Positions 1 to 64,000 of a stretch of 64,000 bases of DNA are shown here, piece by piece. Under the pieces are notes generated by a model. It ran no database searches. It was not told the origin of the DNA and saw only the letters and a program-made list of their open reading frames with translations. Each line of letters starts with the position of its first letter. Within the stretch, counting starts at the first letter, position 1. The stretch is from Candidatus Woesearchaeota archaeon (GTDB taxonomy: Archaea > Nanobdellota > Nanobdellia > Woesearchaeales > ARS49): the NCBI GenBank assembly GCA_038891615.1, contig JAWADY010000002.1, forward strand, positions 64,994 to 128,993. Reading direction: 5' to 3'. The position numbers and the translations under genes were made by a program.

Positions 1-2
1 CA

Positions 3-881
3 ATGTCAAAAAACGTCTTTGCGTTTAAGAAAGCACCGCCAGAATATCCCTACTCCCCATTCCCAAAACCGCCAATATTTCCTTCTGCACCAACATACGG
101 CTATTACGGTGATATAAGTATAGTGACTGAAAAAAGACTTTCTGCGGAGCTGAGCTCATACATAGAATCAAATATCCAAAGCTGCACTGATTGGTCAAGC
201 TTTGCACAGAAAGGGATTGATGTAAAAGTTGGTAAACCATCAGCGGATGTCCTTTTTGGAGACTCTGACACAACAGTCTCGCTTAGGTGGCGAATAGAGG
301 CAAAAAGCGGCCAGGCAGAAGCGGTCATAAACAAATTTGCAGCAAGCATTCCGGTTAGAATGAAGGTTGTACGTAACTATGCTCTCGAGATAGCCTCAAA
401 TGACACCCTTTACTATGACTATGAGCCTAGCAGTGCTCCAGCAGTCCAGGTTTTCAAAAGGGTTGATGGCAAAAGCGACATAATTCAAATCACAGATACG
501 CTTTCAAAAGTTGACACAAAACCGTTTATCTTCAGGTTTGCAAGAAAGAATAGGCCTCCTGTGCTTTTCGATTCTGATATTAAATTGCGATTTAATGAAA
601 TTTTTGCTTGCCCAGGCGATGTTATAAGTTTTGATGGCAAGACATTCAAAATAACTAAACAAAATGGTGACATTCGCTTTTCTTTTGCACCAAATGCAAC
701 AGATTTTGATGAAGATTCTAGTTTATCATTTAATGTTTCTGATAGAGGTGGTGAGCCCTTTCCTTTAAGCACAACTCAGCAAATGGCAAATATTGGTAAA
801 AGAGAACTAAGAATAGAAGTCAGTGATGGTCTTGAAAAAGATTGGTATGATGCAAGCCTGACTTTAAAAACAAAATGTTAA
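3..881 (+). CDS. 5'-truncated secreted/extracellular protein of unknown function; stop overlaps the start of the giant downstream gene (ATGTTAA)
   Basis: Open frame enters from the window edge, 292 aa, no TM in the visible part. The 7-nt overlap with the 875 ATG suggests translational coupling. No recognisable family. Confidence 0.45.
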   Translation: MSKNVFAFKKAPPEYPYSPFPKPPIFPSAPTYGYYGDISIVTEKRLSAELSSYIESNIQSCTDWSSFAQKGIDVKVGKPSADVLFGDSDTTVSLRWRIEAKSGQAEAVINKFAASIPVRMKVVRNYALEIASNDTLYYDYEPSSAPAVQVFKRVDGKSDIIQITDTLSKVDTKPFIFRFARKNRPPVLFDSDIKLRFNEIFACPGDVISFDGKTFKITKQNGDIRFSFAPNATDFDEDSSLSFNVSDRGGEPFPLSTTQQMANIGKRELRIEVSDGLEKDWYDASLTLKTKC

Positions 882-3800
882 GAAAAGAAGTTATTGGAAT
901 CTTTGTAGTGCTGTTCTTCGTAGTAATTGGAATCGCGGTCATTGCACAGGAAGAAAAAACAGGTTGTTGTTGTGATGAAAATGGAACTGCAATGGATTAC
1001 AGTCCTTTCCATACCCAAAATGAGTGCACTGATCCATTCACCATTCTTGTTCCACTTTCTTCAGAAAACATAAGCAAGTATACTCCTGACAACATCTCAA
1101 AAATATGTATAGACGCTTGTGGTGGTGCAGCCCCTAAGCCTTTACCATTGCCACTTGCTCCAAAAATAACTTTTTTTAAAGCAGAACCGTTGATGGGCCA
1201 AAAGAAATTTTTGCTCACCTGGGAGATAAATCAAACACCAAATGTCATCTATATAGACAGGTGCAAAGGAAATGACTGCACTAATTTTGGCAACATTGCA
1301 ACCTTTGCTGGAACCTCAAGGTCTTATGTCGATGATGATGCAAGCCTTGAGTGGCTAACAAATTACACCTACAGGTTGAGGATTGTCAATACAATTACAA
1401 GCCCACCACAAGAATCAAGCATGACAGCATCCTCAAGCCTTGGCGACATTGAGTGCTGGAATCGATTCGACAAAACTCCTTTCTGCATTTCAGAGTACTA
1501 CTATTGGAATGAGCCTATTCAGAGCTATCTCAAGAATTTTGGCTATTTTGGTTTCAGTTTCACTGATAATTTTGCAAGACAGGTGCGGACTGTTTTTGGA
1601 GTAACAAATCTTGACCACATAGGAAAGCTCGACTCAAGATGTCATGTGGTTGGCATAAACAGACTCAGTCAGTCTTCCTCAAGGTGCAAGAGCAACGAGA
1701 CTTGCCTTGTTGTGGATTCAAACACAATCTGCATAACCCCTTCACCTTGCGATACAAGCTTTAATGCAACCTCTGCTTCTTGTGAAAACACCCCTTCAGG
1801 TACTCCAAGCTATTGTTTCTCTGATAAGAGCCAAAGTGTTATTGAGCGCTGCTACAGTTGTGATAAAAGGATGAGCTGCTATGACTATCGTTCAAAAGAG
1901 GCCTGTGAGAGGGATGCATGCGGAATTGGAGATTGTATATGGAAGCCAACTTATGGAGCAATTGGAGTTGGAGTTTGCATCAATCCTTCTCAAAACAACT
2001 GTCTGCTTTGTGACAAGAAAACAGGAGACCTTCTTTCAGGCTTGGATTCAAAAAAATGGCCTAGTCTTTTGGCTTATAATGAGCTTTTTGACGCCTGCTC
2101 ACAGCTAAAGGCAGAAGCTCTTGGCAAATGCCTTGCCGTGACAGACCCTTCAACAGGAAAAACTTCTCCAAAGACTTGCGAACAAGCAACCTGCAGCGAT
2201 TATAAAACTCAGCAAGAATGTAATGCCGACACTTGTGGGTTGGGAATATGCAAATGGTTTGACTCACCCACCTTCCGCGGCTGTGCAAAGGATGCTGACA
2301 CCCCTCCTCAAGCCCCTGCAACAGATAGTGATGGTGATGGTATTCCTGATTGGTGGGAAATCAAGTATGGTTTGAATCCTAACAATCGTGATGATGCTGG
2401 TAGTGATTCTGATGGTGATGGCTTGAGCAATTTGGATGAATGGTTGCGTGGGACCCTTCCAAACAATCCTGATAGTGATGGTGATGGTGTCTCTGATCTT
2501 AATGATAATTGCCCTGGTACTCCTTCAAACACTTTTCAAGTTGATAGCAATGGGTGCCCTCTTCCTGTTAGTGATACCACTGATTCTGATGATGATGGTA
2601 TTCCTGATTGGTGGGAAAGAAAGTATGGTTTGAATCCTAACAATCCTGCTGATGCTGGTAGTGATTCTGATGGTGATGGCTTGAGCAATTTGGATGAATG
2701 GTTGCGTGGGACTCTTCCTAACAATCCTGATAGTGATGGTGATGGTGTTTCTGATCTTAATGATCAACATCCTGGTACTCCTTCAAACACTCAAGTTGAT
2801 AGCAATGGGCGCCCACCTCAAGGCAATGGCAAGCCGGATTGCATTGATCCAAACACAGGTGAAATAGATCCTGCGTGCGAAGCAGACAAGTGGTCACCTG
2901 AAACAGTCATTATCCCTGTGGGTGACAGAGGGGCTGTAAAATACCTATACATACAAATTACTGACCAGTTCAAAAGCACAGGTGAAAAATTAACTATTGC
3001 GCACTCTGGAACTGGAACAAAGGCAGAGTACTTTCCTAAAGGCTACAGCACTTTTCTTTGCGTTGGTAGCCTTTGCTCACCAAATGTTCGTGTGAACGCA
3101 ACTCCCTTGACTGTTGTAAATGGCTTCTTGACAATAAATGGTAAGCCTCTTGGACTGCAGCTTAAGGATGGTTCCAACATCTTAAGATTCTACTCACAAG
3201 ACCCTGCAAATAATAATGAACAAGTTAAGCAGCTAGAGGTGAATGCCTGCACAGGCTGTCAGGGACCTGCTCTCATTACTCCAATTGATATCGAAGGCGC
3301 AAGAATTGTAAATGGTGAGTATTATACAAAGCTAACACAGCCGCAAATAAAGCTATCCTTTGATGCAAAGGCAGAACTTGTTTTAAAGAGGCTTGTTTTT
3401 GGCAATTCTTTTACTGAGCTTAGCTCAAGCCCACAATCCGGCTTCAGCCAAAACTACACATTACTACCTCCTGAGCTAGCAGAAGCAAAGTATGTTCTGC
3501 AAATAAATGCTCGTGGAGAAAATGGAATCTCGAGCTCTAATACGCCTTACAGCTTCAATTTGACGATAGACAAAACCCCGCCACTCCTTTCATTCAATGT
3601 TGAACAAAACAGCATCTTAGAAAACCCAGACCAGTCTTTTGTGCTTAGCTTTAATGAGCCTGTCTTTGTTACTTCCATTTTTTTCGATGAAGAGCATGTT
3701 GCTCAAAATGGTCGCAAGTATGTTTTTACAAGAAATCTAACCTCTGAACTCAAGCAAGTGAATAGCAGCAAATATAACCTAACTGTTAATGGAATTCCTG

Positions 3801-6355
3801 ATGGGCATGTTGCGCTAAGAGTTACAGCAGAGGATTATGCCGGAAATACAATGGCTTCTGTGCTAAACTTTATTATTGACTCAACAGGCCCGGTCATTTC
3901 TCTGGCACAACCACTATTCGGAATTTCTGACAAGACACCATTTGACATTGTCGTTGAAACAGACCAGCCAGCTATCTGCAGATATTCAACAATTCAAAAT
4001 GTTGACACTGCGAGCATAAGCTATGATGCAATGGCAAAGTTCTACATACCTGAAAAACAAACCGCACAGCACATCATACAAGGCTTTGACGAGCTCACAG
4101 GAAAGCCAGAAAACACGCCCTGGAGGTTCTATGTTGTTTGCAAGGATGGCAAGCAACGCCAGTCTAACGAAACCTTCTGGCTGTCCGTTGATTCTGCTCC
4201 TCCAAAAATAACAGCTGCTTATGCAGAACCAAATCCAATCGTTGAGTACACAGACAGTGAGCTGCTAACAACACTGAAAGTCTCAACAGAACGCAGCTCC
4301 TTCTGCAGTTACAGCACAACAACCACGAGCTTTAGCCCTGAAAATGGTTTTGAAGGGACAGGCATAACTCCAAGGCAAGCGCACAATGCTGTGGTTAAAA
4401 TAACCACTTCTCCGACAACTTATAACATCGCTTGCATTTCACCAACCGATTATGGCAAAGCTGCGCCAAGAACAGCAACAGCAACAATAAAAATCACTGT
4501 TGACGTTGCAGCACCACTAACCATTTCCTGCAGCTATTGCCCTTCATTCTGGAATTCTACCACAAAAAACATATACCTGACCACAAACAAGCGCGCGCAA
4601 TGCTTCTGGACACTTGACAAGACAACCACTTCTTTTGGTACAGTTGGATATGAGCACAGCACCACTCTGAAAGTGCCATCTCTTGGCGAGAAAAAAGTGC
4701 TCTTTAGCTGCAATGCAGGCGCCCAAAGTGCAACCCTTGAGTATTCATTTCTTGTAGACAACAGCCCTCCTGTAATGCTCTATGTTAGTGATAACTCAAG
4801 CCTTAAAGAAGATACAGAGCATAGCTATTTCACAGATAGGTTAAGGGCAGCATGGCTCGGGCAGGATAATGAAAGTGGAATAACACGGTATTATTACTCT
4901 TTAATCGAAAAGGCAAACAACGCTGTTGTGATAAATTGTTCACCTGGCTCTCAACAAAACAATTGCCGATTCTCAACAGTACTTGATGGAAATTTCTTTG
5001 ACATTACGCAGGACCATAATGGAAAGTCGCTCAATTTAACAGACGGCTTTAGTTATTTCTTGAAGGTTTGGCCCCTAAATAGGGTTGGTCTTCTTGGAAA
5101 TCCAATGGACTCGGATGGAGTTGTAATAAACAAAAGCAAAAAGCCAGCTCACTGCAGCGATGGAATAACAAATGAAGGCGAATCAGGGCAGGACTGTGGT
5201 GGAGAGTGCGAGCCTTGTCCTGATGGTCAGCCTTGTAGGTCTGATTCGGACTGTCTCTCAAAAACCTGTATAGAAGGTTCGTGCAAGGCTCCGAGCTGTA
5301 CAGATTTAAGAAAGAATGGTAATGAAAGCTCAATCGATTGTGGTGGGAGCTGTCCAACAAAGTGCGAAGCTGGTAAAAGTTGTAACACTGACAGCGATTG
5401 CAAAACAGGACTAAGCTGTATATCTGGTGCATGCGCAGAACCAACAGCTTGCGAGAATGGTATACTTGATGGGCTTGAAACAGACATTGACTGCGGAAGG
5501 GTTTGTCCAACAAAATGCGCAGCTGGAAAGGGCTGTCTTGATAATAAAGATTGCGCTGATGGGCTATATTGTGTTAGTGGTGTTTGTTCTTCAACAACTC
5601 CAACCGCTGATTCTGATGGTGATGGTGTCACTAATGATCTTGACCAGTGCCCAAACACTCCGAAAGGTGAAAAAGTAGATAAAAACGGTTGTTCAGCAAG
5701 CCAGCGTGACACCGATGGAGATGGCATGAATGATGCTTGGGAGATACGCTATGGCTTTGATCCTGAGAATCCTGCTGATGCTTATACAGATGTCGATGCT
5801 GATGGCCTTAGTAATCTTGAGGAATTCAAGTTAGGAACTGATCCAAGAAACCCAGATACTGATGGTGATGGTTGGAGTGATGGGGCTGAGTTCAAGGCAG
5901 GAACAGACCCTCTAGACCCTGCCTCAAAGCCATCCGCCCCTATTGTGAGAGCTTTGCCATGGCTGTTGCTTGTTGCAATCCTTGCCATAGCCGGTTACGC
6001 AGCTTACAAGTACAGGAAGCAAATTGCTGCAATTTTTGTAAGGAAAAAGGTAATTCCTTTGCCAAAGCCGCCTGTGGTGTGGAGACCGCCACCAAGGCCT
6101 GTCCAAAGAGTTGTGCGTGTTCCAACAAGAGCAGAGTTAATCATTGAACAGCTTAGAAAGATTGCCCGAGCTACAAAGGCTGAAGAAGAGGAATACATTC
6201 CTGTAGAAGAGCTTGCCAGAAGGGCAGCTGCGCTAGAGCCAACAGAAGAAGTACTTAAGCATCTAAAGGCAGCAGTAAGAAAAAGCCCTGAGTTTGCAAG
6301 GGCTGCAGCTGCCCAGCCAAAGCTCAGAGCGATGCTCAAGAAAAAATCAAAATGA
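875..6355 (+). CDS. Giant (1826 aa) membrane-anchored surface protein/adhesin with thrombospondin type-3-like Ca-binding repeats (DxDxDG), Cys-rich modules, a C-terminal TM helix and a roughly 130-aa charged cytoplasmic tail
   Basis: N-terminal hydrophobic signal/anchor (IGIFVVLFFVVIGIAVIA). Repeated DSDGDG(I/L/V)xD...WE..YGLNPNN motifs. Four roughly 43-aa 6-Cys modules (CxDGxxNGxExxxDCGGxCxxCxxGxxCxxDxDC...C..GxC). TM ALPWLLLVAILAIAGYAAY near the C-terminus, followed by a Pro-rich then helical K/E-rich tail. Confidence 0.8.
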   Translation: MLRKEVIGIFVVLFFVVIGIAVIAQEEKTGCCCDENGTAMDYSPFHTQNECTDPFTILVPLSSENISKYTPDNISKICIDACGGAAPKPLPLPLAPKITFFKAEPLMGQKKFLLTWEINQTPNVIYIDRCKGNDCTNFGNIATFAGTSRSYVDDDASLEWLTNYTYRLRIVNTITSPPQESSMTASSSLGDIECWNRFDKTPFCISEYYYWNEPIQSYLKNFGYFGFSFTDNFARQVRTVFGVTNLDHIGKLDSRCHVVGINRLSQSSSRCKSNETCLVVDSNTICITPSPCDTSFNATSASCENTPSGTPSYCFSDKSQSVIERCYSCDKRMSCYDYRSKEACERDACGIGDCIWKPTYGAIGVGVCINPSQNNCLLCDKKTGDLLSGLDSKKWPSLLAYNELFDACSQLKAEALGKCLAVTDPSTGKTSPKTCEQATCSDYKTQQECNADTCGLGICKWFDSPTFRGCAKDADTPPQAPATDSDGDGIPDWWEIKYGLNPNNRDDAGSDSDGDGLSNLDEWLRGTLPNNPDSDGDGVSDLNDNCPGTPSNTFQVDSNGCPLPVSDTTDSDDDGIPDWWERKYGLNPNNPADAGSDSDGDGLSNLDEWLRGTLPNNPDSDGDGVSDLNDQHPGTPSNTQVDSNGRPPQGNGKPDCIDPNTGEIDPACEADKWSPETVIIPVGDRGAVKYLYIQITDQFKSTGEKLTIAHSGTGTKAEYFPKGYSTFLCVGSLCSPNVRVNATPLTVVNGFLTINGKPLGLQLKDGSNILRFYSQDPANNNEQVKQLEVNACTGCQGPALITPIDIEGARIVNGEYYTKLTQPQIKLSFDAKAELVLKRLVFGNSFTELSSSPQSGFSQNYTLLPPELAEAKYVLQINARGENGISSSNTPYSFNLTIDKTPPLLSFNVEQNSILENPDQSFVLSFNEPVFVTSIFFDEEHVAQNGRKYVFTRNLTSELKQVNSSKYNLTVNGIPDGHVALRVTAEDYAGNTMASVLNFIIDSTGPVISLAQPLFGISDKTPFDIVVETDQPAICRYSTIQNVDTASISYDAMAKFYIPEKQTAQHIIQGFDELTGKPENTPWRFYVVCKDGKQRQSNETFWLSVDSAPPKITAAYAEPNPIVEYTDSELLTTLKVSTERSSFCSYSTTTTSFSPENGFEGTGITPRQAHNAVVKITTSPTTYNIACISPTDYGKAAPRTATATIKITVDVAAPLTISCSYCPSFWNSTTKNIYLTTNKRAQCFWTLDKTTTSFGTVGYEHSTTLKVPSLGEKKVLFSCNAGAQSATLEYSFLVDNSPPVMLYVSDNSSLKEDTEHSYFTDRLRAAWLGQDNESGITRYYYSLIEKANNAVVINCSPGSQQNNCRFSTVLDGNFFDITQDHNGKSLNLTDGFSYFLKVWPLNRVGLLGNPMDSDGVVINKSKKPAHCSDGITNEGESGQDCGGECEPCPDGQPCRSDSDCLSKTCIEGSCKAPSCTDLRKNGNESSIDCGGSCPTKCEAGKSCNTDSDCKTGLSCISGACAEPTACENGILDGLETDIDCGRVCPTKCAAGKGCLDNKDCADGLYCVSGVCSSTTPTADSDGDGVTNDLDQCPNTPKGEKVDKNGCSASQRDTDGDGMNDAWEIRYGFDPENPADAYTDVDADGLSNLEEFKLGTDPRNPDTDGDGWSDGAEFKAGTDPLDPASKPSAPIVRALPWLLLVAILAIAGYAAYKYRKQIAAIFVRKKVIPLPKPPVVWRPPPRPVQRVVRVPTRAELIIEQLRKIARATKAEEEEYIPVEELARRAAALEPTEEVLKHLKAAVRKSPEFARAAAAQPKLRAMLKKKSK
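2324..2830 (+). repeat. Near-perfect tandem duplication (2 x 258 bp) inside the giant surface-protein gene, encoding two almost identical 86-aa TSP3-like units
   Basis: DNA units starting at about 2324 and about 2582 are nearly identical (gattctgatggtgatggcttgagcaatttggatgaatggttgcgtggga... in both). The protein units differ at only a few residues. Confidence 0.85.
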
Positions 6356-6852
6356 GACTTGGCCAAATAGTTGGGCAAATATTTCTTTTCTTGTTGGCAA
6401 CAATTGTTTTTGTTTTTATAGTTGTTTATGGCTATCGCGCAATAGGCAACCTTGTTGCAAAAGGTGAGCAAGCAGACCTAGTGCGATTCAACAGCGAGCT
6501 CAGTTCCGCAGTTAGTGCTATATCCCTTGACTATGGCAGCGTGCGTTGCCTAGAGCTCAGCCTTCCAAAAAGATATAGAACCTTTTGTTTTGTCGGGCAG
6601 GAGCCTGACATAGGCGCACTTTCCTTGGTCAGCCCATTAATTGCAAGTGCTGTCCAGTCAGGGATTAAGCAAAATGTTTTTTTAATCCCCCCTTCACCGC
6701 TTCAACTATATCTAGAAAAGGCAACGACAAAAGCAGAGGGAGGATTTTTTTGCATAAATACAAGCGGACCAACAAATCGCTTGCTACTCAGGCTTGAAGG
6801 TGGCGCAGGAGGAATTGCAGAGCTACAAAAATGGCAAGGAGCAAGCTGTTAA
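6352..6852 (+). CDS. Pilin-like protein with class III (type IV pilin-type) signal peptide
   Basis: N-terminus MRLG|QIVGQIFLFLLATIVFVFIVVYG: short basic segment, G at -1, Q at +1, then a roughly 20-aa hydrophobic helix. Lies directly downstream of the giant gene. Confidence 0.55.
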   Translation: MRLGQIVGQIFLFLLATIVFVFIVVYGYRAIGNLVAKGEQADLVRFNSELSSAVSAISLDYGSVRCLELSLPKRYRTFCFVGQEPDIGALSLVSPLIASAVQSGIKQNVFLIPPSPLQLYLEKATTKAEGGFFCINTSGPTNRLLLRLEGGAGGIAELQKWQGASC

Positions 6853-7820
6853 TTCCAAAGCACAGAAAAGGCCAGATAGAAGCGCCAGTAAGTTGGATAT
6901 TCATACTTATTGCAGGAGCTGTAATCCTTCTTTTTTTCTTTTCAACAACCATTAAGTTGCGTGACATTGCAAAACAAAAGCTTTCAATAACCCTTTTGTC
7001 AAACTTAGATGCACTCATCTCTAGCTCATCCGTTGCAAAAGGTACAAGCCAGCTGCTGCCGATTTATGACCAGCAACTTGTTTTTGAATGTACACAGGCT
7101 TGTCTTTGCGAGCTTTCAGTCCTTGGCGCAAAAAAGCCATTTAAAGACAGGCTGATTTTTGCTCAGCAAAAGGTTTTTGGAAGAAATGCGCTATTTTGGG
7201 CTCTTGACTGGAAGGAGCCATTCAGGATTGCTAATTTTCTTTACATAACAGACAGCTCAAGCAAATATTGGTTGGTTGGGGATTCGAGCAGCGAACCACT
7301 TAAGACAATAAAGTTCCTCCTTCCTAAGAATCTTAGTGCGGAGTTCGTAGACTCCACCCAAAACATCAAGCCAGGAAATTTCAAGAAAAGCAGGATTGTT
7401 CTTTTTGACAAAGCACTGGATGAAAGCCTTGCAGATAGTTTTCCCAAAGCATCTGAGCTAACATTACTTGTTGTCAACACCCAGAACAAAGAGCTTAAGT
7501 GGTACAAGAGAAAAGGTAGCAAGCTGGAAGTGCTGTCAAATGAAGGGGCGGATAACTACAAAAGCATTCCCCATCTTTTGGGAGCAATTTTTAGTGACGA
7601 GCCGCAGCTTTACGCCTGCCAACAAGCAGCTTCTGAGGACAGGAAAGCGGCCATAAAAGAAATCTATGTTGCACGTGTGCAAAAATTGATGCAAATTGTG
7701 CCAGAAGAACGTGGTTGCAGCGCGCTTTACGAAGAGACGTTCAAAAACATTAACGCTCCTGAGGCGCTTGAGGAGATTAATGAGGAATTGCTAAAAAAGA
7801 GTTGTCCAACAATATACTAA
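6831..7820 (+). CDS. Pilin-like protein with class III signal peptide (329 aa)
   Basis: N-terminus ...KHRKG|QIEAPVSWIFILIAGAVILLFFF. Overlaps the upstream gene by 22 nt. Confidence 0.55.
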   Translation: MARSKLLIPKHRKGQIEAPVSWIFILIAGAVILLFFFSTTIKLRDIAKQKLSITLLSNLDALISSSSVAKGTSQLLPIYDQQLVFECTQACLCELSVLGAKKPFKDRLIFAQQKVFGRNALFWALDWKEPFRIANFLYITDSSSKYWLVGDSSSEPLKTIKFLLPKNLSAEFVDSTQNIKPGNFKKSRIVLFDKALDESLADSFPKASELTLLVVNTQNKELKWYKRKGSKLEVLSNEGADNYKSIPHLLGAIFSDEPQLYACQQAASEDRKAAIKEIYVARVQKLMQIVPEERGCSALYEETFKNINAPEALEEINEELLKKSCPTIY

Positions 7821-7821
7821 A

Positions 7822-8352
7822 ATGGCAAACAATGCATCTCCAAGCAAAAAGGCTCAGATAAAGATGTTTGAGAATATCGCTGTCCTCGTGATATTCTTTT
7901 TTCTTCTGGCTTTTGGTACAAGCTTTTACTTTACACTTCAAAAAAGTTCCCTTCAGCGTGAAATGGAACGCATTGCGCAGCTTGGAAACATTCAGCAGGC
8001 GCTTAGGCTTACATTCTTACCAGAGCTTGACTGCTCATTTGCTGCTGTACAAACTGAAAATTGTTTTGACAGGCTTAAGTTTGATGCTCTTGCAGATCAG
8101 CTTAAACCAGGTAGCCAGCGATGGCTTGAGTACTCTGCAATCCTTGGTTTTACTAGTATAAAACTAAAGACTGTTTATTCCAGCCTCTCTCCCCCGCCTG
8201 AAGAGAAACTTCTGTACGAAAGAAAGCTGAACGCAACTGCAATTCGCACAGAGATTCCTGTCTTGATTTGTGAAAACGGTTGCGACCCGCTAAATCAAAG
8301 CTATTCCTTCGGCATCCTTGAGGTGACAAGCTATGTTAGAAGGGCAACCTGA
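7822..8352 (+). CDS. Pilin-like protein with class III signal peptide (176 aa)
   Basis: N-terminus ...SKKA|QIKMFENIAVLVIFFFLLAFG. Start lies 2 nt after the upstream stop. Confidence 0.55.
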   Translation: MANNASPSKKAQIKMFENIAVLVIFFFLLAFGTSFYFTLQKSSLQREMERIAQLGNIQQALRLTFLPELDCSFAAVQTENCFDRLKFDALADQLKPGSQRWLEYSAILGFTSIKLKTVYSSLSPPPEEKLLYERKLNATAIRTEIPVLICENGCDPLNQSYSFGILEVTSYVRRAT

Positions 8353-8854
8353 TGGCATTGCTGTGTTGAAGGGATTAAAGAGAGCAAAAGGCGGGCAAAT
8401 GGAAATAATTGGTCTAACAATCATCATTCTTCTTGTTATAATTGGGGTGCTTTTTGGAATACAGTTTGTGCTCAAGGCAAAGCCGCCCACAATTGGACGA
8501 GAGTTTAGGGAATCGCAGTACGCAGCCAACTTCCTAAGCACTCTTACAGGTACAACAAGCGCATGTAATGGTTTGAGCATCACACAACTTTTACAGAACT
8601 GCGTGACAAGGACAGGGATTGACTGTCCATCAGGAAAGGGTGCTTGTGAGGAGGTTGAGGCTCTTATAGAAACAATCCTTGATAAAACAATTGGCAAGTC
8701 GGGACAAAACAGAGCATACCAACTTATGGTAAAAGGCAGCAACATTGACATTACTAAGTCTAATCGGGGAGGATGTCCGGGCGAAAAAGAGGTTGCAGAA
8801 CACACACTTCCAACAAGAGCTGGAGTAGTTTCTATACGCCTCGAGTTGTGCTAA
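8333..8854 (+). CDS. Pilin-like protein with class III signal peptide (173 aa)
   Basis: GAGGTGA Shine-Dalgarno 8 nt upstream of the ATG. N-terminus ...KRAKGG|QMEIIGLTIIILLVIIGVLFG. C-terminal part has 4 Cys. Confidence 0.5.
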   Translation: MLEGQPDGIAVLKGLKRAKGGQMEIIGLTIIILLVIIGVLFGIQFVLKAKPPTIGREFRESQYAANFLSTLTGTTSACNGLSITQLLQNCVTRTGIDCPSGKGACEEVEALIETILDKTIGKSGQNRAYQLMVKGSNIDITKSNRGGCPGEKEVAEHTLPTRAGVVSIRLELC

Positions 8855-8856
8855 AA

Positions 8857-10827
8857 CTATTTGCTAAAAGGATTTCTCATTTGCTTTGCTACCCAGACTG
8901 GGCTAAAATCTTCATAATCATTATCAGTAAGCTGCTCGAGCTTATCCTTTTCAATGTTGTAAACAAAGATTTCGCAATCTCTGTCTTTTTGTTTCTGTCC
9001 AAAACGAAACCAAGGGCAAGCAGAAAAGGCAATGCCTTTTGAGTCTTGCGACCAAGCAATGTTGTCCTCATTTACAAAAAAATTGTTTGGAATGCTAACT
9101 TTTTTGATGCTTAGTTTTGGCCAATCCGCTATATTGACAATGGTTACAATACTGCTCCCCTTATACCTTATTGCAAAATGTTTCAAATCTGGAGAGTTAT
9201 ACATTGCTAATGCCTGGTCTGGAAGTTTTGTCACAAATTTTGGCTTGTCCACACCGTTCTTACAAGATTCTTTTCTTTTTTTCTGGCAAGAGGCTAAGTC
9301 ATAAAGGGTGGCTTTCTCGAGTGCTAGAAAGTAAAGAAGGTTTTGGCTTTCACCTTTTGGATGATAAGGACTGGCTGCGAGGCTAAAGAACAAGCCAGGC
9401 TTTGCAAAAGTCAGTGCAGTAACATAATATCCCTTTTTTTCAAAAATCTTAAGTTTGATTGGGCTTTCTGATCCAAAGATTTTATAAGCATATATCTTGC
9501 CCTTCTTCTCATTGTTGGCATAAACGAGCCAGTTAAAATCAAACCACTCAAAGGCTTCCCACTCTGATTTGTCGTCGTACCCTGTTGATAAATTCTTTAT
9601 TTTGTTCTCTTCCGTCTTTAAAAGGGGAGCGAGCCTGATAGTCTTCCAGGACTTTTCTGCAACGCATCCACATTGTGGTGAGATCTTTATTTTGTGATAA
9701 AAGGATAACCCAGAACTTTCAGCAACATCCCCAAGCTTTGGAAAGAAGTAATGTAGTTTGTTGTCTATCACCACACCAACAGTTTCTCCATCGCTGCTTT
9801 TTATTAGGTTTTTGGCTTCCTTTTTTTTAAACACAACCACATTATGCGTTTCCTTTAATGGTGACCGTGGATAAACAAAGTTTATTCCGAAGTTGTCATC
9901 TAATCGTGAAATAAAGTATATTTTCTCATCAGTGACCAATGAAGAAAGCCAGATGAAGAATGAGGCTGTTGTGACAAACGCCGACCCTAAAAACCATTTC
10001 CTGTTTTTGCGCCACCAAAGATACCTGCACGCCTTTTTAGCGCTCCATCTTTTCTTTAGATTTGTTTGAAGAAAGCCAGAAATAAGTTTGCGAAGTGGAG
10101 CTTTTTTAAGTCGTTCATATTCTCCAGAAATTATTTTTTCTCGCAACCTTTCACGCTCAGCATCCTCAAAAGGAAAGCTACCAGTTATAAGCTTGTACAG
10201 TGCAACGCCTGCCGCCCAACTATCACTTTGTTGCGATGGCATAAAGCCTTTTAGTAGTTCTGGCGCACGATAGAGCAAGCTACCATAGCAAGGGCCGTAG
10301 TGTAGCTCCTTGCTGTTCGATAGTCCGAAGTCAACAATTTTTATCTTTCCTTCAGAAAGAATGAGGTTTTCAAGGCTCAGGTCACCATGTGTAACACCTC
10401 TTGAGTGCAAAAAGTCAAGTCCTTTACAAATCTGTTCCGCGCATTCAATGAGTTGCTTTTCATCGAGTTTGCCTGCAACCTCGCTCAGCTTTCTGCCTTC
10501 CACATACTCTTCAACAATAAATGGCAGGCCAGTCTTTTCGTCTATGTTAACAAAGTAGATTTTAGCAATATGTTCATGGCCTTTGCCGCGCTCCTCACGC
10601 AACTTTGTAAGAATTTTTGCCTCGCGCTCAAATGTGCTTTCAATGCTTACATTCCTATAAGCTGGAAATGAGCGCGAATGTTTCAGAATTTTTAGTGCAA
10701 CTGTTATGCCTTGTTGAGTATCATAAGCCTTCCAAACTTCTTTAAAAGCGCCGCCACCAATCTTTTCAATGAGTCTAAACTTACCGTTATTAAAAAAAGC
10801 ATTATCCTTAAATTCTTCTTCAGCCAT
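8857..10827 (-). CDS. Eukaryotic-like Ser/Thr protein kinase fused to a TM helix and a C-terminal PD40/TolB-like beta-propeller domain
   Basis: Kinase subdomains G-x-G-x-x-F-x-V (GGGAFKEVW), VALK, HGDLSLENLIL, DFG, APE. Internal hydrophobic helix (FVTTASFFIWLSSLV). C-terminal WSQDSKGIAFSA-type PD40 repeats. Confidence 0.8.
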   Translation of the reverse strand: MAEEEFKDNAFFNNGKFRLIEKIGGGAFKEVWKAYDTQQGITVALKILKHSRSFPAYRNVSIESTFEREAKILTKLREERGKGHEHIAKIYFVNIDEKTGLPFIVEEYVEGRKLSEVAGKLDEKQLIECAEQICKGLDFLHSRGVTHGDLSLENLILSEGKIKIVDFGLSNSKELHYGPCYGSLLYRAPELLKGFMPSQQSDSWAAGVALYKLITGSFPFEDAERERLREKIISGEYERLKKAPLRKLISGFLQTNLKKRWSAKKACRYLWWRKNRKWFLGSAFVTTASFFIWLSSLVTDEKIYFISRLDDNFGINFVYPRSPLKETHNVVVFKKKEAKNLIKSSDGETVGVVIDNKLHYFFPKLGDVAESSGLSFYHKIKISPQCGCVAEKSWKTIRLAPLLKTEENKIKNLSTGYDDKSEWEAFEWFDFNWLVYANNEKKGKIYAYKIFGSESPIKLKIFEKKGYYVTALTFAKPGLFFSLAASPYHPKGESQNLLYFLALEKATLYDLASCQKKRKESCKNGVDKPKFVTKLPDQALAMYNSPDLKHFAIRYKGSSIVTIVNIADWPKLSIKKVSIPNNFFVNEDNIAWSQDSKGIAFSACPWFRFGQKQKDRDCEIFVYNIEKDKLEQLTDNDYEDFSPVWVAKQMRNPFSK

Positions 10828-10878
10828 CTCTTTTTTTTAAATTTATGCAAAAATTCTTTAAAAATTTTCCGAACAGCG

Positions 10879-11763
10879 TTATCTTGTTTTCTGGATAACA
10901 GATGGTAAAGCAAGCGCAGGAAGCTGTATGCTCAAGTCGACTATAGAAGCAAGGTGAATGTTTTTCCAGCCGTAACGACGTATTTCCTCAAAAATTCTCG
11001 AAGCTTCGGTTGCCGTTTCCTGTTTTGCATCGAAGACAAATCTGTAGCAAGCGTCAAAAAGCTTGGCAGCCTTTTCATATTGTTTTACAATCTCCTGTTC
11101 AGGAACCGCGCGCTGCTTGACTATCTCTGCAGCAAGATACTTGCACTCGTCACCAATTCTTTCCACACTCCAGACAATGACTGCCTTACGCATAGCCTCT
11201 AGGTGTTCTGATATGACATTTTTTGCAAGATACCTCATGCAGTAATGTGCAAGCCTATTCACATCAATATCGCGCTGCTCTAGATGTTCAAGAGCAGTGT
11301 AATCCCAATTTCGAATAGCTTCTACCGAATCCTCAAGCATTCCTTTTACAAGAAGAAACAACCTCCGATAAAGTGCTGGAAATTCATCTTTTATCTGACC
11401 AGCAACATCACGCAAAATGCAATAGTTGCTCCTTTGTTCAACAGTCTCAAAACCAATTAGCTCAATGAGGGCTTTTTTGACGCGCTGAGGAGTTTCTGCT
11501 TCGAAGTTTGTGATTTTTATTTCATCATAGCCATCCTCATAAAGCCTGACAATAAGCCTTGGCAAGAGGACTCCTGCCTCAGGCGCACTTATTTCTTTGC
11601 TTTTGAAGACCTTTTGAGTGCTTGTTGGAGAAAGCGAAATAAAACCTGGTTGTTCTGACATTTCAATCTCATCTCCTTTCTTTATTCCATACTTTCTTGC
11701 CCATTTCGCAGGAAGACTTACCACAAGCGTTTGCTTGGAAAGCTGAATGACCTTTCTTCTCAT
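10879..11763 (-). CDS. Archaeal-type PhoU-family regulator with N-terminal AbrB/SpoVT-like domain
   Basis: N-terminus VIQLSKQTLVVSLPAKWARKYGIKKGDEIE (AbrB swapped-hairpin signature). PhoU hallmark ERIGDECKYLAAEI plus a second helical repeat. Confidence 0.7.
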   Translation of the reverse strand: MRRKVIQLSKQTLVVSLPAKWARKYGIKKGDEIEMSEQPGFISLSPTSTQKVFKSKEISAPEAGVLLPRLIVRLYEDGYDEIKITNFEAETPQRVKKALIELIGFETVEQRSNYCILRDVAGQIKDEFPALYRRLFLLVKGMLEDSVEAIRNWDYTALEHLEQRDIDVNRLAHYCMRYLAKNVISEHLEAMRKAVIVWSVERIGDECKYLAAEIVKQRAVPEQEIVKQYEKAAKLFDACYRFVFDAKQETATEASRIFEEIRRYGWKNIHLASIVDLSIQLPALALPSVIQKTR

Positions 11764-11910
11764 AATCCTTTGAAATGGTGCTTTGTATATAAAGTTTTCT
11801 ATAGGTATATAATTAAATTTTTATTATATATTTTAAGATAACTTATATATTTTAAGCATAAAATATATACTTTTGTTAATGCACTCACCTAAAAAAAGGA
11901 GGTGAGAAAG
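11764..11910. promoter_or_regulatory. AT-rich divergent promoter region between the phoU-like and lrp-like genes, with several TATA-like elements and a 13-bp direct repeat tatatattttaag (11825-11837, 11844-11856)
   Basis: Extremely AT-rich 147-bp spacer. TATA-like tatataaag / aaaatatatac. GGAGGTGA Shine-Dalgarno at 11898-11905 ahead of ATG 11911. Confidence 0.45.
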
Positions 11911-12393
11911 ATGTCTGACTTTCAAAAAAAGGATTTGGTAATAATAGCCCATCTCAGGCAGAATGCGCGGATGAAGCTAACAGCAATGTCAAGAAAAACA
12001 GCACTCCCTGTCTCAACAATTTATGACAGGTTACAACTTCATGAAGGAAAGACAATCCTAAAGCATTCGTCTCTCATTGACTTTTCAAGACTTGGCTTTA
12101 GTGCAAGAGTGAATGTTCTCTTCAAACTTGGAAAAACTGATAAACAGGAATTTGTAGCATTCCTATCAAAACATCAGAATGTCAACAGCCTTTACAGGAT
12201 TAATAATGGTTTTGATTTCCTTGCAGAGTGCATTTTTAAGAACATACGAGAACTAGAAGACTTTTTCGAACAACTTGATGCAAGGTTTGACATAAAGCAT
12301 AAAGAGGTTTACCATGTTATTGACGAGCTAAAGCGTGAAGCCTTTTTATCAGACCCTCAATTGATTGAGCTTGCAGGAATTGAAGCAGCCTAA
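11911..12393 (+). CDS. Lrp/AsnC-family transcriptional regulator
   Basis: N-terminal HTH (KKDLVIIAHLRQNARMKLTAMSRKTALPVSTIYDRLQ) followed by a RAM/ACT-like C-terminal domain. About 160 aa, typical size. Shine-Dalgarno GGAGGTGA 5 nt upstream. Confidence 0.75.
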   Translation: MSDFQKKDLVIIAHLRQNARMKLTAMSRKTALPVSTIYDRLQLHEGKTILKHSSLIDFSRLGFSARVNVLFKLGKTDKQEFVAFLSKHQNVNSLYRINNGFDFLAECIFKNIRELEDFFEQLDARFDIKHKEVYHVIDELKREAFLSDPQLIELAGIEAA

Positions 12394-12493
12394 TCCGCCC
12401 TGAAAGGAAGCAAATGCGTAGTGAATTGCTTGCTCAAACTCAACACACAACAAAGCTTACAAAGCAAACATTTTACGATTTTCAGTAGCAAGC

Positions 12494-12501
12494 TTTAAAT
12501 A
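12494..12501 (+). promoter_or_regulatory. Candidate TATA box (tttaaata) for the pilin-like gene cluster, about 43 nt upstream of ATG 12544, with GAGGTG Shine-Dalgarno at 12533-12538
   Basis: Archaeal TATA-like octamer at an appropriate distance from a short leader carrying a Shine-Dalgarno site. Confidence 0.3.
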
Positions 12502-12543
12502 CTCTGTACTTACTTTTCTTGAAAAACAAAACGAGGTGTTGAG

Positions 12544-12798
12544 ATGTCAAAAGGTCAAGGCATTTCAATTAATGTTATCATAATAGCTGCGATTGCACTG
12601 CTTGTTCTTGTTGTTCTTTCTGTTATGTTCATAGGCAGGATAGGACTCTTTGGAGTTAAGAGTGTTTCTTGCACAGAACAGGGAGGAACATGTTCTGTTG
12701 ATGTCTGCCCAGCAGGGACAAGGGAGTACACACCTTGGAGGTGCCCTGATACTCCTGAGGGGGCAAAGCAGCGCTGCTGCGTGGCAATAGGGGTGTAA
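12544..12798 (+). CDS. Small Cys-rich pilin-like protein (84 aa), class III signal peptide
   Basis: MSKGQG|ISINVIIIAAIALLVLVVLSVMFIG. C-terminal 45 aa contain 7 Cys. Paralogous to the next two genes. Confidence 0.65.
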   Translation: MSKGQGISINVIIIAAIALLVLVVLSVMFIGRIGLFGVKSVSCTEQGGTCSVDVCPAGTREYTPWRCPDTPEGAKQRCCVAIGV

Positions 12799-12809
12799 GT
12801 GAATTTTCA

Positions 12810-13079
12810 ATGGCAAAAGCGCAAGGGCTGCCAATAAACACAATCATTATCGTTGCGCTAGCACTTGTTGTTCTTTTAGTCATTGCAGCCATTTTTACTG
12901 GTCGTATACAGCTTTTTGGAAGAGCGCTAAGCAACTGCCCAAAAGGAGAGGGGAAGTGGTGCACAGACAACCCTTCGGATTGCGCAGCTGGCAACGCAGC
13001 AGCAAGTCCGCTAAAAAATTGCAACGAAGATGCTGACCCTGAACCAGAAGGGAGCTATTGTTGCATACCATTGGCATGA
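12810..13079 (+). CDS. Small Cys-rich pilin-like protein (89 aa), paralog of 12544
   Basis: MAKAQG|LPINTIIIVALALVVLLVIAAIFTG. The N-terminal 30 aa are almost identical to the upstream gene. C-terminal Cys-rich segment. Confidence 0.65.
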   Translation: MAKAQGLPINTIIIVALALVVLLVIAAIFTGRIQLFGRALSNCPKGEGKWCTDNPSDCAAGNAAASPLKNCNEDADPEPEGSYCCIPLA

Positions 13080-13366
13080 GAATGGGCAAAATGAGCGGAA
13101 AAAAGGGTGCTGAAGCCATTTGGTACATAATCGCGCTTGTCATTGGGCTAATAGTTCTTGTTGTGCTGGTAGCATTATTTACAGGAAAGGTAAAGCTGTT
13201 TGGCAAGGCAGGAGAAGAAATCGAAAAAGGTGTTCGTGGAAATCTTTGTTTTGAGCAGGGTTTTTGTGAAGCGGGCACTGCTTGTCCTCCTGGTTCAACA
13301 GCAATCCCGCGCCCTGCTGCTGGCTGGACAGATTGCACAGGGATTTGTTGCAAGCAAGTTGGATAA
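13076..13366 (+). CDS. Small Cys-rich pilin-like protein (about 96 aa), paralog
   Basis: ATG overlaps the upstream TGA (cATGA). MRMGKMSGKKG|AEAIWYIIALVIGLIVLVVLVALFTG. C-terminal Cys-rich. Confidence 0.6.
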   Translation: MRMGKMSGKKGAEAIWYIIALVIGLIVLVVLVALFTGKVKLFGKAGEEIEKGVRGNLCFEQGFCEAGTACPPGSTAIPRPAAGWTDCTGICCKQVG

Positions 13367-13508
13367 AGTTTTTATACGCAAGAGCCACTTGATTTTTTAT
13401 GCACAAAAGAGGCGTTGAAAAAAGCACTTTGTTATACCTCATCCTAATCCTTATCTTTCTTGCGCTTGCAGCCTATATTCTTGTGAGAATTGCTGGGAGG
13501 ATTTTTGG

Positions 13509-14225
13509 ATGAGCCTGCTCATTGTCAGAAGGAAGGGAATAACAGAAACAGGATTAGTGGCAATAATCCTTGTCCTTGCCTCTGGCATTGTTCTTGGAGC
13601 TCTTGTCTATCAGTTTACTGTTAAGGGGAAGCAGGTTGGCTCTATCGAGCTTTGCAGACAGAATGTGCTAACTGCTAGCAAAGTTGTAGCGCTTGGCAAA
13701 GCAGATATTTGGCCAATCACCAACTGCTTTACAGAAGACCTTGGCAAACTTCCAGAAAAAGAAGAAGAAGCCATTACTCTGATTGCCGAGGGTATTAGGA
13801 AGTGCTGGTACATGTGGGGCGAAGGAAAGCTAACTCCATGGAGCTCTACATGGCTATCAAGAAACATCATGTGTCATGTTTGTACGATGTTTGAGCCAAG
13901 CGCAGAAGTGAGTATTGAAAAGCTTCATGGTTGGATGAGGACTCACAACATTCCTGGCAAAGAATTAACCTACTATGACTTTTTGAAAGAAGGCTACATC
14001 CCTTTCATCTATCCAGCACTTGAAGAAGAAGCCAAAGCCAAAAAAGTTGACCTCACAAAAGGAATGAAATGGGCTGTCTTTTATGCCTATGGAACGCGCG
14101 CGGATTGGCTAAGATTTCCCCTCATTGGTGGACTTGTGCTTGAAGAACCAAAACAAGGCGTTGCCTTCCTGCCGACAAATGAACTCGGAGGCATATGTAC
14201 ATATACTACGATAAAACTCAAATGA
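13509..14225 (+). CDS. Pilin-like protein (238 aa) with class III signal peptide and a Cys-containing globular domain
   Basis: MSLLIVRRKG|ITETGLVAIILVLASGIVLGALVY. Shares CW..WGEGKL...CHVC motifs with the next gene, so the two are paralogs. Confidence 0.6.
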   Translation: MSLLIVRRKGITETGLVAIILVLASGIVLGALVYQFTVKGKQVGSIELCRQNVLTASKVVALGKADIWPITNCFTEDLGKLPEKEEEAITLIAEGIRKCWYMWGEGKLTPWSSTWLSRNIMCHVCTMFEPSAEVSIEKLHGWMRTHNIPGKELTYYDFLKEGYIPFIYPALEEEAKAKKVDLTKGMKWAVFYAYGTRADWLRFPLIGGLVLEEPKQGVAFLPTNELGGICTYTTIKLK

Positions 14226-15145
14226 AAAGGGCGCAAGTAACAACACAGACACTCTTGGTAGTGCTCGTGCTTTTACTCGTAGCAGCTGTCATCTTTATTT
14301 CTTTTCAGACAAGACTCTTTGGCTTAGCAGAAGCCAAAAGTGCAAAGGATGTTTGCAAAACTTCTGTCTATGCCAATGCGCTGCTTGGAAGAAGTGTTGG
14401 AATCTTTTCTTCGGATATAAAATGTCCAACTCAGTATCTTCAGATAGACAATAGTGATGTTGCACATGCAAAGTTTGAGATTGCAAAAGCTCTGTCAGAT
14501 TGTTGGGAACAATTTGGAGAAGGCAGGCTTGAGCTTTTTTCTGGAGAAGGTGTTTTTTGTTCCGTATGTCATTTGATAACTTTTAAGCACAAAGAAAAAG
14601 CAATAAGCGGGCTTTTAGACTATCTTGCAACTAACAAAAAACCCCTTACTGACAAAAGCTATCTTGATTATCTAACAAGCTATCACACTTCAGGAAGCGA
14701 GGTTCTTAAGGCATATGCAGCTGAAAAGCTCCCGCCTGACATTCTTGACCCATCGCGAGGCAACACCTATGCAACAATCTTCTACTATGTCAAGGGTAAA
14801 GACCATGTGAAGGATGTTATTGAAAGAGCCCAAGCAGCAGCACCTGGCATTGGGCTTGAAGCACTTGGTATCGGATTGATAAAGGCAGGCAGTGCAACAG
14901 CTGGCTTGATTTCAGCAACCGGCATTGGTGCGCCTCTAGGTGTAGTTGTTGCAAAGGTCTCAACAATTGTCGGCGGAGTTTTGATTGTTGGCGGAGCAGG
15001 CTATGCCCTCCTCGCTGGTTGGTTCGGCGGAGTCCCTGTAGAATTCCTCTCACAAGTACGCCTCGAGCCTTACAACGAGCAAACGCTTAAAAACCTCGGA
15101 TGCCAAATCCTGCCTGCAGCTGAAAAAGCAGAGGTTGGAAGGTGA
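14222..15145 (+). CDS. Pilin-like protein (about 307 aa), paralog of 13509, with a C-terminal Gly/Ala-rich hydrophobic segment
   Basis: Start ATG overlaps the upstream stop (aATGA). MKRA|QVTTQTLLVVLVLLLVAAVIFISF. Motifs CWEQFGEGRL / CSVCHL match the upstream paralog. Confidence 0.6.
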   Translation: MKRAQVTTQTLLVVLVLLLVAAVIFISFQTRLFGLAEAKSAKDVCKTSVYANALLGRSVGIFSSDIKCPTQYLQIDNSDVAHAKFEIAKALSDCWEQFGEGRLELFSGEGVFCSVCHLITFKHKEKAISGLLDYLATNKKPLTDKSYLDYLTSYHTSGSEVLKAYAAEKLPPDILDPSRGNTYATIFYYVKGKDHVKDVIERAQAAAPGIGLEALGIGLIKAGSATAGLISATGIGAPLGVVVAKVSTIVGGVLIVGGAGYALLAGWFGGVPVEFLSQVRLEPYNEQTLKNLGCQILPAAEKAEVGR

Positions 15146-15279
15146 TGAAAAAAGGCATATCCCGCGAGGCATTTGTTTACATACTCTTGGCACTTATTGC
15201 AATCCTCATTGGAGTAATCTTGATAATTTTTTGGGGAGGCGGGGCAGAAAAGGTCCTTAAGTCTCTTGGTTTGGGATAG
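15145..15279 (+). CDS. Mini pilin-like protein (44 aa), essentially only a class III signal peptide plus TM helix
   Basis: Absent from the ORF track (<60 aa). TGATG overlap with the upstream stop. MKKG|ISREAFVYILLALIAILIGVILIIFWGGG. Confidence 0.4.
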   Translation: MKKGISREAFVYILLALIAILIGVILIIFWGGGAEKVLKSLGLG

Positions 15280-15284
15280 CTCAA

Positions 15285-15641
15285 ATGGACAAAAAAGCTG
15301 TTGCAATAGAAACAATAGTCATCCTTCTCCTTGCACTTGTTGCTCTCCTTTTCTTTACAGTCCTTGGAGGAAAGCAGCTTCAATTGGGCAAGAAAATAAG
15401 CTTTTTCATGCCGGGCTGCCCAAAGGGTGTTTTAATAACCACAGAATGTCCATGTGATGGCCAAAAGATAAGTTCAGGTTATTGCTGTGATTTTGGACCA
15501 AGCCAAAAGCCTTGCTTTTGCGTAGAGCGAAATGTTAATAAGTGCGAGGATTACAAAAAGCAAGAGGATTGTGTAAGCAATCCTTGCCAAGTTCAAACTG
15601 CTTGCACCTTTGAACAAGGTGTTTGCAAAAGGGCTGGTTAA
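15285..15641 (+). CDS. Pilin-like protein (118 aa) with an extremely Cys-rich C-terminal domain
   Basis: MDKKA|VAIETIVILLLALVALLFFTVLGG. 16 Cys in the last 80 aa (CPKG...CPCDG...YCCDFG...CFCVERN...). Confidence 0.6.
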   Translation: MDKKAVAIETIVILLLALVALLFFTVLGGKQLQLGKKISFFMPGCPKGVLITTECPCDGQKISSGYCCDFGPSQKPCFCVERNVNKCEDYKKQEDCVSNPCQVQTACTFEQGVCKRAG

Positions 15642-15645
15642 ATAA

Positions 15646-16071
15646 ATGGCAAAAAAAGGGGTAAGTGGAATACAGGTCGTCATAGCACTTTTGATTGGCA
15701 TCATAGTGCTCTATGTTGTTGTGGCTTTTATGCAAGCACAGTTCAAGAAGGCTGGAAAGAGTATCGAGGAAATAACTCCTTCCACAATCAGCTTTGCGCT
15801 GCAAGGCTGCAGGCTCCAAGCCGCACGAGGTTTTTCTGATGCAGATAAGGATGGATATCCCGACTTTTGTGATGTCTGCGAAGGCGGTGATGACGGAAAG
15901 CACAGCGATGCTGACTGGGTTCCAGATGATTGTGATGCGCATGAAAAAACAAAAGGGCTTCCTGCAAAGGAATGTGGTTGTGAAAAGCCAGAAATGGATT
16001 CTGAAGGCAGGCTGATAAAGAGCTGTGGGAGGCTTCTTTCAATCGAGCCATTTAAGTGCGCGAAAAAATGA
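15646..16071 (+). CDS. Pilin-like protein (141 aa) with Asp/Cys-rich (Ca-binding-like) C-terminal domain
   Basis: MAKKG|VSGIQVVIALLIGIIVLYVVVAF. C-terminus: DADKDGYPDFCDVCEGGDDGKHSDADWVPDDCD. Confidence 0.6.
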   Translation: MAKKGVSGIQVVIALLIGIIVLYVVVAFMQAQFKKAGKSIEEITPSTISFALQGCRLQAARGFSDADKDGYPDFCDVCEGGDDGKHSDADWVPDDCDAHEKTKGLPAKECGCEKPEMDSEGRLIKSCGRLLSIEPFKCAKK

Positions 16072-16088
16072 ATTTGGTAAAATGAAAA

Positions 16089-16949
16089 ATGAGCAAAAGG
16101 AAAGGCCAGGAAGAAGTTGGAAGGATGCTTTGGGAACTTGTTGCGCTGATACTGGCAGTAACTGTTATCATTGGAGGGATATTGTTTTTTGGAAGGGCAT
16201 TTGGATTTATTGGTGAGAGCAAAGAGGAACAGGACACAATCTCAAGCTTTTACAGCCTTGCAACAAAACTAAACGAACTGGCGCTGCTTTCAGAGTCATT
16301 CGTTCATGACAGGCTACCACTTTTTATTGGGGAAGGATTTGTAATTGTTGGCTTTGACAAAGCTGGAGATATTTCTGTCAATGGTTGCAGCGATGAAACA
16401 CATCTTGGAGTTCCAGCTACTGACCTCATCCCAAAGCCAGAGTTCTGTGGCGAGTTTGCTTGCATATGCCTCTATTCTGGCATTAGCGAAGAAGTCGGCG
16501 AGAAGCAGCCAATTTCTTGTGCCAAAATTTTCGCTGACAGATTGATTGGCTTGAGTAGTGCGTATCTTGAAAAAAACTATCCCTCTTTTGAGTCTTTTTG
16601 GAAAAACGCAATGGGCTCTCGTAGGGATAAGCCAGAACTACAAAGGTTCATGGTAACAGGGACAGAGCCTTTTAGCACTCTTCTCGAAAAAGACTATCCT
16701 CTTTTCCCAAGCTTTGAAAGCTACCCCTATACCTATTTTGTTCTTCATGGTGAGTGTGAAAACTGGTGGTTTGATGCCAACTTTGGCACACAAAGCCTCT
16801 ATCTTGAAAAAGTGAGGATAAAAGACAGGAACTATTTATTTATCACCGCAGACATCGAGGACTTTGTAAACAAAAGGGTTGCTGCAATAAAGGATTGGCT
16901 AGAGAAGCAAAAGAGTCAAGAGAAAGCCGAGGGAGGGCTGGTTGGTTGA
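16089..16949 (+). CDS. Pilin-like protein (286 aa)
   Basis: MSKRKG|QEEVGRMLWELVALILAVTVIIGGILFFG. Basic N-terminus, Q at +1, a single N-terminal hydrophobic helix. Confidence 0.55.
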   Translation: MSKRKGQEEVGRMLWELVALILAVTVIIGGILFFGRAFGFIGESKEEQDTISSFYSLATKLNELALLSESFVHDRLPLFIGEGFVIVGFDKAGDISVNGCSDETHLGVPATDLIPKPEFCGEFACICLYSGISEEVGEKQPISCAKIFADRLIGLSSAYLEKNYPSFESFWKNAMGSRRDKPELQRFMVTGTEPFSTLLEKDYPLFPSFESYPYTYFVLHGECENWWFDANFGTQSLYLEKVRIKDRNYLFITADIEDFVNKRVAAIKDWLEKQKSQEKAEGGLVG

Positions 16950-17784
16950 AATGGTTGTGATTGGCAAGCGAGCCGTTGTTCATCCAGTTGCTCTGACAAT
17001 TGCAGAGCTTATTTTAGCCGCAATTATTGTCCTTGCAATGTACAATTTTGCCTCAAGGGCAAGAGAGCCTGGAAGGCTTGAAAAAGAGTTTGTTGCAAAA
17101 GACCTTGGCTTGCTGCTTGACGCCGTTTCCGTTGGCCAAGGGAGTTACTATTTGGTTTACACATCACCAGCCCTTCATCAAGATTTCAAGATTTCTGCAG
17201 GCGCCCACGAGGTTGTTGTTGATGGCTCAAGGCAGCCCTACGCATCTGGGCGTATAGAAATAAAAGGAGATTCCTTTGGAACAGATAAACTTGTGATCTG
17301 GTCTGAAACTGGAATTCTTGGCACGCCTTCAGCAGTCAAAGGTCACCTGCTACAGCTTCCTTGCGAAAGCCCACTGTCTTTTTCAACTGATAGGCAGCTT
17401 GCGGTAGCTGCTGATGATGGTGCCAAACAACTTGTTGAAAGACTTTTTGTCAAGGACTTAGGGAAAAGGCTGTTGTCAAATGATGAGAAAGGCGCAAGTG
17501 CGCTATTAAAAATTTTCACAGGAACAAAAAATGGGACAGCGAAGGCATATTTTTGGAAGGATGATAAGTCAGCAAGGTCGCTTGCATGCGCCCTTTTGAA
17601 CAGCATTGTCGCTTTTGAAGGAACCAATTCAGCCCTTCTTCTTCCGCTTAATCCTGAGCTTGCACCAAAGCGTTTTGCAGAGCTTGAGAAACAAAAGCCA
17701 GCTGTCTTCCTCGAGCTAGGCCCAGACCTTATTTCAAGCCCTGAACTTGCTCAGGCACTTTATGGTGGTGTTCGAAGTGGCTGA
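16942..17784 (+). CDS. Pilin-like protein (280 aa)
   Basis: ...VIGKRA|VVHPVALTIAELILAAIIVLAMYNF. Overlaps the upstream gene by 8 nt. Confidence 0.5.
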   Translation: MVEMVVIGKRAVVHPVALTIAELILAAIIVLAMYNFASRAREPGRLEKEFVAKDLGLLLDAVSVGQGSYYLVYTSPALHQDFKISAGAHEVVVDGSRQPYASGRIEIKGDSFGTDKLVIWSETGILGTPSAVKGHLLQLPCESPLSFSTDRQLAVAADDGAKQLVERLFVKDLGKRLLSNDEKGASALLKIFTGTKNGTAKAYFWKDDKSARSLACALLNSIVAFEGTNSALLLPLNPELAPKRFAELEKQKPAVFLELGPDLISSPELAQALYGGVRSG

Positions 17785-18325
17785 AAGGCAACAAGCAAAC
17801 ATTTTTAGCAAAAAGGCTCAACTCCTTAGCCATCACACAAAATTTCTTTTCATAAGCCTTCCATTTGTTATTATCTCCGCTCTTGCGTTGTTTCTTCTCG
17901 CAAACAGGTTTCTTGAAATAAGAGTAAATACCTTTCCCCTCGAGGCAAACGCATTTGTTGAAAGCATACTCTACTCATCTGCTGGGCTGGCTTATGTTGA
18001 CAATGTAACCGGGATTACCTATTCTGGAATCATAGACATCACAAAACTTGAAGAAAAGGACATTGGAAAAAGGTTGTCTAAGGCTTTTAACTATGGTGAA
18101 GGGCAAAGTTACCTTGCAGCAAAGCTTCTGATTGGTGATAGGACAATTTTCTATAACAACGAACCAGAAGCACCTTGGTATGACCGCTGGAAACCAAAGG
18201 TTGGGCTCAAGGGTGCTGGCGGAGTGCAATCGGTTACTTTTGTTAAATATGTGCTCATCAAAAATGGAAGTATGTTAGAACCTGCAACCGTTTACATAGA
18301 GTTGCTCAAGCCTGGTGAGGGCTAA
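17747..18325 (+). CDS. Pilin-like protein (about 180-190 aa); start codon uncertain, possibly an internal GTG
   Basis: ...FSKKA|QLLSHHTKFLFISLPFVIISALALFLLAN. The single N-terminal hydrophobic helix follows a KKA|Q motif. No in-frame ATG after the upstream stop, so a non-ATG start is likely. Confidence 0.45.
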   Translation: MLRHFMVVFEVAERQQANIFSKKAQLLSHHTKFLFISLPFVIISALALFLLANRFLEIRVNTFPLEANAFVESILYSSAGLAYVDNVTGITYSGIIDITKLEEKDIGKRLSKAFNYGEGQSYLAAKLLIGDRTIFYNNEPEAPWYDRWKPKVGLKGAGGVQSVTFVKYVLIKNGSMLEPATVYIELLKPGEG

Positions 18326-18900
18326 TGGTAATAAATGGAAGAAAAGGCGTTGTTGGGGAGCTATTAGTTGCATTTCTCTCTTTTGCAGGCCTTGCTCTTA
18401 CAATCCTACTCTTCACTTTCATATTCTCTCCAGCAGACTTTCCTGGTCCTCAAACTTTGACCGTGCTTAATGAAGGAGAAACAGATGGCAAACTTAGACT
18501 GCTGACCATTCTTCGCTCACCAGTTGTTTTTGATGGGGAGAAAATAGATTTTGCAGACATGATTGCACTTTGGCAAGGAAAGCAAGAGCCGCTCGAAAGC
18601 ATTCTTCACTCAGAGCTTGAAAAGCTGCTTAATAACAAGCTAAGTTATGAGTTCGAGCATGCTGGTGTCAAATTTGTGCGCACTTATGCTTTTGCCATTT
18701 ATAGCATAAAAGACGATTTAAGTCGTGGCAAAGAACTAATGAAAGTAGAGGCAAGCGGCTATTCAGGAGGTAAAGAAATAGCCTCAACTCATGTTGCATT
18801 AAAGGATGGCAATGTGCTTGAGGTTGTGCTATTTTCAAGCGCGCAAAAAAAGCCATCCAAAACTCCTGTTTCGAGCGCTTCATCCATACCTATAAAATAA
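18325..18900 (+). CDS. Pilin-like protein (191 aa)
   Basis: MVINGRKG|VVGELLVAFLSFAGLALTILLFTFIF. Start overlaps the upstream stop. Confidence 0.5.
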   Translation: MVINGRKGVVGELLVAFLSFAGLALTILLFTFIFSPADFPGPQTLTVLNEGETDGKLRLLTILRSPVVFDGEKIDFADMIALWQGKQEPLESILHSELEKLLNNKLSYEFEHAGVKFVRTYAFAIYSIKDDLSRGKELMKVEASGYSGGKEIASTHVALKDGNVLEVVLFSSAQKKPSKTPVSSASSIPIK

Positions 18901-18901
18901 A

Positions 18902-19870
18902 ATGGTCAAATCAAACAAACGCGCAACAATCTTTTTTGAACCACTAATACTTTTGGGGTTAATCGTTGCTCTTAGCATCGCAGCTATTTCTGTTAGCCAA
19001 AAAAGGTCCTCTTTTGGAACAATTGGCAGACCAGCTGCTGACCTTCTTAATTACAATGACTTTGGTGAAGAACTTCTTTTTAAGGTTGAACAAGCAGCGA
19101 GGTTTGCAGTTCGCGATGCGCTTTATGAGTTGGGTGCAAATGGTTGGAGTGCTGAAGGTCCAAACTTAGGTTGTGATAGCCAGCCAATTGGCAAGCCTTT
19201 GCTTATCGAGAGCTTTCCTACACCACAGGAGATTGTTGAAGAACTAACAAAAATTTCTGATAGGAAGCTTAGGGCTTATTCGCTCAGGGCTTCGCAGCTC
19301 CTTGGTCTTGGGAGGTTGGGCTTCCACTTGCCAACAGGTATTGAATATGAGTGGTTTGTTGAGCACTCTGGTGGGCTGTTGAGAGTGAGTGGCATTGCTG
19401 ACAAGCCAGTTACCTTCTCATTTAGCTCATACGAGGTAGGTAAACCAACACTCTACGGCCAGCCGCTGCCACTGCCAACTGCTTCAGTTGTTTTTATTCC
19501 TCTTGAACGTCCAAAACAGCCAGAAGCCCTGCTCTTGCTTTATGGCAATTATTCGATAAGGCCGTCCTTCACAGTCTGGATAGATTACGACCTTTTCGGC
19601 GTCTATGAAAGAATAAAAGAAGGCGTTGAGCAACTCAAAACAATCATTCAGGAAAACAGGGCTCTTGGTTTTGAGGTGACAGACCTGGCGCTCAAAAACA
19701 AAGTCAAGGAGCTGAATTCTGCGCAGGGAGAGCTTGTTTGGCAAGTCCCTAAGAGGACAAGTGAAGATCCGGCTATCTACTCTTTTGTTATTTCTCATAA
19801 GAAGCAGCTTTTAGGATGCAGTCAGCCTATTCAAATAAGGTTTGCGATGAGAATTCCATTAGCTGCTTGA
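18902..19870 (+). CDS. Pilin-like protein (322 aa)
   Basis: MVKSNKRA|TIFFEPLILLGLIVALSIAAISV. Lies 1 nt after the upstream stop. Confidence 0.5.
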   Translation: MVKSNKRATIFFEPLILLGLIVALSIAAISVSQKRSSFGTIGRPAADLLNYNDFGEELLFKVEQAARFAVRDALYELGANGWSAEGPNLGCDSQPIGKPLLIESFPTPQEIVEELTKISDRKLRAYSLRASQLLGLGRLGFHLPTGIEYEWFVEHSGGLLRVSGIADKPVTFSFSSYEVGKPTLYGQPLPLPTASVVFIPLERPKQPEALLLLYGNYSIRPSFTVWIDYDLFGVYERIKEGVEQLKTIIQENRALGFEVTDLALKNKVKELNSAQGELVWQVPKRTSEDPAIYSFVISHKKQLLGCSQPIQIRFAMRIPLAA

Positions 19871-19947
19871 GGAAGAAGACTATTTGTCATTATTCTGAAT
19901 CACACAAATATTTATAAATTGCTTTCTGCTCGAGCAACTCATAAGGG

Positions 19948-21036
19948 GTGGTTGAACTGATAAGAATTCCTTATGCTGATATTGTTGAAAAGATAAAGTC
20001 AAAGACAGGCATGTCTGAAGAGGAGATAAGACACCTCGTTGAAGAGAAGCAAAGACAGCTTTCTGGCTTGATTTCAAAGGACGGAGCTGCGCACATCGTT
20101 GCAAACGAACTCGGGGTTAAGCTTTTTGAACATGGTAGCAGGTTGAAAATCAAAGAGCTATATCCAGAAATGCGAGCAATCGAGACTGTTGGCAAGGTTC
20201 TACAGGTTTTCCTGCCAAAGCAGTTTGTACGTGCGGATAACACTTTTGGAAACGTTGGAAGCTTTACGTTGGGCGATGAGACAGGCCACATAAGGGTTGT
20301 TTGTTGGGGAAAGAATGCTGAAGCAATGGCAGGGCTGAAGGTTGGGGATGTTGTTAGAATAATTTCTGGATATGTTCGCGAAAACAGAGGCCTAAGAGAG
20401 GTTCATCTTAATGACAATAGCTCACTCATTATTAATCCAGAAGGCATTGACATAACCGAGGTAAAACAACCCGCAGCCGCAATAAAAAAAGCAATTAAGG
20501 AACTTTCTGATGGGGATGAGAATATTGAAATAACAGGTACAGTTATACAGGTTTTTGATTTGAAGTTCTTTGAGTCGTGCCCTGATTGTGGTAAGAGGCT
20601 TAAGCAAGAAGGCTCTGAATGGTTTTGTAGGCTTCACAAGCGCGTGGAACCGACTTACTCTCCTGTTTTAAACTTGATCCTTGATGATGGAACAGATTCG
20701 ATACGCGTTGTTCTCTTCAGAAATCAGGTTGAAAGGCTTCTTGACAAAAGCACGCAAGATGTCCTCGCCTATAAGGGCTCTCCTGAAAGCTTTTCAGACT
20801 TCAAAACAGCTCTGCTTGGAGAAGTACTACGGCTCATCGGTCGGGTAAAACGCAATGAATTTTTTGACAGGCTTGAGTTCACTGCACAACGCGTTTTCAA
20901 AATTCAACCTGGTCAGGAAGAAGTAAAAGCCGAAGTGCAACCTGCTGAGACTGAAAGAACAGAGTTTAAGCCTGAAGAGCTTGAATTTACTAGTGCTGAG
21001 CACTGGTCACTGGACAACTCTGCGCAGAATATATAA
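19948..21036 (+). CDS. rpa: Replication protein A (archaeal ssDNA-binding protein) with OB fold and C4-type zinc ribbon
   Basis: N-terminal winged-helix-like region, OB-fold segment (GNVGSFTLGDETGHIRVVCWG), and Zn motif CPDCGKRL...CRLH typical of archaeal RPA. Confidence 0.75.
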   Translation: MVELIRIPYADIVEKIKSKTGMSEEEIRHLVEEKQRQLSGLISKDGAAHIVANELGVKLFEHGSRLKIKELYPEMRAIETVGKVLQVFLPKQFVRADNTFGNVGSFTLGDETGHIRVVCWGKNAEAMAGLKVGDVVRIISGYVRENRGLREVHLNDNSSLIINPEGIDITEVKQPAAAIKKAIKELSDGDENIEITGTVIQVFDLKFFESCPDCGKRLKQEGSEWFCRLHKRVEPTYSPVLNLILDDGTDSIRVVLFRNQVERLLDKSTQDVLAYKGSPESFSDFKTALLGEVLRLIGRVKRNEFFDRLEFTAQRVFKIQPGQEEVKAEVQPAETERTEFKPEELEFTSAEHWSLDNSAQNI

Positions 21037-21268
21037 GTTAAGCGATAAGTATTAAAGAATATGAAACAAACACTTGAAAGGTCAGCCCTGCTTTCGAGCA
21101 AGCTTTCGAATGACTCTCACTTAATGCTAAAAGATGTAAAAATGGTTAAAACAGAAGCAGAAAGGATGAAAAAAGCACGCCAATTTAGAAAGTTTTTCAA
21201 CTTTTCGTACAAAAGGCAAATAAAAACCACCTCTTGTAAAAGCAAAAAAGATTTGGAGGCGGTGAAAA

Positions 21269-21517
21269 ATGGAAAAGAAAATGCCTGAAAAGAAATTCAG
21301 GGCAGGCGCGGTTAGCGCAACGATATGGCTAAATGAAGGGTTAAGGGATGGGCAAATAGTCAACTACCCCACCGTGTGCTTTGAAAAGGTATACAAGGAC
21401 AAGTCTGGGCAGTGGAAATCGACAAATTCTTTAAACATGAGTGATATCCCCAAAGCAATAGTTGTGCTCTCAAAAGCTTTTGAGTTCCTTGCGCTCAAGT
21501 CAAAAGAAACTTCCTAA
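21269..21517 (+). CDS. Small protein (about 80 aa), possibly PC4/p15-like ssDNA-binding fold
   Basis: Pattern of beta-strands followed by a Gly-rich turn (KDKSGQWKSTNSL) and a C-terminal amphipathic helix (IPKAIVVLSKAFEFL) resembles PC4-family domains. Located between rpa and radA. Confidence 0.3.
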   Translation: MEKKMPEKKFRAGAVSATIWLNEGLRDGQIVNYPTVCFEKVYKDKSGQWKSTNSLNMSDIPKAIVVLSKAFEFLALKSKETS

Positions 21518-21538
21518 AAGCGATAAGGTGACCTCATA

Positions 21539-22525
21539 ATGCCTGGAAAGGAAGAAAGTGGAAAAAGAAAGATAACCTCTGTAGCGGACCTTCCAGGCAT
21601 AGGACCAGCAACGCTTGAAAAGCTTGAGGCTGCAGGCTTTAACGACTTGATGTCGGTTGCAGTTGCAACACCTGGCGAGCTTGTTGGAGCTGCAGAGATT
21701 TCAGAAGCAACTGCAAAGAAAATAATCTCAATTGCGCGAGCTAATCTTGAAATGGATTTTGCTTCAGGCGATGAACTTCTAAAGAGACGAGAAAATGTCA
21801 TGAGAATAACAACTGGCAGTAGCGCGCTTGACAAGCTTTTGGGCGGCGGGGTGGAGACTGCAGCCCTGACAGAAGCTTATGGGATGTATGGAAGCGGAAA
21901 AAGCCAGCTAGGCTTTGCGCTCGCAGTTAGATGTCAACTTCCGGTTGAAAAAGGTGGGCTTGGAGGATGTGCTGTTTTTATCGACACAGAAGGGACTTTC
22001 AGGCCAGAAAGGATATCTCAAATAGCCACCGCTCTTGGAATGTCTCCACAAGAAGTTCTAAAGAACATCAAAGTTGCACGAGCAATAAACGCAGACCATC
22101 AAATGCTTCTTGCTGAAAAAATTGAAGACTTGATAAAGAATCAAGGTTTGCCTGTCAAACTTGTTGTAATAGACAGTCTGACTGCTCATTTTAGGGCAGA
22201 ATTCGTTGGGCGAGGCACCCTTGCAGACAGGCAGCAGAAAATAAATAGGCACATGCACAGACTGCTGAGGCTCGCAGAACAGTACAATCTTGCGGTCTAT
22301 GTAACAAACCAGGTCATGTCAAAGCCTGATGTGTTCTTTGGAGACCCAACCGAAGCCATCGGTGGTAACATAGTTTTCCACAACAGCACCTACAGGCTCT
22401 ATCTAAGGAAAGGAAGAAAAGGCACACGTGTTGCAAAGATGGTTGATGCCCCAAACATTCCAGAATCAGAAGCCGTTTTCGTCATTGATGAGAGCGGTGT
22501 CCGTGACGCAAAAGGGCTTGATTGA
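21539..22525 (+). CDS. radA: DNA repair and recombination protein RadA
   Basis: N-terminal HhH (VADLPGIGPATLEKLEAAGF), Walker A GMYGSGKSQL, Walker B LVVIDSL, and the full RadA/Rad51 core. 328 aa. Confidence 0.9.
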   Translation: MPGKEESGKRKITSVADLPGIGPATLEKLEAAGFNDLMSVAVATPGELVGAAEISEATAKKIISIARANLEMDFASGDELLKRRENVMRITTGSSALDKLLGGGVETAALTEAYGMYGSGKSQLGFALAVRCQLPVEKGGLGGCAVFIDTEGTFRPERISQIATALGMSPQEVLKNIKVARAINADHQMLLAEKIEDLIKNQGLPVKLVVIDSLTAHFRAEFVGRGTLADRQQKINRHMHRLLRLAEQYNLAVYVTNQVMSKPDVFFGDPTEAIGGNIVFHNSTYRLYLRKGRKGTRVAKMVDAPNIPESEAVFVIDESGVRDAKGLD

Positions 22526-22754
22526 TTTTTGCTGGATAAAAAGGCATCGCAGCAATGCGACTTTGCGGCGAATTAAGATACAAAATGTTTGAGCTGGAAT
22601 TCAGAACTATGTTGCAAACCTTGAATAGGATTGAACATTTTGTGCACGGCAACGATAGGTTTAAATACGCCTAAGTCAAAGATTTTCAATGTTGTGTGTA
22701 GCTTATTCTACATGCAGCTCAATACAAAAATCGAAGAAAGGGTGAATAGATAAA

Positions 22755-23099
22755 ATGTACGGAAATTTTGGTGGGAGAGATTTCCGACCAAGAGGGGGCA
22801 TTGCTCCCATAAAGGTTGGAGAAGAGCTTGATGTAACCATCGAAGCTGTTGGAGAGAAAGGGGATGGCATAGCCAAAAAAAATGGCTTTGTCATCTTTGT
22901 GCCAAACACAAAGCAAGGCCAAAAAGTCCGCATACGAGTGACAAAAGTCCTTGCAAAGGTCGGTTTTGCAGAGGTCGTTGAAGCAGCCAAGGAAGCCCCT
23001 GCCCCAGCAGCTGAGCCAGCTGTTGAAGAGGTTGCTGAAGAAGCTCCTAGCTCTCCAGAAGACACTGAGACCTTTGGTGAAGAAGAGACAGAGGAATAG
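22755..23099 (+). CDS. TRAM-domain protein with acidic/Ala-Pro-rich C-terminal tail
   Basis: GEELDVTIEAVGEKGDGIAKKNGFVIFVPNTKQGQKVRIRVTKV matches the TRAM beta-barrel consensus. Low-complexity E/A/P tail. Confidence 0.65.
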   Translation: MYGNFGGRDFRPRGGIAPIKVGEELDVTIEAVGEKGDGIAKKNGFVIFVPNTKQGQKVRIRVTKVLAKVGFAEVVEAAKEAPAPAAEPAVEEVAEEAPSSPEDTETFGEEETEE

Positions 23100-23156
23100 T
23101 TACGTTTTGTTTTTTTTCGCAAATTTTTTATTATTCTTTTTATGCGGTCATGACTA

Positions 23157-23705
23157 ATGAGACTTTTTGTAGCAGTTGGTTTGCCGAAGGAGGTAAGTGA
23201 GCACTTGCACGAGCTCGCAGTGGCGCTTGCTTCTGAGCCTTCTGCTAAGGTTGCCCTTGCCGCTGGAAGCCATCTAACATTAAAATTTCTTGGAGAGCAA
23301 CCAGAAGAGAAGCTAGAAGAAATAAAGAGCCTGCTTTCTGAAATTAGTTTTGAGCCATTCGAGGGAGCGCTCAATGGTATTGGATGGTTTCCTGGAGGAA
23401 AAAGGATGCGTGTTATCTGGATTGGGATAAAACCAGAAGAAGCATTTTCTAAACTTCAACAAAAGGTGGAAAGCTCGCTTAAAAGCTTTGGCAAGGCAGA
23501 AGAAAGAGCCTTTTCTCCTCACATCACTTTGGCAAGAGTGAAGGCTATTTTTGACAAGGCTGCCTTTGCAAAAGCTGTTACAGAGCTCGGCAAGAGAGTG
23601 AAACAGCTTCGCTTTGTAGTTACCAGCTTTAGCCTTATGAAATCGACTCTAACCAAAAAAGGGGCTGTTTACGAGGAGTTGGCTAAATTTGTTGCAAAGG
23701 CTTGA
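23157..23705 (+). CDS. thpR: RNA 2',3'-cyclic phosphodiesterase / 2'-5' RNA ligase (LigT/ThpR, 2H phosphoesterase)
   Basis: Two H-x-T-x motifs (HLTLKFLG and HITLARV) at the expected spacing. About 180 aa. Confidence 0.7.
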   Translation: MRLFVAVGLPKEVSEHLHELAVALASEPSAKVALAAGSHLTLKFLGEQPEEKLEEIKSLLSEISFEPFEGALNGIGWFPGGKRMRVIWIGIKPEEAFSKLQQKVESSLKSFGKAEERAFSPHITLARVKAIFDKAAFAKAVTELGKRVKQLRFVVTSFSLMKSTLTKKGAVYEELAKFVAKA

Positions 23706-23814
23706 CAGAAATCTTTATAAAGGCTATTCAGTCGAATCTTGACAAAATAACCAACGCACAAAGCCTGCTTGGCTTTGCGCATCGGCTGTTGAGGTAGCCA
23801 AATTTGTTTATAAC

Positions 23815-24417
23815 ATGGCAGTCGAATCACAGTTTTTGGTCCCTCAAGAACTCTATCTTAAGTCCGGCATACACATAGGGACAAAGTTTAAGACTAGGTA
23901 TATGGCCCCCTTTATTTACAAGACAAGGCCTGACGGGCTTGCCGTGCTCAACCTGCAAAAAATAGACCAACGAATAGGTATTGCAGCAAACCTTCTCGCA
24001 CAATTTGCTCCAGAAGACATCGTTGTTGTTAGCAGGAGAGAGAATAGTTGGAAGGCTGTCAAGGCTTTTGGCAAGGTTGTTGGCTGCAGGGTGTTCGCTG
24101 GAAGATATCCCCCTGGAATAATTACAAATCCTAGGCTTGAAAGCTACATGGAGGCAAAGATTTTTCTTGTTACTGATGCCTGGCCTGATAGAAATGCAAT
24201 AAATGATGCTCTTTCGCTTGGTATCCCTGTAATTGCGCTCTGCGATACCAATAACACTGCAAACAACATCGACCTAGTCATTCCATGCAACAATAAGGGG
24301 AAGAAAAGTCTAGGTTTGCTTTTTTTCATACTAGCGAGGGAATATCTCCGAAGACGAGGTCTTCTTGGCAAGGACGAGGAGCCTAAATTTACCCTCGAAG
24401 ACTTTGTTGAGGAATAA
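23815..24417 (+). CDS. rps2: 30S ribosomal protein uS2
   Basis: N-terminal LVPQELYLKSGIHIGTKFKTRYMAPFIYKTRPDGLAVLNL matches the archaeal S2 signature (YL.AGVHIGT). About 200 aa. Confidence 0.8.
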   Translation: MAVESQFLVPQELYLKSGIHIGTKFKTRYMAPFIYKTRPDGLAVLNLQKIDQRIGIAANLLAQFAPEDIVVVSRRENSWKAVKAFGKVVGCRVFAGRYPPGIITNPRLESYMEAKIFLVTDAWPDRNAINDALSLGIPVIALCDTNNTANNIDLVIPCNNKGKKSLGLLFFILAREYLRRRGLLGKDEEPKFTLEDFVEE

Positions 24418-25162
24418 TTTTATCGACGGCAGCTTTTAGCCCTTCCGGCACAATCTCAAAAAGAAGTTCGCGTTCTCCAGCAATACTCCTGTGCTTGCGA
24501 AGGATTGCTTTTCTCAGTCCACCATGACCAATCTGAAGCTCAATAAGACACTTGCTGCCATACTTCAGAATGTCTCCTCCTACCATTGCCATCCTGCGGC
24601 CGCTGGCATGATTGCCATGCCACGCCAAAGGCTGTTCTAGCCTTTCCTCACGCTCAAATGTGCTATAAACCTGGTTTGTAAGAAGGACAGGGATTTTCTT
24701 CTTTCTCGCGATTTCAGTTAAGCCTGCAACCTGTAAGCCAAGCTCTCTATTAAAATTTCCACTACTGTTTCCTATCTTCCTTTCGAGCCTGTAGAGCATG
24801 GATATAGTATCGACAACAATCAATCCTATTTTCTGGTTTACCAGACTTTTCAGCCTTTCAATGCTTCTTTTTTGTTGTTGAAAGGTTGTTGGGTTTAGAA
24901 AAATTATTTTCTCTAAAATTGGCTTGTAGTTTTTGGCAAGCTGTTTCAGTCTTGCTACCGAGAAACCTCCTTCTGTATCAACAAATATTGTTTTTTTCCC
25001 ACGCTCTGCCGTTGCAATAGCAGCCAAAAGAGCGAGTGTTGTCTTTCCTGCCCCTGCAGGTCCATAAATTGTCGTAACAGCATCCTGCTCGTATCCACCT
25101 TCCAAAAAGGCATCAAGCAAAGAAGAGCCTGTCGGAACTCTCTGCTCGGTCAAGGTTACCAT
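24389..25162 (-). CDS. radB: RadB (RadA paralog, RecA-superfamily ATPase)
   Basis: VPTGSSLLDAFLEGGYEQDAVTTIYGPAGAGKTTLAL plus Walker B LIVVDTI. 257 aa and lacks the N-terminal HhH domain, as expected for RadB. Convergent 29-nt overlap with rps2. Confidence 0.75.
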   Translation of the reverse strand: MVTLTEQRVPTGSSLLDAFLEGGYEQDAVTTIYGPAGAGKTTLALLAAIATAERGKKTIFVDTEGGFSVARLKQLAKNYKPILEKIIFLNPTTFQQQKRSIERLKSLVNQKIGLIVVDTISMLYRLERKIGNSSGNFNRELGLQVAGLTEIARKKKIPVLLTNQVYSTFEREERLEQPLAWHGNHASGRRMAMVGGDILKYGSKCLIELQIGHGGLRKAILRKHRSIAGERELLFEIVPEGLKAAVDKIIPQQSLRG

Positions 25163-25299
25163 TTTGGATTAATTTTTTTTCAGATTTTATAACCTTTTTG
25201 TCTGTTCTGAGCGCATTCACAAAATTGAAACGAAACCATTGCCAAAGTCAGAGAAAAGTTTTTTAAGCCCTTTTCCGCACGCAACTAAAAAAGAGCACC

Positions 25300-26553
25300 A
25301 TGAACCCTATATTAAGTTTTTTTGTATGGACTGCTATATGTATTTCCCTTTACTTTTCAGTCTTTTGGCTACTTGTATTCATTGAGGGAGATGTTCAAAC
25401 AAGGCAGCGCACTACAAAGCTAAAGCGCTTTCCTTACATCTCCGTTGTAGTTCCTGCATTTAATGAGGAAACTCATATTACCGAAACCCTCCATTCCCTT
25501 CTCAATCTAGATTATCCAAAGAAAAGGCTTGAAATAATTGTAGTGGATGATGGGAGCACTGATCGCACAGCAGAGATGGTCCAAAGCATAGCCAGGAAAT
25601 TCAGCGACAGGAAGATAAAACTTATTCGCAAGGTAAATGGGGGAAAGGGAAGCGCGCTGAATGCAGGGCTCAAAAAGGCCAAAGGGGAGTTATTTGTCTG
25701 CATGGATGCGGATTCTATTGTGCTGCCTGACGCCCTCCGCAAAGCACTCATCCACTTTGAACCTGATGTGGCAGCAGTCCTGCCATTGCTGAAAGTGAAG
25801 AATCCAAAAGCTGTTGTTCAGAAAATGCAATGGTTTGAATACCTTATCAACATGTTTTACAAGAAGCTTCTTTCAAAGCTAAACTGCATTCATGTCGCAC
25901 CAGGCCCCTTCTCCGTCTACAGAACAGCCGTCCTTAAGGAGGTTGGCGGATTTGATGAGCACAATCTTACTGAAGACCTTGAGATGACCCTTCGTTTGCA
26001 ATCAAAGAACTATAGAATCGTTCAGCTTGATAACACCAGCGTGTACACAATCTCACCACATTCTTTTAAAGAGTTTTATAAACAGCGCAACAGATGGTAC
26101 AAAGGAACTCTTCTTAACCTTGCAAAATATAAACATATGATTTTTAACTCAAAGTATGGCGATTTCGGCCTATTTCAGCTTCCTTCTGTCCTGCTTACAG
26201 GGGTTGTTGCACTGATCCTTTTCTCCTCTTTTGTGTGGGACAAGCTAAAGCCTTCTTTCGATTTTCTGTACAGGCTCAAATTCGTTAACTTTGATTTTAT
26301 GACGCTACTCCGTGATTTTCATTTTGAAATAAAATTCTTAGATTTAGACATCCGATGGCTCTTCACTTTTGCGATTGTCATGACTCTCGCAATTTTCATC
26401 CTTATCAAGTCCCATCAGCTGACCAAGGAGCGCATTAAGCCAAAAAGCACCATCCCGCTTTTGATCTATCTTTTTGGTTACTATGCCCTGCTAACCATTG
26501 TTTGGATAACTGTTCTTTTTGAACTCGCAATTGGCAGAAGGCAGAGGTGGTAG
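25300..26553 (+). CDS. Family-2 processive glycosyltransferase (cellulose/chitin-synthase-like, QxxRW type), integral membrane
   Basis: VVVPAFNEE, DDGSTD, CMDADS and QRNRW motifs (the D, D, D, QxxRW signature). N- and C-terminal TM segments. Confidence 0.8.
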   Translation: MNPILSFFVWTAICISLYFSVFWLLVFIEGDVQTRQRTTKLKRFPYISVVVPAFNEETHITETLHSLLNLDYPKKRLEIIVVDDGSTDRTAEMVQSIARKFSDRKIKLIRKVNGGKGSALNAGLKKAKGELFVCMDADSIVLPDALRKALIHFEPDVAAVLPLLKVKNPKAVVQKMQWFEYLINMFYKKLLSKLNCIHVAPGPFSVYRTAVLKEVGGFDEHNLTEDLEMTLRLQSKNYRIVQLDNTSVYTISPHSFKEFYKQRNRWYKGTLLNLAKYKHMIFNSKYGDFGLFQLPSVLLTGVVALILFSSFVWDKLKPSFDFLYRLKFVNFDFMTLLRDFHFEIKFLDLDIRWLFTFAIVMTLAIFILIKSHQLTKERIKPKSTIPLLIYLFGYYALLTIVWITVLFELAIGRRQRW

Positions 26554-27249
26554 ATGGTTGAACGTACGATAAGCAAATCTAAATACATTCTTGCAGCTCT
26601 AATAACTGGCGTAATCTTTTTGCTTGGAATTGCCCTTGGCTTGGTTATTGAGGGCAAGAGGGTAACTTATGTTCAGGATTTTATGGATTCCCAACGAATT
26701 GAATTTACGAGCTCACAACTCCAATACAGCTATTTGAAGGAGCTAAACAGGAAGGATGATTGTCCTGCAATTTACGAGATATTTTATTCAAACCTGCGAA
26801 ACCTTGAGCGAACAGGAGCCCGCTTGGAAGGATACGCAGTCAACAGCAAAATAAATGACGAGGCTTTTAATCGCTTAAAGAGGGAGTACGTGCTTGAGGA
26901 ATTGCGATACTGGCTTCTTGCAAAACAAGCCAAAGAGTTGTGTGAAGACAAATTTATTACAATGCTGTATTTCTATTCGGATGATGAGCACTGTCCCCGC
27001 TGTGGCGACCAGGAATTCGTGCTGAACTATCTCAAAAAGGCTTTTGAACAGAAGCTACTTATTTTCTCACTTGATGAAAGGCTCAATGAGCCAATGATTT
27101 TGATTCTAAAAAAGCAATACAATCTAACAACTTTTCCAACCCTTATTGTTGAAGAAAAGAAATATGCTGGCTTCACTTCAAAGGATATCCTTCTTAAAGA
27201 GCTCTGCAGCAGACTTGATGCTCCACCTTGTGAGGCTTTAAGAAAGTAA
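26554..27249 (+). CDS. Membrane-anchored protein with C-terminal thioredoxin-like fold (CPRC active-site-like motif)
   Basis: N-terminal TM (ILAALITGVIFLLGIALGLVI). CPRC with a TFPTLIV (cis-Pro-like) segment about 44 aa downstream. Start overlaps the GT2 stop (GTAGATGG). Confidence 0.45.
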   Translation: MVERTISKSKYILAALITGVIFLLGIALGLVIEGKRVTYVQDFMDSQRIEFTSSQLQYSYLKELNRKDDCPAIYEIFYSNLRNLERTGARLEGYAVNSKINDEAFNRLKREYVLEELRYWLLAKQAKELCEDKFITMLYFYSDDEHCPRCGDQEFVLNYLKKAFEQKLLIFSLDERLNEPMILILKKQYNLTTFPTLIVEEKKYAGFTSKDILLKELCSRLDAPPCEALRK

Positions 27250-27255
27250 AATTTC

Positions 27256-27645
27256 CTAGCAAGGTTCGCTCATCTCTGTAAGTGGTATCCTTAAGAGCCT
27301 TTCAAGCCTTTTTGCTTCTGCCAGTTCTGGCAAAAGCTCTCCGTTCTCAAACTTGCGAAGCACTGATTCCCTCACAGCAATCCTTGATGCAAACTCCTTT
27401 TGGGTCAAGCCTGTCTTTTCCCTCGTAATCCTCAATTTTTCTCCAAAATCGCTTACAACCCGCTCTATCGCCTTTTTTTCTGCAGGAAAACTTTGAGGTT
27501 TTGCCTGACTCTTTTTGACGGCTTCAGTTGGCAAAACAGTCAAAACTTTTCCAAACCGGCTGCAGCTCTTGCAAAGCCAAAGCTCTGCACCTTCAACTAA
27601 ACACCTTGCAAAGCTTTTTGTCCGATTACATATTTCACAAAGCAT
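27256..27645 (-). CDS. mbf1: Archaeal multiprotein-bridging factor 1-type regulator (N-terminal Zn ribbon + C-terminal HTH_XRE)
   Basis: CEICN...CKSC zinc ribbon. HTH ITREKTGLTQKEFASRIAVRESVLRKFENG. Confidence 0.7.
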   Translation of the reverse strand: MLCEICNRTKSFARCLVEGAELWLCKSCSRFGKVLTVLPTEAVKKSQAKPQSFPAEKKAIERVVSDFGEKLRITREKTGLTQKEFASRIAVRESVLRKFENGELLPELAEAKRLERLLRIPLTEMSEPC

Positions 27646-27653
27646 AGGTTTAA

Positions 27654-28064
27654 CTACCCTTTCATCACCTTTACTACAAGCTTTCGCGCTCTTGGGCCAT
27701 CAAATTCACAAAGCCAGATTCTCTGCCATTCTCCAAGTGCAAGCCTTCCATCAAACACTGGTATTGCAAGCGAAGGGCCAATAAGACTTGCCTTTAGATG
27801 GGCCGTGGCGTTGTCATGAACCCTTCCATGTGCCCAACCCCCTTTCACCTTTTCAGGAGCAAACATTGAGAGCACTCTTAGAAAATCCTCCTTTATTCCT
27901 GGGTCTGCGCTTTCGTTTATCGCAAGGCAGGCTGTTGTGTGTTTTAGCCAAAGAAAAGCAACTCCAGAACTTGTGCCCAAGACGGTCTTTTCTATATCTT
28001 CAGTTATATCAACAATTTCTTCCTTTTTTGTTGTTTGAAAGCTTAACTCAATCATTCTCGACAT
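27654..28064 (-). CDS. YjbQ/UPF0047-family protein
   Basis: HTTACLAINESADPGIKEDF...HGRVHDNATAHLKASLIGPSLAIPV..G.LALGEWQRIWLCEFDGPRARK matches the YjbQ family consensus. Confidence 0.75.
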   Translation of the reverse strand: MSRMIELSFQTTKKEEIVDITEDIEKTVLGTSSGVAFLWLKHTTACLAINESADPGIKEDFLRVLSMFAPEKVKGGWAHGRVHDNATAHLKASLIGPSLAIPVFDGRLALGEWQRIWLCEFDGPRARKLVVKVMKG

Positions 28065-28133
28065 TTTAACATCTCAGCACTTTAAAAACTTTCTTCAGCA
28101 AGATTTAAAAATGTACCCACCTACTTAAAAAGA

Positions 28134-29213
28134 ATGGTTCAAAAAGAGGAGCTAAAAAAAATTATTTGTTCAGCGCTTTCTTCTGGAATATCTCGTAAGG
28201 AGCTTGAAAATTTTCTTGCAGAGTTCGGTTGGCCACAAGAGATGGTTCATGAATATATCAACATCGACTGCGACAACCTCCCAATAATTTATGTTCGTGG
28301 AGTATCAAAAAGCTTTGGGAAGCATCAGGTTCTGCAAGATGTTACTTTTCATATCAATAAAGGTGAAATACTTGGTATAATCGGCGCAAGTGGCGTCGGA
28401 AAGACAACCCTTCTTAACATCATTGTTGGTTTTGTTCAACCAGATTCTGGAGAGATTGTTTTAAATATTCCACATAAGCCTGGCTGGGGTGGTTCGCGTG
28501 ATGTCAAAAGGATGTTTGGGTTTGCAGCGCAAACCCCTAGCTTTTATCCACACCTAACTGCGCGCGAAAACATTGAACACTTTGCCGCGCTCTACGGCTT
28601 CACAAAAGCTGAGCGCAGGCTAAGGGCAGAATCACTGCTAAAGCTCGTAGGACTTTCAGATTTCGCAGAATTACTTGCTTCACAGTTGTCTGGTGGAATG
28701 CAAAAACGTCTTGATATAGCCTGCGCCCTTGTGCACAACCCTCCCATTCTAATACTAGATGAGCCTGTTGCTGACATTGATTTGCTTCTTAGGCAGCAAA
28801 TGTGGAACTTAATAAAAGCAATAAACAAGCGCGGCACAACGGTCATTATAGCTTCACACTTCCTTCTTGAGCTTGAAAGCTTGTGCACAAGAATTGCGCT
28901 CTTGCACAAAAAAAAGATTACACAAATTGGAAGTCCTCCAGAGCTCAGCTCGGCTCTTCTAAAAAAGCACAGGATGACCTTGGAGCTAGCCTCACGCAAC
29001 TATACCCAACTTTTTTCAGAACTTGCCCGCGACCCAAAGCTTAAGTGTCAGTTTTTTATTCAAGAAGGCAAAGCGGTGTTGTTGACAGAAAGTCCTGAAG
29101 AACTTCTACACGCGCTTGTGCACATACTTGAACGCTCAAAAGACACTCTGCTAGAGTTGAATATTTCAAAGCCAACATTAAAGGAGCTGTTTGAGGTAGT
29201 GGAAAAGGGATAA
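28134..29213 (+). CDS. ABC transporter ATP-binding protein with about 45-aa N-terminal extension
   Basis: Walker A GASGVGKTTLLN, signature LSGGMQKRLDIA, Walker B ILILDEP, H-loop ASH. Confidence 0.85.
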   Translation: MVQKEELKKIICSALSSGISRKELENFLAEFGWPQEMVHEYINIDCDNLPIIYVRGVSKSFGKHQVLQDVTFHINKGEILGIIGASGVGKTTLLNIIVGFVQPDSGEIVLNIPHKPGWGGSRDVKRMFGFAAQTPSFYPHLTARENIEHFAALYGFTKAERRLRAESLLKLVGLSDFAELLASQLSGGMQKRLDIACALVHNPPILILDEPVADIDLLLRQQMWNLIKAINKRGTTVIIASHFLLELESLCTRIALLHKKKITQIGSPPELSSALLKKHRMTLELASRNYTQLFSELARDPKLKCQFFIQEGKAVLLTESPEELLHALVHILERSKDTLLELNISKPTLKELFEVVEKG

Positions 29214-29217
29214 TGCG

Positions 29218-30954
29218 ATGAGCGCGCTAATTGAACTAATACGAAAGAATCTCCTTCTTCTTGTTAGGGCTAGGGCTTCAGCATCGATTGTTGTATTTGG
29301 GCCGATGCTAGTGATATTTGTGGCTGGGCTTGCATTCGACAATATCGGTACCTATAACGTGCGAGTCGGGGTCTATTCTGCACACTTTAACGAGCTCTCA
29401 GAGTCCTTTGTGCAAACGCTCTCAAAGAACAGCATGAAGATTTCGCGTTTTGATTCCGAAAACAGCTGTGTTGACGCAGTCAGAGGAGGAGCGCTTCATA
29501 CCTGTATCGTCTTTTCGCCAGATTTCACTCTTGGTAAAGATGCAGCAAATGAGCTTTCCTTTCATATAGATCCCTCTAAAATAAACCTTGTCTGGGTGAT
29601 TCTTGAATCCCTTTCCTCAGCTGTCGCTGAAAGGACAAGGGAGCTTTCACTTAATCTTACCTCTGTTGCAATCAGAGCTATTGAGATAACTGATAATGAA
29701 CTCTCTGGTAAAAAACCCGTTGTTATCCAGCTAGCAACTGAAAACGAAGAGGTTTCGCAAAAGGCATCAGAGATAAGAGAGCGTCTTGGCCGACTTGATC
29801 TCGGCATTAATAAGTCAGCATTTGGAATTGAGGTTATGTCAAAAAGGCAAGAAGACATTCAAAATCATCTAGAAGAACTCAAGGCAATCTCAAATGAACT
29901 CGTGGGCAGCGTCGCTGAAAGGTTGAACAGAGCCAAAGATCTCGTTGAAAGTAGCGAACTGAACTCCACGATAAAAGAGAACATAACCGAAGCTCTGGCA
30001 AGGGCAAGGAACAGCCTTTCTTCTTTTGTCTCAACAATAAATCTAACAATGAATGCAACAACCACAAGCTTTGCTGAAGTTAACGCTTCATTACAGAACC
30101 TTGTTTATCATGTTGAAACAACTGCCAACAAGCTTCAAGCAGTAGAAGAAACAAGAAATAGAGTCTTTGCAACTCTTGAAGCAGCAAAAGCAGAGCTGGA
30201 CAGTTCACTACTCGGAATTGCTTCTATTCAAAACTCCCTCAACAAAATTTCATCCATACTCTCAATGGTTCAAATTCGTGAACCAGAAAAGATTGTCCAA
30301 CCCATCACAACTGTAATAAAGCCAGTTGTTGCACAAAAGACTTATCTGAACTACATTTTCCCAATCCTTGTCATTCTTATTCTCATGTTCACCGCGCTTT
30401 TACTTGCTCCAACTTTGATACTCTTAGAGAAAAAATCAGCAGCCTTTTTTAGAAACTTCATGGCTCCAACTCCAGGTGTTGTACATCTTGGTTCAGTCTT
30501 TATAAGCTCTGGAATTATCCTTATCTTACAGCTTGCAGTACTCTTGGGAATCGCAGCCATAGGTTTCAAAGCTCAAATTACAACAAACATTGTCGCAACA
30601 GCAATAATCCTTTTCATTTTGCTCATCCTTTTTATAACTCTTGGAATGATTTTGGGATACCTTTTTAATTCAGAAGAAACGGCAATGCTAGCGGCTATTG
30701 CACTTGGTTCTGTTTTTCTCTTCCTGTCAGACATAATCATCCCCATAGAGACCATGCCACCGGCTATAGAAGGGATGGCAAAACTGAACCCCCTTATCCT
30801 TGGCGGCCTTGCTCTTCGAAGAGCTATCATTTTCGGTGCGACACTTCAAGAACTATGGAAGGAGGTTGCAATTTTAGGAGGATATATTCTTGTCGCAGGA
30901 CTTTTTGTTTTAGCAGCTTATTTATCAGGCAAGAGCAGGCAAAAAAATATTTAA
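29218..30954 (+). CDS. ABC-2/YhgE-Pip-like permease with large extracellular coiled-coil domain
   Basis: N-terminal TM, roughly 300-aa extracytoplasmic helical domain, then 5 C-terminal TM helices. Immediately downstream of the ABC ATPase. Confidence 0.6.
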   Translation: MSALIELIRKNLLLLVRARASASIVVFGPMLVIFVAGLAFDNIGTYNVRVGVYSAHFNELSESFVQTLSKNSMKISRFDSENSCVDAVRGGALHTCIVFSPDFTLGKDAANELSFHIDPSKINLVWVILESLSSAVAERTRELSLNLTSVAIRAIEITDNELSGKKPVVIQLATENEEVSQKASEIRERLGRLDLGINKSAFGIEVMSKRQEDIQNHLEELKAISNELVGSVAERLNRAKDLVESSELNSTIKENITEALARARNSLSSFVSTINLTMNATTTSFAEVNASLQNLVYHVETTANKLQAVEETRNRVFATLEAAKAELDSSLLGIASIQNSLNKISSILSMVQIREPEKIVQPITTVIKPVVAQKTYLNYIFPILVILILMFTALLLAPTLILLEKKSAAFFRNFMAPTPGVVHLGSVFISSGIILILQLAVLLGIAAIGFKAQITTNIVATAIILFILLILFITLGMILGYLFNSEETAMLAAIALGSVFLFLSDIIIPIETMPPAIEGMAKLNPLILGGLALRRAIIFGATLQELWKEVAILGGYILVAGLFVLAAYLSGKSRQKNI

Positions 30955-30976
30955 ATTGCCGCAATGAAAAAAGAGC

Positions 30977-32398
30977 ATGGTGCTTAAGCTCTATAACACC
31001 CTTTCAAGGCGGAAAGAGATTTTTAAGTCAATAAAACCAGGCAAGGTAGGCTTCTACACCTGTGGTCCAACGGTTTATGATTATCCTCATATTGGAAACT
31101 ATCGCGCCTTCATATTTGCAGATATCTTAAAGCGCTATCTGACCTACAAGGGATATGCAGTAAAGCATGTCATGAACATCACTGATGTTGATGACAAAAC
31201 CATAAGTCGTTCAAGGCAGGAAGGTGTAACACTAAAGCAACTGACAACCAAATACGCCAATGCCTTCTTTGAAGAACTTGCACTACTCAACATAAAGCCA
31301 GCAACTGTTTATCCACGTGCAACAGAGCACATTCCCGAAATGGTTGCAATGATAAAAGCTCTTATGGCAGCCGGACTTGCGTACACCGCATCTGATAACT
31401 GCATTTATTATTCGATATCAAAATTCAAGGACTACGGGAAGCTTGCTGGAATTCGAATGGAAAAACTCCGGCCCGGAGCTTCTGGCAGAGTGGTGAGGGA
31501 TGAGTATGAAAAGGAGCGCGTGGAGGATTTTGCGCTTTGGAAGGCATGGCGTCCTGAGGATGGTGATGTTTTCTGGGAAACTGAATTAGGAAAAGGAAGG
31601 CCTGGTTGGCATATCGAATGTTCGGCCATGTCAACAAAATACCTGGGTTGCCCATTTGACATACACTCTGGAGGCGTGGATCTCATCTTTCCACATCATC
31701 AGAATGAGATAGCACAAAGTGAAGGGGCTGGATGTAAAAAGTTTGTAAACTATTGGCTGCACAACGAATGGTTGCTTGTTGAAGGGAAAAAGATGTCAAA
31801 AAGTCTTGGCAATTTCTACACCCTCAGAGATTTGCTTGCAAAGGGTTATGACCCAAAGGCAATAAGATATATCCTTCTTGCCACACATTACAGACAAAAG
31901 TTAAATTTCACTTTCAAAGGCCTTGAGGCTGCTGAGAGGTCTCTTCAAAGGATATGGGATTTCGTGGCAAGGCTTGACAGCCAGCCTCTTTCTGTGAAGA
32001 AACCAGCAGCCATAGATGGCATTATTTCCAGGACAAAGGCAGCCTTTGAGGCAGCGATGGATGATGACCTCGATATATCAAAAGCACTGGCAGCAATCTA
32101 TGCTCTTATAACAAAGACAAACAAGCTCATCGATGACCAGAGGCTTGCAAGAGAGGACTGCCAAAAAATAAAAAAATTTTTGATAACAATTGACAGCATT
32201 CTTGGGATTCTTATACCGCCGCCACAGGACGAGCTTGCGCCAGAACTTAAAGCTCTCATTGAAAAGCGTGAGGCAGCAAGGGCGGCTGGAGACTGGGCAA
32301 AGGCTGATGCGATACGCCAGGAGCTAGCTCAAAAAGGAATTCTTCTAGAAGACACTCCACAAGGAGTGCGCTGGAAAAAGGTCAAAGCACTATCCTGA
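30977..32398 (+). CDS. cysS: Cysteinyl-tRNA synthetase
   Basis: CGPTVYDYPHIGN (HIGH region), KMSKSLGN, and Zn-binding Cys/His typical of CysRS. 473 aa. Confidence 0.9.
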   Translation: MVLKLYNTLSRRKEIFKSIKPGKVGFYTCGPTVYDYPHIGNYRAFIFADILKRYLTYKGYAVKHVMNITDVDDKTISRSRQEGVTLKQLTTKYANAFFEELALLNIKPATVYPRATEHIPEMVAMIKALMAAGLAYTASDNCIYYSISKFKDYGKLAGIRMEKLRPGASGRVVRDEYEKERVEDFALWKAWRPEDGDVFWETELGKGRPGWHIECSAMSTKYLGCPFDIHSGGVDLIFPHHQNEIAQSEGAGCKKFVNYWLHNEWLLVEGKKMSKSLGNFYTLRDLLAKGYDPKAIRYILLATHYRQKLNFTFKGLEAAERSLQRIWDFVARLDSQPLSVKKPAAIDGIISRTKAAFEAAMDDDLDISKALAAIYALITKTNKLIDDQRLAREDCQKIKKFLITIDSILGILIPPPQDELAPELKALIEKREAARAAGDWAKADAIRQELAQKGILLEDTPQGVRWKKVKALS

Positions 32399-34793
32399 GC
32401 TCTTTCCCAAACCTTATTTCTGTAATGTTGTGCGTCTGCTGGAGCTCTTTTTCAGCAGGAGCGAGGCTTTCCGGAAACACAGCCAATTTTACAGAACTTT
32501 TGAGACTTAAGCCTTTTTCCTTTTTTGCCTTCCATATCGCGCTGTTTACAGAAAGAAGATCTTTGGTCGCTAAAGCAGGTTTTGCAAGAATTTTGGCTTT
32601 TGGAAATTTTTCTGTATGTATCTCTTTTCCTGTCAGTCTCTCATAGATTGTGCTTGTTATCATTGGAATGACTGGTGCGAGGAGCTTGAGAAGCGTTTCA
32701 AGGCAGTGATTTAGTGTTTGGATTGCTCCTGCCTGCTCAGCAATGCTCCAGCTTTGATTACTATTATATGCACGACCTTTTACAAGCTCAAGGTAATTCG
32801 ACGCAAAAGTTTCCCATATGAAATGTCTGATGGCAATTACAGGTTGATGGAAATCGTAGTTTTGATAGCGCTCGTTTGCAAGCTTCACTAGCTCGTTAAG
32901 TTCAAACAAAATCCATTTATCTAACTCCCGCAACTTTGGTTTTTCTCTTTTGCTCTTAAGCTCTGGAAGCTCAAACATTGAAATAAATCTGGCAATATTC
33001 CAAAGTTTTGTCAGTGTTTTTCCAGCCGCTTCAATACGCTCAAAGTTACACCTGAAATCACCCTTTTCCAAGTTTCCTTCAACAGCAGCCCATAGTCTAA
33101 ATGGCTCTGCACCAAAACGGTCAAGTACCTCTTTAGGCTCTATGACATTTCCTGCAGACTTCGACATCTTCTTGCCGGACTCATCAACTACATGATAATT
33201 TATCCAGACATCTCTGAATATTGGTTTCCCAGTCAAGAGATAGCACTTTAGCAAAGTGTAATAAAGCCATGTGCGTACTATCTCTTTGCCTTGGGGCCTT
33301 AGTGAGCATGGTGCTGCTTTTTCAAAAAAATCTTGAGCTCTTGACCACTTTAGAATGTACAATGGGCTGTTTGAGCTGTCAAACCATGTATCTAAAACCC
33401 TTTCCTCTCCTTTGAAACTCTTGCCTTTGCACTTTGGGCAAGCGTCGATTGGTGGCCCCTCCTTCCATGGTTGATAATACCTTGGTCTTTTTTCAATCGG
33501 TGGAACAACTCTGTAACCACAGCCAGTGCATTGCCAAAGTGGAATTTCTGTTGCATAATATCTTCGACGTGATATCGGCCAATCAAGCGATACAGACTTA
33601 ATCCAATCTAAAAGAAGCTGTCTTGACTCTGGAGAAAAAAATCTCAGCGCATGAGCTATCTTTTCCATCCTCGATTTATACTCGACCTGTTTTAGGTAAA
33701 ACTCTTCCATTTCTATGAACTCAATAGGATCTTTCGAGCGCTCACAAACAGGGCTCCTGTGAAGGATCTTTCGTTGTTTCACAAGAAGCCCCTCACCTTT
33801 CAAACGCTCAATCATGGCCTTTCTCGCAACATCAACAGGGAGCCCAGCCAAAAACTGAGCGTGCTCATTCATCGTGCCATCCTTGTTTATTGCAATGACT
33901 GGCTTCAATCCCATCTCTCTAAAGAACCTGATGTCACTCAAATCTCCTGCTGAGCACATCATGACAAGGCCAGTCCCTTTTGTTGGGTCGGCAAGTGGAT
34001 GAGCCTTTATCGGAACCTCTTTATTAAAAATTGGAGTTATTGCTGTCTTGCCCTCAAGGTGGCTGTACCTCTTGTCTTCAGGATTATATATGACCATCGC
34101 ACAAGTGCATATTAATTCTGGCCTGGTTGTTCCAACAATAATTTTTTCTCCACTCTCCTTTACTGTAAAAACTATGTCGTTAAAATCAGTTTCTTTGAGC
34201 TCGTACTCTATTTCAGCATCTGCAAGAGTTGTTTGACAACCAGGACACCAGTTGCTTATCCTTTTGTCCTCATAAATAAGCCCTTTGTTCCACAGCCTAA
34301 TGAATGTCTCCTGTGTCAAAGCCCTATAGTCTGGACTGTCGGTTGAATATGCATCACCAATCTTGTCGCCTTCATTCCAGGAATTAAAGCTTATACCGCA
34401 TCTCAAAAAATAGTTGATGGATGCCGTTGATGCCTTTTCAAGAATTTTTTTGCAAAGCTCGAGTGCTTTTCCCCTTGGAATTGAGTTGAGTTTCACCTTG
34501 AATTCCTTTTCAGCAGCCATTTCAATAGGCAAACCATTCTTGTCAAGGCCAAGCGGGAAAAGTACGGCATCCCCTACCATTCTATGGTAGCGTGCGAACA
34601 TATCCATCAAGACATAAGTAGTTAGTTGGCCGATATGAATAGGGGTATTAACATATGGAGGTGGAGTGTCTATGCTGAAAACCTTTTGTCCCCTTTTTTT
34701 CTTGAAAGCATAAATTCCAGAATCCTTCCACTTATTGTACCTATCAGCTTCAAGTGCCTTGCTCCAAGCTGTTTCTTTTAGCTTAGTCGCCAT
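32382..34793 (-). CDS. valS: Class Ia aminoacyl-tRNA synthetase, most likely valyl-tRNA synthetase (LeuRS/IleRS not excluded)
   Basis: PPPYVNTPIHIGQ (HIGH-like), GKKMSKSAGNVIEP (KMSKS), DWPISRRRYYATEIPLW (class Ia DW.ISRQ motif), two Cys knuckles. 803 aa is short for this family. Confidence 0.55.
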   Translation of the reverse strand: MATKLKETAWSKALEADRYNKWKDSGIYAFKKKRGQKVFSIDTPPPYVNTPIHIGQLTTYVLMDMFARYHRMVGDAVLFPLGLDKNGLPIEMAAEKEFKVKLNSIPRGKALELCKKILEKASTASINYFLRCGISFNSWNEGDKIGDAYSTDSPDYRALTQETFIRLWNKGLIYEDKRISNWCPGCQTTLADAEIEYELKETDFNDIVFTVKESGEKIIVGTTRPELICTCAMVIYNPEDKRYSHLEGKTAITPIFNKEVPIKAHPLADPTKGTGLVMMCSAGDLSDIRFFREMGLKPVIAINKDGTMNEHAQFLAGLPVDVARKAMIERLKGEGLLVKQRKILHRSPVCERSKDPIEFIEMEEFYLKQVEYKSRMEKIAHALRFFSPESRQLLLDWIKSVSLDWPISRRRYYATEIPLWQCTGCGYRVVPPIEKRPRYYQPWKEGPPIDACPKCKGKSFKGEERVLDTWFDSSNSPLYILKWSRAQDFFEKAAPCSLRPQGKEIVRTWLYYTLLKCYLLTGKPIFRDVWINYHVVDESGKKMSKSAGNVIEPKEVLDRFGAEPFRLWAAVEGNLEKGDFRCNFERIEAAGKTLTKLWNIARFISMFELPELKSKREKPKLRELDKWILFELNELVKLANERYQNYDFHQPVIAIRHFIWETFASNYLELVKGRAYNSNQSWSIAEQAGAIQTLNHCLETLLKLLAPVIPMITSTIYERLTGKEIHTEKFPKAKILAKPALATKDLLSVNSAIWKAKKEKGLSLKSSVKLAVFPESLAPAEKELQQTHNITEIRFGKELRIVL

Positions 34794-35192
34794 TCAAAAC
34801 ACCAAAGACATTCCTTTTATACTCTTTTCAATTTCATAATAGCTAAGGCGCCCAAGCTTTGCACTCCTTGCCCTCTCACAAATGCTGGAAAAGAACCGCG
34901 TCATCTTTTCTTCAAGTTCCTCAATGTCGTTGCTTGTTCGTACGACAACAGTCCCTGCAAGAGGGCCTTCATCTTCCACAAAGCTAATTCCAGAATCAGC
35001 CTTTTTAGCCTTATTTCTTATTTCCGAAATGACCTCTTTTGTTAGGATGGCAGGCTCGATGATTTTACATCTTTTGACAAATGCCTTTTCCTTGCCTGCC
35101 GAATTGACGATGACCCTGAAACTTACCTCTTCAGTCCTTGGATCAAACTGCTCAACCTCAATTTTTTTGTAGCTTATATCGACGAACTGCAT
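34794..35192 (-). CDS. Hypothetical protein (132 aa), start/stop-coupled upstream of the class Ia aaRS
   Basis: ORF with consistent coding appearance. No recognisable motif. Confidence 0.35.
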   Translation of the reverse strand: MQFVDISYKKIEVEQFDPRTEEVSFRVIVNSAGKEKAFVKRCKIIEPAILTKEVISEIRNKAKKADSGISFVEDEGPLAGTVVVRTSNDIEELEEKMTRFFSSICERARSAKLGRLSYYEIEKSIKGMSLVF

Positions 35193-35398
35193 GAGATGGC
35201 ATTTTGGATTTTATTTTATAAGTCTTTCGCAAAAGGTTGTCATGAAGCAGGCTCAGCTTTGGACTTCAAAAGCTATTTTTCATTTACTTTAAGCCCCTTT
35301 TTGCATTTTCTCTGACAAAAATATCTGTATGATTGCGCTTAAGTTTTCAAAATTTGAATTCCGCGAGCGTTAGTTTAATAAATTCACAGCCCTAGAAT

Positions 35399-36628
35399 GT
35401 GCAAATGGCATTATTGATTGAGAGATACGCTCCTCAAAGCCTTGCACAGATACCGCAGCCAGGGATTTCAGTTTTGCGCAACTGTGTAAAAAAACAGCTT
35501 GAAGGCAAGCTCAGTGGCAAGGCAGTTTTTATTTACGGGCCAACCGGTTGTGGAAAAACAACTGCTGTCAAATGTCTTGCAAGAGAGCTTGGACTTGAGC
35601 TTTTTGAACTAAATGCCTCTGATTTCAGGTCTTCAAAAGACCTAGAAGTGACGCTGATGCCAGCAGTTAGTCAATCGAGTCTTTGGGCTGCCAGCCGGTT
35701 GATACTTCTTGATGAGCTTGATGGCCTTGACCCCTCAGAAGATGGAGGCGCGGTTGGCACAATTTTAGCAGCGATAAAGCTTTCAAAACATCCAATTGTG
35801 CTTGTTGCAAACGAGCCGTGGACAGCTCAGCTGGCTCCGCTCCGCGAAAAGGCAATTCTCATCGAGTTTCAAAAAATACCAATTAAAATTATTTTCAACA
35901 CCCTCAAGAACATTTGTCAGAAAGAAGGAACGGCTTATGATATGCAGGCACTTGCATTGCTTGCCCAAAAGTCATCGGGGGATCTTAGGTCAGCACTCGT
36001 GGATCTTGAGCTTTTGTTGCCTAGAGGCGTGGCGCTAAAAGATGTTCAAGAGCTTGCATCAAGAGATGCATCCAAACAAATGAGCGAAGCCCTTTTTACA
36101 ATCTTTAAGCAGACAGACCCAAATGCGGTTGTTGGTGCTTTTGACAAGACAGGCGAGGAACTAACTACTTCAATGCTTTGGCTGGATGAAAATCTTCCTC
36201 GAGAGTACCTTAATCCAGCAGACCTTGCGCGGGCTTATGAAGCCCTAAGCAGAGCAGATGTTCATCTTGGAAGGATAAGACGCTCCCAACATTGGAGGCT
36301 GCTTAACTATGCAGGCATCATGATGACCTCAGGCGTTGCTGTTGCCAAGTCAAGTGTCAATGCTTACGCGAACAGATACACAAAAACAAAAAGGCTTTTC
36401 AGGCATTGGCAACTCAACAGGCAAAATAGTATTGCAAAATCAATAGCCAGCAAGTTTTCTGCTTTAAGCCATCTGTCAACAAGAAGAGCATTTCAGACAT
36501 TGCCTTTTTTGAAAAGGCTGCTTTCTAGTGCTTTTGGGGATGCTGTCGCAAAAGATGTTGGTTTAACAGATGAAGAGGTTGGCTGGCTTTTAGGAAAGGC
36601 AAAGGCAAACGGGCTGTACTTACAGTAG
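35399..36628 (+). CDS. rfcL: Replication factor C large subunit
   Basis: IERYAPQSL (W/EKYRP-like), Walker A YGPTGCGKTT, ELNASD, no SRC arginine finger. 409 aa. Confidence 0.65.
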   Translation: MQMALLIERYAPQSLAQIPQPGISVLRNCVKKQLEGKLSGKAVFIYGPTGCGKTTAVKCLARELGLELFELNASDFRSSKDLEVTLMPAVSQSSLWAASRLILLDELDGLDPSEDGGAVGTILAAIKLSKHPIVLVANEPWTAQLAPLREKAILIEFQKIPIKIIFNTLKNICQKEGTAYDMQALALLAQKSSGDLRSALVDLELLLPRGVALKDVQELASRDASKQMSEALFTIFKQTDPNAVVGAFDKTGEELTTSMLWLDENLPREYLNPADLARAYEALSRADVHLGRIRRSQHWRLLNYAGIMMTSGVAVAKSSVNAYANRYTKTKRLFRHWQLNRQNSIAKSIASKFSALSHLSTRRAFQTLPFLKRLLSSAFGDAVAKDVGLTDEEVGWLLGKAKANGLYLQ

Positions 36629-36667
36629 CGTTAGTTATTTAAAGCACACCAAGCTTTTGCACATAAA

Positions 36668-38152
36668 ATGAAATACGAGGATGTCATCAATCTTGCACTT
36701 AGAAGGGGAATCTTTTTCCTCTCTTCAGAGATTTATGCAAACGCACCAGCAGGCTTTTATGATTATGGTCCTTATGGTGCTGCAATAAAGCGAAAAATCA
36801 TTGAGCTCTGGCGTAAGCAATTCGTTCAGAAAGAAGAGATGCTCGAGATTGATGGTTCTGTGCTAATGCCCGAAGAAGTTTTTATCTCTTCGGGCCATCT
36901 AAGAAGTTTTGCAGACCCTATAACAAAATGCACTAAGTGCAGTTCAACTTTCAGAGCGGATACTCTTTTAGAAGAAGAGGGCAAGCTAAAGCTAAAAGAA
37001 GGGGCAAGCGTTGAAGAGCTGACAGCCGCGCTAAAAAAGCTTGGTCTTCTCTGTAAGAAGTGTAAAGGTCAGTTGTCAGATGTCTTTCGTTCAAGTCTCA
37101 TGGTCAAGGCAGAAGTTGGAATAGCAAAAAAGTCTCCACTTTATCTTCGGCCAGAAACATGTCAAAGCATTTTTTGCGACTGGGCCAGGCTGCTAAAAAC
37201 AATGAGGATTTCACTTCCAAAAGGGATTGCACAAACAGGCAGAGCTTTCAGAAACGAGATTTCACCAAGGCAGACTCTTCTTAGACAGGTAGAATTTTCT
37301 CAGATGGAAGCAGAGATTTTCTTTGACCCAGAAAAGATAAACGAATTTGGACGTTTTGAGGAGCTTGAAAACTACGAGTTGCGTCTCTTACGCATTGGCA
37401 AGAAGACTGTTGAGAATGTCTCTTGTCGAGATGCTGTTAACAAGGGGCTTGTTTCAGGAAAGCTCATAGCATATTTCCTTGCAAGGCTTCAACAGCTGTA
37501 TACAAGCTTTGGCTTGCCACTCCATTCAATGCGCTTTCGTGAGATTGACAAAGATGAAAGACCTTTTTATTCTAAAGAGACTTGGGATTTTGAGGTTGAA
37601 ACTTCTCTTGGGTGGCTCGAGCTCGTTGCGAACAATTACCGAACGGACTACGACCTCAAAGGTCATGCAGCCGGTTCTGGTAAAGATCTCAGCTTTGTTG
37701 ACGAGAAAGGAAGAAAGTTCATTCCGCATATTTGGGAGGTTTCAGCAGGGCTTGACAGAACCTTTTATGCAATACTTGAACACGCGTACAAAAAAGAAGG
37801 CGAAAGGACACTTCTCACTCTAGCTCCAAAGATTGCTCCGCTTCACGCAGCAGTCTTTCCTCTTCTCTCAAACAAGCCAGAGCTAATAACAAAGGCTCAA
37901 ACGGTTTATAGGAAACTTCTTGAAAGCGGCTTTGAGGTTGTTTACGATGAGACAGGAAGCATAGGCAAAAGGTACGCAAGGATGGATGAAATCGGCTGTC
38001 CCGTCTGCATAACGATTGACTTTGAAAGCCTTACAGCAGAAGATGTGACAATTCGCGATCGCGATACTACAAAGCAAAAACGCATAAAGATTGCCAATCT
38101 TCCAAATGCGCTCGCGAGCATTACCTCAGGAACACCATTTGAAAAGATTTAA
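36668..38152 (+). CDS. glyS: Glycyl-tRNA synthetase (archaeal/eukaryotic alpha2 type)
   Basis: N-terminus LALRRGIFFLSSEIYANAPAGFYDYGPYGAAIKRKI is the characteristic GlyRS start. Class II motifs present. 494 aa. Confidence 0.9.
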   Translation: MKYEDVINLALRRGIFFLSSEIYANAPAGFYDYGPYGAAIKRKIIELWRKQFVQKEEMLEIDGSVLMPEEVFISSGHLRSFADPITKCTKCSSTFRADTLLEEEGKLKLKEGASVEELTAALKKLGLLCKKCKGQLSDVFRSSLMVKAEVGIAKKSPLYLRPETCQSIFCDWARLLKTMRISLPKGIAQTGRAFRNEISPRQTLLRQVEFSQMEAEIFFDPEKINEFGRFEELENYELRLLRIGKKTVENVSCRDAVNKGLVSGKLIAYFLARLQQLYTSFGLPLHSMRFREIDKDERPFYSKETWDFEVETSLGWLELVANNYRTDYDLKGHAAGSGKDLSFVDEKGRKFIPHIWEVSAGLDRTFYAILEHAYKKEGERTLLTLAPKIAPLHAAVFPLLSNKPELITKAQTVYRKLLESGFEVVYDETGSIGKRYARMDEIGCPVCITIDFESLTAEDVTIRDRDTTKQKRIKIANLPNALASITSGTPFEKI

Positions 38153-38165
38153 AAGGTCAGCGCTC

Positions 38166-38181
38166 TCGACTTTTTTTCGCC
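38166..38181 (+). terminator. T-rich tract (gactttttttcgcc) downstream of glyS, candidate archaeal terminator
   Basis: Run of 7 T immediately after the stop codon. Confidence 0.3.
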
Positions 38182-38190
38182 GGGGTTAAA

Positions 38191-38264
38191 GGGGCAGTAA
38201 CTCAGCCCGGGAGAGTGCACGGCTGAAGACCGTGGTGTCGCCGGTTCAAATCCGGCCTGCCCCA
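38191..38264 (+). tRNA. tRNA-Phe (anticodon GAA)
   Basis: Cloverleaf: acceptor GGGGCAG/CTGCCCC, D-arm ACTC..GAGT, anticodon stem CACGG/CCGTG with loop CTGAAGA, T-arm GCCGG-TTCAAAT-CCGGC, discriminator A. No encoded CCA. Confidence 0.85.
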
Positions 38265-40454
38265 TTAGCCAAATCTAAGGGTTGCTGCCATTATTCTTAG
38301 GGCAATAAAGTTGAAAAGCAGAATCACAAATAGTGCAACGATGGTGTAAAGTGCTGTGCTTCTTATAAGATTCCTTCCAAGCACATAACGCTCGCCAAGC
38401 TTGTCAGCGCCGTTTTCTATGCCGTTTGCAAGGATAGTGAGTATTGCAATAATTTCAACAACATAGATGCCAACAACGAGCTGGAAATAATAAGTCGGTA
38501 TACCATCGCCAAGCAAGCTTGCAATTGAACTAAGCTTTTCTCCAACATCAGGAGTCTGGAGCTTTGAGAATTGGTGTGACAATGCGCCAATGATTGTTGT
38601 TATCATTGATGTTATCCCAATAACTATCCCTGCGATGGTGGGTGCAAGGAAGTTTATTTGTGATTTCATGTCTGCAATTATGTCAGCCATAAGGTCCTTT
38701 AGACGCTCATTAACCCTGTGTATCTCTTTTATGTACCTAGAGACATTCATGAGTGCTTGAGCAGCTATCTTTGGACCTTTCTTTATGCTTTCAACAAGCA
38801 CCTTCATTGAACTTTCCACTACTGCGCTCGGGAAGTATGTTAGTGCACCAATCCGTGGATGAAATATTGCGTCTCTCAATCCAAGTCCAAGCTTTCTTAT
38901 GTTCGTGGAGATGACGGCAAAGAAATTTCCTGAAACAGTTTCTCCCATAACCTCCGCAACGTTACCAACTGCCATTTCGGCAGGAATTCCATCACCAAGT
39001 CTATTTCCAAGTTGGAAAAGGGCAGATGCAAACTCTTCTTCAAGCCTTTTTGTTCGTTCTCTTATTTTTATCACATTGCTGCTTCTCATCCTAAAGTATA
39101 TGCCAAACCCTAACCCAAGCGCAAGTGGGAAAAGAAGAGATATGACAGAAGCACCAAGCCCATAAGGTCCGAGCTTTTTACCTACCAACCTTATCGAATC
39201 CCTGTATTCGAGAAGGCAGATAAGTCTTTTACATGTTGTTGTTTCTGTTTCAGCACCAAAACCCATATCAAATTCTGGTGAAAAGGCGTGAATAAGTAGC
39301 GGTGACATTGCGCCGATGAAGAGAACGCCTGCTATAACTACTGCTACAATTGCGGGATTAATTGTAAGTTCTGTTCTTCCAATCTTCAAAATAATGTTTT
39401 TGTACCTTTTCAGCTCTGGATTTATTTCTGAGATGTCGACATCTCCATATCCAGTTGGCCTTGTTGAAAGAATGTTTGTGCCCAGATGATAAACTCCAAG
39501 TGGCAGCAGTATGTTGTACAGAATGGCAACGTGATACCACTTTACTCCTTCGATAAAGCTTACAAGGAGAGGGAGTATAACAAGTCCAAGAACTGGAAGG
39601 ATTATTCCTAACATATGAAGGGTTGTTATTGGGCTCTTAAGATTATGGGCATAGTGCAGCATCTTTTCATAAGTCTCCTCAAGAATAACATCGAGGCTTT
39701 TGTCAAGGAGAGCCAGTCTTGCCTCTTCAGTAGGCTCGTAAAGCGAACCTTCAATAAGATGGAATGCTTCTACAAACTCTCTGTTCCAGTTTTTCCAGCC
39801 TTCAAGATAAACATCAAGGCTTTCCTTTACTGTATCATAAATTCCTGATTCTACATTCCACAAGACTTTCTTAAGGTCTAGAGAAAGAGGAGGCGCAAGG
39901 TGTTCTGAAGCAAATTGCAATGCAAGCTCGAGGTTCGAGGTATGCCGCATGTAGGTAACAACATAGAAAATGCATAGCACCATCTGATTTGATGCACGCA
40001 TTCTCCAGGTATTCGCAATTGTATATGGAAGATTTCCGAGAAGTGGAAAAAGCAGTATGCCAACAATAGTGCTCAGCATCGCGAAGAAGAACGAACCAAG
40101 AAGTATTGATATTAAAATTCCAAAAAGCATAACTGCAAGCGGTGCAACCGTTGAAAAGGCAACAGCCTCTTCAGGCCTTATTTCAAGGTGTGCAGTCTCG
40201 ATAGCCTCTTTTAGCTTCTCAAGCCTTTCTGTTTTGAGCCTAAGTCTTATCAGCTTTCCAGAGAACCTGCAGAGCTTTTCATAAAATGTCAGAGGTCTGG
40301 GAAACATTTCCTCCTTAAATTCCCTATACTCTCTTGTGATTATCCTTCTTGGAATTTGAGGAGGGCTCTGACCTAACTCCTGCTCAAGTCTTTCTTTGTA
40401 TTTTTGAACGAGAGACTTAACTTCTTCTTTTGCTCCTGGAGAGAGGTTGTTCAC
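38265..40454 (-). CDS. Polytopic membrane protein of the FlaJ/TadC/PilC type (type IV filament assembly platform), oversized at 729 aa
   Basis: Multiple TM helix pairs separated by cytoplasmic helical domains. Immediately downstream of the FlaI/PilB-like ATPase on the same strand. Confidence 0.6.
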   Translation of the reverse strand: MNNLSPGAKEEVKSLVQKYKERLEQELGQSPPQIPRRIITREYREFKEEMFPRPLTFYEKLCRFSGKLIRLRLKTERLEKLKEAIETAHLEIRPEEAVAFSTVAPLAVMLFGILISILLGSFFFAMLSTIVGILLFPLLGNLPYTIANTWRMRASNQMVLCIFYVVTYMRHTSNLELALQFASEHLAPPLSLDLKKVLWNVESGIYDTVKESLDVYLEGWKNWNREFVEAFHLIEGSLYEPTEEARLALLDKSLDVILEETYEKMLHYAHNLKSPITTLHMLGIILPVLGLVILPLLVSFIEGVKWYHVAILYNILLPLGVYHLGTNILSTRPTGYGDVDISEINPELKRYKNIILKIGRTELTINPAIVAVVIAGVLFIGAMSPLLIHAFSPEFDMGFGAETETTTCKRLICLLEYRDSIRLVGKKLGPYGLGASVISLLFPLALGLGFGIYFRMRSSNVIKIRERTKRLEEEFASALFQLGNRLGDGIPAEMAVGNVAEVMGETVSGNFFAVISTNIRKLGLGLRDAIFHPRIGALTYFPSAVVESSMKVLVESIKKGPKIAAQALMNVSRYIKEIHRVNERLKDLMADIIADMKSQINFLAPTIAGIVIGITSMITTIIGALSHQFSKLQTPDVGEKLSSIASLLGDGIPTYYFQLVVGIYVVEIIAILTILANGIENGADKLGERYVLGRNLIRSTALYTIVALFVILLFNFIALRIMAATLRFG

Positions 40455-40482
40455 TAGTCCACCTCTTTTTGCAATTTAGCCC

Positions 40483-42780
40483 TTATCCAATCGCGAATTC
40501 CTTTTTAATACTCCTCTTGAGCCACTCATTCCATTCGAAAAATATTCTTTCTGTATCAAGCCTTCCAACTTCCTCAAGTATCTTATCCGAGATGTTGTGG
40601 AAGGCATCATTTGCAGTTATAACAAACTTTGCCTCAAGAATGTCTGGTCTTTTGAGAGCTCTGGCTGTCTCAACCAGCGTTTCTTTGATTCTTGCTCTTA
40701 AGTTTATGTTCTCCCACACTGCATCCCAGTTGCCAGCCCATTCTTTTACATTTGAAGCAATTGCCTTTAGCACATCGCTGTCGCCAGCAAGAAGGTCTTG
40801 TGTTGGCTGCAGCGTGTCTGTGCGCACATCGTATCTCATCAAATCAACGAAACCTTTCTCTGCAAGAGGGTCTTCTTCCCAAAACTTTCTTACTTCTGTG
40901 ATTTGGGTTATCCTTCTCCACCTATGCAGGCCATCTGGACTTCTTATCGGATTTGCCACAACAATGAGATCTGTCGCCTTAAAGGATGTTCTTGGAACAC
41001 CAAGGTCATTAACAACTCTATCAAAGACACCGTACGGGCTGTCGCCGTGAATCGTTCCAGCAACGACATTTGCGAGGGCACCAACTCTCATTGCTTCGTA
41101 GAGCGCGCGAGCCTCAACAGACCTTACTTCTCCTATGATAAGGCTGCTGTCTCCCAGCCTAAGTGTTGTACGCAAGCCTTCTTCTGCAGGCACTTCTGTT
41201 GTTCCACGGGTCAATGCGCTGGCTACCTTCATAGATTGAATGTTGTAGCCAAGCTCGCGCAGAGAGCTAACTGGTAACTCAAGTGTATCTTCTATGGTCA
41301 ATACTCTTATCCTGCGCATTATCTCTGTCATAAGCGATGCCAGAAAAGATGTTTTTCCTGCAGATCTTGTACCTGCGATTAGCATTGTTCGCGCGCCATC
41401 GATGCAAAAGCTCAGAATGCCTGCGCCAAGAGGGCTAATCATTCTGTTTTCTATGAAAAGTGGAAGAGTCCATGGCTTGTCGCGATGCCTCCTGAAGCTA
41501 TACGCAATACCTGTTGGGTTCAATGGAGCTGTTATTGCCGCAATCCTTGCACGCGCTCTTGGTATAATAAGTTCTGTATCAAGAATTGGATTTGCCTCAT
41601 CAAAAGGCCTATTCGAGAGAAGTCTCAGCTTTGAGGCCCAGCTTTCAGCCTCGCTTGCTGTTGGCACAATGTTTGTCATGCAGTCAGCATAATCAGCCTG
41701 TACAACAAATATTGGAATCCTGCCCATGGGACTGTTAACCGAGATATCCTGTATTTTTTCATCCTGAAGAAGAACTTCAACAAGTCCAAAGCCAACTGTG
41801 TACCTCACTAGGATGTTTGCAAGCTCCTGCAGTTCTTTTTCTCGAAGTTTCAGGCCGCGATACTCCGCAAGTTCCTCAAGAAGGTCAGAACCAATCCGCT
41901 CAAAAACCTGCCTCATACGCTCCGGGTCTACGAACTCTGAGCGTTTTGGCTTGTGTTCTACGATAATATTTCTCGCAGAATCAAGGAGCTCATACTTCTC
42001 CTCACTAAGCTTGAATTCTGGAGGAATAATATGATAAAGGTATTGTACCGTGTTCGGTAGGGAAAAGATGTTGACTTCTGTTCCATTTACAATGTAGCTC
42101 TCAAGCAGCTCTGCATCCGGCGGAAAGCTTGACATTAGTTTGGTAAACATAAAGTCTGGCTTTATTGTCGGCGAAAATATTCTTCTATAAATGTCCCTCT
42201 CGCCAACCTTGTATCCTGCTAATTGCTCTTTTGCAAGCTTGATGAGTGTTGTTTGTTGGAGTAAGCCAAGTGCGTCCTCCACTGCCTTAAGATAGCGCTG
42301 CAGGCACCTCTGGCCTTCGGGAGAGGCATGCTTAAGATATTCTCTTTCTCGTCTTGCAATGCGCTCCAGCTCAACATAAGCTCCCACAGGATCGCTTTTT
42401 AGCATTGTATGTAGGATTGACTGCAGCTCTGTGTATCTCCTTGTTAACCATTTCAAGCACGTCATATCAGATAAGAAGCCATACGCCAATCTTCTGCGTA
42501 GCAGCTCCTTGTACGCAATTGCTATCTCATTAAGTATTGCTGTTTGAGTGCCATCATATTCATAATCGCGCTTTTGCACAAAAACAATTCTTGTAACTGT
42601 GCCAACCTCTGCAAGAATGTCAATTGTCATTGACATTGTTTTTGGAGAATCTTCAATTGAGGGAAAAAATGTGCAGGCCTCTGCATCTATTCTAAGAATT
42701 ATCTCCTCACCTTCTCTTATAATCTCGTAGCTGAAACAACCTCTATCAGGCATGTGAAGTCCTCCCACCTCTTTGAGCAA
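40483..42780 (-). CDS. Type II/IV secretion-family ATPase (archaeal FlaI/PilB-like) with about 250-aa N-terminal extension
   Basis: Walker A GTRSAGKTSFL. Asp and His boxes of the GspE/VirB11 family (VLTIEDT...; GTIHGDSP). 765 aa. Confidence 0.8.
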   Translation of the reverse strand: MLKEVGGLHMPDRGCFSYEIIREGEEIILRIDAEACTFFPSIEDSPKTMSMTIDILAEVGTVTRIVFVQKRDYEYDGTQTAILNEIAIAYKELLRRRLAYGFLSDMTCLKWLTRRYTELQSILHTMLKSDPVGAYVELERIARREREYLKHASPEGQRCLQRYLKAVEDALGLLQQTTLIKLAKEQLAGYKVGERDIYRRIFSPTIKPDFMFTKLMSSFPPDAELLESYIVNGTEVNIFSLPNTVQYLYHIIPPEFKLSEEKYELLDSARNIIVEHKPKRSEFVDPERMRQVFERIGSDLLEELAEYRGLKLREKELQELANILVRYTVGFGLVEVLLQDEKIQDISVNSPMGRIPIFVVQADYADCMTNIVPTASEAESWASKLRLLSNRPFDEANPILDTELIIPRARARIAAITAPLNPTGIAYSFRRHRDKPWTLPLFIENRMISPLGAGILSFCIDGARTMLIAGTRSAGKTSFLASLMTEIMRRIRVLTIEDTLELPVSSLRELGYNIQSMKVASALTRGTTEVPAEEGLRTTLRLGDSSLIIGEVRSVEARALYEAMRVGALANVVAGTIHGDSPYGVFDRVVNDLGVPRTSFKATDLIVVANPIRSPDGLHRWRRITQITEVRKFWEEDPLAEKGFVDLMRYDVRTDTLQPTQDLLAGDSDVLKAIASNVKEWAGNWDAVWENINLRARIKETLVETARALKRPDILEAKFVITANDAFHNISDKILEEVGRLDTERIFFEWNEWLKRSIKKEFAIG

Positions 42781-42867
42781 AGGTTTTTAGCACTTTGACA
42801 TGGTTACACAATTTATTATCCTGCTAAGCAAAACCTTATTAAAGCAAATTTATAAGCTTTTGCAAAA

Positions 42868-43368
42868 ATGCCTGAAGAACTGCTGCCGCCGATAGGAACT
42901 AATATCGCGCCTGAACCCGCAAGCCAAGCTACAGAGCCATCCCAACAGCCAAAGCGCCTTTTCAAGTCAAAAATGCCAGAAACGACAGAGCTTTCATCGC
43001 TGCGTGAGGAACTTCTATCACTCAGCACCCGTCTAAGAGTGTCCGAAGAGCGCTATGTTGACTTTCGAAGAAAGCTTCAACTTCTAGAGCAAAACCTTCT
43101 TTCAAACCACAAACGGGTAATGGAAGAAATAAAGCTCCTGCTCTCAGAAACAACAGAGCTAAAAAAGAAGATTGATGAGATTGAAAACAAACTCCTTCTT
43201 ATTGTAAAGGAATTACAACTCACAGCAAAAAGAGAAGATGTGGAAGTAATGAAAAAGTATTTTGAACTTTGGAGCCCAGTTAGTTTTGCAACAATTTCTC
43301 AGGTTGAGAAAATGATTGCAGAAGCGCTACAGGAACGGCAAGGAGATGCCGAAGAAGAAAAGACATGA
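42868..43368 (+). CDS. Coiled-coil protein, divergent from the FlaI-like ATPase
   Basis: Heptad-rich sequence (LREELLSLSTRLRVSEERYVDFRRKLQLLEQNLL...). No TM. Confidence 0.45.
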   Translation: MPEELLPPIGTNIAPEPASQATEPSQQPKRLFKSKMPETTELSSLREELLSLSTRLRVSEERYVDFRRKLQLLEQNLLSNHKRVMEEIKLLLSETTELKKKIDEIENKLLLIVKELQLTAKREDVEVMKKYFELWSPVSFATISQVEKMIAEALQERQGDAEEEKT

Positions 43369-43470
43369 TGACTTGCCCTAGAGCAGCTTCTCACTCCAAT
43401 CTTCAAACCAGAAACCTTTATAAAAGCCACATTCCAAATTCGTTCAAGAGCAAGCTTAAAAGAGGAAAAG

Positions 43471-44184
43471 ATGCCTTTGTTCGGCCTTTTTGGTAAAAAA
43501 AAGGAAACCCCTCCTTCGCCTTTTGAAGGGCTTAAGCAAGAGCTTGCACCTCCCCTTGTTCAACGAGTCATTTCGCTTCAGCAACAAGGCCTTTCAAACA
43601 GCCAAATCATCGAGGCTCTCCAAAGAGAGGGCTTTGCTCTTGACAAAATTGTGGAAGCATTGAATCAAGCCGCTGCACCTCCGCCTGCTGGGCCCATTCC
43701 TACGGAGATGCCACAAGCCCCTCCACCAACTCCACCGTCAGAGCTTCCTCAAGCTCCTCAACCAGTGCCTGCACCGCCTGCAATGTATCCTGCTGAATAT
43801 CCTGAATATACCTATCCAGCTTACCCAGCCTATCCTGCTGAAGAAATACTTTCCCGAGAGAATGTTGAGGCAATTGCTGAGTCGATAGTTGAGGAGCGTT
43901 GGAAGGAGGCTACAAAAGAGCTTACAAAGTTGAGTGAATGGAAGGAAGCTTCAACAAGAAGACTTGACAAGCTTGAGCAGTCTCTTACGGACCTTAAAGC
44001 TGACATTGATAACCTTCACAAAGCACTCGTTGCAAAAATAAGCGAATACGACAAGAGTCTCATTGATGTTGGCGTAGAACTTAAGGCGATGGAAAAGGTT
44101 TTTCAGAAAGTGCTTCCAAGCCTAACAGAATCTGTTTCAGAACTATCACGAATTACGCAGCGGGTAAAAAAGGCAAAGAAGTAA
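43471..44184 (+). CDS. Protein with small N-terminal helical (HTH-like) domain, Pro-rich linker (PAYPAYPA) and C-terminal coiled coil
   Basis: GLSNSQIIEALQREGF segment. Roughly 60-aa P/A-rich low-complexity linker. C-terminal heptads. Confidence 0.45.
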   Translation: MPLFGLFGKKKETPPSPFEGLKQELAPPLVQRVISLQQQGLSNSQIIEALQREGFALDKIVEALNQAAAPPPAGPIPTEMPQAPPPTPPSELPQAPQPVPAPPAMYPAEYPEYTYPAYPAYPAEEILSRENVEAIAESIVEERWKEATKELTKLSEWKEASTRRLDKLEQSLTDLKADIDNLHKALVAKISEYDKSLIDVGVELKAMEKVFQKVLPSLTESVSELSRITQRVKKAKK

Positions 44185-44312
44185 CTTCATAGTGCATTTC
44201 GTTGGGCACTTTTGCGCCCAAATCATTGCAGCTTATCTAAATTTTTATGAGATTTTAATTTTTAAAGGCGAGAACAGTTATATTTTTAAACAGCCTCCAT
44301 CTCTTTTGTTGA

Positions 44313-45506
44313 ATGCTAATTGGTCTTGTTGGTAAGCCTTCTGCTGGCAAAAGCACTTTCTTTAAGGCACTAACTCTCGCGGAAGTTGCCATTGCACCGT
44401 ATCCTTTCACCACGATAAAACCAAATGAGGGCGTTGGTTTTGTTCGAGTTGATTGTGTTGAAAAGGAATTTGGGGTTGCCTGCAATCCTCGCGAGGGTTA
44501 TTGTAGCAATGGCATTCGTTTTGTTCCAATCAAATTGATGGATGTTGCCGGGCTTGTGCCAGGCGCGCATCTTGGGAAAGGACTTGGGCTTCAATTTCTT
44601 GACGACCTTAGGCAGGCAGAATGCCTTATACATATTGTTGATGCTTCTGGAAGCACGAATGAAAAAGGCGAGGTTGTTGCTCCAGGGAGCTACGACCCTT
44701 CATATGACATAAAATTTCTTGAGCATGAGCTTGACATGTGGTTTCTTGAAATCATAAAGCGTGGTTGGGAAAAGGTTGCCAAGCTATCTCAACAGACAAA
44801 AAAAGAAGTTTCTACAATTCTTGCAAGACAACTCTCTGGTTTGAATGTGAGTGAAGAGCTTGTCAGGGAACTTATATCAAAACTTGGTCTAGACCCTCTT
44901 TCTCCCATGTCCTGGAGCGAAGAAGTTCTTCACAGCCTTGCTATTGATCTTCGTAAAAGGACAAAACCCCTACTCATCGCAGCAAACAAGGCAGACATTC
45001 CTGAATCTGAAAAGAATATAAAGAGGATGGTTGAGCTCTTTCCAGATAAGGAAGTGGTTCCATGCTCTGCAGAAGCAGAGCTCGCGCTCAAAGAAGCAGC
45101 AAAGGCAGGTTTAATAAAATACTTGCCAGGCAGCAGTGATTTTGAAGTTGTTGGAAAGCTTAACGATAAACAGGCCGCTGCACTTGAATTTATTAGACAG
45201 AATGTGCTTAAAAAGTACGGAAGTACGGGTGTACAACAAACTCTTGATGATGCTGTATTCAAACTTCTTGGTTACATTGCAGTATTTCCTGGTGGTGTAA
45301 ACAAACTTGCAGACCAATTTGGGCGTGTTCTTCCGGATTGTTTTCTCATGCCAAAAAACAGCACAGCACTTGACTTTGCATTCAGAATTCATACAGATCT
45401 TGGAAAGGCGTTTGTAAGAGCAGTTGATGTGCGCTCGAAAAAAACAATTGGTAAAGACTATTTGCTAAAGCACAGGGATGTCATTGAGATTGTTGCAAAG
45501 GCATAG
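44313..45506 (+). CDS. ychF: Obg-family GTPase YchF/OLA1-like with C-terminal TGS domain
   Basis: G1 GLVGKPSAGKSTFF, switch I FTT, G3 DVAG, C-terminal FAFRIHTDLGKAFVRAV (TGS-like). Confidence 0.75.
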   Translation: MLIGLVGKPSAGKSTFFKALTLAEVAIAPYPFTTIKPNEGVGFVRVDCVEKEFGVACNPREGYCSNGIRFVPIKLMDVAGLVPGAHLGKGLGLQFLDDLRQAECLIHIVDASGSTNEKGEVVAPGSYDPSYDIKFLEHELDMWFLEIIKRGWEKVAKLSQQTKKEVSTILARQLSGLNVSEELVRELISKLGLDPLSPMSWSEEVLHSLAIDLRKRTKPLLIAANKADIPESEKNIKRMVELFPDKEVVPCSAEAELALKEAAKAGLIKYLPGSSDFEVVGKLNDKQAAALEFIRQNVLKKYGSTGVQQTLDDAVFKLLGYIAVFPGGVNKLADQFGRVLPDCFLMPKNSTALDFAFRIHTDLGKAFVRAVDVRSKKTIGKDYLLKHRDVIEIVAKA

Positions 45507-45550
45507 TTGCAAAACTTTCAGCCCCTTCAAAACGCATTTGTCAGACCCAT

Positions 45551-46705
45551 CTAAACTTTGAAAAGCCTTTCATGCAGCTTGCTAAAAGCTTTTAATCGCT
45601 CAAGAAATCGGTGCCATGCGCGCCTAGGAATACGCGCTCCCGCTGCCGGGATGTGGCCTCCAGCTGCTGCTTGAGCAATCCCTCGCACAGCCCGGTCAAG
45701 GAGTGCATTAACCTTTACTTTTTTGTCACTCCTTCTTCCGCTGACATCCCACCAGCCATCAGCACGCCGATAAACGATGAGCGTACGGTGAGGGTGCCTA
45801 AAGGCTGCTATTGTGCTAAGCGTAGAAGAGATTTTGAGTGGTGAACTTGCATCATAAAAAACTATTTCTCCAGGAGGAGTATTTCTCACAGCAATGTCAA
45901 ACCTTTTTAAGTGGCCCTTCAACTCATCATTCATTTTCTTTGTAATGAGTTTGAATGCGTTTATAATCTCCAAAGGGCTCTTTGCATCATAGACAACCTT
46001 CCAACATTTTTTTACACCATCTTTGCTGTACTTTATTGCTGATTGGATTGCATTGGCCGCCTTTCCAAAAGCACTCCTCCACACATCCTTTCCAATCCTA
46101 AGTCTTTTTTTGGCCGCAGCCTTTTGAACAAAGCCCTTCCAACAATTATAACCTGCATCCGCAACAATTCCTATTGCTGCAATCCAATCAAACGAAGAAA
46201 TGTCAGCAACGGTCATTCCAAAATCGTATGCAAGTTTTGAGCTGCAATAGCTCGCAGCCTCTTTTGTTGAGAAAAGCTGCGGTTTTATCAAAAGACCATT
46301 TTTAATTGTTTTTGAGTACAAAGGGTGATGGTCAAGGATAAGAAGCCTTGCAAAACTTGAGATGCTTTTTACGATATTCTTTAGTTGATCAAGCGCAAGG
46401 TCTGTTGTTATAACCATGCTAATCCTTGCTCTTTTTAGTTTTGAAATTGTTGCTTTGTTTGGTCTTCGTTCAGGTTCTGAAATAACAAGTTCTGGTGACC
46501 TTCCCCTCACCGCTTCAATGAGTTTCGAAATGATTACTGCAGAGCACAGCCCATCAGGGTCTGCATCATGAATTATTGCAACCCTTCTTCCTCGTGTTGA
46601 AGCAAGGAATCTTACAAAGCTACTCTCCAGCCTTTCACGAACCTTTTCAAGCGATTTATGCTTTCTTGTCATATCCTCTCTTGCGTTTGAACGCAAATAT
46701 GCCAA
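45551..46705 (-). CDS. DHH/DHHA1-family phosphoesterase (RecJ-like / nanoRNase-like)
   Basis: IHDADPDG (motifs I-II), LDHH (motif III), and C-terminal GGH-type DHHA1 motif (AAGGHIPAAG). Confidence 0.7.
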   Translation of the reverse strand: MAYLRSNAREDMTRKHKSLEKVRERLESSFVRFLASTRGRRVAIIHDADPDGLCSAVIISKLIEAVRGRSPELVISEPERRPNKATISKLKRARISMVITTDLALDQLKNIVKSISSFARLLILDHHPLYSKTIKNGLLIKPQLFSTKEAASYCSSKLAYDFGMTVADISSFDWIAAIGIVADAGYNCWKGFVQKAAAKKRLRIGKDVWRSAFGKAANAIQSAIKYSKDGVKKCWKVVYDAKSPLEIINAFKLITKKMNDELKGHLKRFDIAVRNTPPGEIVFYDASSPLKISSTLSTIAAFRHPHRTLIVYRRADGWWDVSGRRSDKKVKVNALLDRAVRGIAQAAAGGHIPAAGARIPRRAWHRFLERLKAFSKLHERLFKV

Positions 46706-46736
46706 AATGACAGCTTGTCAACTCTTGGCAGTGCTT

Positions 46737-47123
46737 TCAAGAATCACTGCCTTTTTTTCTCATACGCTCAAAAGTCGCAGCGATATCAATTATGTACTTC
46801 CCATCAGCAACTTTAAATATCAATGGCTCATTTTTAAAAAGCCTTACGAGGTCTAGTTCGTACTTTCCTGGCTTCAGAACATTAATGCTCTCCAAGTCAA
46901 GCACAACTGGTTTTTCTGGCTCTTCAAGTCCTATAATTTTGAAGATGTCAGATTCGATTTCTTTCTTTTCCTTTTCTGAAAGAGGGCTCGCTGGCCCTTC
47001 TGGTTGCTTCAGCTTTTCTTTCTTTATGAAAAAGAAAAGCTTCCCACCACAGGAACAACCCTTTAGTATCGCAGAAGAGCCATCATCGTAGAACGTATTG
47101 CACCGTACGCATTGGTGTGGCAT
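46737..47123 (-). CDS. Zn-ribbon protein (CxxC...CxCGG), third member of a conserved archaeal GTPase-associated trio
   Basis: MPHQCVRCNTFYDDGSSAILKGCSCGGKLFFF N-terminal zinc ribbon. Confidence 0.5.
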   Translation of the reverse strand: MPHQCVRCNTFYDDGSSAILKGCSCGGKLFFFIKKEKLKQPEGPASPLSEKEKKEIESDIFKIIGLEEPEKPVVLDLESINVLKPGKYELDLVRLFKNEPLIFKVADGKYIIDIAATFERMRKKGSDS

Positions 47124-47126
47124 TTG

Positions 47127-47507
47127 CTATCTTTTTTTCCTCTTTTCTTGTGTAAAAAGTTCAATTTTGTGAGGGTCTTTCTTTATCTTCTTGACTATGC
47201 TGGCTGGCCCGATTATGGTCATTCCCTGCCTGTTTCCCAAAAGAAAGCTAAGGACGTTTTCGCGGAATTTCTTAATTCCTGAGAAGTTGCCTTGTTGAGG
47301 ATTTATAACTGCAAGCTCTATCCCTTTGAAATCCTTATTTATCTCTTCCATTGTTGCTTTTATAAGTTCAGCCTCTTCGTCCTTCGATAATCTCCCCTGA
47401 AAAAGAACTATCTTGTCTTCTTTTGCGACATTTAACAACTTTCTTATTCTTCCAACAGAGCTAAGCTGTTCAAGCTCACTATATGGAATGAATTGCAGGG
47501 TCACCAT
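47127..47507 (-). CDS. Conserved hypothetical protein (126 aa) between the small GTPase and the Zn-ribbon protein
   Basis: Tightly packed (1-3 nt spacers) with both neighbours on the same strand. No motif recognised. Confidence 0.45.
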   Translation of the reverse strand: MVTLQFIPYSELEQLSSVGRIRKLLNVAKEDKIVLFQGRLSKDEEAELIKATMEEINKDFKGIELAVINPQQGNFSGIKKFRENVLSFLLGNRQGMTIIGPASIVKKIKKDPHKIELFTQEKRKKR

Positions 47508-47508
47508 C

Positions 47509-48147
47509 TTATTTTCTCAGAAGCTCGTATAATTTTTCATAAAACTCGTTAATGTTCTTGCCATATTTTGCAGATATGCCAATAACATCGTATTGAGGAA
47601 AGGCTGTCTGAACCCTTTTCAGCTTGGCACGCTTGAGGTCTATCTTGTTTGCAGCGATTAGCACAGGTATTTTTCGAGCAGCAAGGTTCCCAACTATTGT
47701 TATGTTAACTTGTGAATAAGGGTCCTGAGTTGCATCTAATACGAGTACAACCCCGTCAACATCATCCAGCCACTTTATTGCTTCTATCACTCCTTTTGTT
47801 GCTTCGCGCGCCCTGCGCTTCGCTTTTGATTCAGGCAGCCCACTTTTGATGAAATCCTCATAATCTATTCTTGTTGCAATCCCTGGCGTATCAACAAGAC
47901 TAAATTGCAGTTCCTTGCCCTTCTTTAGTTTTATTACAATTCGCTCTTTTACATTGACCTCTCTTGTTTCGTGCGGAACTGGACTGACCTTTCCCATTTC
48001 TTTGCCAATCCAGTCCAAGCATATCTTGTTCGCAAGAGTTGTTTTCCCTGAATTTGGAGGACCATAAAGGCCAAGTTTAAGGGACTGTCTTCTTTTGAAA
48101 AGCTCGCCAAAAAGACCTCCGAAAACGCTCTTCAACAGCTTTAACAT
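47509..48147 (-). CDS. Small GTP-binding protein (Era/EngB-like fold)
   Basis: G1 GPPNSGKTT, G3 DTPG, G4 NKID, G5 SAK. 212 aa. Confidence 0.7.
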   Translation of the reverse strand: MLKLLKSVFGGLFGELFKRRQSLKLGLYGPPNSGKTTLANKICLDWIGKEMGKVSPVPHETREVNVKERIVIKLKKGKELQFSLVDTPGIATRIDYEDFIKSGLPESKAKRRAREATKGVIEAIKWLDDVDGVVLVLDATQDPYSQVNITIVGNLAARKIPVLIAANKIDLKRAKLKRVQTAFPQYDVIGISAKYGKNINEFYEKLYELLRK

Positions 48148-48243
48148 CTCTGCACCGCTTTTGCAATAAACAAAATAGGTTTTTATTTAAAACTTTCTAA
48201 AGAGAAAAATAAAAACTCAAGGCAAGAGAAGAAGTCAAATGCT

Positions 48244-48477
48244 TTAGCGACCCCGCGCCATCTTTGCCCTTGAGATATCTCCCTTTTTGTCAATGAAATA
48301 AAGATAACCTGGCTCTTTTTTGACTCCAACTTTCGCGACAAGCTCAGGCTTTCCTCCACGCCCCTTCCTGCCCCGTGCCATCTTGACCCTACTGACATTT
48401 CCCTTTTTGTCAACAAAATAAAGATATCCTTCTGCTTTTTTGACACCAACTTTTGCAACCTTTTCAGCCATTTTCAA
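48244..48477 (-). CDS. Small K/R-rich protein (77 aa) made of two near-identical roughly 37-aa repeats
   Basis: Protein repeats VAKVGVKKAEGYLYFVDKKGNVSRVKMARGR / VAKVGVKKEPGYLYFIDKKGDISRAKMARGR. The underlying DNA is a tandem roughly 111-bp duplication. Confidence 0.5.
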   Translation of the reverse strand: MKMAEKVAKVGVKKAEGYLYFVDKKGNVSRVKMARGRKGRGGKPELVAKVGVKKEPGYLYFIDKKGDISRAKMARGR

Positions 48478-48562
48478 CCCCCTTTAATTTTCTTTTCAAA
48501 TCGACGATAAAAGCGTCTTTGAAGCAAGAAACAGTTCTAGTTTATAAAGTTTGCGTCTTTCT

Positions 48563-48787
48563 TCATCCCTTACTTTTGCGTGCTTTCATTCGTGGTTTTA
48601 GGTGGGCTATTTTGTGCCTCTCTTTTCCAAGGTACCATACAGGTCTCAAAAGCTTCTGAAGTTTTGCAGCAGTTTCGAGAGATTCTGTATACTCTCTAAA
48701 TATTTTCTTTCTACTATGTGGTATAAGTGGTTCTATCTTTTTTGCTTCTGCAAGTGCCAACTCAACGATAGACCTCTTTTTTGCCAT
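48563..48787 (-). CDS. Small basic protein (74 aa), possibly ribosome/RNA-associated; unassigned
   Basis: Lys/Arg-rich, no Cys. Plausible coding frame, no family recognised. Confidence 0.3.
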   Translation of the reverse strand: MAKKRSIVELALAEAKKIEPLIPHSRKKIFREYTESLETAAKLQKLLRPVWYLGKERHKIAHLKPRMKARKSKG

Positions 48788-48875
48788 TTCCTCAAATCTT
48801 AGCCTTGTATCTTTTGTATAAAAATGCTTCGGCGAAAGGCATTTATATCCTCCAGCCGTTCTTGAGGTGGGGAAA

Positions 48876-50066
48876 ATGAAATTTGCACATCTTGCAGACT
48901 GTCATATCGGTGGATGGCGTGAGCCTGTTCTCCGTGAACTGAACAACAGAGCATTTTCAGAAGCTGTTGCGCGATGCCTTGCAGAAAAGGTCGACTTTGT
49001 ACTCATAGCAGGAGACCTTTTTAACACCTCACTGCCTGCACTTGATAGTCTTAGGAGCGCTGTTGCTGGCCTTCGCGAACTGAAGGAAGCTGGAATTCCA
49101 GTTTATGCAGTTCCTGGTAGCCATGACTATAGCCCAAGTGGCAGGACGATTGTTGATGTGCTTGAGAGTGCAGGGTTGCTTGTCAATGTTGTAAACGAAG
49201 AAGCAAATTTTGTCGTAGATAAAAAGACTGGAGCAAAGCTCATAGGACTTCCTGGTTGGAAGGGTGGGCTTGACCAATCACTCTTCTCTTCAATTGACAA
49301 AAGTGCACTTGAGGCTGAAAAAGGTTTCAAGATCTTCCTATTCCACACGACGGTGAAGGAGCTGATAACAAAAGATTTTGAAATGATTCCATCTGTGCCA
49401 GCTTCAGCTTTTCCAGAAGGGTTTGACTATTATGCAGGTGGTCACATTCACATTGTCAGCAGGCACAGGTTTGGGAAGGGGTTTATGGTCTATCCAGGGC
49501 CGCTCTTTCCGAACAACTTTTCAGAGCTTGAGAAGCTGGGAGCGGGAGGATTTTTCGTATATGAAGATGGCAAGCTTGAGCATGTAAGACTCGAGCTCTG
49601 TCCTGTTCGGCCTTTAGTCTTGGATTGCAATCACAAACGGCCAGCTGAGATTTGCCAGGAGATTGCACACAGGATAGACCAGCTTGAGCTTAAAGGGGCC
49701 TTGCTGCTTGTCAGGCTTTATGGAAGCCTGGCTGGGAAATCTACAGAGATTCCTTTTAACGAGTTGTTTGCACGCGCATACGAGAAGGGTGCACTCTTTG
49801 TTCTCAAGAATTCTCATCAGCTCATAAACGAAGAACTTGCAAAGACCGAAACTGTTTCGGGAACTGTTGAGGAAATAGAACAGAGTGTGATTGAAAGCTT
49901 TTCAGGAAAAGGCCCTTTTACAAAGGAAAAAGAACGCCAGCTTCTTGCCGCCATTATGCAGGTGCTTTCTGCTGAAAAAGCCGAGGGTGAAACTACTGTT
50001 GATTTTGAGACAAGACTGAAAAAAGCCGTTGCAGGGGTCTTAGGCATAACACAGGAGGCACACTAA
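48876..50066 (+). CDS. mre11: Mre11/SbcD-family metallophosphoesterase
   Basis: GAGGTGG Shine-Dalgarno then MKFAHLADCHIGGW (motif I). DFVLIAGDLFN (II), GSHDY (III), GGHIH (IV/V). No rad50 adjacent. Confidence 0.6.
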   Translation: MKFAHLADCHIGGWREPVLRELNNRAFSEAVARCLAEKVDFVLIAGDLFNTSLPALDSLRSAVAGLRELKEAGIPVYAVPGSHDYSPSGRTIVDVLESAGLLVNVVNEEANFVVDKKTGAKLIGLPGWKGGLDQSLFSSIDKSALEAEKGFKIFLFHTTVKELITKDFEMIPSVPASAFPEGFDYYAGGHIHIVSRHRFGKGFMVYPGPLFPNNFSELEKLGAGGFFVYEDGKLEHVRLELCPVRPLVLDCNHKRPAEICQEIAHRIDQLELKGALLLVRLYGSLAGKSTEIPFNELFARAYEKGALFVLKNSHQLINEELAKTETVSGTVEEIEQSVIESFSGKGPFTKEKERQLLAAIMQVLSAEKAEGETTVDFETRLKKAVAGVLGITQEAH

Positions 50067-50074
50067 GAAAATTT

Positions 50075-51385
50075 CTATGGGCTTTTTCTAAGCATTGTTC
50101 GTGGAAAGGGTATTGCATCTTTTATGTTGTCAAGTCCACAAATCCACGATATGACGCGCTCGATGCCCATCCCAAATCCAGAATGTGGAACAGAGCCATA
50201 GCGTCTTGTGTCAAAATACCATTCGTAATGTTCTGGATGTTCGCCGCTCTTTTTTAGCGCTTCTTTCATTGCATTGATGTCAAGGTCTCGTTGCGAGCCT
50301 CCAATTATCTCGCCGTACCCTTCAGGCGCGAGCATGTCAAAACAGAGTGCCGTCTTAGGATCTCTTGGGTCTGCTGGCTTATAAAATGCCATTATCTCCT
50401 TTGGATAGTTCGTTACGATGAGAGGCCTGTCAAAATGCTTCATTATTTTGTTCTCTTCAATTGTCCTCAAGTCCTTGCCCCACTGCACTACCAATCCTTC
50501 TTTTTTCTTCAAAAGCTCAAGGACTTGTGTATATGTAAGCCTAGGAAAAGGTGTTTTTACCTTTTTGAGCTTCGACAGTTCTTGCCCAAGCTGTGTTAGT
50601 TCTGAGCTGTTTTCCTTTAACACAGCCTTTACAACGTGCTCAACGAGCTCTTCGGCTTGTTTAATAGCTCCGTCCAAGTCCTGCCACGCTGTTTCGACCT
50701 CTGCCATCCAGAACTCTGCAAGGTGTCTCGAGGTTTTGCTCCGTTCTGCTCTAAAGCATGGACTAATTGTGAATATCTTTTCAAGTCCAAAAATTCCTGC
50801 CTCTGCATAAAGCTGCCAACTTTGAGTAAGGTATGCAATGTCGTCAAAGTATTTTAGCTGGAAAAGGGTTGCTCCCCCTTCGCAAGCAACTGGGGTTATT
50901 ATAGGTGGAGACCATTCGTAGTAGCCTCGCTCATAGAAATAATCTCGTACCGCCTTGAGGATGGTTGAGCGAATCTTAAGGATGTTTGTTAGCTTTCTAC
51001 TTCTTAACCAAAGATGCCTCACATCGAGGAGAAACTCCTGACTAAGATCCTTTGCTATTGGGAATCTCTCTGCAATATGAACAATTTTCAGGTCTGAAAC
51101 TTTTAGCTCGTATCCTGTTGGAGCCCTTTCATCTTTTACAAGCTCGCCCTCAACAATAAGCGAGCTTTCCATTGTTACCTTTTCCGCATTACTGAATAAC
51201 TCCTTTGGCACATTTTCTTTCTTGACAACACATTGTATGATGTTGGAGCTATCTCTTAAAACAATAAACACTTTGTCCGCAAACTTCCTTTCGCGATAGC
51301 ACCAGCCTCTAAGCCTAACCTTTCCTTTACCTTTTTCAAGTGCTTCTTGTATCGAAATAATGCCGTCTTTTTCAGCTACTGCCAT
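50075..51385 (-). CDS. asnS: Asparaginyl-tRNA synthetase (class IIb)
   Basis: Motif 2 FRAERSKTSRHLAEFWMAEVE (the EFWM form is typical of AsnRS). Motif 3 GFGMGIERVI. 436 aa. Confidence 0.75.
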   Translation of the reverse strand: MAVAEKDGIISIQEALEKGKGKVRLRGWCYRERKFADKVFIVLRDSSNIIQCVVKKENVPKELFSNAEKVTMESSLIVEGELVKDERAPTGYELKVSDLKIVHIAERFPIAKDLSQEFLLDVRHLWLRSRKLTNILKIRSTILKAVRDYFYERGYYEWSPPIITPVACEGGATLFQLKYFDDIAYLTQSWQLYAEAGIFGLEKIFTISPCFRAERSKTSRHLAEFWMAEVETAWQDLDGAIKQAEELVEHVVKAVLKENSSELTQLGQELSKLKKVKTPFPRLTYTQVLELLKKKEGLVVQWGKDLRTIEENKIMKHFDRPLIVTNYPKEIMAFYKPADPRDPKTALCFDMLAPEGYGEIIGGSQRDLDINAMKEALKKSGEHPEHYEWYFDTRRYGSVPHSGFGMGIERVISWICGLDNIKDAIPFPRTMLRKSP

Positions 51386-51431
51386 TTTTCCTTTAAATTA
51401 AAGAACTCTTTTAAAGTTTTCCAGTCGTTCG

Positions 51432-52739
51432 TCAGGGCACAACTCGTTCTGGGTCCCTTGGAAATAGCACTCCTTCTCGGATGTTTCCAAGCCCAAGTAT
51501 GTTTTTTACAAGTCTGTCAATGCCAAGCCCGAAACCGCCATGTGGAGGCATGCCATAGCGGAATGCTTCTAGATAAAATGCAAAATCCTTCGGGTCTAGC
51601 CCTTTACCTTTCATCTGCTCAACAAGCTGGATGTAGCGATGTTCGCGTTGCCCTCCTGAAGCAAGCTCCTCTCCACCATACTCGAAGTCAAAGCTCCGTG
51701 ACAGTCCATTCTCTGCCATTATGTAGAAAGGTTTTATCTTGAATGGAAACTTTGTGATAAAGTACGCCTTTGTGCCGTACCTTTTTTTCACAAGTTCTCC
51801 CAAAAGCTTTTCGTCTTCTGCCCCTATGTCCTCGTCTTCTTTTATCTTTGAGCCAGCTTCCTTGAGCATGTCCAAGGCTTCGCTGTACCTTATCCTTGGA
51901 AATGGAAGCTGAGGAGGCTCCAAGTGAATATCAAAAAGGCCCAGCTCACGCGCGAATTCAGATTTTATTTTTCCAATAACAAAAACAAACAACCTTTCAA
52001 GAAGTCTTAGCACATCCTCTTCATCTTTTATGAATGCCATTTCGAGGTCAAAATGCGTGAACTCTGTGAGATGTCTCGTTGTATGCGATTTTTCTGCCCT
52101 AAAGCTTGGCCCTATCTCAAAGACCTTGTCAAAGCCCGAAGCAAGCACAGCCTGTTTGTACAGCTGCTGGCTTTGACTCAGAAAAACTTTTTTGCCATAG
52201 TAATTTACTTGGAAAAGGGTTGCTCCTCCCTCTGCCCCTGCACTTATGAGTTTTGGCGTTTGTATTTCAATAAAACCCTCTGAGTTAAGGAAAGCGCGGA
52301 TTGCAGCATTTAGTCCTGAACGTATTTTAAAAATTGCCAGGTTTTTTCGGTTTCTTAGATCAAGTAGTCTGTTGTCAAGCCTTTTGTCAAGGCCAGTAGG
52401 AATCTTCCCGGAGAAGTCGATTGGAAGCACTGGTTCGCTTTTACTTATTACCTCAAACTTTTCAAGAACAAGCTCTTTTTCTCCAGATTTGAGCTTTGAC
52501 TCAGCCATTTTCCCCTCTGCAACGATTACAGATTCCTTTGGGATCTTTTCAAGCTCAGACATTTTTTCAAAATCTGGAAGAGCTGTTAGCTGAATCTCCC
52601 CTTCCCTATCACGGAGCCTGACAAAAGCAATCTTTCCAATGCGTTTTATGTCAGCCGCCCACCCTGCTACTACAACTCGTGTTCCAGCAGCCTTTTTCAG
52701 CGCCTCGCTTGAATAAATCCTTCTTGCTAGATCTATCAT
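51432..52739 (-). CDS. aspS: Aspartyl-tRNA synthetase (archaeal type, class IIb)
   Basis: FRAEKSHTTRHLTEFTHFDLEMAF (AspRS motif 2 form), GGFGLGIDRLV, N-terminal OB anticodon-binding domain. 435 aa. Confidence 0.85.
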   Translation of the reverse strand: MIDLARRIYSSEALKKAAGTRVVVAGWAADIKRIGKIAFVRLRDREGEIQLTALPDFEKMSELEKIPKESVIVAEGKMAESKLKSGEKELVLEKFEVISKSEPVLPIDFSGKIPTGLDKRLDNRLLDLRNRKNLAIFKIRSGLNAAIRAFLNSEGFIEIQTPKLISAGAEGGATLFQVNYYGKKVFLSQSQQLYKQAVLASGFDKVFEIGPSFRAEKSHTTRHLTEFTHFDLEMAFIKDEEDVLRLLERLFVFVIGKIKSEFARELGLFDIHLEPPQLPFPRIRYSEALDMLKEAGSKIKEDEDIGAEDEKLLGELVKKRYGTKAYFITKFPFKIKPFYIMAENGLSRSFDFEYGGEELASGGQREHRYIQLVEQMKGKGLDPKDFAFYLEAFRYGMPPHGGFGLGIDRLVKNILGLGNIREGVLFPRDPERVVP

Positions 52740-53374
52740 TTTTTCCGTCCTCTGCTTCTGCCTTTGAGCCTGAGCTTCAATGCAAGGTCTTCAAGTTTTT
52801 CCAGCCCATATTTCAGGCTATCAAACTTTTTTCTTAAAGGTTGGTTTCTAAAATCAAATAGGGTCAGTTGTTCATGAATCCCTTCAACAAATGCCTTTAT
52901 CTCAAGCGCAGACCTTTCATTGCCTTTTATCACAGAATTTATGGCTTTTCGCACAAGCTCGCCCACCATATCACAAAGTCCTAGAAGATATATATCTATG
53001 TCAACGCCAAGTTCTTTGGGAGAGAAAAGTCGCTTCTCACTCGCCCAGCCATAGTAGCAGGAAGCCTCAACATACTCTTCCAGAGCCTCTGCATAAGCAC
53101 CAATCATTGCAAGATGTTTGTCACCCTTTACAAGGCTTTCTGCCTCTTTTATTCTGCTTTTTGCAACCCTTAGTGCAGCTGCTGCCGAAGCGAGGTCTTC
53201 TCTATGAAGTGCATAAATTGCCTTTTTGCTTTCCTTTAGAATATCTCTTGATTTCTTTATAAGCTCTTCGCGGGCATAATCAAAAGCCTCTAGCTTCTGC
53301 CTCATGAGCTCAAAAGTCTTTTTGTCAATCATTACTGTAGTTTGTGAGCGCAGCCCTTTTAAATCTATTGCCAC
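52736..53374 (-). CDS. Helical protein, possibly translin-family (COG2178-like)
   Basis: About 210 aa, all-helical, acidic/aromatic patch YAEALEEYVEASCYYGW. Weak assignment. Confidence 0.3.
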   Translation of the reverse strand: MAIDLKGLRSQTTVMIDKKTFELMRQKLEAFDYAREELIKKSRDILKESKKAIYALHREDLASAAAALRVAKSRIKEAESLVKGDKHLAMIGAYAEALEEYVEASCYYGWASEKRLFSPKELGVDIDIYLLGLCDMVGELVRKAINSVIKGNERSALEIKAFVEGIHEQLTLFDFRNQPLRKKFDSLKYGLEKLEDLALKLRLKGRSRGRKK

Positions 53375-53451
53375 GCACTGCTCTGAAACAAAGAAAAGGT
53401 TTATATACTCTCATTCTTCAAAAAAGCAAAAAAGAGAGGTTAAAAAACCTG

Positions 53452-54003
53452 ATGGCCGCGACTGTTCTTGGAAATGTCATTGAGTTTTTTAATAGAATAG
53501 GAATTTACGATGTCGTGCTACCCTTTCTTCTCGTTTTCACAATTGTTTTTGCAATCTTTGAGAGAACAAAGGTTCTTGGAACAGAAAAGATTGATGGGGA
53601 AGTTGTTACAAAAAAGAACCTTAATGCAATGGCTGCCTTTGTAATTGCATTTTTTGTAGTAGCTTCAGGCCAGGTTGTGGAGACAATCACAAAGGTTTCT
53701 GCAAACATGGTTGTTCTTCTCTTTCTTGTGATATTCTTCCTAATGCTTGTTGGCACACTTTACAAAGAAGGAGAATTTGTTGAAAAGGGACTTGAAGGCT
53801 GGCCAAGAAATGTCTTTATTATAGTTCTTACCCTTGGAATCATTCTTGTTTTCCTAGACGGAATAAAAGCAGCTGACGGTCGGAGTTGGTTACAGGTTGC
53901 AACAGATTACCTTCAGCTGAACTGGTCCTCACCTGCTGTTGCCTCAGTAGTGCTCATCCTTCTCGTCATATTCATAATAAACTGGCTAACAAAGGGTAAG
54001 TAG
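53452..54003 (+). CDS. Membrane protein, paralog A of a tandem triplet (unknown family)
   Basis: 4 predicted TM. Shares motif [IVT][YF]D[VA].{2}PF[LV].[VI]F[TV] with the next two genes. Confidence 0.6.
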   Translation: MAATVLGNVIEFFNRIGIYDVVLPFLLVFTIVFAIFERTKVLGTEKIDGEVVTKKNLNAMAAFVIAFFVVASGQVVETITKVSANMVVLLFLVIFFLMLVGTLYKEGEFVEKGLEGWPRNVFIIVLTLGIILVFLDGIKAADGRSWLQVATDYLQLNWSSPAVASVVLILLVIFIINWLTKGK

Positions 54004-54006
54004 GTG

Positions 54007-54579
54007 ATGCAAATGATTTTTCGGCTTCAATTTGGGCCTTATGGCATAGGTTTTAGGGACCTTTTTTATAGACTGCAGGTTTTGGGCGTGTTTGATGTTC
54101 TGATACCTTTTGTTCTAATCTTCACCATTCTTTATGCAGTCCTTCAGAAAGTAGGAGTGTTCAAAGAGAAGAAGTTCAATATTCTCATCTCGCTTGCAAT
54201 AGCTCTTCTCGTAGTTGTCCCTCATGTTGTTGGAGGCTATCCTGCTGGCTTTGATGTAGTTGAAATCATAAACCGCTCGCTCCCGCAAATAGCCTTCCTC
54301 CTCATAGCTTTTGTTCTTTTTCTCATAATGGTTGGGCTTGTCTGGAAGCCACAGAAGGGAACGGAACTTGTGTTTCAAGGGGCTCTTGTTCCAATCATTG
54401 TTGCGCTTATTCTCTTTTTCATCTTTAGCAGTGCGATTTATCAGCAAGCCATTCCGAACTGGCTTTGGTGGATTCTTGATCCAACCTTGCAGATGTTCGT
54501 TGTGATTTTGCTGATATTCGGGCTTGTTGTGTGGTTTGTGACAAGCGGAGCAAAGGAAGAAAAAGAGGGAAAAGATTAA
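54007..54579 (+). CDS. Membrane protein, paralog B of the tandem triplet
   Basis: LGVFDVLIPFVLIFTILYAVLQKVG aligns with A/C. 4 TM. Acidic C-terminal tail. Confidence 0.6.
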   Translation: MQMIFRLQFGPYGIGFRDLFYRLQVLGVFDVLIPFVLIFTILYAVLQKVGVFKEKKFNILISLAIALLVVVPHVVGGYPAGFDVVEIINRSLPQIAFLLIAFVLFLIMVGLVWKPQKGTELVFQGALVPIIVALILFFIFSSAIYQQAIPNWLWWILDPTLQMFVVILLIFGLVVWFVTSGAKEEKEGKD

Positions 54580-54594
54580 AAGAGCTAGTGAAAT

Positions 54595-55158
54595 ATGGCA
54601 ACCCTGCTTGACCTAGGCCTTGTGAGAACTTTTGACGCCCTGTTTCCTTTCCTTTTTGTCTTTGTTGTTGTTTATGGCGTCCTAAGCTACACAAAACTTC
54701 TTGGCGAGAACAAAAGTGTACATGCAATAATTGCATTTATACTTGCCATAGCCGCCCTATTCTCCCGCATTGCTCTAAAGACAATAACCCTCATGGCCCC
54801 ATGGTTCGTTATTCTTTTTGTTTTCGCGATATTTGCAATAATGACTTATCAGCTCTTTGGTGTTAAAGAGGAAGAGATATCTGGACTTTGGAAAAAGTGG
54901 ACAGCTGGTGGTAGCACCATCTTCTATTGGTTATTGGCACTCATACTTATGATAGGACTTGGCTCGTTGTTCACTGTCCTGCGCGAAGAAAGGGCACCAC
55001 CTTTTTTCATCCAAAATGCCACTGTTACTCCAGGCATTCCAGAAGCCCGGATTAGCTTTTGGTCAACAGTATTCCATCCAAAAGTTCTTGGAGCCGCACT
55101 TCTTTTCTTGATAGCATTGTTCGCCATAAAGAGCCTCACAGAGCTTCCAAAGAAATAA
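54595..55158 (+). CDS. Membrane protein, paralog C of the tandem triplet
   Basis: VRTFDALFPFLFVFVVVYGVLSYTKLLG aligns with A/B. 4 TM. Confidence 0.6.
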   Translation: MATLLDLGLVRTFDALFPFLFVFVVVYGVLSYTKLLGENKSVHAIIAFILAIAALFSRIALKTITLMAPWFVILFVFAIFAIMTYQLFGVKEEEISGLWKKWTAGGSTIFYWLLALILMIGLGSLFTVLREERAPPFFIQNATVTPGIPEARISFWSTVFHPKVLGAALLFLIALFAIKSLTELPKK

Positions 55159-55173
55159 CCTTAAATTGTGAAA

Positions 55174-55779
55174 ATGGTAGAAATAATAGATCGGTATTCT
55201 CGTTTTGGCAAAAATCTCTTAAAAATCACAAGTTTTGTATTGGGCTACAAGGATGTTTTTTCTTTAGAAAAACTAATCACTCTTATTCACGAGTGGCTCG
55301 TTGAGGAAGGCTATGCAACACGGGATGATGAGAAGTTTGGTGAGGTGTTTTATTTGCAAAAGGACAACCCTGTTGCAGGCAATGAGTACTGGATTCGTTG
55401 GAGGCTTGAGAAAACCCCCTTTCAAACAAAGCTTTGGAAATATCTTCTTGATATCGATATACACGTTCTTGGATTAAAAAAAGTTGAGCTTGTTGCCGGA
55501 GGGAAAAAGCTTGAAGCAGATAAGGGAAAGGTTGAGATTGCTGCAGACTTTGGCTTACTTCTTGACCCACAAAATTTGCTTGAGGCTCCGGTTATTAAAC
55601 CATTTAAAATGCTTGTGCTAAAGGGCTTTCTTAAGGCGCAGTTTTCAAAGCACAAAGAAGCAGTCTTCACTGATGCTCAAAGGCTTCAAGATATGTTAAA
55701 ATCCTATCTCCGTCTTGAGACCTACTTGACTGAAAAAGGGCTTCCGGAATTCCTTGGCAAAAGGCCGGAGGCAAGATAA
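55174..55779 (+). CDS. Soluble protein, paralog D of a second tandem triplet (unknown family)
   Basis: EWLVEEGY ... GKVEIAADFGLLLD aligns with E (GWLLSERY...GKILIETKGTLELD) and F (STIAELGY...GKISIVLDGILETD). Confidence 0.55.
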   Translation: MVEIIDRYSRFGKNLLKITSFVLGYKDVFSLEKLITLIHEWLVEEGYATRDDEKFGEVFYLQKDNPVAGNEYWIRWRLEKTPFQTKLWKYLLDIDIHVLGLKKVELVAGGKKLEADKGKVEIAADFGLLLDPQNLLEAPVIKPFKMLVLKGFLKAQFSKHKEAVFTDAQRLQDMLKSYLRLETYLTEKGLPEFLGKRPEAR

Positions 55780-56280
55780 ATGGTAGTGAAGATAGACATA
55801 CCAGTTTCAATTATACGCTATGCTGGGCTTTTTCAAAAGGAAAAACTGCTTAGAACAGTTCGTGGCTGGCTTCTTTCAGAGCGCTATCTCTTTAGTGAGC
55901 CAAAGCATAAGTACAGCAGCTCTCCAACTGGTGCAACATTAGAGGTGCGGTTTGAAGGCGATAGAAAGGTAACAAGCTATGTGCGCTTCAAAATTGTTGT
56001 AGATATTCTGATTAATGAAATGAAGGATGTACAAGTTGTCAAGGATGGCATTCAAACAGTCCTTCAAGAAGGAAAAATACTTATCGAAACAAAGGGCACT
56101 TTGGAATTGGATTGGCAAAATCGTTTTGGAGGTTCAAAATTTCTTCAGGGCTTACACGACTTTTATCTAAAGTACATAATAAAGAAAAAAATTGATGAAG
56201 TATGGTGGGGAGCTCTTTATTCCAAAATATTTAAATTGAACTCAGTCATTAGAGAAGCAATAGGCTTTGAAACAGTCTGA
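55780..56280 (+). CDS. Soluble protein, paralog E
   Basis: Alignment with D and F as given above. Start lies 1 nt after the D stop. Confidence 0.55.
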   Translation: MVVKIDIPVSIIRYAGLFQKEKLLRTVRGWLLSERYLFSEPKHKYSSSPTGATLEVRFEGDRKVTSYVRFKIVVDILINEMKDVQVVKDGIQTVLQEGKILIETKGTLELDWQNRFGGSKFLQGLHDFYLKYIIKKKIDEVWWGALYSKIFKLNSVIREAIGFETV

Positions 56281-56290
56281 GGTCGCTCTG

Positions 56291-56806
56291 ATGCCAGAAC
56301 GCGAGACAATTGTTGACAAAGAACGGTTAGAGTATGAAGGACCATTTGAGCTTTCTGCTTTTTATCAGCTTCTCCAGAGCACAATTGCTGAGCTTGGTTA
56401 TGGCGTAAGGGAAAGAAAGCATTCCGAAGCGGTTTCGAAGGAAGGAAAGCTAATCTATCTTGAGCTAGAGTGTAGAAAGGTGCTATCAGAGGACTATGCT
56501 AGAGCTCTTATTCTGCTAAATGTTCAGCTTATAAATGTCAAAGACATCGTTGTTGAGGGCAAAAAATATCAGACAGGAAAGATTAGCATTGTTCTTGATG
56601 GCATCCTTGAAACAGACTATGAAGGAAGATGGGAGGAAAAGCCGCTTCTTCTCTTTCTCAGGACTCTTTATGACAAATTTATTTTTAAAACAATAACTGG
56701 TGGATACGATAGAATAATCCGAGAAGATGCAAATAGGCTGAAAGACATTGTCAGTGCATTCTTTAACATTTCTGCCTTTAGGGTGCCTCAACGTGCCTCT
56801 GCCTAA
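56291..56806 (+). CDS. Soluble protein, paralog F
   Basis: Alignment with D and E. The first in-frame ATG follows the E stop; the track's 56267 start is a TTG. Confidence 0.5.
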   Translation: MPERETIVDKERLEYEGPFELSAFYQLLQSTIAELGYGVRERKHSEAVSKEGKLIYLELECRKVLSEDYARALILLNVQLINVKDIVVEGKKYQTGKISIVLDGILETDYEGRWEEKPLLLFLRTLYDKFIFKTITGGYDRIIREDANRLKDIVSAFFNISAFRVPQRASA

Positions 56807-56875
56807 ACTCTTGGAAATGTTTTTAAACAGTTGTTTTAGAAAGCTATTCTGAGATAGAGCTGCCTAAAAGCTGAC

Positions 56876-56959
56876 GCCTCCGTAGCTCAGTAGTGGAGCG
56901 ACTGCCTTGTATCTGTGCAAGAAAGCAGTAGGTCAGGGGTGCGAATCCCCTCGGAGGCT
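56876..56959 (+). tRNA. tRNA-Thr (anticodon UGU) with a 12-nt intron after position 37
   Basis: Acceptor GCCTCCG/CGGAGGC, D-arm GCTC-AGTAGTG-GAGC, anticodon stem ACTGC/GCAGT with loop CTTGTA[TCTGTGCAAGAA]A, T-arm AGGGG-TGCGAAT-CCCCT. 84 nt against 72 without the intron. Confidence 0.55.
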
Positions 56960-57058
56960 TCATTCTTATTTAACCAGCCGCAGGAAAACTTCATATTCTC
57001 TTTAAGCTTTGCTAAGCTTTCAAAATGTTTATATAACAAAAGAGGTGCTCAATATTTT

Positions 57059-57712
57059 ATGGAAACAAGCAAATGCGGCAGGTTTATTGTTCTTGATGGC
57101 ATTGATGGTTCTGGAAAGAGCATGCAAGCAAAGGCACTCGCTTGTTACCTTTTTGACAAATCAAAAGAGTACAATGTCCTTCTCACGCGCGAGCCTTTTA
57201 ATTCAGACTATTGTGCTGAAATTCGTAGGCTACTCAAGGAAGGAAAAACTCCTTATGAAAACGCCGAGAAGCTCACAGAACTTTTTGTTGCTGACAGAAA
57301 ACTTCATGCTGGCCTGATAGCAAAGTGCCTTTCTGCAGGCGTTCATGTTGTGTCGGACAGGTATAAGTATTCAACCTTTGCGTACCAACAAGCGCAAGGC
57401 TTAAACCTAGACCGCCTGATTGAAATGCACGCTTCTTTGCTTGTTCCTGACATTGCAATAATTATTGATATTCCTGCCAAAGTTGCACTCGAGCGCATCA
57501 AGGACAGCCCTAAAAGGTCATATTACGAGGTTTTTGAAGCTCTTTCCTTTCAAGAGGTCCTACGGCAGAACTTTCTATCACTTCGCAAGAGCTTACCAAA
57601 TGAGCGGATTGTGATTATTGATGGAAACAAGCCTGCAGTTGAGGTCTTTGAATCGATAAGGAAGGAAGTGGACAAGCTGTATGGCTCTTGTGGTCAAAAG
57701 AAACTTTTATAA
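57059..57712 (+). CDS. tmk: Thymidylate kinase
   Basis: FIVLDGIDGSGKS P-loop, DRY motif (SDRYKYS), lid region. Start chosen at the ATG downstream of the tRNA; the track ORF 56915 would overlap the tRNA. Confidence 0.75.
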   Translation: METSKCGRFIVLDGIDGSGKSMQAKALACYLFDKSKEYNVLLTREPFNSDYCAEIRRLLKEGKTPYENAEKLTELFVADRKLHAGLIAKCLSAGVHVVSDRYKYSTFAYQQAQGLNLDRLIEMHASLLVPDIAIIIDIPAKVALERIKDSPKRSYYEVFEALSFQEVLRQNFLSLRKSLPNERIVIIDGNKPAVEVFESIRKEVDKLYGSCGQKKLL

Positions 57713-57791
57713 AAAAGCTATTGCTTCGTTGCTTAAAAGAGGAAAATACTTTTGTTTGTCAAAAAGAACTACTGATGCGAACAGTGTCTGA

Positions 57792-58286
57792 TTGGTTGAG
57801 GTGATTGTGATGGAAATAAAAGAAGCCTATGAACGCTTGCGAAAACGTTATCCTGAACTCCCTCCATTCCAACAGCTTGATTTTGAATTTGAGCTTTCAA
57901 CGATTGAAAAGGAGAGATTTGAAGAGCCTTTCATTCTTAGGCTTATCTGCAGTAGGATAAGCGAAAAAGTAAGCCCGCTGAAGGATTTTTTTGATCAGCT
58001 CCTTCAGCCAGAAGCTACATCCTTTAGCAGCATCTACGAATCACGCTGTTTCACAGAAGCTGAGAAACATGAAATTCTCGATGTCTACAAAAAATATATG
58101 CTTTTTGTCAGAGCACTTGATGAAGCCCTTCTTATGCTCGATGATAAAAAATATGTGGAAGTCGTTAAACTCTCCTTGTCAGAGTGGCCTGATGTGAGAA
58201 AAGCAGTCCTACCTTTTCTGAAGAAGCTTCGTGAATGCTGGAAGACGCCGTTTGAAAAGAAAAGAATTCTTGAATATCTTGGTTAA
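57792..58286 (+). CDS. Hypothetical protein (about 160 aa)
   Basis: Coding-like composition, no family recognised. Confidence 0.35.
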   Translation: MVEVIVMEIKEAYERLRKRYPELPPFQQLDFEFELSTIEKERFEEPFILRLICSRISEKVSPLKDFFDQLLQPEATSFSSIYESRCFTEAEKHEILDVYKKYMLFVRALDEALLMLDDKKYVEVVKLSLSEWPDVRKAVLPFLKKLRECWKTPFEKKRILEYLG

Positions 58287-58294
58287 ACTTGCGC

Positions 58295-58930
58295 ATGAAA
58301 ATAATCTTGTTCGGTCCACAAGGCTCTGGAAAAGGAACGCAGGGCAGACTCCTTAGTCAAGCTTTTGGTATTCCACATATTGATGTTGGAGAGCTTTTGC
58401 GCAAGGAACTTGAAAAGGGAACAGAGCTTGGCATGCGGGCAAAGAAAGTTCTTGAGCATGGAGGCTTTGTAGAGGATGGTGAGATTTTCAAACTTGTGAA
58501 GTCAAAGCTGTTAAGCAGCGAGTCCGAAAAAGGGTGGATTCTTGATGGTTTTCCAAGGACGCTAGAACAGGCAGACTTTCTTGAACAGGTTGCAAAACCT
58601 GATATTGCTATACTTTTGAAGATTCCTGACCGTATTGCAATCAAAAGACTTTCCAGCAGAAGACAATGCCCAAAGTGCGGAAGGGTATACGGCTTAGATA
58701 TTCCCCCAAAAAAGCGAGGGAGGTGTGATGAGTGCGGGGAAAGACTTCTTAGGCGCAAGGATGACAGTCCTGCAGCAATAAGAAAGCGGCTTAGACTTTA
58801 TCACAAAGTTACAGAACCAATACTTAGGCGTTACAAGAAGCAAAGGCTTGTTTACGAAGTTGATGCCTCAGGGGCTATTGAAGAAGTTTTTAAGGAGCTT
58901 TGTTCTGTTGTTAGAGAGTTCTCTGAGTAA
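58295..58930 (+). CDS. adk: Adenylate kinase (long form with Zn-binding lid)
   Basis: IILFGPQGSGKGTQ P-loop, lid CPKCGRVYG...CDECG, NMP-binding region. Confidence 0.85.
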   Translation: MKIILFGPQGSGKGTQGRLLSQAFGIPHIDVGELLRKELEKGTELGMRAKKVLEHGGFVEDGEIFKLVKSKLLSSESEKGWILDGFPRTLEQADFLEQVAKPDIAILLKIPDRIAIKRLSSRRQCPKCGRVYGLDIPPKKRGRCDECGERLLRRKDDSPAAIRKRLRLYHKVTEPILRRYKKQRLVYEVDASGAIEEVFKELCSVVREFSE

Positions 58931-59895
58931 CGATAAAATTTATTATTAAAGAGTTGCCTAATAAACTCTGTTGCGTAGCTTCCTTTTGGAAGGTCAAAAT
59001 TTAGCTGTAACTTCTTTTTGCCAGGATTAAGCTCGTCTGGTTTTGGCCCTTGAACCACAAGCCCCTGCGCTTCTATCCAAACTTTCCGTGTGCTTCCTTC
59101 ACAGCTTAGCTCTGGGAATTGCTTGATTATAAAATCCTTTGTTGTCAGACTCTCCCTTTTCAAAATGTTCTTTACAAGTGGCTCTTCTGAAGTATCAAAG
59201 CCAATTATTGGAAGTACGGCTTCAGGTTCAATGTCTTGTGCCTGCCTTAAATATTCTTTTGCCATCTCATTCCACAGCCAGCTTTGGTAGCTTGCCACAA
59301 AAAACTTTAACAGCTTTAGATGCACTTGCTTGAGAGCACCAATTGGATCAGAAGGAACTTCTTTTAACCGCTGCTTAACAGCAGGGTATTTTTTAGCAGC
59401 AAGTTCAGCAGCCTTTGCCCATTCTTGATGTAGAATTGCCCTACCTATTTCGAGTCCGTCGCCCCTAAACCTTTGCTCCCCGAAAAAGTTCACAAAGTAC
59501 TTTTTTATCTCCGGCATAGAATCAATGCCGCGCACAACAATTTCAAACCGATTTCCAACATTGCTTCCAAGCGAGATTGGTTTTTTTCCCCGACCAAGAA
59601 AGGTTAGCTCGATGCCCTGGCCTAATAATCTGGCTCCAACTTTTTCCAATCTTTCTTTTCCTATTCCTTTAACAGAACAAATCTGCTCTGTGATTGCTCT
59701 TTTATCTTTATTTCCAGCCCATCCAAACATGCGAAGCCGAAGCCCTAGCTTTTCAGCAATCACCTGCAACGCCTTGAGGGTTGTCCAATTCCTCTTTTTC
59801 AACACAAAGTATGCAAATTTACCATCCTTTTTTGGCTTAAGGTTCATAAGTTCTTTTACTACAAAGTCCTCTGGAATTTGCTTTAATTTGAACAT
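58852..59895 (-). CDS. truD: tRNA pseudouridine synthase TruD/Pus7-like
   Basis: N-terminal KQIPEDFVVKE and catalytic GNKDKRAITEQ (GxKDxxA). 347 aa. Confidence 0.65.
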   Translation of the reverse strand: MFKLKQIPEDFVVKELMNLKPKKDGKFAYFVLKKRNWTTLKALQVIAEKLGLRLRMFGWAGNKDKRAITEQICSVKGIGKERLEKVGARLLGQGIELTFLGRGKKPISLGSNVGNRFEIVVRGIDSMPEIKKYFVNFFGEQRFRGDGLEIGRAILHQEWAKAAELAAKKYPAVKQRLKEVPSDPIGALKQVHLKLLKFFVASYQSWLWNEMAKEYLRQAQDIEPEAVLPIIGFDTSEEPLVKNILKRESLTTKDFIIKQFPELSCEGSTRKVWIEAQGLVVQGPKPDELNPGKKKLQLNFDLPKGSYATEFIRQLFNNKFYRYSENSLTTEQSSLKTSSIAPEASTS

Positions 59896-59927
59896 GATGC
59901 TCCCTCTCGAATGTAATTAAAGGCAAA

Positions 59928-60032
59928 CGCGCCCGGGAGGATTTGAACCCCCGATCTCCAGGTTAGGAACCTGTCGCTCTATTTGTCCGAGCAGAAAAGT
60001 GCTTTCTGCCCACCAGACTGAGCTACGGGCGC
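59928..60032 (-). tRNA. tRNA-Arg (anticodon CCU) with a roughly 31-nt non-canonical intron in the D-loop
   Basis: Reverse complement: GCGCCCG-TA-GCTC-AGTCTGGT[GGGCAGAAAGCACTTTTCTGCTCGGACAAAT]A-GAGC-G-ACAGG-TTCCTAA-CCTGG-AGATC-GGGGG-TTCAAAT-CCTCC-CGGGCGC-G. All arms pair. The insert folds as hairpin GCAGAAAG/CTTTTCTGC. Confidence 0.65.
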
Positions 60033-60112
60033 ATTGAAAGGAAAGCTCTTTTAGTGTTTTTAAATATTCTCACCAGCTGTCAGTGCCTTCTTAGCCCTTG
60101 CCAAATAGCTGC

Positions 60113-61969
60113 TCAAGATGAGCTGCCAAGCATTCTTTTCAAAAGCTCTGCAATCTTTTGGCCAGGTGCCTTTCCTCGAAGCTTTGACATAGCAATGCCC
60201 ATTACAGCATTGAAACCAAGTCCTGCCTTTTCAGCAACAAGCGCCTTTAGTTCCTTTTCCAATTCCTTTTCAGAAAGCTGCCTAAACTGGCCAAGCACTT
60301 CTTTAACAGGCTTTGCGGTTGCAAGGATTGGCAAAATGGCTTCTTTTGAAATCTCGCCCTTCTCAAGCGCAGAGAAAATGCTTTCAAAATCCTCTTCGCT
60401 AAGCCAAATCTCAAGATTGAACTCTGCTTTAACCTTCTTTTCAACCGTCATGAGCAGCTCAGCTATGTATGCTGGCTTGAGGGTTTTGAACTTATTAACA
60501 AACCTTTCAAAAATGTCTATACGGTCACTTTTTGCAACTAACTCAGCAAGGTCTTTTGAAAGTCCGAGCTTTCTATACCTTGCAATCTTTTGTTCAATGA
60601 GCTCCGGAAGGGCTATGCCGGAAAGCATCTCTTTTGTAATTGTGATAGGAGGAATGTCTGTTTCTGGATACATTCGCGCAGCCCCTGGCATAGGTCTAAG
60701 GTAGCTTGTGCTTCCATCAGCATTTGCTTTTCTAACTTCTTTCGGAACCCCTTCAAAAGCCTCAAGCGCACGTTGTCTTACAGCCTCCAGCGCAGAGAAC
60801 GCCTGTTGCCTATGACCTGCTACGACAATCACAAAGCCATCTCCTTTCCCGCATCCAAGAGCTTTTGCAACCTTTGCCTTTTCCTCACTGCTTATACCAT
60901 ATCCAGGCAATTCGTCCGAATGCAGTATTCCTCCAACCCCTGCTGCAACAGCAGCCCTTTCTGAAAGTTCTGTTCCAAAACGCCTGCCAGGTTGAAGCTC
61001 CTTGCCAAAAATTCCTTCAAACAATGGCAACTTAAGTGCAAAAGCGCTTCCATTGCTTTGAATTGTTGACTGAATGAGCTTTGATTTTGTGCCTTCCAAC
61101 AATGCTCTGACATCGACAGGTACGACCTTTTTGATTGCCTCTGCCTTTGCGCCCCTTAACTTAAGTTCATCCTTAATAGCAAGCAGACCAAGTTGGCGTC
61201 TTACTTCGTTCTCAACAAGCACAGGTATCATCCCAAGTTCCTGGCATCCTTTTATCTCTATTCTCTCACCACCAGTTATGGAAACATTTACATCCTGCCT
61301 TATTGTCCCAATCCCGCGCTTTACACTTCCTGTGCTCCTAAGTAGCAGCCCTAGTTTCTCAGCAGCCTCTTTTGCCTGTTCTGGACTTTTTATGTCAGCT
61401 GCGGTTCCTATCTCAATCAAAGGGATGCCGAGCCTGTCAAGCCTATAAATGATATGCTTGTGACCTCTTTCCTCTTTTATTATCCTCGCAGAATCCTCTT
61501 CTAAGCAAATTGTTTTTATTCCAATCCTTCCTTGGCTTGTTTCAATCTCGCCATCGAGTCCAACAAGAGCTGTTCTTTGGAAGCCTGTCGTGTTTGAGCC
61601 GTCAATAACAATCTTTCTCATCACCCTAACTTGGTCAACAGGTCTTGCCTTTAAAAGAAGGCTTACTTGCAGTGCAGTTCTAAGAGCAGTTTCATTAAAG
61701 CTTTCCGGAGGGCTCTCATCAAGTTCAACCAGGCAACTGACATCTCTATGCACTTCGTAGATAAAGCTTAACCCTTTCATTTGCTCAGCAAGTGCCGCGA
61801 GGTCAACTTCTCCAACCTCTCCTGGCAGGGCCCTAAGCTTTCGCAAAATTGTGAAGTCAGGGCTGCTTTCTTTAATTATTGTAGGGCATTTACAAAACAG
61901 TTTTTTGCCTTCGAGCTGTTGATGGACCTCAAGCCCTACCCTAAGACCAAGCTTTGAATAGTCTGCCAT
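60113..61969 (-). CDS. gatE: Glutamyl-tRNA(Gln) amidotransferase subunit E
   Basis: N-terminus MADYSKLGLRVGLEVHQQL (GatB/E family start). 618 aa with insertion domain characteristic of archaeal GatE. GatD is encoded nearby. Confidence 0.85.
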   Translation of the reverse strand: MADYSKLGLRVGLEVHQQLEGKKLFCKCPTIIKESSPDFTILRKLRALPGEVGEVDLAALAEQMKGLSFIYEVHRDVSCLVELDESPPESFNETALRTALQVSLLLKARPVDQVRVMRKIVIDGSNTTGFQRTALVGLDGEIETSQGRIGIKTICLEEDSARIIKEERGHKHIIYRLDRLGIPLIEIGTAADIKSPEQAKEAAEKLGLLLRSTGSVKRGIGTIRQDVNVSITGGERIEIKGCQELGMIPVLVENEVRRQLGLLAIKDELKLRGAKAEAIKKVVPVDVRALLEGTKSKLIQSTIQSNGSAFALKLPLFEGIFGKELQPGRRFGTELSERAAVAAGVGGILHSDELPGYGISSEEKAKVAKALGCGKGDGFVIVVAGHRQQAFSALEAVRQRALEAFEGVPKEVRKANADGSTSYLRPMPGAARMYPETDIPPITITKEMLSGIALPELIEQKIARYRKLGLSKDLAELVAKSDRIDIFERFVNKFKTLKPAYIAELLMTVEKKVKAEFNLEIWLSEEDFESIFSALEKGEISKEAILPILATAKPVKEVLGQFRQLSEKELEKELKALVAEKAGLGFNAVMGIAMSKLRGKAPGQKIAELLKRMLGSSS

Positions 61970-62085
61970 ATTAGCTAACCTTCAAACAGGGCGCTCATTC
62001 ACTTCTTGAAATTCCTTGGCTATAAAAAGCTGATGCCGCAAGCTTTTTAAGCACAGCATTTTTAGCTATTAAAAAGAGGGAAATA

Positions 62086-62475
62086 ATGGTTTTTATTTCG
62101 TCGTTTGGTGTGGCAGAGGCGCTTTGGCTAGCGTTTATGGCTCTTATTGGAACTCTGCTTCTTATGCTGACTGCAAAGGTGTTTAAGCTCAACGCGAGCT
62201 TTGAGCAGGCACTCCCTGTTTCTATTCTCTCATTTGCTATTGTTTGGGTTGCAGCACTTCTTTTTTCACAACTTGACTTACTTGGTGTTGTGCTAAGCTG
62301 GTTTACAAGTGTAGTAAGTAGCATATTACTGGTCAAGTGGAGATACAAGCTTGGCTTAGGCTGGTCTGCCGCAGTATGGCTTGTTTGGGCAATGCTAAGT
62401 TTTGTTGTTGGATTTGCGCTCGGACTTATAGCACCAATTTTCTTTCCAAAATCTTTCTTAGTGCAGCCACTTTAA
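62086..62475 (+). CDS. Hypothetical membrane protein (129 aa, 4 TM)
   Basis: Continuous hydrophobic helices. No family assigned. Confidence 0.4.
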   Translation: MVFISSFGVAEALWLAFMALIGTLLLMLTAKVFKLNASFEQALPVSILSFAIVWVAALLFSQLDLLGVVLSWFTSVVSSILLVKWRYKLGLGWSAAVWLVWAMLSFVVGFALGLIAPIFFPKSFLVQPL

Positions 62476-62822
62476 TCCTTATTCCTGCTGATAAGAGCGA
62501 TGAGTGAAGCAACAATCGTTAGCCCCAGAATCGATTCAAGAAAAGTTTTCACAACTTCTGTACTGCCATATTTGCTGTACAATATATAAGCCGCTCCAAA
62601 CCCAACAAAAAGGGGTATTGGGAGGTATTTACGAGTCAGCTTCTCAAAATATCCTCTCTTCAATCTCGCCTTGTATTGCTGAAGCTTGATTTTCTCAGCA
62701 AGCTTTGGATTCTTTTCAAGAGCTTTTTTTATTGCTGCTTCCCACTCTTGACTCATTTCGTTTTTGGAAAAAAGCAACAAATATAAAATTTTTGTGGATG
62801 TTTTTTGTCTCAACGCTTCCAA
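62472..62822 (-). CDS. Hypothetical membrane protein (116 aa, 2 C-terminal TM)
   Basis: Amphipathic basic N-terminus, then two TM helices. Confidence 0.4.
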   Translation of the reverse strand: MEALRQKTSTKILYLLLFSKNEMSQEWEAAIKKALEKNPKLAEKIKLQQYKARLKRGYFEKLTRKYLPIPLFVGFGAAYILYSKYGSTEVVKTFLESILGLTIVASLIALISRNKD

Positions 62823-63043
62823 ACAACAGCTCCCCTTTTATGGACCTCCTTCACCCTGTGCAAAGGTATTTCAGCTTCTTTGCCTTCACGCTCAATCACA
62901 ACAAAATTTCCCTCAATGCGCTTGATTGAAGTATATGGAAGCTCAACAAGCCTGCCAAGGTCGATGAAGCAAAAAGAGTACTCCTCAGGCCTTTCCTTTG
63001 GGTCCCACTTGATTTTATTAAAAAGTTCTTTTATTGTTTTCAT
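62810..63043 (-). CDS. Small conserved protein (77 aa), possibly RNA-binding/DUF504-like
   Basis: Compact beta-rich sequence (YSFCFIDLGRLVELPYTSIKRIEGNFVVIEREGKEAEIPLHRV). Start overlaps the upstream gene. Confidence 0.35.
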   Translation of the reverse strand: MKTIKELFNKIKWDPKERPEEYSFCFIDLGRLVELPYTSIKRIEGNFVVIEREGKEAEIPLHRVKEVHKRGAVVWKR

Positions 63044-63083
63044 GAGTGCTTATCTTAGCAAAATCACATAGGTGCAACGCTTT

Positions 63084-64000
63084 CTAATCTATTTTTTCAA
63101 GCCTTTCTGAGACTTCCCCAACAATGCTTTTTTGAAAAAGCTCTTCTATCATATCCTTTGGATAGTTTGAGAGCAACCATGCAAGCTTAACAAAAGCAGT
63201 CTCTGGGCTCATATCTGTGTGATTACCAATAACCCCGAGCTTCTGGAGTCTTCGTCCTGTTGAATAGACATCAAGGTCTATTCTACCATAAATTGTTTGA
63301 GAAGCCATTGCCACAACAGTACCAGAGCTCACAAGCCTTGAAATTGCCTCTGCAATCTTTGAGTGTTCTTTCGTTGCAACATCGCTCTCATTTATTGGTG
63401 CATGGCCAAGACCCGTGCCTTCAATGACAAGTCCATCATAGCCCTTGAAGGCAAGAAACTCCTCAGCAGACATGTTTGGATGAACTTTCAGCAGCCCAAC
63501 TTTTACAGCCTCGTTTATATATGTTAGCTTTGGTTCACGCTTTGACCTTCTCTCATAGTCTTCTCTCAAAAATTCAATTTTTCGTGATGAAAAATCTACC
63601 TTTGCCCACGGAATTGTTCCAATTGCCTTAAAGGCATCCCTTCTGCTTGAGTGCATCTTTCTACATTTAGTTGCTGGAAGCACAATACAACTTTTGTCTT
63701 CAATGCTTTCGTGCATGCAGACAACCACGCCTGCGAAATCCGCTCTTGCAGCAAAAAGGCAGGCAGAGAGAAGGTTTAGTGCTGCATCAGTAGATGGTCT
63801 ATCAGAGCTTCTTTGGCTGCCAACTAGAACAACAGGAATTGGTAAGTTCTGAAGCATGAATGAAAGCGCTGCAGAAGTGTAGTGCAGTGTGTCAGTGCCA
63901 TGGGTTATCACTATTCCCCGTGCACCAGCCTTTATTTCTTTTACAATTTCCTGAGCAAGAATGTTCCAGTGATGAAAACGCATGTCCTCTGAAAAGATGT
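63084..64000 (-). CDS. gatD: Glutamyl-tRNA(Gln) amidotransferase subunit D (asparaginase-like), N-terminus beyond window edge
   Basis: VITHGTDTL threonine-type asparaginase motif, HGTDTLHYTSAALSF. The visible 299 aa start inside the asparaginase domain, so the gene probably extends upstream past position 64000. Confidence 0.8.
   Translation of the reverse strand, partial: IFSEDMRFHHWNILAQEIVKEIKAGARGIVITHGTDTLHYTSAALSFMLQNLPIPVVLVGSQRSSDRPSTDAALNLLSACLFAARADFAGVVVCMHESIEDKSCIVLPATKCRKMHSSRRDAFKAIGTIPWAKVDFSSRKIEFLREDYERRSKREPKLTYINEAVKVGLLKVHPNMSAEEFLAFKGYDGLVIEGTGLGHAPINESDVATKEHSKIAEAISRLVSSGTVVAMASQTIYGRIDLDVYSTGRRLQKLGVIGNHTDMSPETAFVKLAWLLSNYPKDMIEELFQKSIVGEVSERLEKID

Follow-up and report, generated by a model that had tools for sequence, protein, structure and literature searches.

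A small, strongly basic two-repeat protein of Woesearchaeota and many bacterial phyla: a putative DNA-binding family

Sul7d (Sac7d/Sso7d) and Cren7 are 7-kDa chromatin proteins of the Crenarchaeota. They bind DNA non-specifically by way of a three-stranded sheet that carries hydrophobic and aromatic residues and Lys/Arg. In Type IV, Mrr and HNH restriction enzymes, winged-helix or SRA-type reader modules are fused to a nuclease. Such a nuclease-plus-sensor architecture has been described at least for winged-helix fusions (PMC11037411).

Here we describe a small protein encoded in a 64,000-nt stretch of DNA from a Candidatus Woesearchaeota archaeon (GCA_038891615.1 JAWADY010000002.1:64994-128993), which we call the window. 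With Sul7d and Cren7 it shares a size of 7-8 kDa, a strong positive charge, a predicted beta-sheet-based structure, an apparently stand-alone, monocistronic gene and a lineage-restricted distribution. Neither of the two was found by Pfam hmmscan or by PDB phmmer/hmmsearch at E up to 10. By sequence and predicted fold, the protein belongs to no described family. By function, it would join the small basic nucleic-acid-binding proteins, a known kind. On balance, we consider it to be probably a small, very basic, all-beta protein that binds DNA without sequence specificity, as a nucleoid protein or as an accessory factor of DNA transactions.

The first-pass annotation reported a 77-aa reading frame at 48244-48477. 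This frame is present among the ORFs of the window, on the minus strand, and the end of the gene stands. The start probably does not: the listed TTG falls within the spacer that separates a Shine-Dalgarno-like GGGGGT (48477-48482) from an ATG at 48471. All homologues start with MAEKV..., and an NCBI hypothetical protein from a Candidatus Woesearchaeota MAG (P0001) is 75 aa long and identical to the window protein. Hence the gene most likely starts at the ATG and encodes 75 aa. The gene and the putative signals around it are:

48244..48471, minus strand: coding sequence of the 75-aa protein, ATG 48469-48471, TAA stop 48244-48246; MAEKVAKVGVKKAEGYLYFVDKKGNVSRVKMARGRKGRGGKPELVAKVGVKKEPGYLYFIDKKGDISRAKMARGR
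48477..48482, minus strand: Shine-Dalgarno-like GGGGGT, 5 nt 5' of the ATG
48503..48517, minus strand: short hairpin in the 5' leader, GACG-cttttat-CGTC, weak in the window itself (z -0.2)
48541..48555, minus strand: archaeal promoter-like element, a BRE-like CGCAAAC followed by a TATA box TTTATAAA; a consensus match only
48205..48215, minus strand: archaeal-terminator-like T-tract TTTTTATTTTT, 29 nt past the stop and, like the GGGGGT, read from the sequence

These signals recur in the orthologues. The Shine-Dalgarno-like motif precedes 46 of 47 archaeal and all 37 bacterial genes. The BRE/TATA-like element lies about 70 nt 5' of the ATG and 14 nt past the stop of the upstream ORF, and a TATA-like box is found upstream of 39 of the 47 archaeal orthologues. 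A T-tract within 70 nt of the stop is present in 46 of these 47. In the window, the T-tract at 48205-48215 suggests that the gene is its own transcription unit, separate from the downstream ArvA/OapA gene. The TATA/BRE-like element, the Shine-Dalgarno-like motif and the T-tract are consensus matches and do not by themselves attest expression.

Leader hairpins are enriched in archaeal orthologues (mean z of 1.8 for best-stem scores against shuffles, compared to 0.3 in bacteria). Most of the archaeal loci among L001-L086 have a short hairpin in the leader, located after the TATA box and before the Shine-Dalgarno-like motif, with a sequence that varies by lineage. A CGACGG or AGACG word recurs near position -50 in archaeal leaders and is followed by an A-rich run. 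The hairpin may be a stabiliser of the 5' end or an autoregulatory site.

A word-indexed search returned 2,676 homologous proteins. Most of the 120 that were listed have 73-80 aa and share about 80% of their residues with the query. At E <= 1e-3, an exhaustive search with the profile yielded 1,267 clusters at 50% identity, of which 501 reach E <= 1e-10. Relatives are encoded in at least 569 species-representative genomes, and the vast majority of the family are stand-alone proteins of 73-80 aa.

The best 80 loci come from about 47 archaeal and 37 bacterial MAGs. The archaeal carriers among these are Woesearchaeota and Nanoarchaeota; contigs labelled 'Methanosarcinales' have neighbours of the Woesearchaeota type. 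Bacterial labels include Omnitrophota, Elusimicrobiota/Endomicrobia, Marinimicrobia/Fidelibacterota, Bdellovibrionota, Myxococcota, Nitrospirae, Planctomycetia, Auribacterota and Babeliaceae. The bacterial contigs, among them contigs of 2.98 Mb and 700 kb, have marker genes typical of bacteria, for example, Omp85 and UvrA.

Conservation in relatives, the lack of which was to count against the first reading of this gene, is strong. Woesearchaeota proteins and those of at least 10 bacterial phyla are 64-84% identical. Identity averages 0.72 among archaea, 0.67 among bacteria and 0.665 across the two domains (maximum 0.83), and the nearest neighbours by identity mostly belong to the same domain. 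When the same pairs of genomes are compared, the small protein is 78-87% identical, while the neighbouring genes are 30-76% identical, which makes it the most conserved gene of its neighbourhood. An identity of about 67% between archaea and bacteria over 75 residues is unusual. It implies very strong constraint, recent transfer across domains, or both.

The pattern of substitutions identifies the coding frame. Over all pairs of 84 orthologous genes, differences at the three codon positions of the 75-aa frame are 0.26, 0.19 and 0.59. The closest relative differs at 8, 9 and 46 sites by codon position, with only 10 amino-acid changes. Third positions thus dominate, indicating strong purifying selection on this frame. 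A second, out-of-frame ORF at 48183-48458 (minus strand, 91 aa) overlaps the gene and exceeds it in length. A longest-ORF filter therefore discards the true gene, and some orthologues may lack automatic annotation. The same longest-ORF rule would favour the idea that the other frame is the one expressed, or that there is no real gene here at all. We give this idea practically no credence. The third-position-dominated changes support the 75-aa frame and mark the 91-aa frame as non-coding, in agreement with the first-pass annotation, which had found the longer frame less convincing. The homologue counts (2,676 proteins; 1,267 clusters at 50% identity) and the conserved ribosome-binding, promoter-like and terminator-like signals speak for a gene. 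By the homologue counts and the codon-position pattern, this reading is already refuted.

The claim that no known family is recognisable withstood a broader search. Neither the single sequence nor the profile matched anything above threshold in Pfam, NCBIfam, PHROGs, PADLOC or the PDB sequences. We found no description of the family in the literature. SSB and RPA families gave no Pfam, NCBIfam, PHROG or PDB match, and no OB-fold protein is among the structural matches listed. The name YcgL (UPF0745), given by JGI to some members, is unsupported, as YcgL is absent from the Pfam and NCBIfam scans and from the PDB sequence searches at E up to 10. The second domain of GldM (PF21601) was also rejected. 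With 14.8 bits, the window protein stays below the cut-off of 24.4; one relative (P0038) scores exactly 24.4, yet covers only profile positions 54-90 of 98, so that the gathering threshold is not reached with coverage of the domain.

The remaining faint matches concern beta-propellers. A precomputed 'faint' match to PF27482 (Beta-prop_YycP) is attached to 3 of the 120 homologues listed. YWTD proteins match at E values of 0.009-0.1, below the family threshold and with no significant single stretch, and DUF5050 matches at E 0.14.

The first-pass annotation described two near-identical 37-aa repeats encoded by a tandem DNA duplication of roughly 111 bp. The repeat is real: at an offset of 40 residues, a self-comparison yields 26 identities, compared to 8.4 +/- 1.3 (maximum 15) in 20,000 shuffles. 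The period, however, is 40 aa or 120 nt rather than 37 aa or 111 nt, and consists of a conserved core of 32 aa and a Gly/Lys/Arg linker of 8 aa. The parts of the protein are:

48370..48465, minus strand: core of repeat unit 1, E3-G34, EKVAKVGVKKAEGYLYFVDKKGNVSRVKMARG, defined by self-offset and unit profiles; AlphaFold2 (AF2) strands 3-6, 16-20 and 26-30
48346..48369, minus strand: Gly/Lys/Arg-rich, probably flexible linker R35-P42, RKGRGGKP, with lower pLDDT and with length and sequence that vary in the alignment
48250..48345, minus strand: core of repeat unit 2, E43-G74, ELVAKVGVKKEPGYLYFIDKKGDISRAKMARG, defined by self-offset and unit profiles; AF2 strands 43-46, 56-60 and 66-70

The 32-aa cores are 78% identical in sequence. 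The proposed DNA duplication, in contrast, does not hold up. The copies share 70% identity at the DNA level and Tandem Repeats Finder reports no repeat. In 83 orthologues, third-codon-position identity between unit 1 and unit 2 is 0.51, and residues that are identical between units use the same codon in 55% of cases, compared to approximately 41% expected from pooled codon usage. Hence the duplication is ancient, and the similarity of the DNA mostly reflects constraint on the protein. The negative repeat search together with the codon analysis rules out a recent tandem duplication or gene conversion.

The two units have remained alike. Across the same 83 orthologues, profile similarity is 0.71 for unit 1 against unit 1, 0.71 for unit 2 against unit 2, 0.69 for unit 1 against unit 2, and 0.73 within proteins. 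G13, L15, Y16, G22, M29 and R31 (unit numbering) are invariant in both units. The near-equal profiles and the shared invariant residues indicate that the two halves are functionally equivalent.

AF2, run on an alignment of 57 sequences, predicts an all-beta protein with six strands, three per repeat (pLDDT 88.8, pTM 0.73; at least 85 in four of the five models). Confidence is lower only in the linker, with pLDDT dropping to 69 in residue block 31-40, and in the C-terminal tail. The model agrees with the small beta-hairpin-type module that had been suggested for this sequence. It does not agree with the SH3-like alternative offered alongside: the strand layout and the structure searches rule out such a five-stranded beta-barrel. 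A structure search with the AF2 model found no significant match in the PDB or among viral structures, and no structural match to known DNA-binding folds. The sole resemblance, a weak one, is to pairs of beta-propeller blades.

In the arrangement that we propose, each 40-aa period would form a three-stranded antiparallel beta meander, with VAKVGV as beta1, GYLYFVD as beta2, a D-K-x-G turn, and VSRAKM as beta3. The protein as a whole would be a covalently fused dimer, its two sheets packed together with pseudo-two-fold symmetry. In beta2, conserved aromatic and hydrophobic residues point to both faces of the sheet (Y16, Y18 and V20 to one, L17 and F19 to the opposite one). With the sheets packed in this way, one such face per unit would therefore be left exposed in the monomer. 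Each unit also has about 7 conserved Lys/Arg. We infer the sheet-on-sheet packing and the identity of the exposed face from only strand periodicity and conservation.

Shorter and longer forms exist too. Divergent relatives with 42-58% identity are encoded on 14 IMG/VR contigs, several of which are demonstrably phage; a large terminase subunit is present on L097 and L099. Single-repeat homologues, which the first-pass annotation had recommended looking for, occur on these contigs as complete ORFs of 45 aa (L098 and L099), 44 aa (L100) and 50 aa (L101), each composed of one unit and a basic tail. They support the fused-dimer model, in which two such chains would come together as a homodimer with the same structure. 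Two-unit forms are present on phage contigs as well. At the other end of the range are relatives with 3 units (P0215), 6 units (P0122) and about 8 units (P0121); a single-sequence model of the six-unit protein has a pLDDT of 40.5. Phages have single units, cells have fused pairs and a few proteins are multi-unit chains, so that the family is a natural case in which to study the origin of repeat proteins from small beta units.

The phage copies lie among genes of DNA metabolism. On L090 the gene overlaps the end of a DNA primase gene, with a helicase two genes downstream. It is found three genes downstream of a RecT-like protein on L097, just upstream of ParB-like and DNA-methyltransferase genes on L099, and after a homing endonuclease on L100. 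In this they are like the small DNA-binding accessory proteins of phages (histone-like or single-strand-binding), which are likewise small and basic and sit in replication and recombination modules. Unlike those proteins, they show no similarity to PHROGs of known function and no OB or HU fold, and the module is found only in IMG/VR contigs, not in deposited phage genomes. GenBank phages and PLSDB plasmids gave no match to the module; the only match was to the non-module C-terminus of a phage relative. This relative (6001-6396 on L089, a 430-kb IMG/VR contig) is a two-unit module fused to a C-terminal extension, and the extension matches a 595-kb uncultured phage genome (LR756511.1) with 61% identity. 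Very large phage genomes thus contain the module.

In rare cases the unit pair is part of a larger protein. Every fusion protein is a singleton at the 90% cluster level, and nucleases are the only recurrent theme among the partners. The pair is joined to an HNH nuclease in P0220 (Pfam 2.7e-9; PADLOC Type IV restriction enzyme 1e-20), to an Mrr-type nuclease in P0189 (Mrr_cat 8e-32; PADLOC 1e-21 to 1e-24) and to the PD-(D/E)XK-type defence candidate PDC-S18 in P0190 (2e-12). One member matches NA-iREase1 (1e-11). Like the DNA-recognition module of Type IV, Mrr and HNH enzymes, the unit pair of P0220, P0189 and P0190 is placed at the terminus of the nuclease. Its fold is different from theirs, and its architectures are rare singletons. 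Other partners are ASCH (P0263), HIT/DcpS_C, nitroreductase, DoxX, OmpA (P0174) and GAF with Prok-RING. Membrane-spanning segments accompany the pair in P0163, P0169, P0178 (the DoxX fusion), P0182 and P0242.

The genes around the small protein in the window are:

48867-50066, plus strand: Mre11-like metallophosphoesterase, divergent and alone, with no adjacent HerA, Rad50 or NurA gene
47509-48147, minus strand: ArvA/OapA-like small GTPase, directly downstream and co-oriented
47127-47507, minus strand: OapB/ArvB, in the downstream cluster
46737-47123, minus strand: OapC/ArvC, in the downstream cluster
45551-46705, minus strand: DHH/DHHA1 RecJ/GAN-like protein, after OapC/ArvC

OapA/B/C correspond to ArvA/B/C, the 'archaeal vesiculating GTPase' operon, which was shown to drive the formation of RNA-carrying vesicles in Haloferax and has been reported in DPANN archaea (PMC10927574). 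In one Woesearchaeota clade, a small conserved ORF precedes the gene, and ArvABC and HerA-Mre11 flank it in variable orientation. In another Woesearchaeota arrangement, two upstream genes are followed by the gene and then by HerA/Mre11. Overall, Mre11 lies within 5 kb in 18 archaeal loci and HerA in 14, in at least two gene arrangements, and a DHH/RecJ-like gene is nearby in 11 archaeal loci. HerA (DUF87) adjoins both Mre11 and the small-protein gene in related Woesearchaeota.

Bacterial neighbourhoods are different again. In Omnitrophota, aspartate dehydrogenase is followed by the gene and then by UvrA. In a Marinimicrobia-like group, UvrA or response regulators come first, then the gene and a 1,120-aa membrane protein. 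UvrA thus directly adjoins the gene in two bacterial lineages, with opposite gene order. Gene neighbourhoods differ from lineage to lineage and consist mostly of unrelated housekeeping genes, which rules out a single conserved operon partner. DNA-repair genes nevertheless recur in three unrelated settings.

A further ORF of 74 aa (48563-48787, minus strand) lies immediately upstream on the same strand. It has no Pfam or PHROG match. Its sequence and position are conserved in one Woesearchaeota clade, where it forms a cluster of 7 loci with a motif like A..AKKLEKIP.P..EEI..IYK...E.A.KL.K.LKP.WF; genes of 66-69 aa that resemble it were called in L001 and L004-L006. It is perhaps a partner or regulator specific to the lineage.

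We now return to what the small protein might do. At 75 aa, 8.3 kDa and pI 10.4, with 22 K+R against 7 D+E, it is small and strongly basic, as nucleoid-associated proteins are as a class. Its charge, the nuclease fusions and the genomic contexts are all consistent with a role in binding nucleic acid. We infer that DNA is the ligand, that binding would be non-specific and that the protein would be abundant. This reading draws on the nuclease fusions, on HerA/Mre11 in archaea and UvrA in bacteria, on the primase, helicase, RecT and ParB-methyltransferase modules of phages, and on the composition of the protein itself (pI 10.4, 22 K+R of 75 residues). It also draws on relatives with long K/R-rich or histone-H1-like tails (P0002-P0004, P0019, P0020, P0166, P0226 and P0230), of which P0166, P0226 and P0230 have histone-H1-like AKKPAKK tails. 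The exposed aromatic face and the approximately 7 conserved Lys/Arg of each unit would contact DNA, on a surface resembling that used by Sul7d, Cren7 and single-strand-binding proteins. The Gly/Arg/Lys linker and the C-terminal tail would add contacts to the backbone. Where the unit pair is part of one of the rare multidomain nucleases, it would target the enzyme to DNA.

Some observations count against DNA as the ligand. The structure searches returned no known DNA-binding fold, and the gene neighbourhoods vary by lineage and are mostly housekeeping. Part of the HerA/Mre11 signal could be synteny inherited within Woesearchaeota. The nuclease fusions are real evidence but thin, and nothing connects the nitroreductase, DoxX, OmpA, membrane-segment and GAF partners with DNA. 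RNA binding would account equally well for the ASCH and HIT/DcpS-type fusions and for the leader hairpin. ASCH is a PUA-like domain that is often linked to RNA. The protein might be an RNA chaperone or a factor associated with the ribosome or translation, with the Tyr/Lys/Arg sheet lying on single-stranded RNA and the leader hairpin, which is enriched in archaeal orthologues, perhaps serving autoregulation. Conservation at the level of ribosomal proteins would agree with such a role, as would flexible K/R-rich segments, which are typical of RNA-binding proteins, and the fusions to ASCH and HIT/DcpS_C. The ArvA/OapA operon next to the gene in one Woesearchaeota clade points the same way through the RNA-carrying vesicles of Haloferax (PMC10927574). 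We still consider an RNA binder unlikely. A core ribosomal protein should not be patchy across bacterial phyla and present in phages, the recurrent fusion partners are DNA nucleases, the phage copies lie in modules for DNA replication, recombination and modification, and adjacency to HerA/Mre11 and UvrA points to DNA.

There are two other readings. The unit could be a shortened propeller blade, such that several chains together close a ring whose role would be that of a scaffold or of a ligand binder, whether nucleic acid takes part or not. The units do share with the blades of YWTD/LDL-receptor class B, Beta-prop_YycP, BamB/PQQ and hemopexin propellers a repeat period of about 40 aa, and with blades the succession aromatic-x-Y-[FWY]-x-D, tight turn and strand (G-Y-L-Y-F-V-D-K-x-G-D-V-S-R-A here, L-Y-W-T-D...I-x-R-A there). 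Weak sequence and structure matches to several blade families and the multi-unit relatives are also in its favour. We nonetheless regard it as quite improbable, because none of these similarities reaches significance and because the unit has three predicted strands instead of four, with the variable, low-confidence Gly/Lys/Arg linker where the fourth would be. Two units are too few for a single chain to close a ring, the model of the monomer is compact as it stands (pTM 0.73), and a protein so extremely basic, with flexible Gly/Lys/Arg linkers, would resist tight assembly in the absence of a polyanion. The ligand could instead be another polyanion or a membrane surface, for example, anionic lipids, polyphosphate or a polymer of the cell envelope. 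This idea would account for the unit pairs joined to membrane segments (P0163, P0169, P0178, P0182 and P0242) and to OmpA (P0174), and the aromatic-Y-[FY]-x-D-x-x-G motif resembles the hairpins of choline-binding cell-wall repeats (weak PDB match to 3hia, E 1.5). The stand-alone protein, however, has no signal peptide or membrane segment visible in its sequence, and thus no visible export signal. The nuclease fusions and DNA-metabolism contexts would be left unexplained, and membrane-anchored versions could equally tether DNA to the membrane. We therefore judge it very unlikely.

For the DNA-binding protein that we prefer, a more far-reaching version can be formulated, which we offer tentatively and would rather bet against. 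According to this version, the family represents an undescribed DNA-binding fold, a fused dimer of a three-stranded propeller-blade-like unit with single-unit forms in phages. Kept at an identity of about 65-85% in DPANN archaea and in at least 10 bacterial phyla, and spread between domains by horizontal transfer, it would be a major nucleoid or DNA-protection protein in mostly uncultured, small-celled lineages. Should DNA binding hold, a very widespread family is absent from every annotation library that we queried. It would then add a new structural solution to the few known prokaryotic chromatin and DNA-accessory proteins and provide a candidate nucleoid protein for Woesearchaeota, Omnitrophota, Elusimicrobiota, Marinimicrobia and others.

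Other parts of the window contain features of separate interest. Two tandem paralogues of class II aminoacyl-tRNA synthetases of the Asp/Asn type lie at 50075-51385 and 51432-52739 (both minus strand). The pair is kept in L001 and L002, and relatives have tRNA_anti-codon and tRNA-synt_2 domains. An 84-nt tRNA at 56876-56959 (plus strand) is found by Rfam (57.7 bits) and is not reported by ARAGORN; an intron or a long variable arm may be present. The region 8857-10827 (minus strand) encodes a Ser/Thr protein kinase of eukaryotic type with 656 aa. Finally, the 1,826-aa protein at 875-6355 (plus strand), with bacterial TSP3 repeats and an Ig-like domain, is probably a giant surface protein.

Follow-up and report, generated by a model that had tools for sequence, protein, structure and literature searches.

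A tRNA-Thr(UGU) gene carrying a 12-nt intron

A functional gene for tRNA-Thr(UGU) very probably occupies positions 56876-56959 (+) of the window, by which we mean the whole 64,000-nt stretch of DNA analysed here (Table 1). The gene belongs to a Woesearchaeota (DPANN) archaeon and is split by an intron of 12 nt at 37/38, the canonical site in archaea. The intron itself is nothing out of the ordinary and falls into an established class, being a canonical-position archaeal tRNA intron of the relaxed bulge-helix-loop (BHL) type in a DPANN genome. The most novel element of the gene is not this intron but the A18/G55 elbow of the small tRNA-Thr(UGU) lineage to which it belongs.

The Rfam tRNA model (RF00005) matched exactly these positions over its entire length (model positions 1-71 of 71) with 57.7 bits and an E value of 7.8e-10, thereby clearing the gathering score of 29, and left 14 nt of the anticodon loop unaligned. 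Every position of the four stems was paired, and the minimum free energy (MFE) fold of the 84 nt was a cloverleaf with a lengthened anticodon arm (-35.8 kcal/mol, z=-3.07), none of 200 shuffled sequences being as stable. ARAGORN in its default mode did not detect the gene at 56876-56959; in silico removal of positions 56912-56923 yielded a 72-nt sequence that the same program called tRNA-Thr(tgt), with the 7-nt anticodon loop CUUGUAA. The variable region is 5 nt long (AGGUC), as befits a class I body, and G1-C72, C2-G71 and the discriminator U73 (GCC.../...GGC followed by U73), which we take to be the archaeal Thr acceptor features, are all present. The initial annotation had proposed a tRNA-Thr(UGU) at 56876-56959 whose anticodon arm, ACTGC/GCAGT, pairs around a 12-nt insert. 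Its coordinates and identity were upheld by the Rfam match, by homologs and by the ARAGORN call on the spliced sequence, and stems and insert are as it described them.

Table 1. Features of the tRNA-Thr(UGU) gene, of its splice motif and of neighbouring loci in the window.
Feature	Position	Strand	Remarks
Candidate archaeal TATA-like box TTTAAA	56822..56827	+	49-54 nt upstream of the mature tRNA-Thr 5' end
tRNA-Thr(UGU) gene	56876..56959	+	84 nt including discriminator U73; CCA not encoded
Gene sequence (intron in brackets)	56876-56959	+	GCCTCCG TA GCTC AGTAGTG GAGC G ACTGC CTTGTA[TCTGTGCAAGAA]A GCAGT AGGTC AGGGG TGCGAAT CCCCT CGGAGGC T
5' exon	56876..56911	+	tRNA positions 1-37, position 17 absent; sequence layout and in silico splice
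D-loop AGUAGUG, 7 nt	56889..56895	+	A18 (56892), G19 (56893), no GG dinucleotide, G21
Helix H, 5' strand CUUG (C32-G35)	56906..56909	+	Pairs with 56918-56921, 4/4 Watson-Crick
Anticodon TGT (U34 G35 U36)	56908..56910	+	Rfam alignment and in silico splice
5' splice-site region U36 A37 / UCUGUG	56910..56917	+	8-nt loop, or U36.G and A37-U with a UCUG tetraloop
Predicted 5' cleavage	56911/56912	+	
12-nt intron TCTGTGCAAGAA at 37/38	56912..56923	+	Rfam insert, homolog register, intron-less homologs
Helix H, 3' strand CAAG (intron nt 7-10)	56918..56921	+	
3' bulge A A / A38, 3 nt	56922..56924	+	Unpaired in MFE and centroid folds; same NN/A38 bulge in all 10 homologs
Predicted 3' cleavage	56923/56924	+	After the second nucleotide of the 3' bulge
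3' exon	56924..56959	+	tRNA positions 38-73
T-loop UGCGAAU	56940..56946	+	G55 (56941) where U/Psi55 is near-universal
tmk (dTMP kinase)	57059..57712	+	True start ATG 57059
tRNA-Arg(CCU)	59928-60032	-	30-nt intron 59983-60012 in the D-loop, between G19 and A20

A relaxed bulge-helix-loop as the splice motif

[quoted passage not shown] In the precursor, C32-G35 (CUUG) would pair with intron nucleotides 7-10 (CAAG) and so prolong the 5-bp anticodon stem by a helix of 4 bp, a 3-nt bulge (intron A11 and A12, and A38) being set between helix and stem on the 3' side. The 5' side, made up of U36, A37 and intron nucleotides 1-6, would be either a loop or a two-pair extension capped by a tetraloop. The latter form, in which U36.G and A37-U lengthen the helix to 6 bp around the UCUG tetraloop, was the MFE structure at -9.2 kcal/mol, followed by the 4-bp helix with an 8-nt loop at -6.8 kcal/mol and by a strict BHB form with a 1-bp inner helix (C-G) at -2.6 kcal/mol. 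Of the elements that define a strict hBHBh' motif, the 3' bulge and the 4-bp helix are present and the inner helix h' has no room, only five intron nucleotides (CUGUG) being left for it, too few for at least two base pairs. The elements of the relaxed BHL or hBH motif are all there: a single 3-nt bulge borders the exon helix, a helix of 4 bp comes next, and the second splice site is contained in a loop.

Archaeal cleavage takes place after the second nucleotide of each bulge, at two sites four base pairs apart, and this rule together with the conserved geometry places the predicted cuts at 56911/56912 and 56923/56924, leaving CUUGUAA as the product. Set against the canonical 37/38 introns of archaea that are removed by EndA from BHB-type structures, the intron of the window shares the position, the 4-bp pairing of nucleotides 32-35 with the 3' portion of the intron, the 3' bulge of 3 nt whose second nucleotide immediately precedes the junction, the restoration of a 7-nt loop and a length within the 11-129 nt range, but is devoid of the inner helix h' and of a defined 5' bulge.

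A different reading of the same gene and intron, which we consider unlikely, is that of a minimal strict BHB in which U36-A37-U(i1) form a bulge and a single C(i2)-G(i6) pair closes the inner side, such that an ordinary strict-specificity alpha4 EndA would be enough and relaxed specificity unnecessary. A C-G pair around a 3-nt loop is sterically possible, binding of the enzyme could remodel the RNA, and the other intron of the window, in tRNA-Arg, is a strict BHB; yet the conformer in question, at -2.6 kcal/mol, is less stable by 4-7 kcal/mol than the BHL forms at -6.8 and -9.2, and five intron nucleotides cannot make a helix of at least 2 bp. The 11-nt introns of two homologs, L017 and L103, have only 4 nt at this place, and BHL substrates are treated in the literature as needing broad-specificity enzymes (PMC5829648).

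The relaxed BHL architecture is conserved in homologous introns of variable length

Ten tRNA-Thr(UGU) introns from among the matches listed were compared, namely that of the window and those of loci L017, L018, L047, L056, L103, L122, L123, L124 and L126. Their lengths are 11, 11, 12, 12, 12, 14, 17, 20, 22 and 23 nt. Intron positions n-5 to n-2 pair with C32-G35 in all ten, at four of four positions in six of them and at three of four in the remaining four, where a random 4-mer would be expected to pair at all four positions about once in 32 per intron. The last two intron nucleotides and A38 likewise make up a 3-nt bulge against the anticodon stem in 10/10. The mature tRNA-Thr of the window is 75-90% identical to those of nine homologs, the nearest of those compared being L123 with 90% identity. 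Two further loci from the metagenome scan, L121 and L125, have the same acceptor and T-arm and no intron, their anticodon loop reading CTTGTAA.

The shortest of these introns recur in DPANN tRNA-Thr(UGU) genes: 11 nt in a Woesearchaeota (L017) and in an Aenigmatarchaeota (L103) locus and 12 nt in two metagenomic ones (L122 and L126). All four share with the window the tRNA, the insertion site and the architecture (a CARG tract, two nucleotides and A38), and the introns of L126 and of the window both contain UGCAAG; otherwise, the intron sequences differ. L017 and L126 also differ from the window gene, which has a single intron, in carrying a second one, in the T-loop and in the D-loop, respectively. 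The L017 gene (Woesearchaeota CG10_44_13, 4124-4240) combines the 11 nt at 37/38 with a 33-nt strict-BHB intron at 59/60, and that of L126 (2859-2960) the 12 nt at 37/38 with a D-loop insert of about 17-19 nt; neither was detected by Rfam, even at E<=0.01. At the other end of the size range, the 23-nt intron of L123 (403-466 region) reads T-GCGGCAAAG-AA-GCGGCAAAG-CA, and thus resembles a 12-mer of the window type (T-N9-AA) to which a tandem repeat of 11 nt has been appended. This sequence hints that these introns are homologous and that their lengths may change or grow by small duplications.

In line with the initial annotation, which had placed 12 nt at the short end of archaeal introns, published archaeal tRNA introns range from 11 to 129 nt, with medians per isodecoder mostly of 12-25 nt (PMC4090602). 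A length of 12 nt is thus near the floor, yet typical for tRNA-Thr(UGU) in DPANN and not exceptional. The genome-collection matches listed were dominated by Actinomycetota tRNA-Thr genes with a GCCTCCGTAGCTCAG prefix, so that the taxonomic spread of the mini-intron is under-sampled by them, and a metagenome scan for the exact D-arm and anticodon of the window gene returned no match.

A second disrupted tRNA gene and the expected splicing machinery

The tRNA-Arg(CCU) gene located 3 kb from tRNA-Thr is disrupted as well. Its region gave a partial Rfam match of 27.8 bits, under the gathering score, and a call of 'tRNA-Leu(taa)' by ARAGORN -i at 59927-60033 (-), which we rejected: upon removal of the D-loop intron, a textbook 75-nt tRNA-Arg(cct) was obtained. 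The splice motif is here a strict hBHBh', with helix H formed by GUCU/GGAC, bulges GG/U and AA/A and an inner hairpin of 9-10 bp, and its energy is -15.7 kcal/mol against an MFE of -17.0 kcal/mol. Thus, the genome appears to depend on BHB-type splicing, also at a non-canonical position, and the strict-BHB intron at 59/60 of L017 and the D-loop insert of L126 point to such splicing in relatives. With a BHL mini-intron at the canonical site and a strict-BHB intron in a D-loop only 3 kb apart, the genome lends itself to testing, within a small region, which substrates DPANN EndAs accept. A sweep of the window for orphan T-arm motifs revealed no tRNAs besides Phe, Thr and Arg.

From these features we infer splicing itself, the enzymes involved and the transcription start of tRNA-Thr. 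Transcription would proceed from the TTTAAA box about 50 nt upstream of the gene. EndA is predicted to cut the precursor at the 3' junction, within the bulge, and at the symmetry-related 5' junction four base pairs away, which would leave a 2',3'-cyclic phosphate and a 5'-OH. An RtcB-type ligase would then join the exons and, as no CCA is encoded in the gene, CCA would be added after ligation. Because one bulge is missing from the motif, a broad-specificity EndA is expected, for instance one of the L3-loop alpha4 type reported from DPANN lineages. No EndA (Pfam tRNA_int_endo) or RtcB domain was found in Pfam scans of ~60 ORFs of the window or among the precomputed Pfam labels of the genes called within 10 kb on either side.

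BHL substrates are reported to need broad-specificity endonucleases of the (alpha-beta)2 and epsilon2 types (PMC5829648), and, in DPANN, increased disruption of tRNA genes has been associated with alpha4-type EndAs that contain an L3 insert, in work that included a Woesearchaeota MAG in its survey (PMC5829648; PMC12397907). The BHL or hBH introns of Crenarchaeota, Nanoarchaeum and ARMAN, which are processed by (alpha-beta)2 or epsilon2 EndAs, resemble the present one in consisting of a bulge, a helix and a loop and in the predicted necessity of a broad-specificity enzyme (PMC5829648; PMC12397907). The host here is, in contrast, a Woesearchaeote, and the EndA suggested by the literature for such DPANN lineages is an alpha4 enzyme with an L3 insert rather than an (alpha-beta)2 or epsilon2 one.

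An A18/G55 elbow in a small tRNA-Thr(UGU) lineage

U55 is near-universally conserved in tRNAs (PMC7912444). The initial annotation had described the D and T arms of the tRNA-Thr as canonical, and this stands for the stems but not for the loops, in which A18, G21 and G55 are found and the G18G19 dinucleotide is missing. Of the canonical elbow set (G18, G19, U55, C56), the gene retains G19 and C56 and has A18 and G55 in place of the other two. When compared with the canonical elbow (G18.Psi55, G19-C56), U54, A58, the G53-C61 pair and the length of the T-loop are also kept; what sets the window gene apart is A18 and G55, and with the latter the absence of the most conserved tRNA modification site (Psi55), as well as the G that replaces A21. 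This G21 is seen in the window copy, the homologs having A at the position.

A metagenome scan for tRNA-Thr(UGU) genes with a TGCGAAT T-loop, in which the D-arm was left unconstrained, retrieved six loci (L121-L126), the D-loops of which are all of the form AGYAG(Y)(U)A. Alignment of the D-loops of canonical relatives (AGC-GG-CUA) with AGU-AG-CUA suggests, as the simplest reading, that G18 was replaced by A18 with G19 kept and that U55 was replaced by G55 with C56 kept. Among the matches listed, 122 tRNA-Thr(UGU) genes could be parsed, of which 109 have G18/U55, six have G18 with a GCCAGCA T-loop, six have A18/G55 (to which L126, with its D-loop insert, may be added) and one, L078, has A18/U55. 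In this set, G55 was absent from all 115 genes with G18, and A18 was seen in one of the 116 genes with other T-loops, L078, where it is paired with U55. The association of A18 with G55 over the 122 genes yields p=1.7e-9 in Fisher's exact test, a value that ignores phylogeny and joins two sets from different scans; the A18/G55 genes may all go back to one event.

The D-, anticodon- and T-stems of the A18/G55 genes have diverged with compensation and A18/G55 has been kept, which argues that it is maintained by selection and is not the mark of a pseudogene. A18/G55 has the appearance of a covariation that is maintained at the 18.55 tertiary pair, with loss of the Psi55 site. The loops of tRNA-Phe (38191-38264) and tRNA-Arg in the same window are normal, and the change is thus specific to tRNA-Thr. 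Plausibly, the N6 amino group of A18 would contact O6 of G55, replacing the contact of N1/N2 of G18 with O4 of Psi55. We tentatively propose, with a confidence that falls a little short of even, that these genes represent an undescribed DPANN tRNA-Thr(UGU) lineage in which a co-varying A18.G55 takes the place of the G18.Psi55 contact, and hence a cytoplasmic elongator unable to carry Psi55. If so, factors that read the elbow, such as Pus10/Cbf5, Trm56, RNase P, the CCA-adding enzyme or ribosomal contacts, could respond to its altered form as to an identity or anti-determinant. Should the A18/G55 elbow be functional, it would represent a naturally occurring departure from one of the best conserved traits of tRNA, with the compensatory change built in. 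A literature search within a limited searchable collection found no mention of A18 together with G55, and viral contigs scanned for the G55 T-loop and A18 D-loop patterns returned no match.

The same unusual bases are what could be held to favour the view that the gene is a decaying or non-functional pseudogene, its insert and odd D- and T-loop bases being damage and another gene supplying tRNA-Thr(UGU), as G55, A18 and G21 violate near-universal tRNA rules (PMC7912444) and a strict BHB is unable to form. This view appears highly improbable in light of the perfect pairing in all four stems, the recurrence of A18/G55 in six independent homologs from metagenomes, in which the stems have diverged through compensated changes, the placement of the insert in the exact splice-site register of ten homologs and the presence of a promoter-like box upstream. 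DPANN genomes are, moreover, small and their tRNAs usually single-copy, which likewise speaks against a supply of tRNA-Thr(UGU) from elsewhere.

A further, very deviant T-arm, GCGGG GCCAGCA CCCGT, was noted in the tRNA-Thr(UGU) genes of six loci from MAGs labelled Nanoarchaeota or Parvarchaeota (L036, L050, L097, L102, L111 and L117). The GCCAGCA T-loop of these six has no UUC and neither U54 nor A58, yet the GG of the D-loop is normal, which makes this a second kind of non-canonical elbow in DPANN.

Placement of the junction and tRNA identity

The loop between the two strands of the anticodon stem measures 19 nt, and deletion of any contiguous 12 nt leaves 7 nt; the junction must therefore be argued and not assumed. 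The 12-nt intron that the initial annotation had located after position 37, of sequence TCTGTGCAAGAA, was confirmed by the Rfam alignment, the homolog register and the in silico splice. The alternative tRNA identity that it had named as grounds for abandoning the assignment does arise from ARAGORN -i, in the form of a tRNA-Ser(UGA), and fails on three independent grounds: the class I body, the CUUGUAA loop of intron-less homologs and the splice-site register of 10/10 introns. In this reading, TATCTGTGCAAG is removed as a 12-nt intron lying two bases further upstream, at 34/35, which the sequence by itself would allow given that any 12 nt of the 19-nt loop are removable, but the chance of its being correct is negligible and it is already effectively refuted, for a long extra arm characterises the class II Ser tRNAs and the variable region here is the 5-nt AGGUC of class I, L121 and L125 have CUUGUAA in the same body with no intron, the cuts made by ARAGORN fall at the border of helix and bulge and not after the second bulge nucleotide, the shifted register yields a different anticodon in each homolog where the 37/38 register yields UGU in 10/10, and the same program mode also mistakes the nearby tRNA-Arg for Leu.

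As regards annotation, default tRNA finders miss the tRNA-Thr (ARAGORN default), misidentify it (ARAGORN -i: Ser) or score it low. Together with the tRNA-Arg, which lies under the Rfam gathering threshold, it illustrates why the tRNA sets of DPANN MAGs look incomplete.

Flanking sequences and gene content of the window

TTTAAA(A) boxes were found upstream of all tRNAs of the window, at -32 to -26 for Arg, about -41 to -35 for Phe and -54 to -49 for Thr, the box of tRNA-Thr being further upstream than those of the other two. The motif is also present upstream of the tRNA-Thr of homologs L122 and L126. The 5' leader of the tRNA-Thr transcript would be about 25 nt long.

Downstream, the mechanical ORF 56915-57712 begins with a GTG (56915) that falls inside the tRNA-Thr intron. 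The start of tmk must lie further downstream according to the initial annotation, and the ATG at 57059 proved to be preceded by GAGGTG (57042-57047), with the Pfam domain Thymidylate_kin running from residue 12; the public gene call is the same 217-aa protein, and homologs are 204-220 aa long. ORF callers can thus extend a false tmk start through the tRNA-Thr. The nearest relatives of Tmk outside the species share 52-64% identity, the named ones among them being Patescibacteria/CPR (Wolfebacteria, Zambryskibacteria, Paceibacterota), and matches bearing Micrarchaeota names reach only 46-48%, a pattern that may reflect inter-domain transfer between episymbiont lineages. Synteny via Tmk was uninformative, as its nearest relatives (~60% identity) bear Patescibacteria names.

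Directly upstream of tRNA-Thr lie three tandem paralogs of 203, 166 and 179 aa (55168-56806, +) that belong to an uncharacterised family and gave no Pfam match, preceded by three small membrane-protein ORFs (53344-55158). Only nine homologs of the paralog family were found among 5.8 billion proteins. One of these homologs directly precedes tRNA-Thr in L124 (34% identity, E=2e-22); those in L127 and L128 are not followed by a tRNA-Thr.

The window has a GC content of ~42-44% and encodes GatD/GatE, RadA, an RFC-like clamp loader, RPA and many aminoacyl-tRNA synthetases, a gene content that marks it as archaeal. Its Tmk protein has an exact counterpart on contig JAWACO010000001.1 of GCA_038896715.1, a MAG listed by NCBI as Candidatus Woesearchaeota archaeon. 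Two adjacent class II synthetase paralogs of the Asp/Asn/Lys type (50075-51385, -, 436 aa; 51432-52739, -, 435 aa) adjoin a Translin-family gene (52736-53374), and the occurrence of GatD/GatE near these paralogs indicates indirect formation of Gln-tRNA. A LigT-like 2H phosphoesterase of the 2'-5' RNA ligase family (23157-23705, +) and, at ~62810-63043 (-), an MJ1316-domain protein (Pfam PF04457) of 77 aa may both be related to EndA-type RNA-end chemistry. Near the start of the window, an 1826-aa protein (875-6355, +) combines bacterial TSP3 repeats with Ig-like domains and is probably a surface or adhesion protein, as typical for DPANN episymbionts.

Follow-up and report, generated by a model that had tools for sequence, protein, structure and literature searches.

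[quoted passage not shown] An earlier reading of the letters (the sequence-only reading) had placed a tRNA-Arg(CCU) with a D-loop insert at 59928-60032; the gene is present there, on the minus strand, and all four of its stems are intact. Its features are listed below, and a caret marks a predicted cleavage site here and throughout the text.

60057..60067, minus strand: TATA-box-like element ATATTTAAAAA, 25-35 nt upstream of the mature 5' end, putative promoter
59928..60032, minus strand: whole tRNA-Arg(CCU) gene, a 105-nt precursor body without encoded CCA; the 5' part reads GCGCCCG UA GCUC AGUCUGG, followed by the intron UGGGCAGAAAGCACUUUUCUGCUCGGACAA, and the 3' part reads AUA GAGC G ACAGG UUCCUAA CCUGG AGAUC GGGGG UUCAAAU CCUCC CGGGCGC G
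60013..60032, minus strand: 5' exon (precursor 1-20), with the acceptor 5' strand, U8 A9, D-stem GCUC and D-loop A14-G19, placed by BHB enumeration and by the orthologue D-loop AGTCTGG^ATA
60015..60018, minus strand: BHB central helix H, 5' strand, G15 U16 C17 U17a
60012..60014, minus strand: 5' bulge G18 G19^U, predicted 5' cleavage after G19
59983..60012, minus strand: predicted 30-nt intron UGGGCAGAAAGCACUUUUCUGCUCGGACAA (UGGGCAG...GGACAA), Sprinzl 19/20, between G19 and A20
59989..60011, minus strand: intron hairpin h', 9-10 bp, GGGCAGAAA(G)/(U)UUUCUGCUC, with a 5-nt loop at the 9-bp count
59985..59988, minus strand: BHB central helix H, 3' strand, GGAC, the last paired nucleotides of the intron
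59982..59984, minus strand: 3' bulge A A^A20, predicted 3' cleavage before A20
59928..59982, minus strand: 3' exon (precursor 51-105), with A20 U20a A21, the D-stem 3' strand, anticodon arm, variable loop, T-arm, acceptor 3' strand and G73
59965..59967, minus strand: anticodon CCU (AGG on the plus strand)
59915..59927, minus strand: T-rich stretch UUUGCCUUUAAUU directly after G73, putative terminator

The acceptor stem GCGCCCG/CGGGCGC forms 7/7 pairs and is followed by G73, the D-stem GCUC/GAGC forms 4/4 pairs, and the T-arm GGGGG-UUCAAAU-CCUCC forms 5/5 pairs, one of them G.U. The anticodon arm ACAGG-UUCCUAA-CCUGG has four of five stem pairs and a 7-nt loop, U33-CCU-A37. Its top pair, A27.G43 (window 59977 and 59961, Sprinzl 27 and 43), is a purine-purine mismatch; the mismatch is swapped to G27.A43 in the L001 and L137 orthologue, and many other homologues have A27:U43. 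In the precursor the two D-stem strands are separated by 40 nt, compared with 8-11 normally, and the MFE fold is a cloverleaf with a 10-bp D-loop hairpin (z = -4.4 against 200 shuffles). Two independent assemblies, the NCBI MAG GCA_038896715.1 (JAWACO010000001.1) and a Logan assembly of SRR27730024, contain an identical 105-nt gene, and the gene is thus not an assembly artefact.

The gene had been expected to be hard for standard finders, and this was borne out for the two that were run. ARAGORN made no call for it on the window, and the Rfam tRNA model scored 27.8 bits, under the 29-bit cut-off, in a partial alignment (positions 10-63) that borrows a chance GCUC within the insert as a spurious D-arm. 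Placing the intron within this repeated GCUC, the reading behind the Rfam alignment, gives no convincing BHB and a poor D-loop, GGACAAAUA, and was rejected. Also rejected was the tRNA-Leu(taa) reported by the ARAGORN intron option on the precursor, which is spurious and has a distorted structure. Self-splicing group I introns are longer than 200 nt, have a catalytic core and usually lie in the anticodon loop; the present insert is 30 nt long, lies in the D-loop and has no Rfam intron match.

The tRNA-Arg(CCU) gene has GatD, GatE, TruD (Pus13-type), adenylate kinase (ADK) and thymidylate kinase as neighbours. The window TruD is 100% identical to a protein annotated 'Candidatus Woesearchaeota archaeon', and its homologues are from Woesearchaeota. 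Judged by GatD/GatE and this Woesearchaeota-annotated TruD, the host is archaeal and belongs to Woesearchaeota (DPANN). The GC content is ∼42-43%. Elsewhere in the window, adjacent genes at 46737-47507 (minus strand) match Pfam OapC and OapB (origin-associated proteins), and a chromosomal replication origin may lie near them. The window also holds a very long ORF of 1826 aa at 875-6355 (plus strand) and a run of consecutive ORFs at 14195-19870 (plus strand); five ORFs of this run (14195-15145 and 16089-19870) were scanned and gave no Pfam match at E ≤ 1e-4.

Boxes of the TTTAAAWA type lie upstream of most homologues of the tRNA-Arg(CCU) gene, at about the distance of the TATA-like element in the window (for example in L001, L035, L193 and L238), and we therefore infer that the gene has its own TATA-box promoter. 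Among the homologue upstream regions inspected, no such box was apparent in L137 or L004. T-runs follow G73 at the corresponding place in several homologues.

Intron boundaries were read with the geometry of the canonical archaeal motif: the end of the 4-bp helix H lies 2 nt ahead of both the 5' and the 3' cut, and the two 3-nt bulges are each cleaved after their second nucleotide. The rule was checked by reading the canonical 37/38 intron of a second gene in the window, tRNA-Thr(UGU), where H is CUUG/CAAG and the bulges are UA^U and AA^A. An enumeration of all BHBs that the tRNA-Arg(CCU) precursor can form then gave three adjacent registers, with cuts after precursor positions 20 and 50 (20/50), 21 and 49 (21/49) or 22 and 48 (22/48). 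The 20/50 register forms a strict BHB, with 4/4 pairs in H (G15:C, U16:A, C17:G, U17a.G), both 3-nt bulges and an h' of 9-10 bp. The exon-side helix h consists of a single pair, A14:U20a, followed by a 1-nt bulge and the D-stem; it is minimal and weaker than the textbook h, and the motif is not a textbook hBHBh'. The 20/50 conformer has a free energy of -44.4 kcal/mol, compared with -46.8 for the MFE fold and -38.6 for the 22/48 conformer. When the intron was shuffled in 200,000 trials, a strict BHB at 20/50 arose in 0.18%, and never together with an h' of ≥9 bp. The strict BHB at the true junction is far beyond chance. The spliced 20/50 product is 75 nt long, has the D-loop AGUCUGGAUA and is called tRNA-Arg(cct) by ARAGORN.

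Folding the exon-intron junctions in search of a BHB, the check proposed in the sequence-only reading, thus locates the motif at 19/20. The core of the proposal holds: the gene is interrupted in the D-loop, at a non-canonical site, by an intron of archaeal type and about 30 nt. An endonuclease of relaxed specificity, previously thought to be required, is not needed; the motif has its 4-bp helix and both of its 3-nt bulges.

The arrangement GatD-GatE-tRNA-TruD-ADK is conserved among relatives, and these serve as an independent check on the junction. L001 and L002 (TruD 54% identical) have an intron-less tRNA-Arg(CCU) at the syntenic place, and its D-loop, AGTCTGGATA, is exactly that of the window 20/50 product. 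The spliced window tRNA and the intron-less L001 gene are identical at 71/75 positions; of the four differences, two are compensatory changes in one acceptor pair. The tRNA-Arg gene of L004 and L005 is likewise intron-less. L137 (TruD 53% identical) shares the GatE-tRNA-TruD-ADK synteny of the window; its exons are identical to the L001 gene at 75/75 positions and carry a 39-nt homologous intron at the 19/20 site, the ends of which (AGGGCA...GCUCGGACAA) resemble those of the window intron. Close relatives with identical exons and the intron present or absent should be useful for studies of intron gain and loss. At the L001 locus, a second copy of the 3' end of the intron-less tRNA-Arg (CCCGGGTGCGTAG) lies ∼100 nt downstream (1838-1850 and 1954-1966), and on sequence grounds the pair resembles an att-type direct repeat of the sort that a small insertion or integration at this gene would leave.

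The sequence-only reading had taken out 31 nt (GGGCAG...ACAAAT) at positions 20/21, leaving the D-loop AGUCUGGUA, and this placement is almost certainly wrong. The 31-mer does exist, at precursor 22-52, ARAGORN still calls the product tRNA-Arg(cct), and 20/21 is a published intron site (PMC4090602). Its cuts, after 21 and after 52, form no BHB, however: the central helix would be UCUG/ACAA, with 1/4 pairs. The resulting D-loop is unlike that of the intron-less orthologues (AGTCTGGATA), with a U in place of A20, and 33/33 homologues among the matches listed fit the 19/20 junction. Shifting the 5' cut 1 nt and the 3' cut 2 nt corrects the intron to 30 nt at 19/20. It had also been stated that a cloverleaf is recovered only when the 31-mer is removed; cuts at 20/50, 21/49 and 21/52 each yield an ARAGORN-callable tRNA-Arg(CCU), so removing the 31-mer is not the sole route to it.

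Splicing might instead use one of the two neighbouring registers. They can be drawn because the pairing between D-loop and intron extends to 6 bp: 21/49 implies a 28-nt intron and a 12-nt D-loop, 22/48 a 26-nt intron and a 14-nt D-loop. Both have a 4/4 central helix and an h' of 8-9 bp, and the 21/49 product is ARAGORN-callable. They are nevertheless very unlikely. The D-loops that they predict, AGUCUGGUAAUA or AGUCUGGUGAAAUA, occur in no orthologue, and neither does the D-loop of the 31-nt junction. The 22/48 conformer is 5.8 kcal/mol less stable than 20/50 and its product is not recognised by ARAGORN, and in L040, L045 and L081 the helix h pair forms solely with a 5' cut after 20 (h = 1, against 0 with a cut after 21 or 22), giving AGCUUGG^AUA. 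It is only through the comparison with orthologues that 21/49 and 22/48 are rejected. As far as sequence comparison goes, BHB geometry and orthologues together select 20/50, that is, 30 nt at Sprinzl 19/20.

The 19/20 junction recurs widely. When GTDB species genomes were scanned by pattern for tRNAs carrying an insert in the D-loop, at least 83 cloverleaf-consistent matches were obtained; among those listed are tRNA-Arg(CCU/UCU), tRNA-Lys(UUU) and tRNA-Phe(GAA) genes from Woesearchaeota and other DPANN, whose BHB introns follow G18G19. The tRNA-Lys(UUU) and tRNA-Phe(GAA) introns at the same position belong to other Woesearchaeota, including the complete AR20 genome. Inserts at other D-loop positions (15/16, 18/19, 20/21 and others) were found in Thermoproteota, Nitrososphaerota and other groups among the matches listed. 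A metagenome scan specific for Arg(CCU) brought the total to at least 92 distinct tRNA-Arg genes with a D-loop insert. At least 33 distinct tRNA-Arg(CCU/UCU) genes, the window gene included (examples are L137, L131, L238, L045 and L081), have the junction GG^N ... AA^A-UA in common and give the product AGYYUGGAUA, with introns of 21-44 nt and differing hairpin sequences.

Covariation in this family follows the predicted motif. An alignment of the junctions of the 33 genes (A1), from which the variable intron middle was removed, has 97.3% of its cells paired, compared with 74% when shuffled and 30-45% with slid partners. Compensatory changes affect 5/5 proximal pairs of h' and 2/4 pairs of H, where GCUU/AAGC, GUCU/GGAC, GCCU/GGGC and GGAC/GUCU are all found. 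Among the matches listed, the GG^N 5' bulge is kept in 33/33 genes and the A14:U pair of helix h in 30/33. The 3' bulge is AA^A in most (columns 36-37 of A1 are ≥90% A and column 38 is an invariant A), and GG^A in L127 and L189. In 15/33 of the homologues listed, a U-U mismatch occupies the third pair position of H, so the 19/20 family tolerates a relaxed helix. Because the 3' cut of each homologue had been chosen by its BHB score, the selection was repeated on shuffled inserts; 0.15% of these trials produced a strict BHB at the site. Of the real genes among the matches listed, 18/33 have a strict BHB and 32/33 have at least 3/4 H pairs with an h' of ≥3 bp.

The insert might instead be retained, either in a decaying pseudogene or in a tRNA with a permanently expanded D-loop hairpin, and both are extremely unlikely. 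Neither EndA nor RtcB was found among the 40 of 67 window ORFs that were scanned against Pfam, and the missing endonuclease gene would suit a retained insert. All four cloverleaf stems are intact, however, most homologues have a promoter-like box upstream, and the tRNA elbow would be disrupted if a hairpin kept G18/G19 sequestered. The insert varies in length (about 15-46 nt) and sequence, and covariation is confined to the parts that form the BHB. It sits at a single syntenic tRNA-Arg(CCU) locus that in relatives is filled by an intron-less gene.

In the favoured explanation, the precursor would be transcribed from its own TATA-box promoter with the 30 nt in place between G19 and A20. G15-U17a would pair with the intron GGAC to form the 4-bp central helix, flanked by the bulges G18-G19^U and A-A^A20, by the 9-10-bp intron hairpin and, on the exon side, by A14:U20a and the D-stem. 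EndA would cleave each bulge behind its second nucleotide, which places the cuts after G19 and before A20, and would leave a 2',3'-cyclic phosphate and a 5'-OH. An RtcB-type ligase would then join the exons into the 75-nt tRNA with the D-loop AGUCUGGAUA. A20, a major arginine identity element in the systems studied, is the first nucleotide of the 3' exon. Until splicing, G18/G19 would be bulged and A20 held in the BHB, so that, on general knowledge of tRNAs, the precursor could neither form the D/T-loop elbow nor be charged.

A search of the window for further intron copies, which would point to mobility, gave only chance 10-11-mers. By eye the intron contains no C/D-box (UGAUGA ... CUGA), and a guide-RNA role is unsupported.

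The 19/20 intron could also be an old, vertically inherited feature of Woesearchaeota tRNA-Arg/Lys/Phe that was kept for a function and lost precisely in L001-like relatives. We consider this unlikely. Possible functions would be gating of the D/T elbow and of A20 exposure, or shielding of the gene from integrative elements that target tRNAs. If this were true, a DPANN-specific intron class would be systematically under-annotated, because the BHB models of tRNAscan-SE 2.0 were trained on Crenarchaeota/Euryarchaeota and Thaumarchaeota (PMC8450103). The archaeal mode of the same program seeks non-canonical BHB introns by default (PMC8450103).

A second group of tRNA-Arg(CCU) introns lies two nucleotides downstream, at 20a/21, with the junction AGCUUGGAU^A ... 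CCAA AN^A, H = UUGG/CCAA and bulges AU^A and AN^A. It was found in metagenomes and Woesearchaeota (L125, L126, L128, L168, L169, L188, L208, L220 and others). Some of these genes also adjoin GatE, so the same tRNA has two D-loop intron sites in different Woesearchaeota. A thaumarchaeal group of tRNA-Arg genes with D-loop inserts differs from both the 19/20 and the 20a/21 groups.

Two further kinds of tRNA genes were observed. The tRNA-Thr(UGU) gene at window 56876-56959 (plus strand), with its 12-nt intron, scored 57.7 bits with Rfam and was not called by ARAGORN. U55 is near-universal in tRNAs and GG is usual in the D-loop; this gene has G at position 55 (T-loop UGCGAAU) and a D-loop, AGUAGUG, without GG. 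Its orthologue in L001 (4444-4556) and L137 (5147-5259) is 113 nt long, which implies a larger insert, and the L001 copy also has G55 (T-loop UGCAACU). The other is a conserved bacterial tRNA-like gene of 96-97 nt with good acceptor, anticodon (UUC) and T stems, seen at L020 5517-5613 and in similar form at L041, L043, L062, L068, L076, L087, L093, L098, L100, L102 and L115, mostly in Solirubrobacterales MAGs and in one labelled uncultured Actinomycetes. Its D-loop is a GC-rich hairpin (AGUGGUCAACGGGUCCYUYCGGGGGCCCAAA). ARAGORN is inconsistent on it, calling a 73-nt tRNA-Glu(ttc) at one locus and a 96-nt tRNA-Pro(ggg) at others. BHB splicing is not known from bacteria and so would not account for this hairpin.

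For annotation, the value of the window gene is practical: both ARAGORN and the Rfam model miss it, and with the intron unrecognised the genome seems to have no tRNA for AGG codons. Introns at 19/20 recur in the tRNA-Arg, tRNA-Lys and tRNA-Phe genes of Woesearchaeota. Existing knowledge of archaeal tRNA splicing is left unchanged by a D-loop intron at this site.

Non-canonical BHB introns in the D-loop are well established, and reviews name 20/21, 22/23 and others; 19/20 is not named among the D-loop positions in the accessible reviews, where the list is open-ended (PMC4090602). Their cleavage by EndA is documented (PMC4090602, PMC5829648, PMC6379350). Strict and relaxed motifs occur in D-loops, T-loops and acceptor stems, and enzymes of broad specificity are needed for the relaxed ones only (PMC6379350). 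DPANN with an alpha4-type EndA carrying the L3 loop have many disrupted tRNA genes (PMC5829648). The window intron is of the ordinary archaeal BHB type, a well-known kind that is common in its lineage.

Among D-loop introns, those of Methanopyrus kandleri tRNA-Glu(UUC), at 20b/21, and Aeropyrum pernix tRNA-Thr(UGU) have been studied biochemically (PMC5829648) and are the nearest known systems (PMC3241643, PMC5829648). Like them, the window intron is predicted to be a protein-spliced D-loop intron, with a BHB-type motif built from D-loop and intron nucleotides, and its removal would restore a normal D-loop. It differs in its position (19/20), in its DPANN (Woesearchaeota) host and in having both 3-nt bulges, and it is predicted from sequence. 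The M. kandleri intron has a relaxed HBh' motif that needs a broad-specificity enzyme, in contrast to the strict BHB found here. With the canonical 37/38 intron the window intron shares the 4-bp helix, the two 3-nt bulges and the predicted cuts after the second bulge nucleotide, and presumably the enzymes. The helix partner is D-loop 15-17a rather than anticodon-loop 32-35, and the part disrupted in the precursor would be the D/T elbow, whereas in canonical 37/38 precursors it is the anticodon loop.
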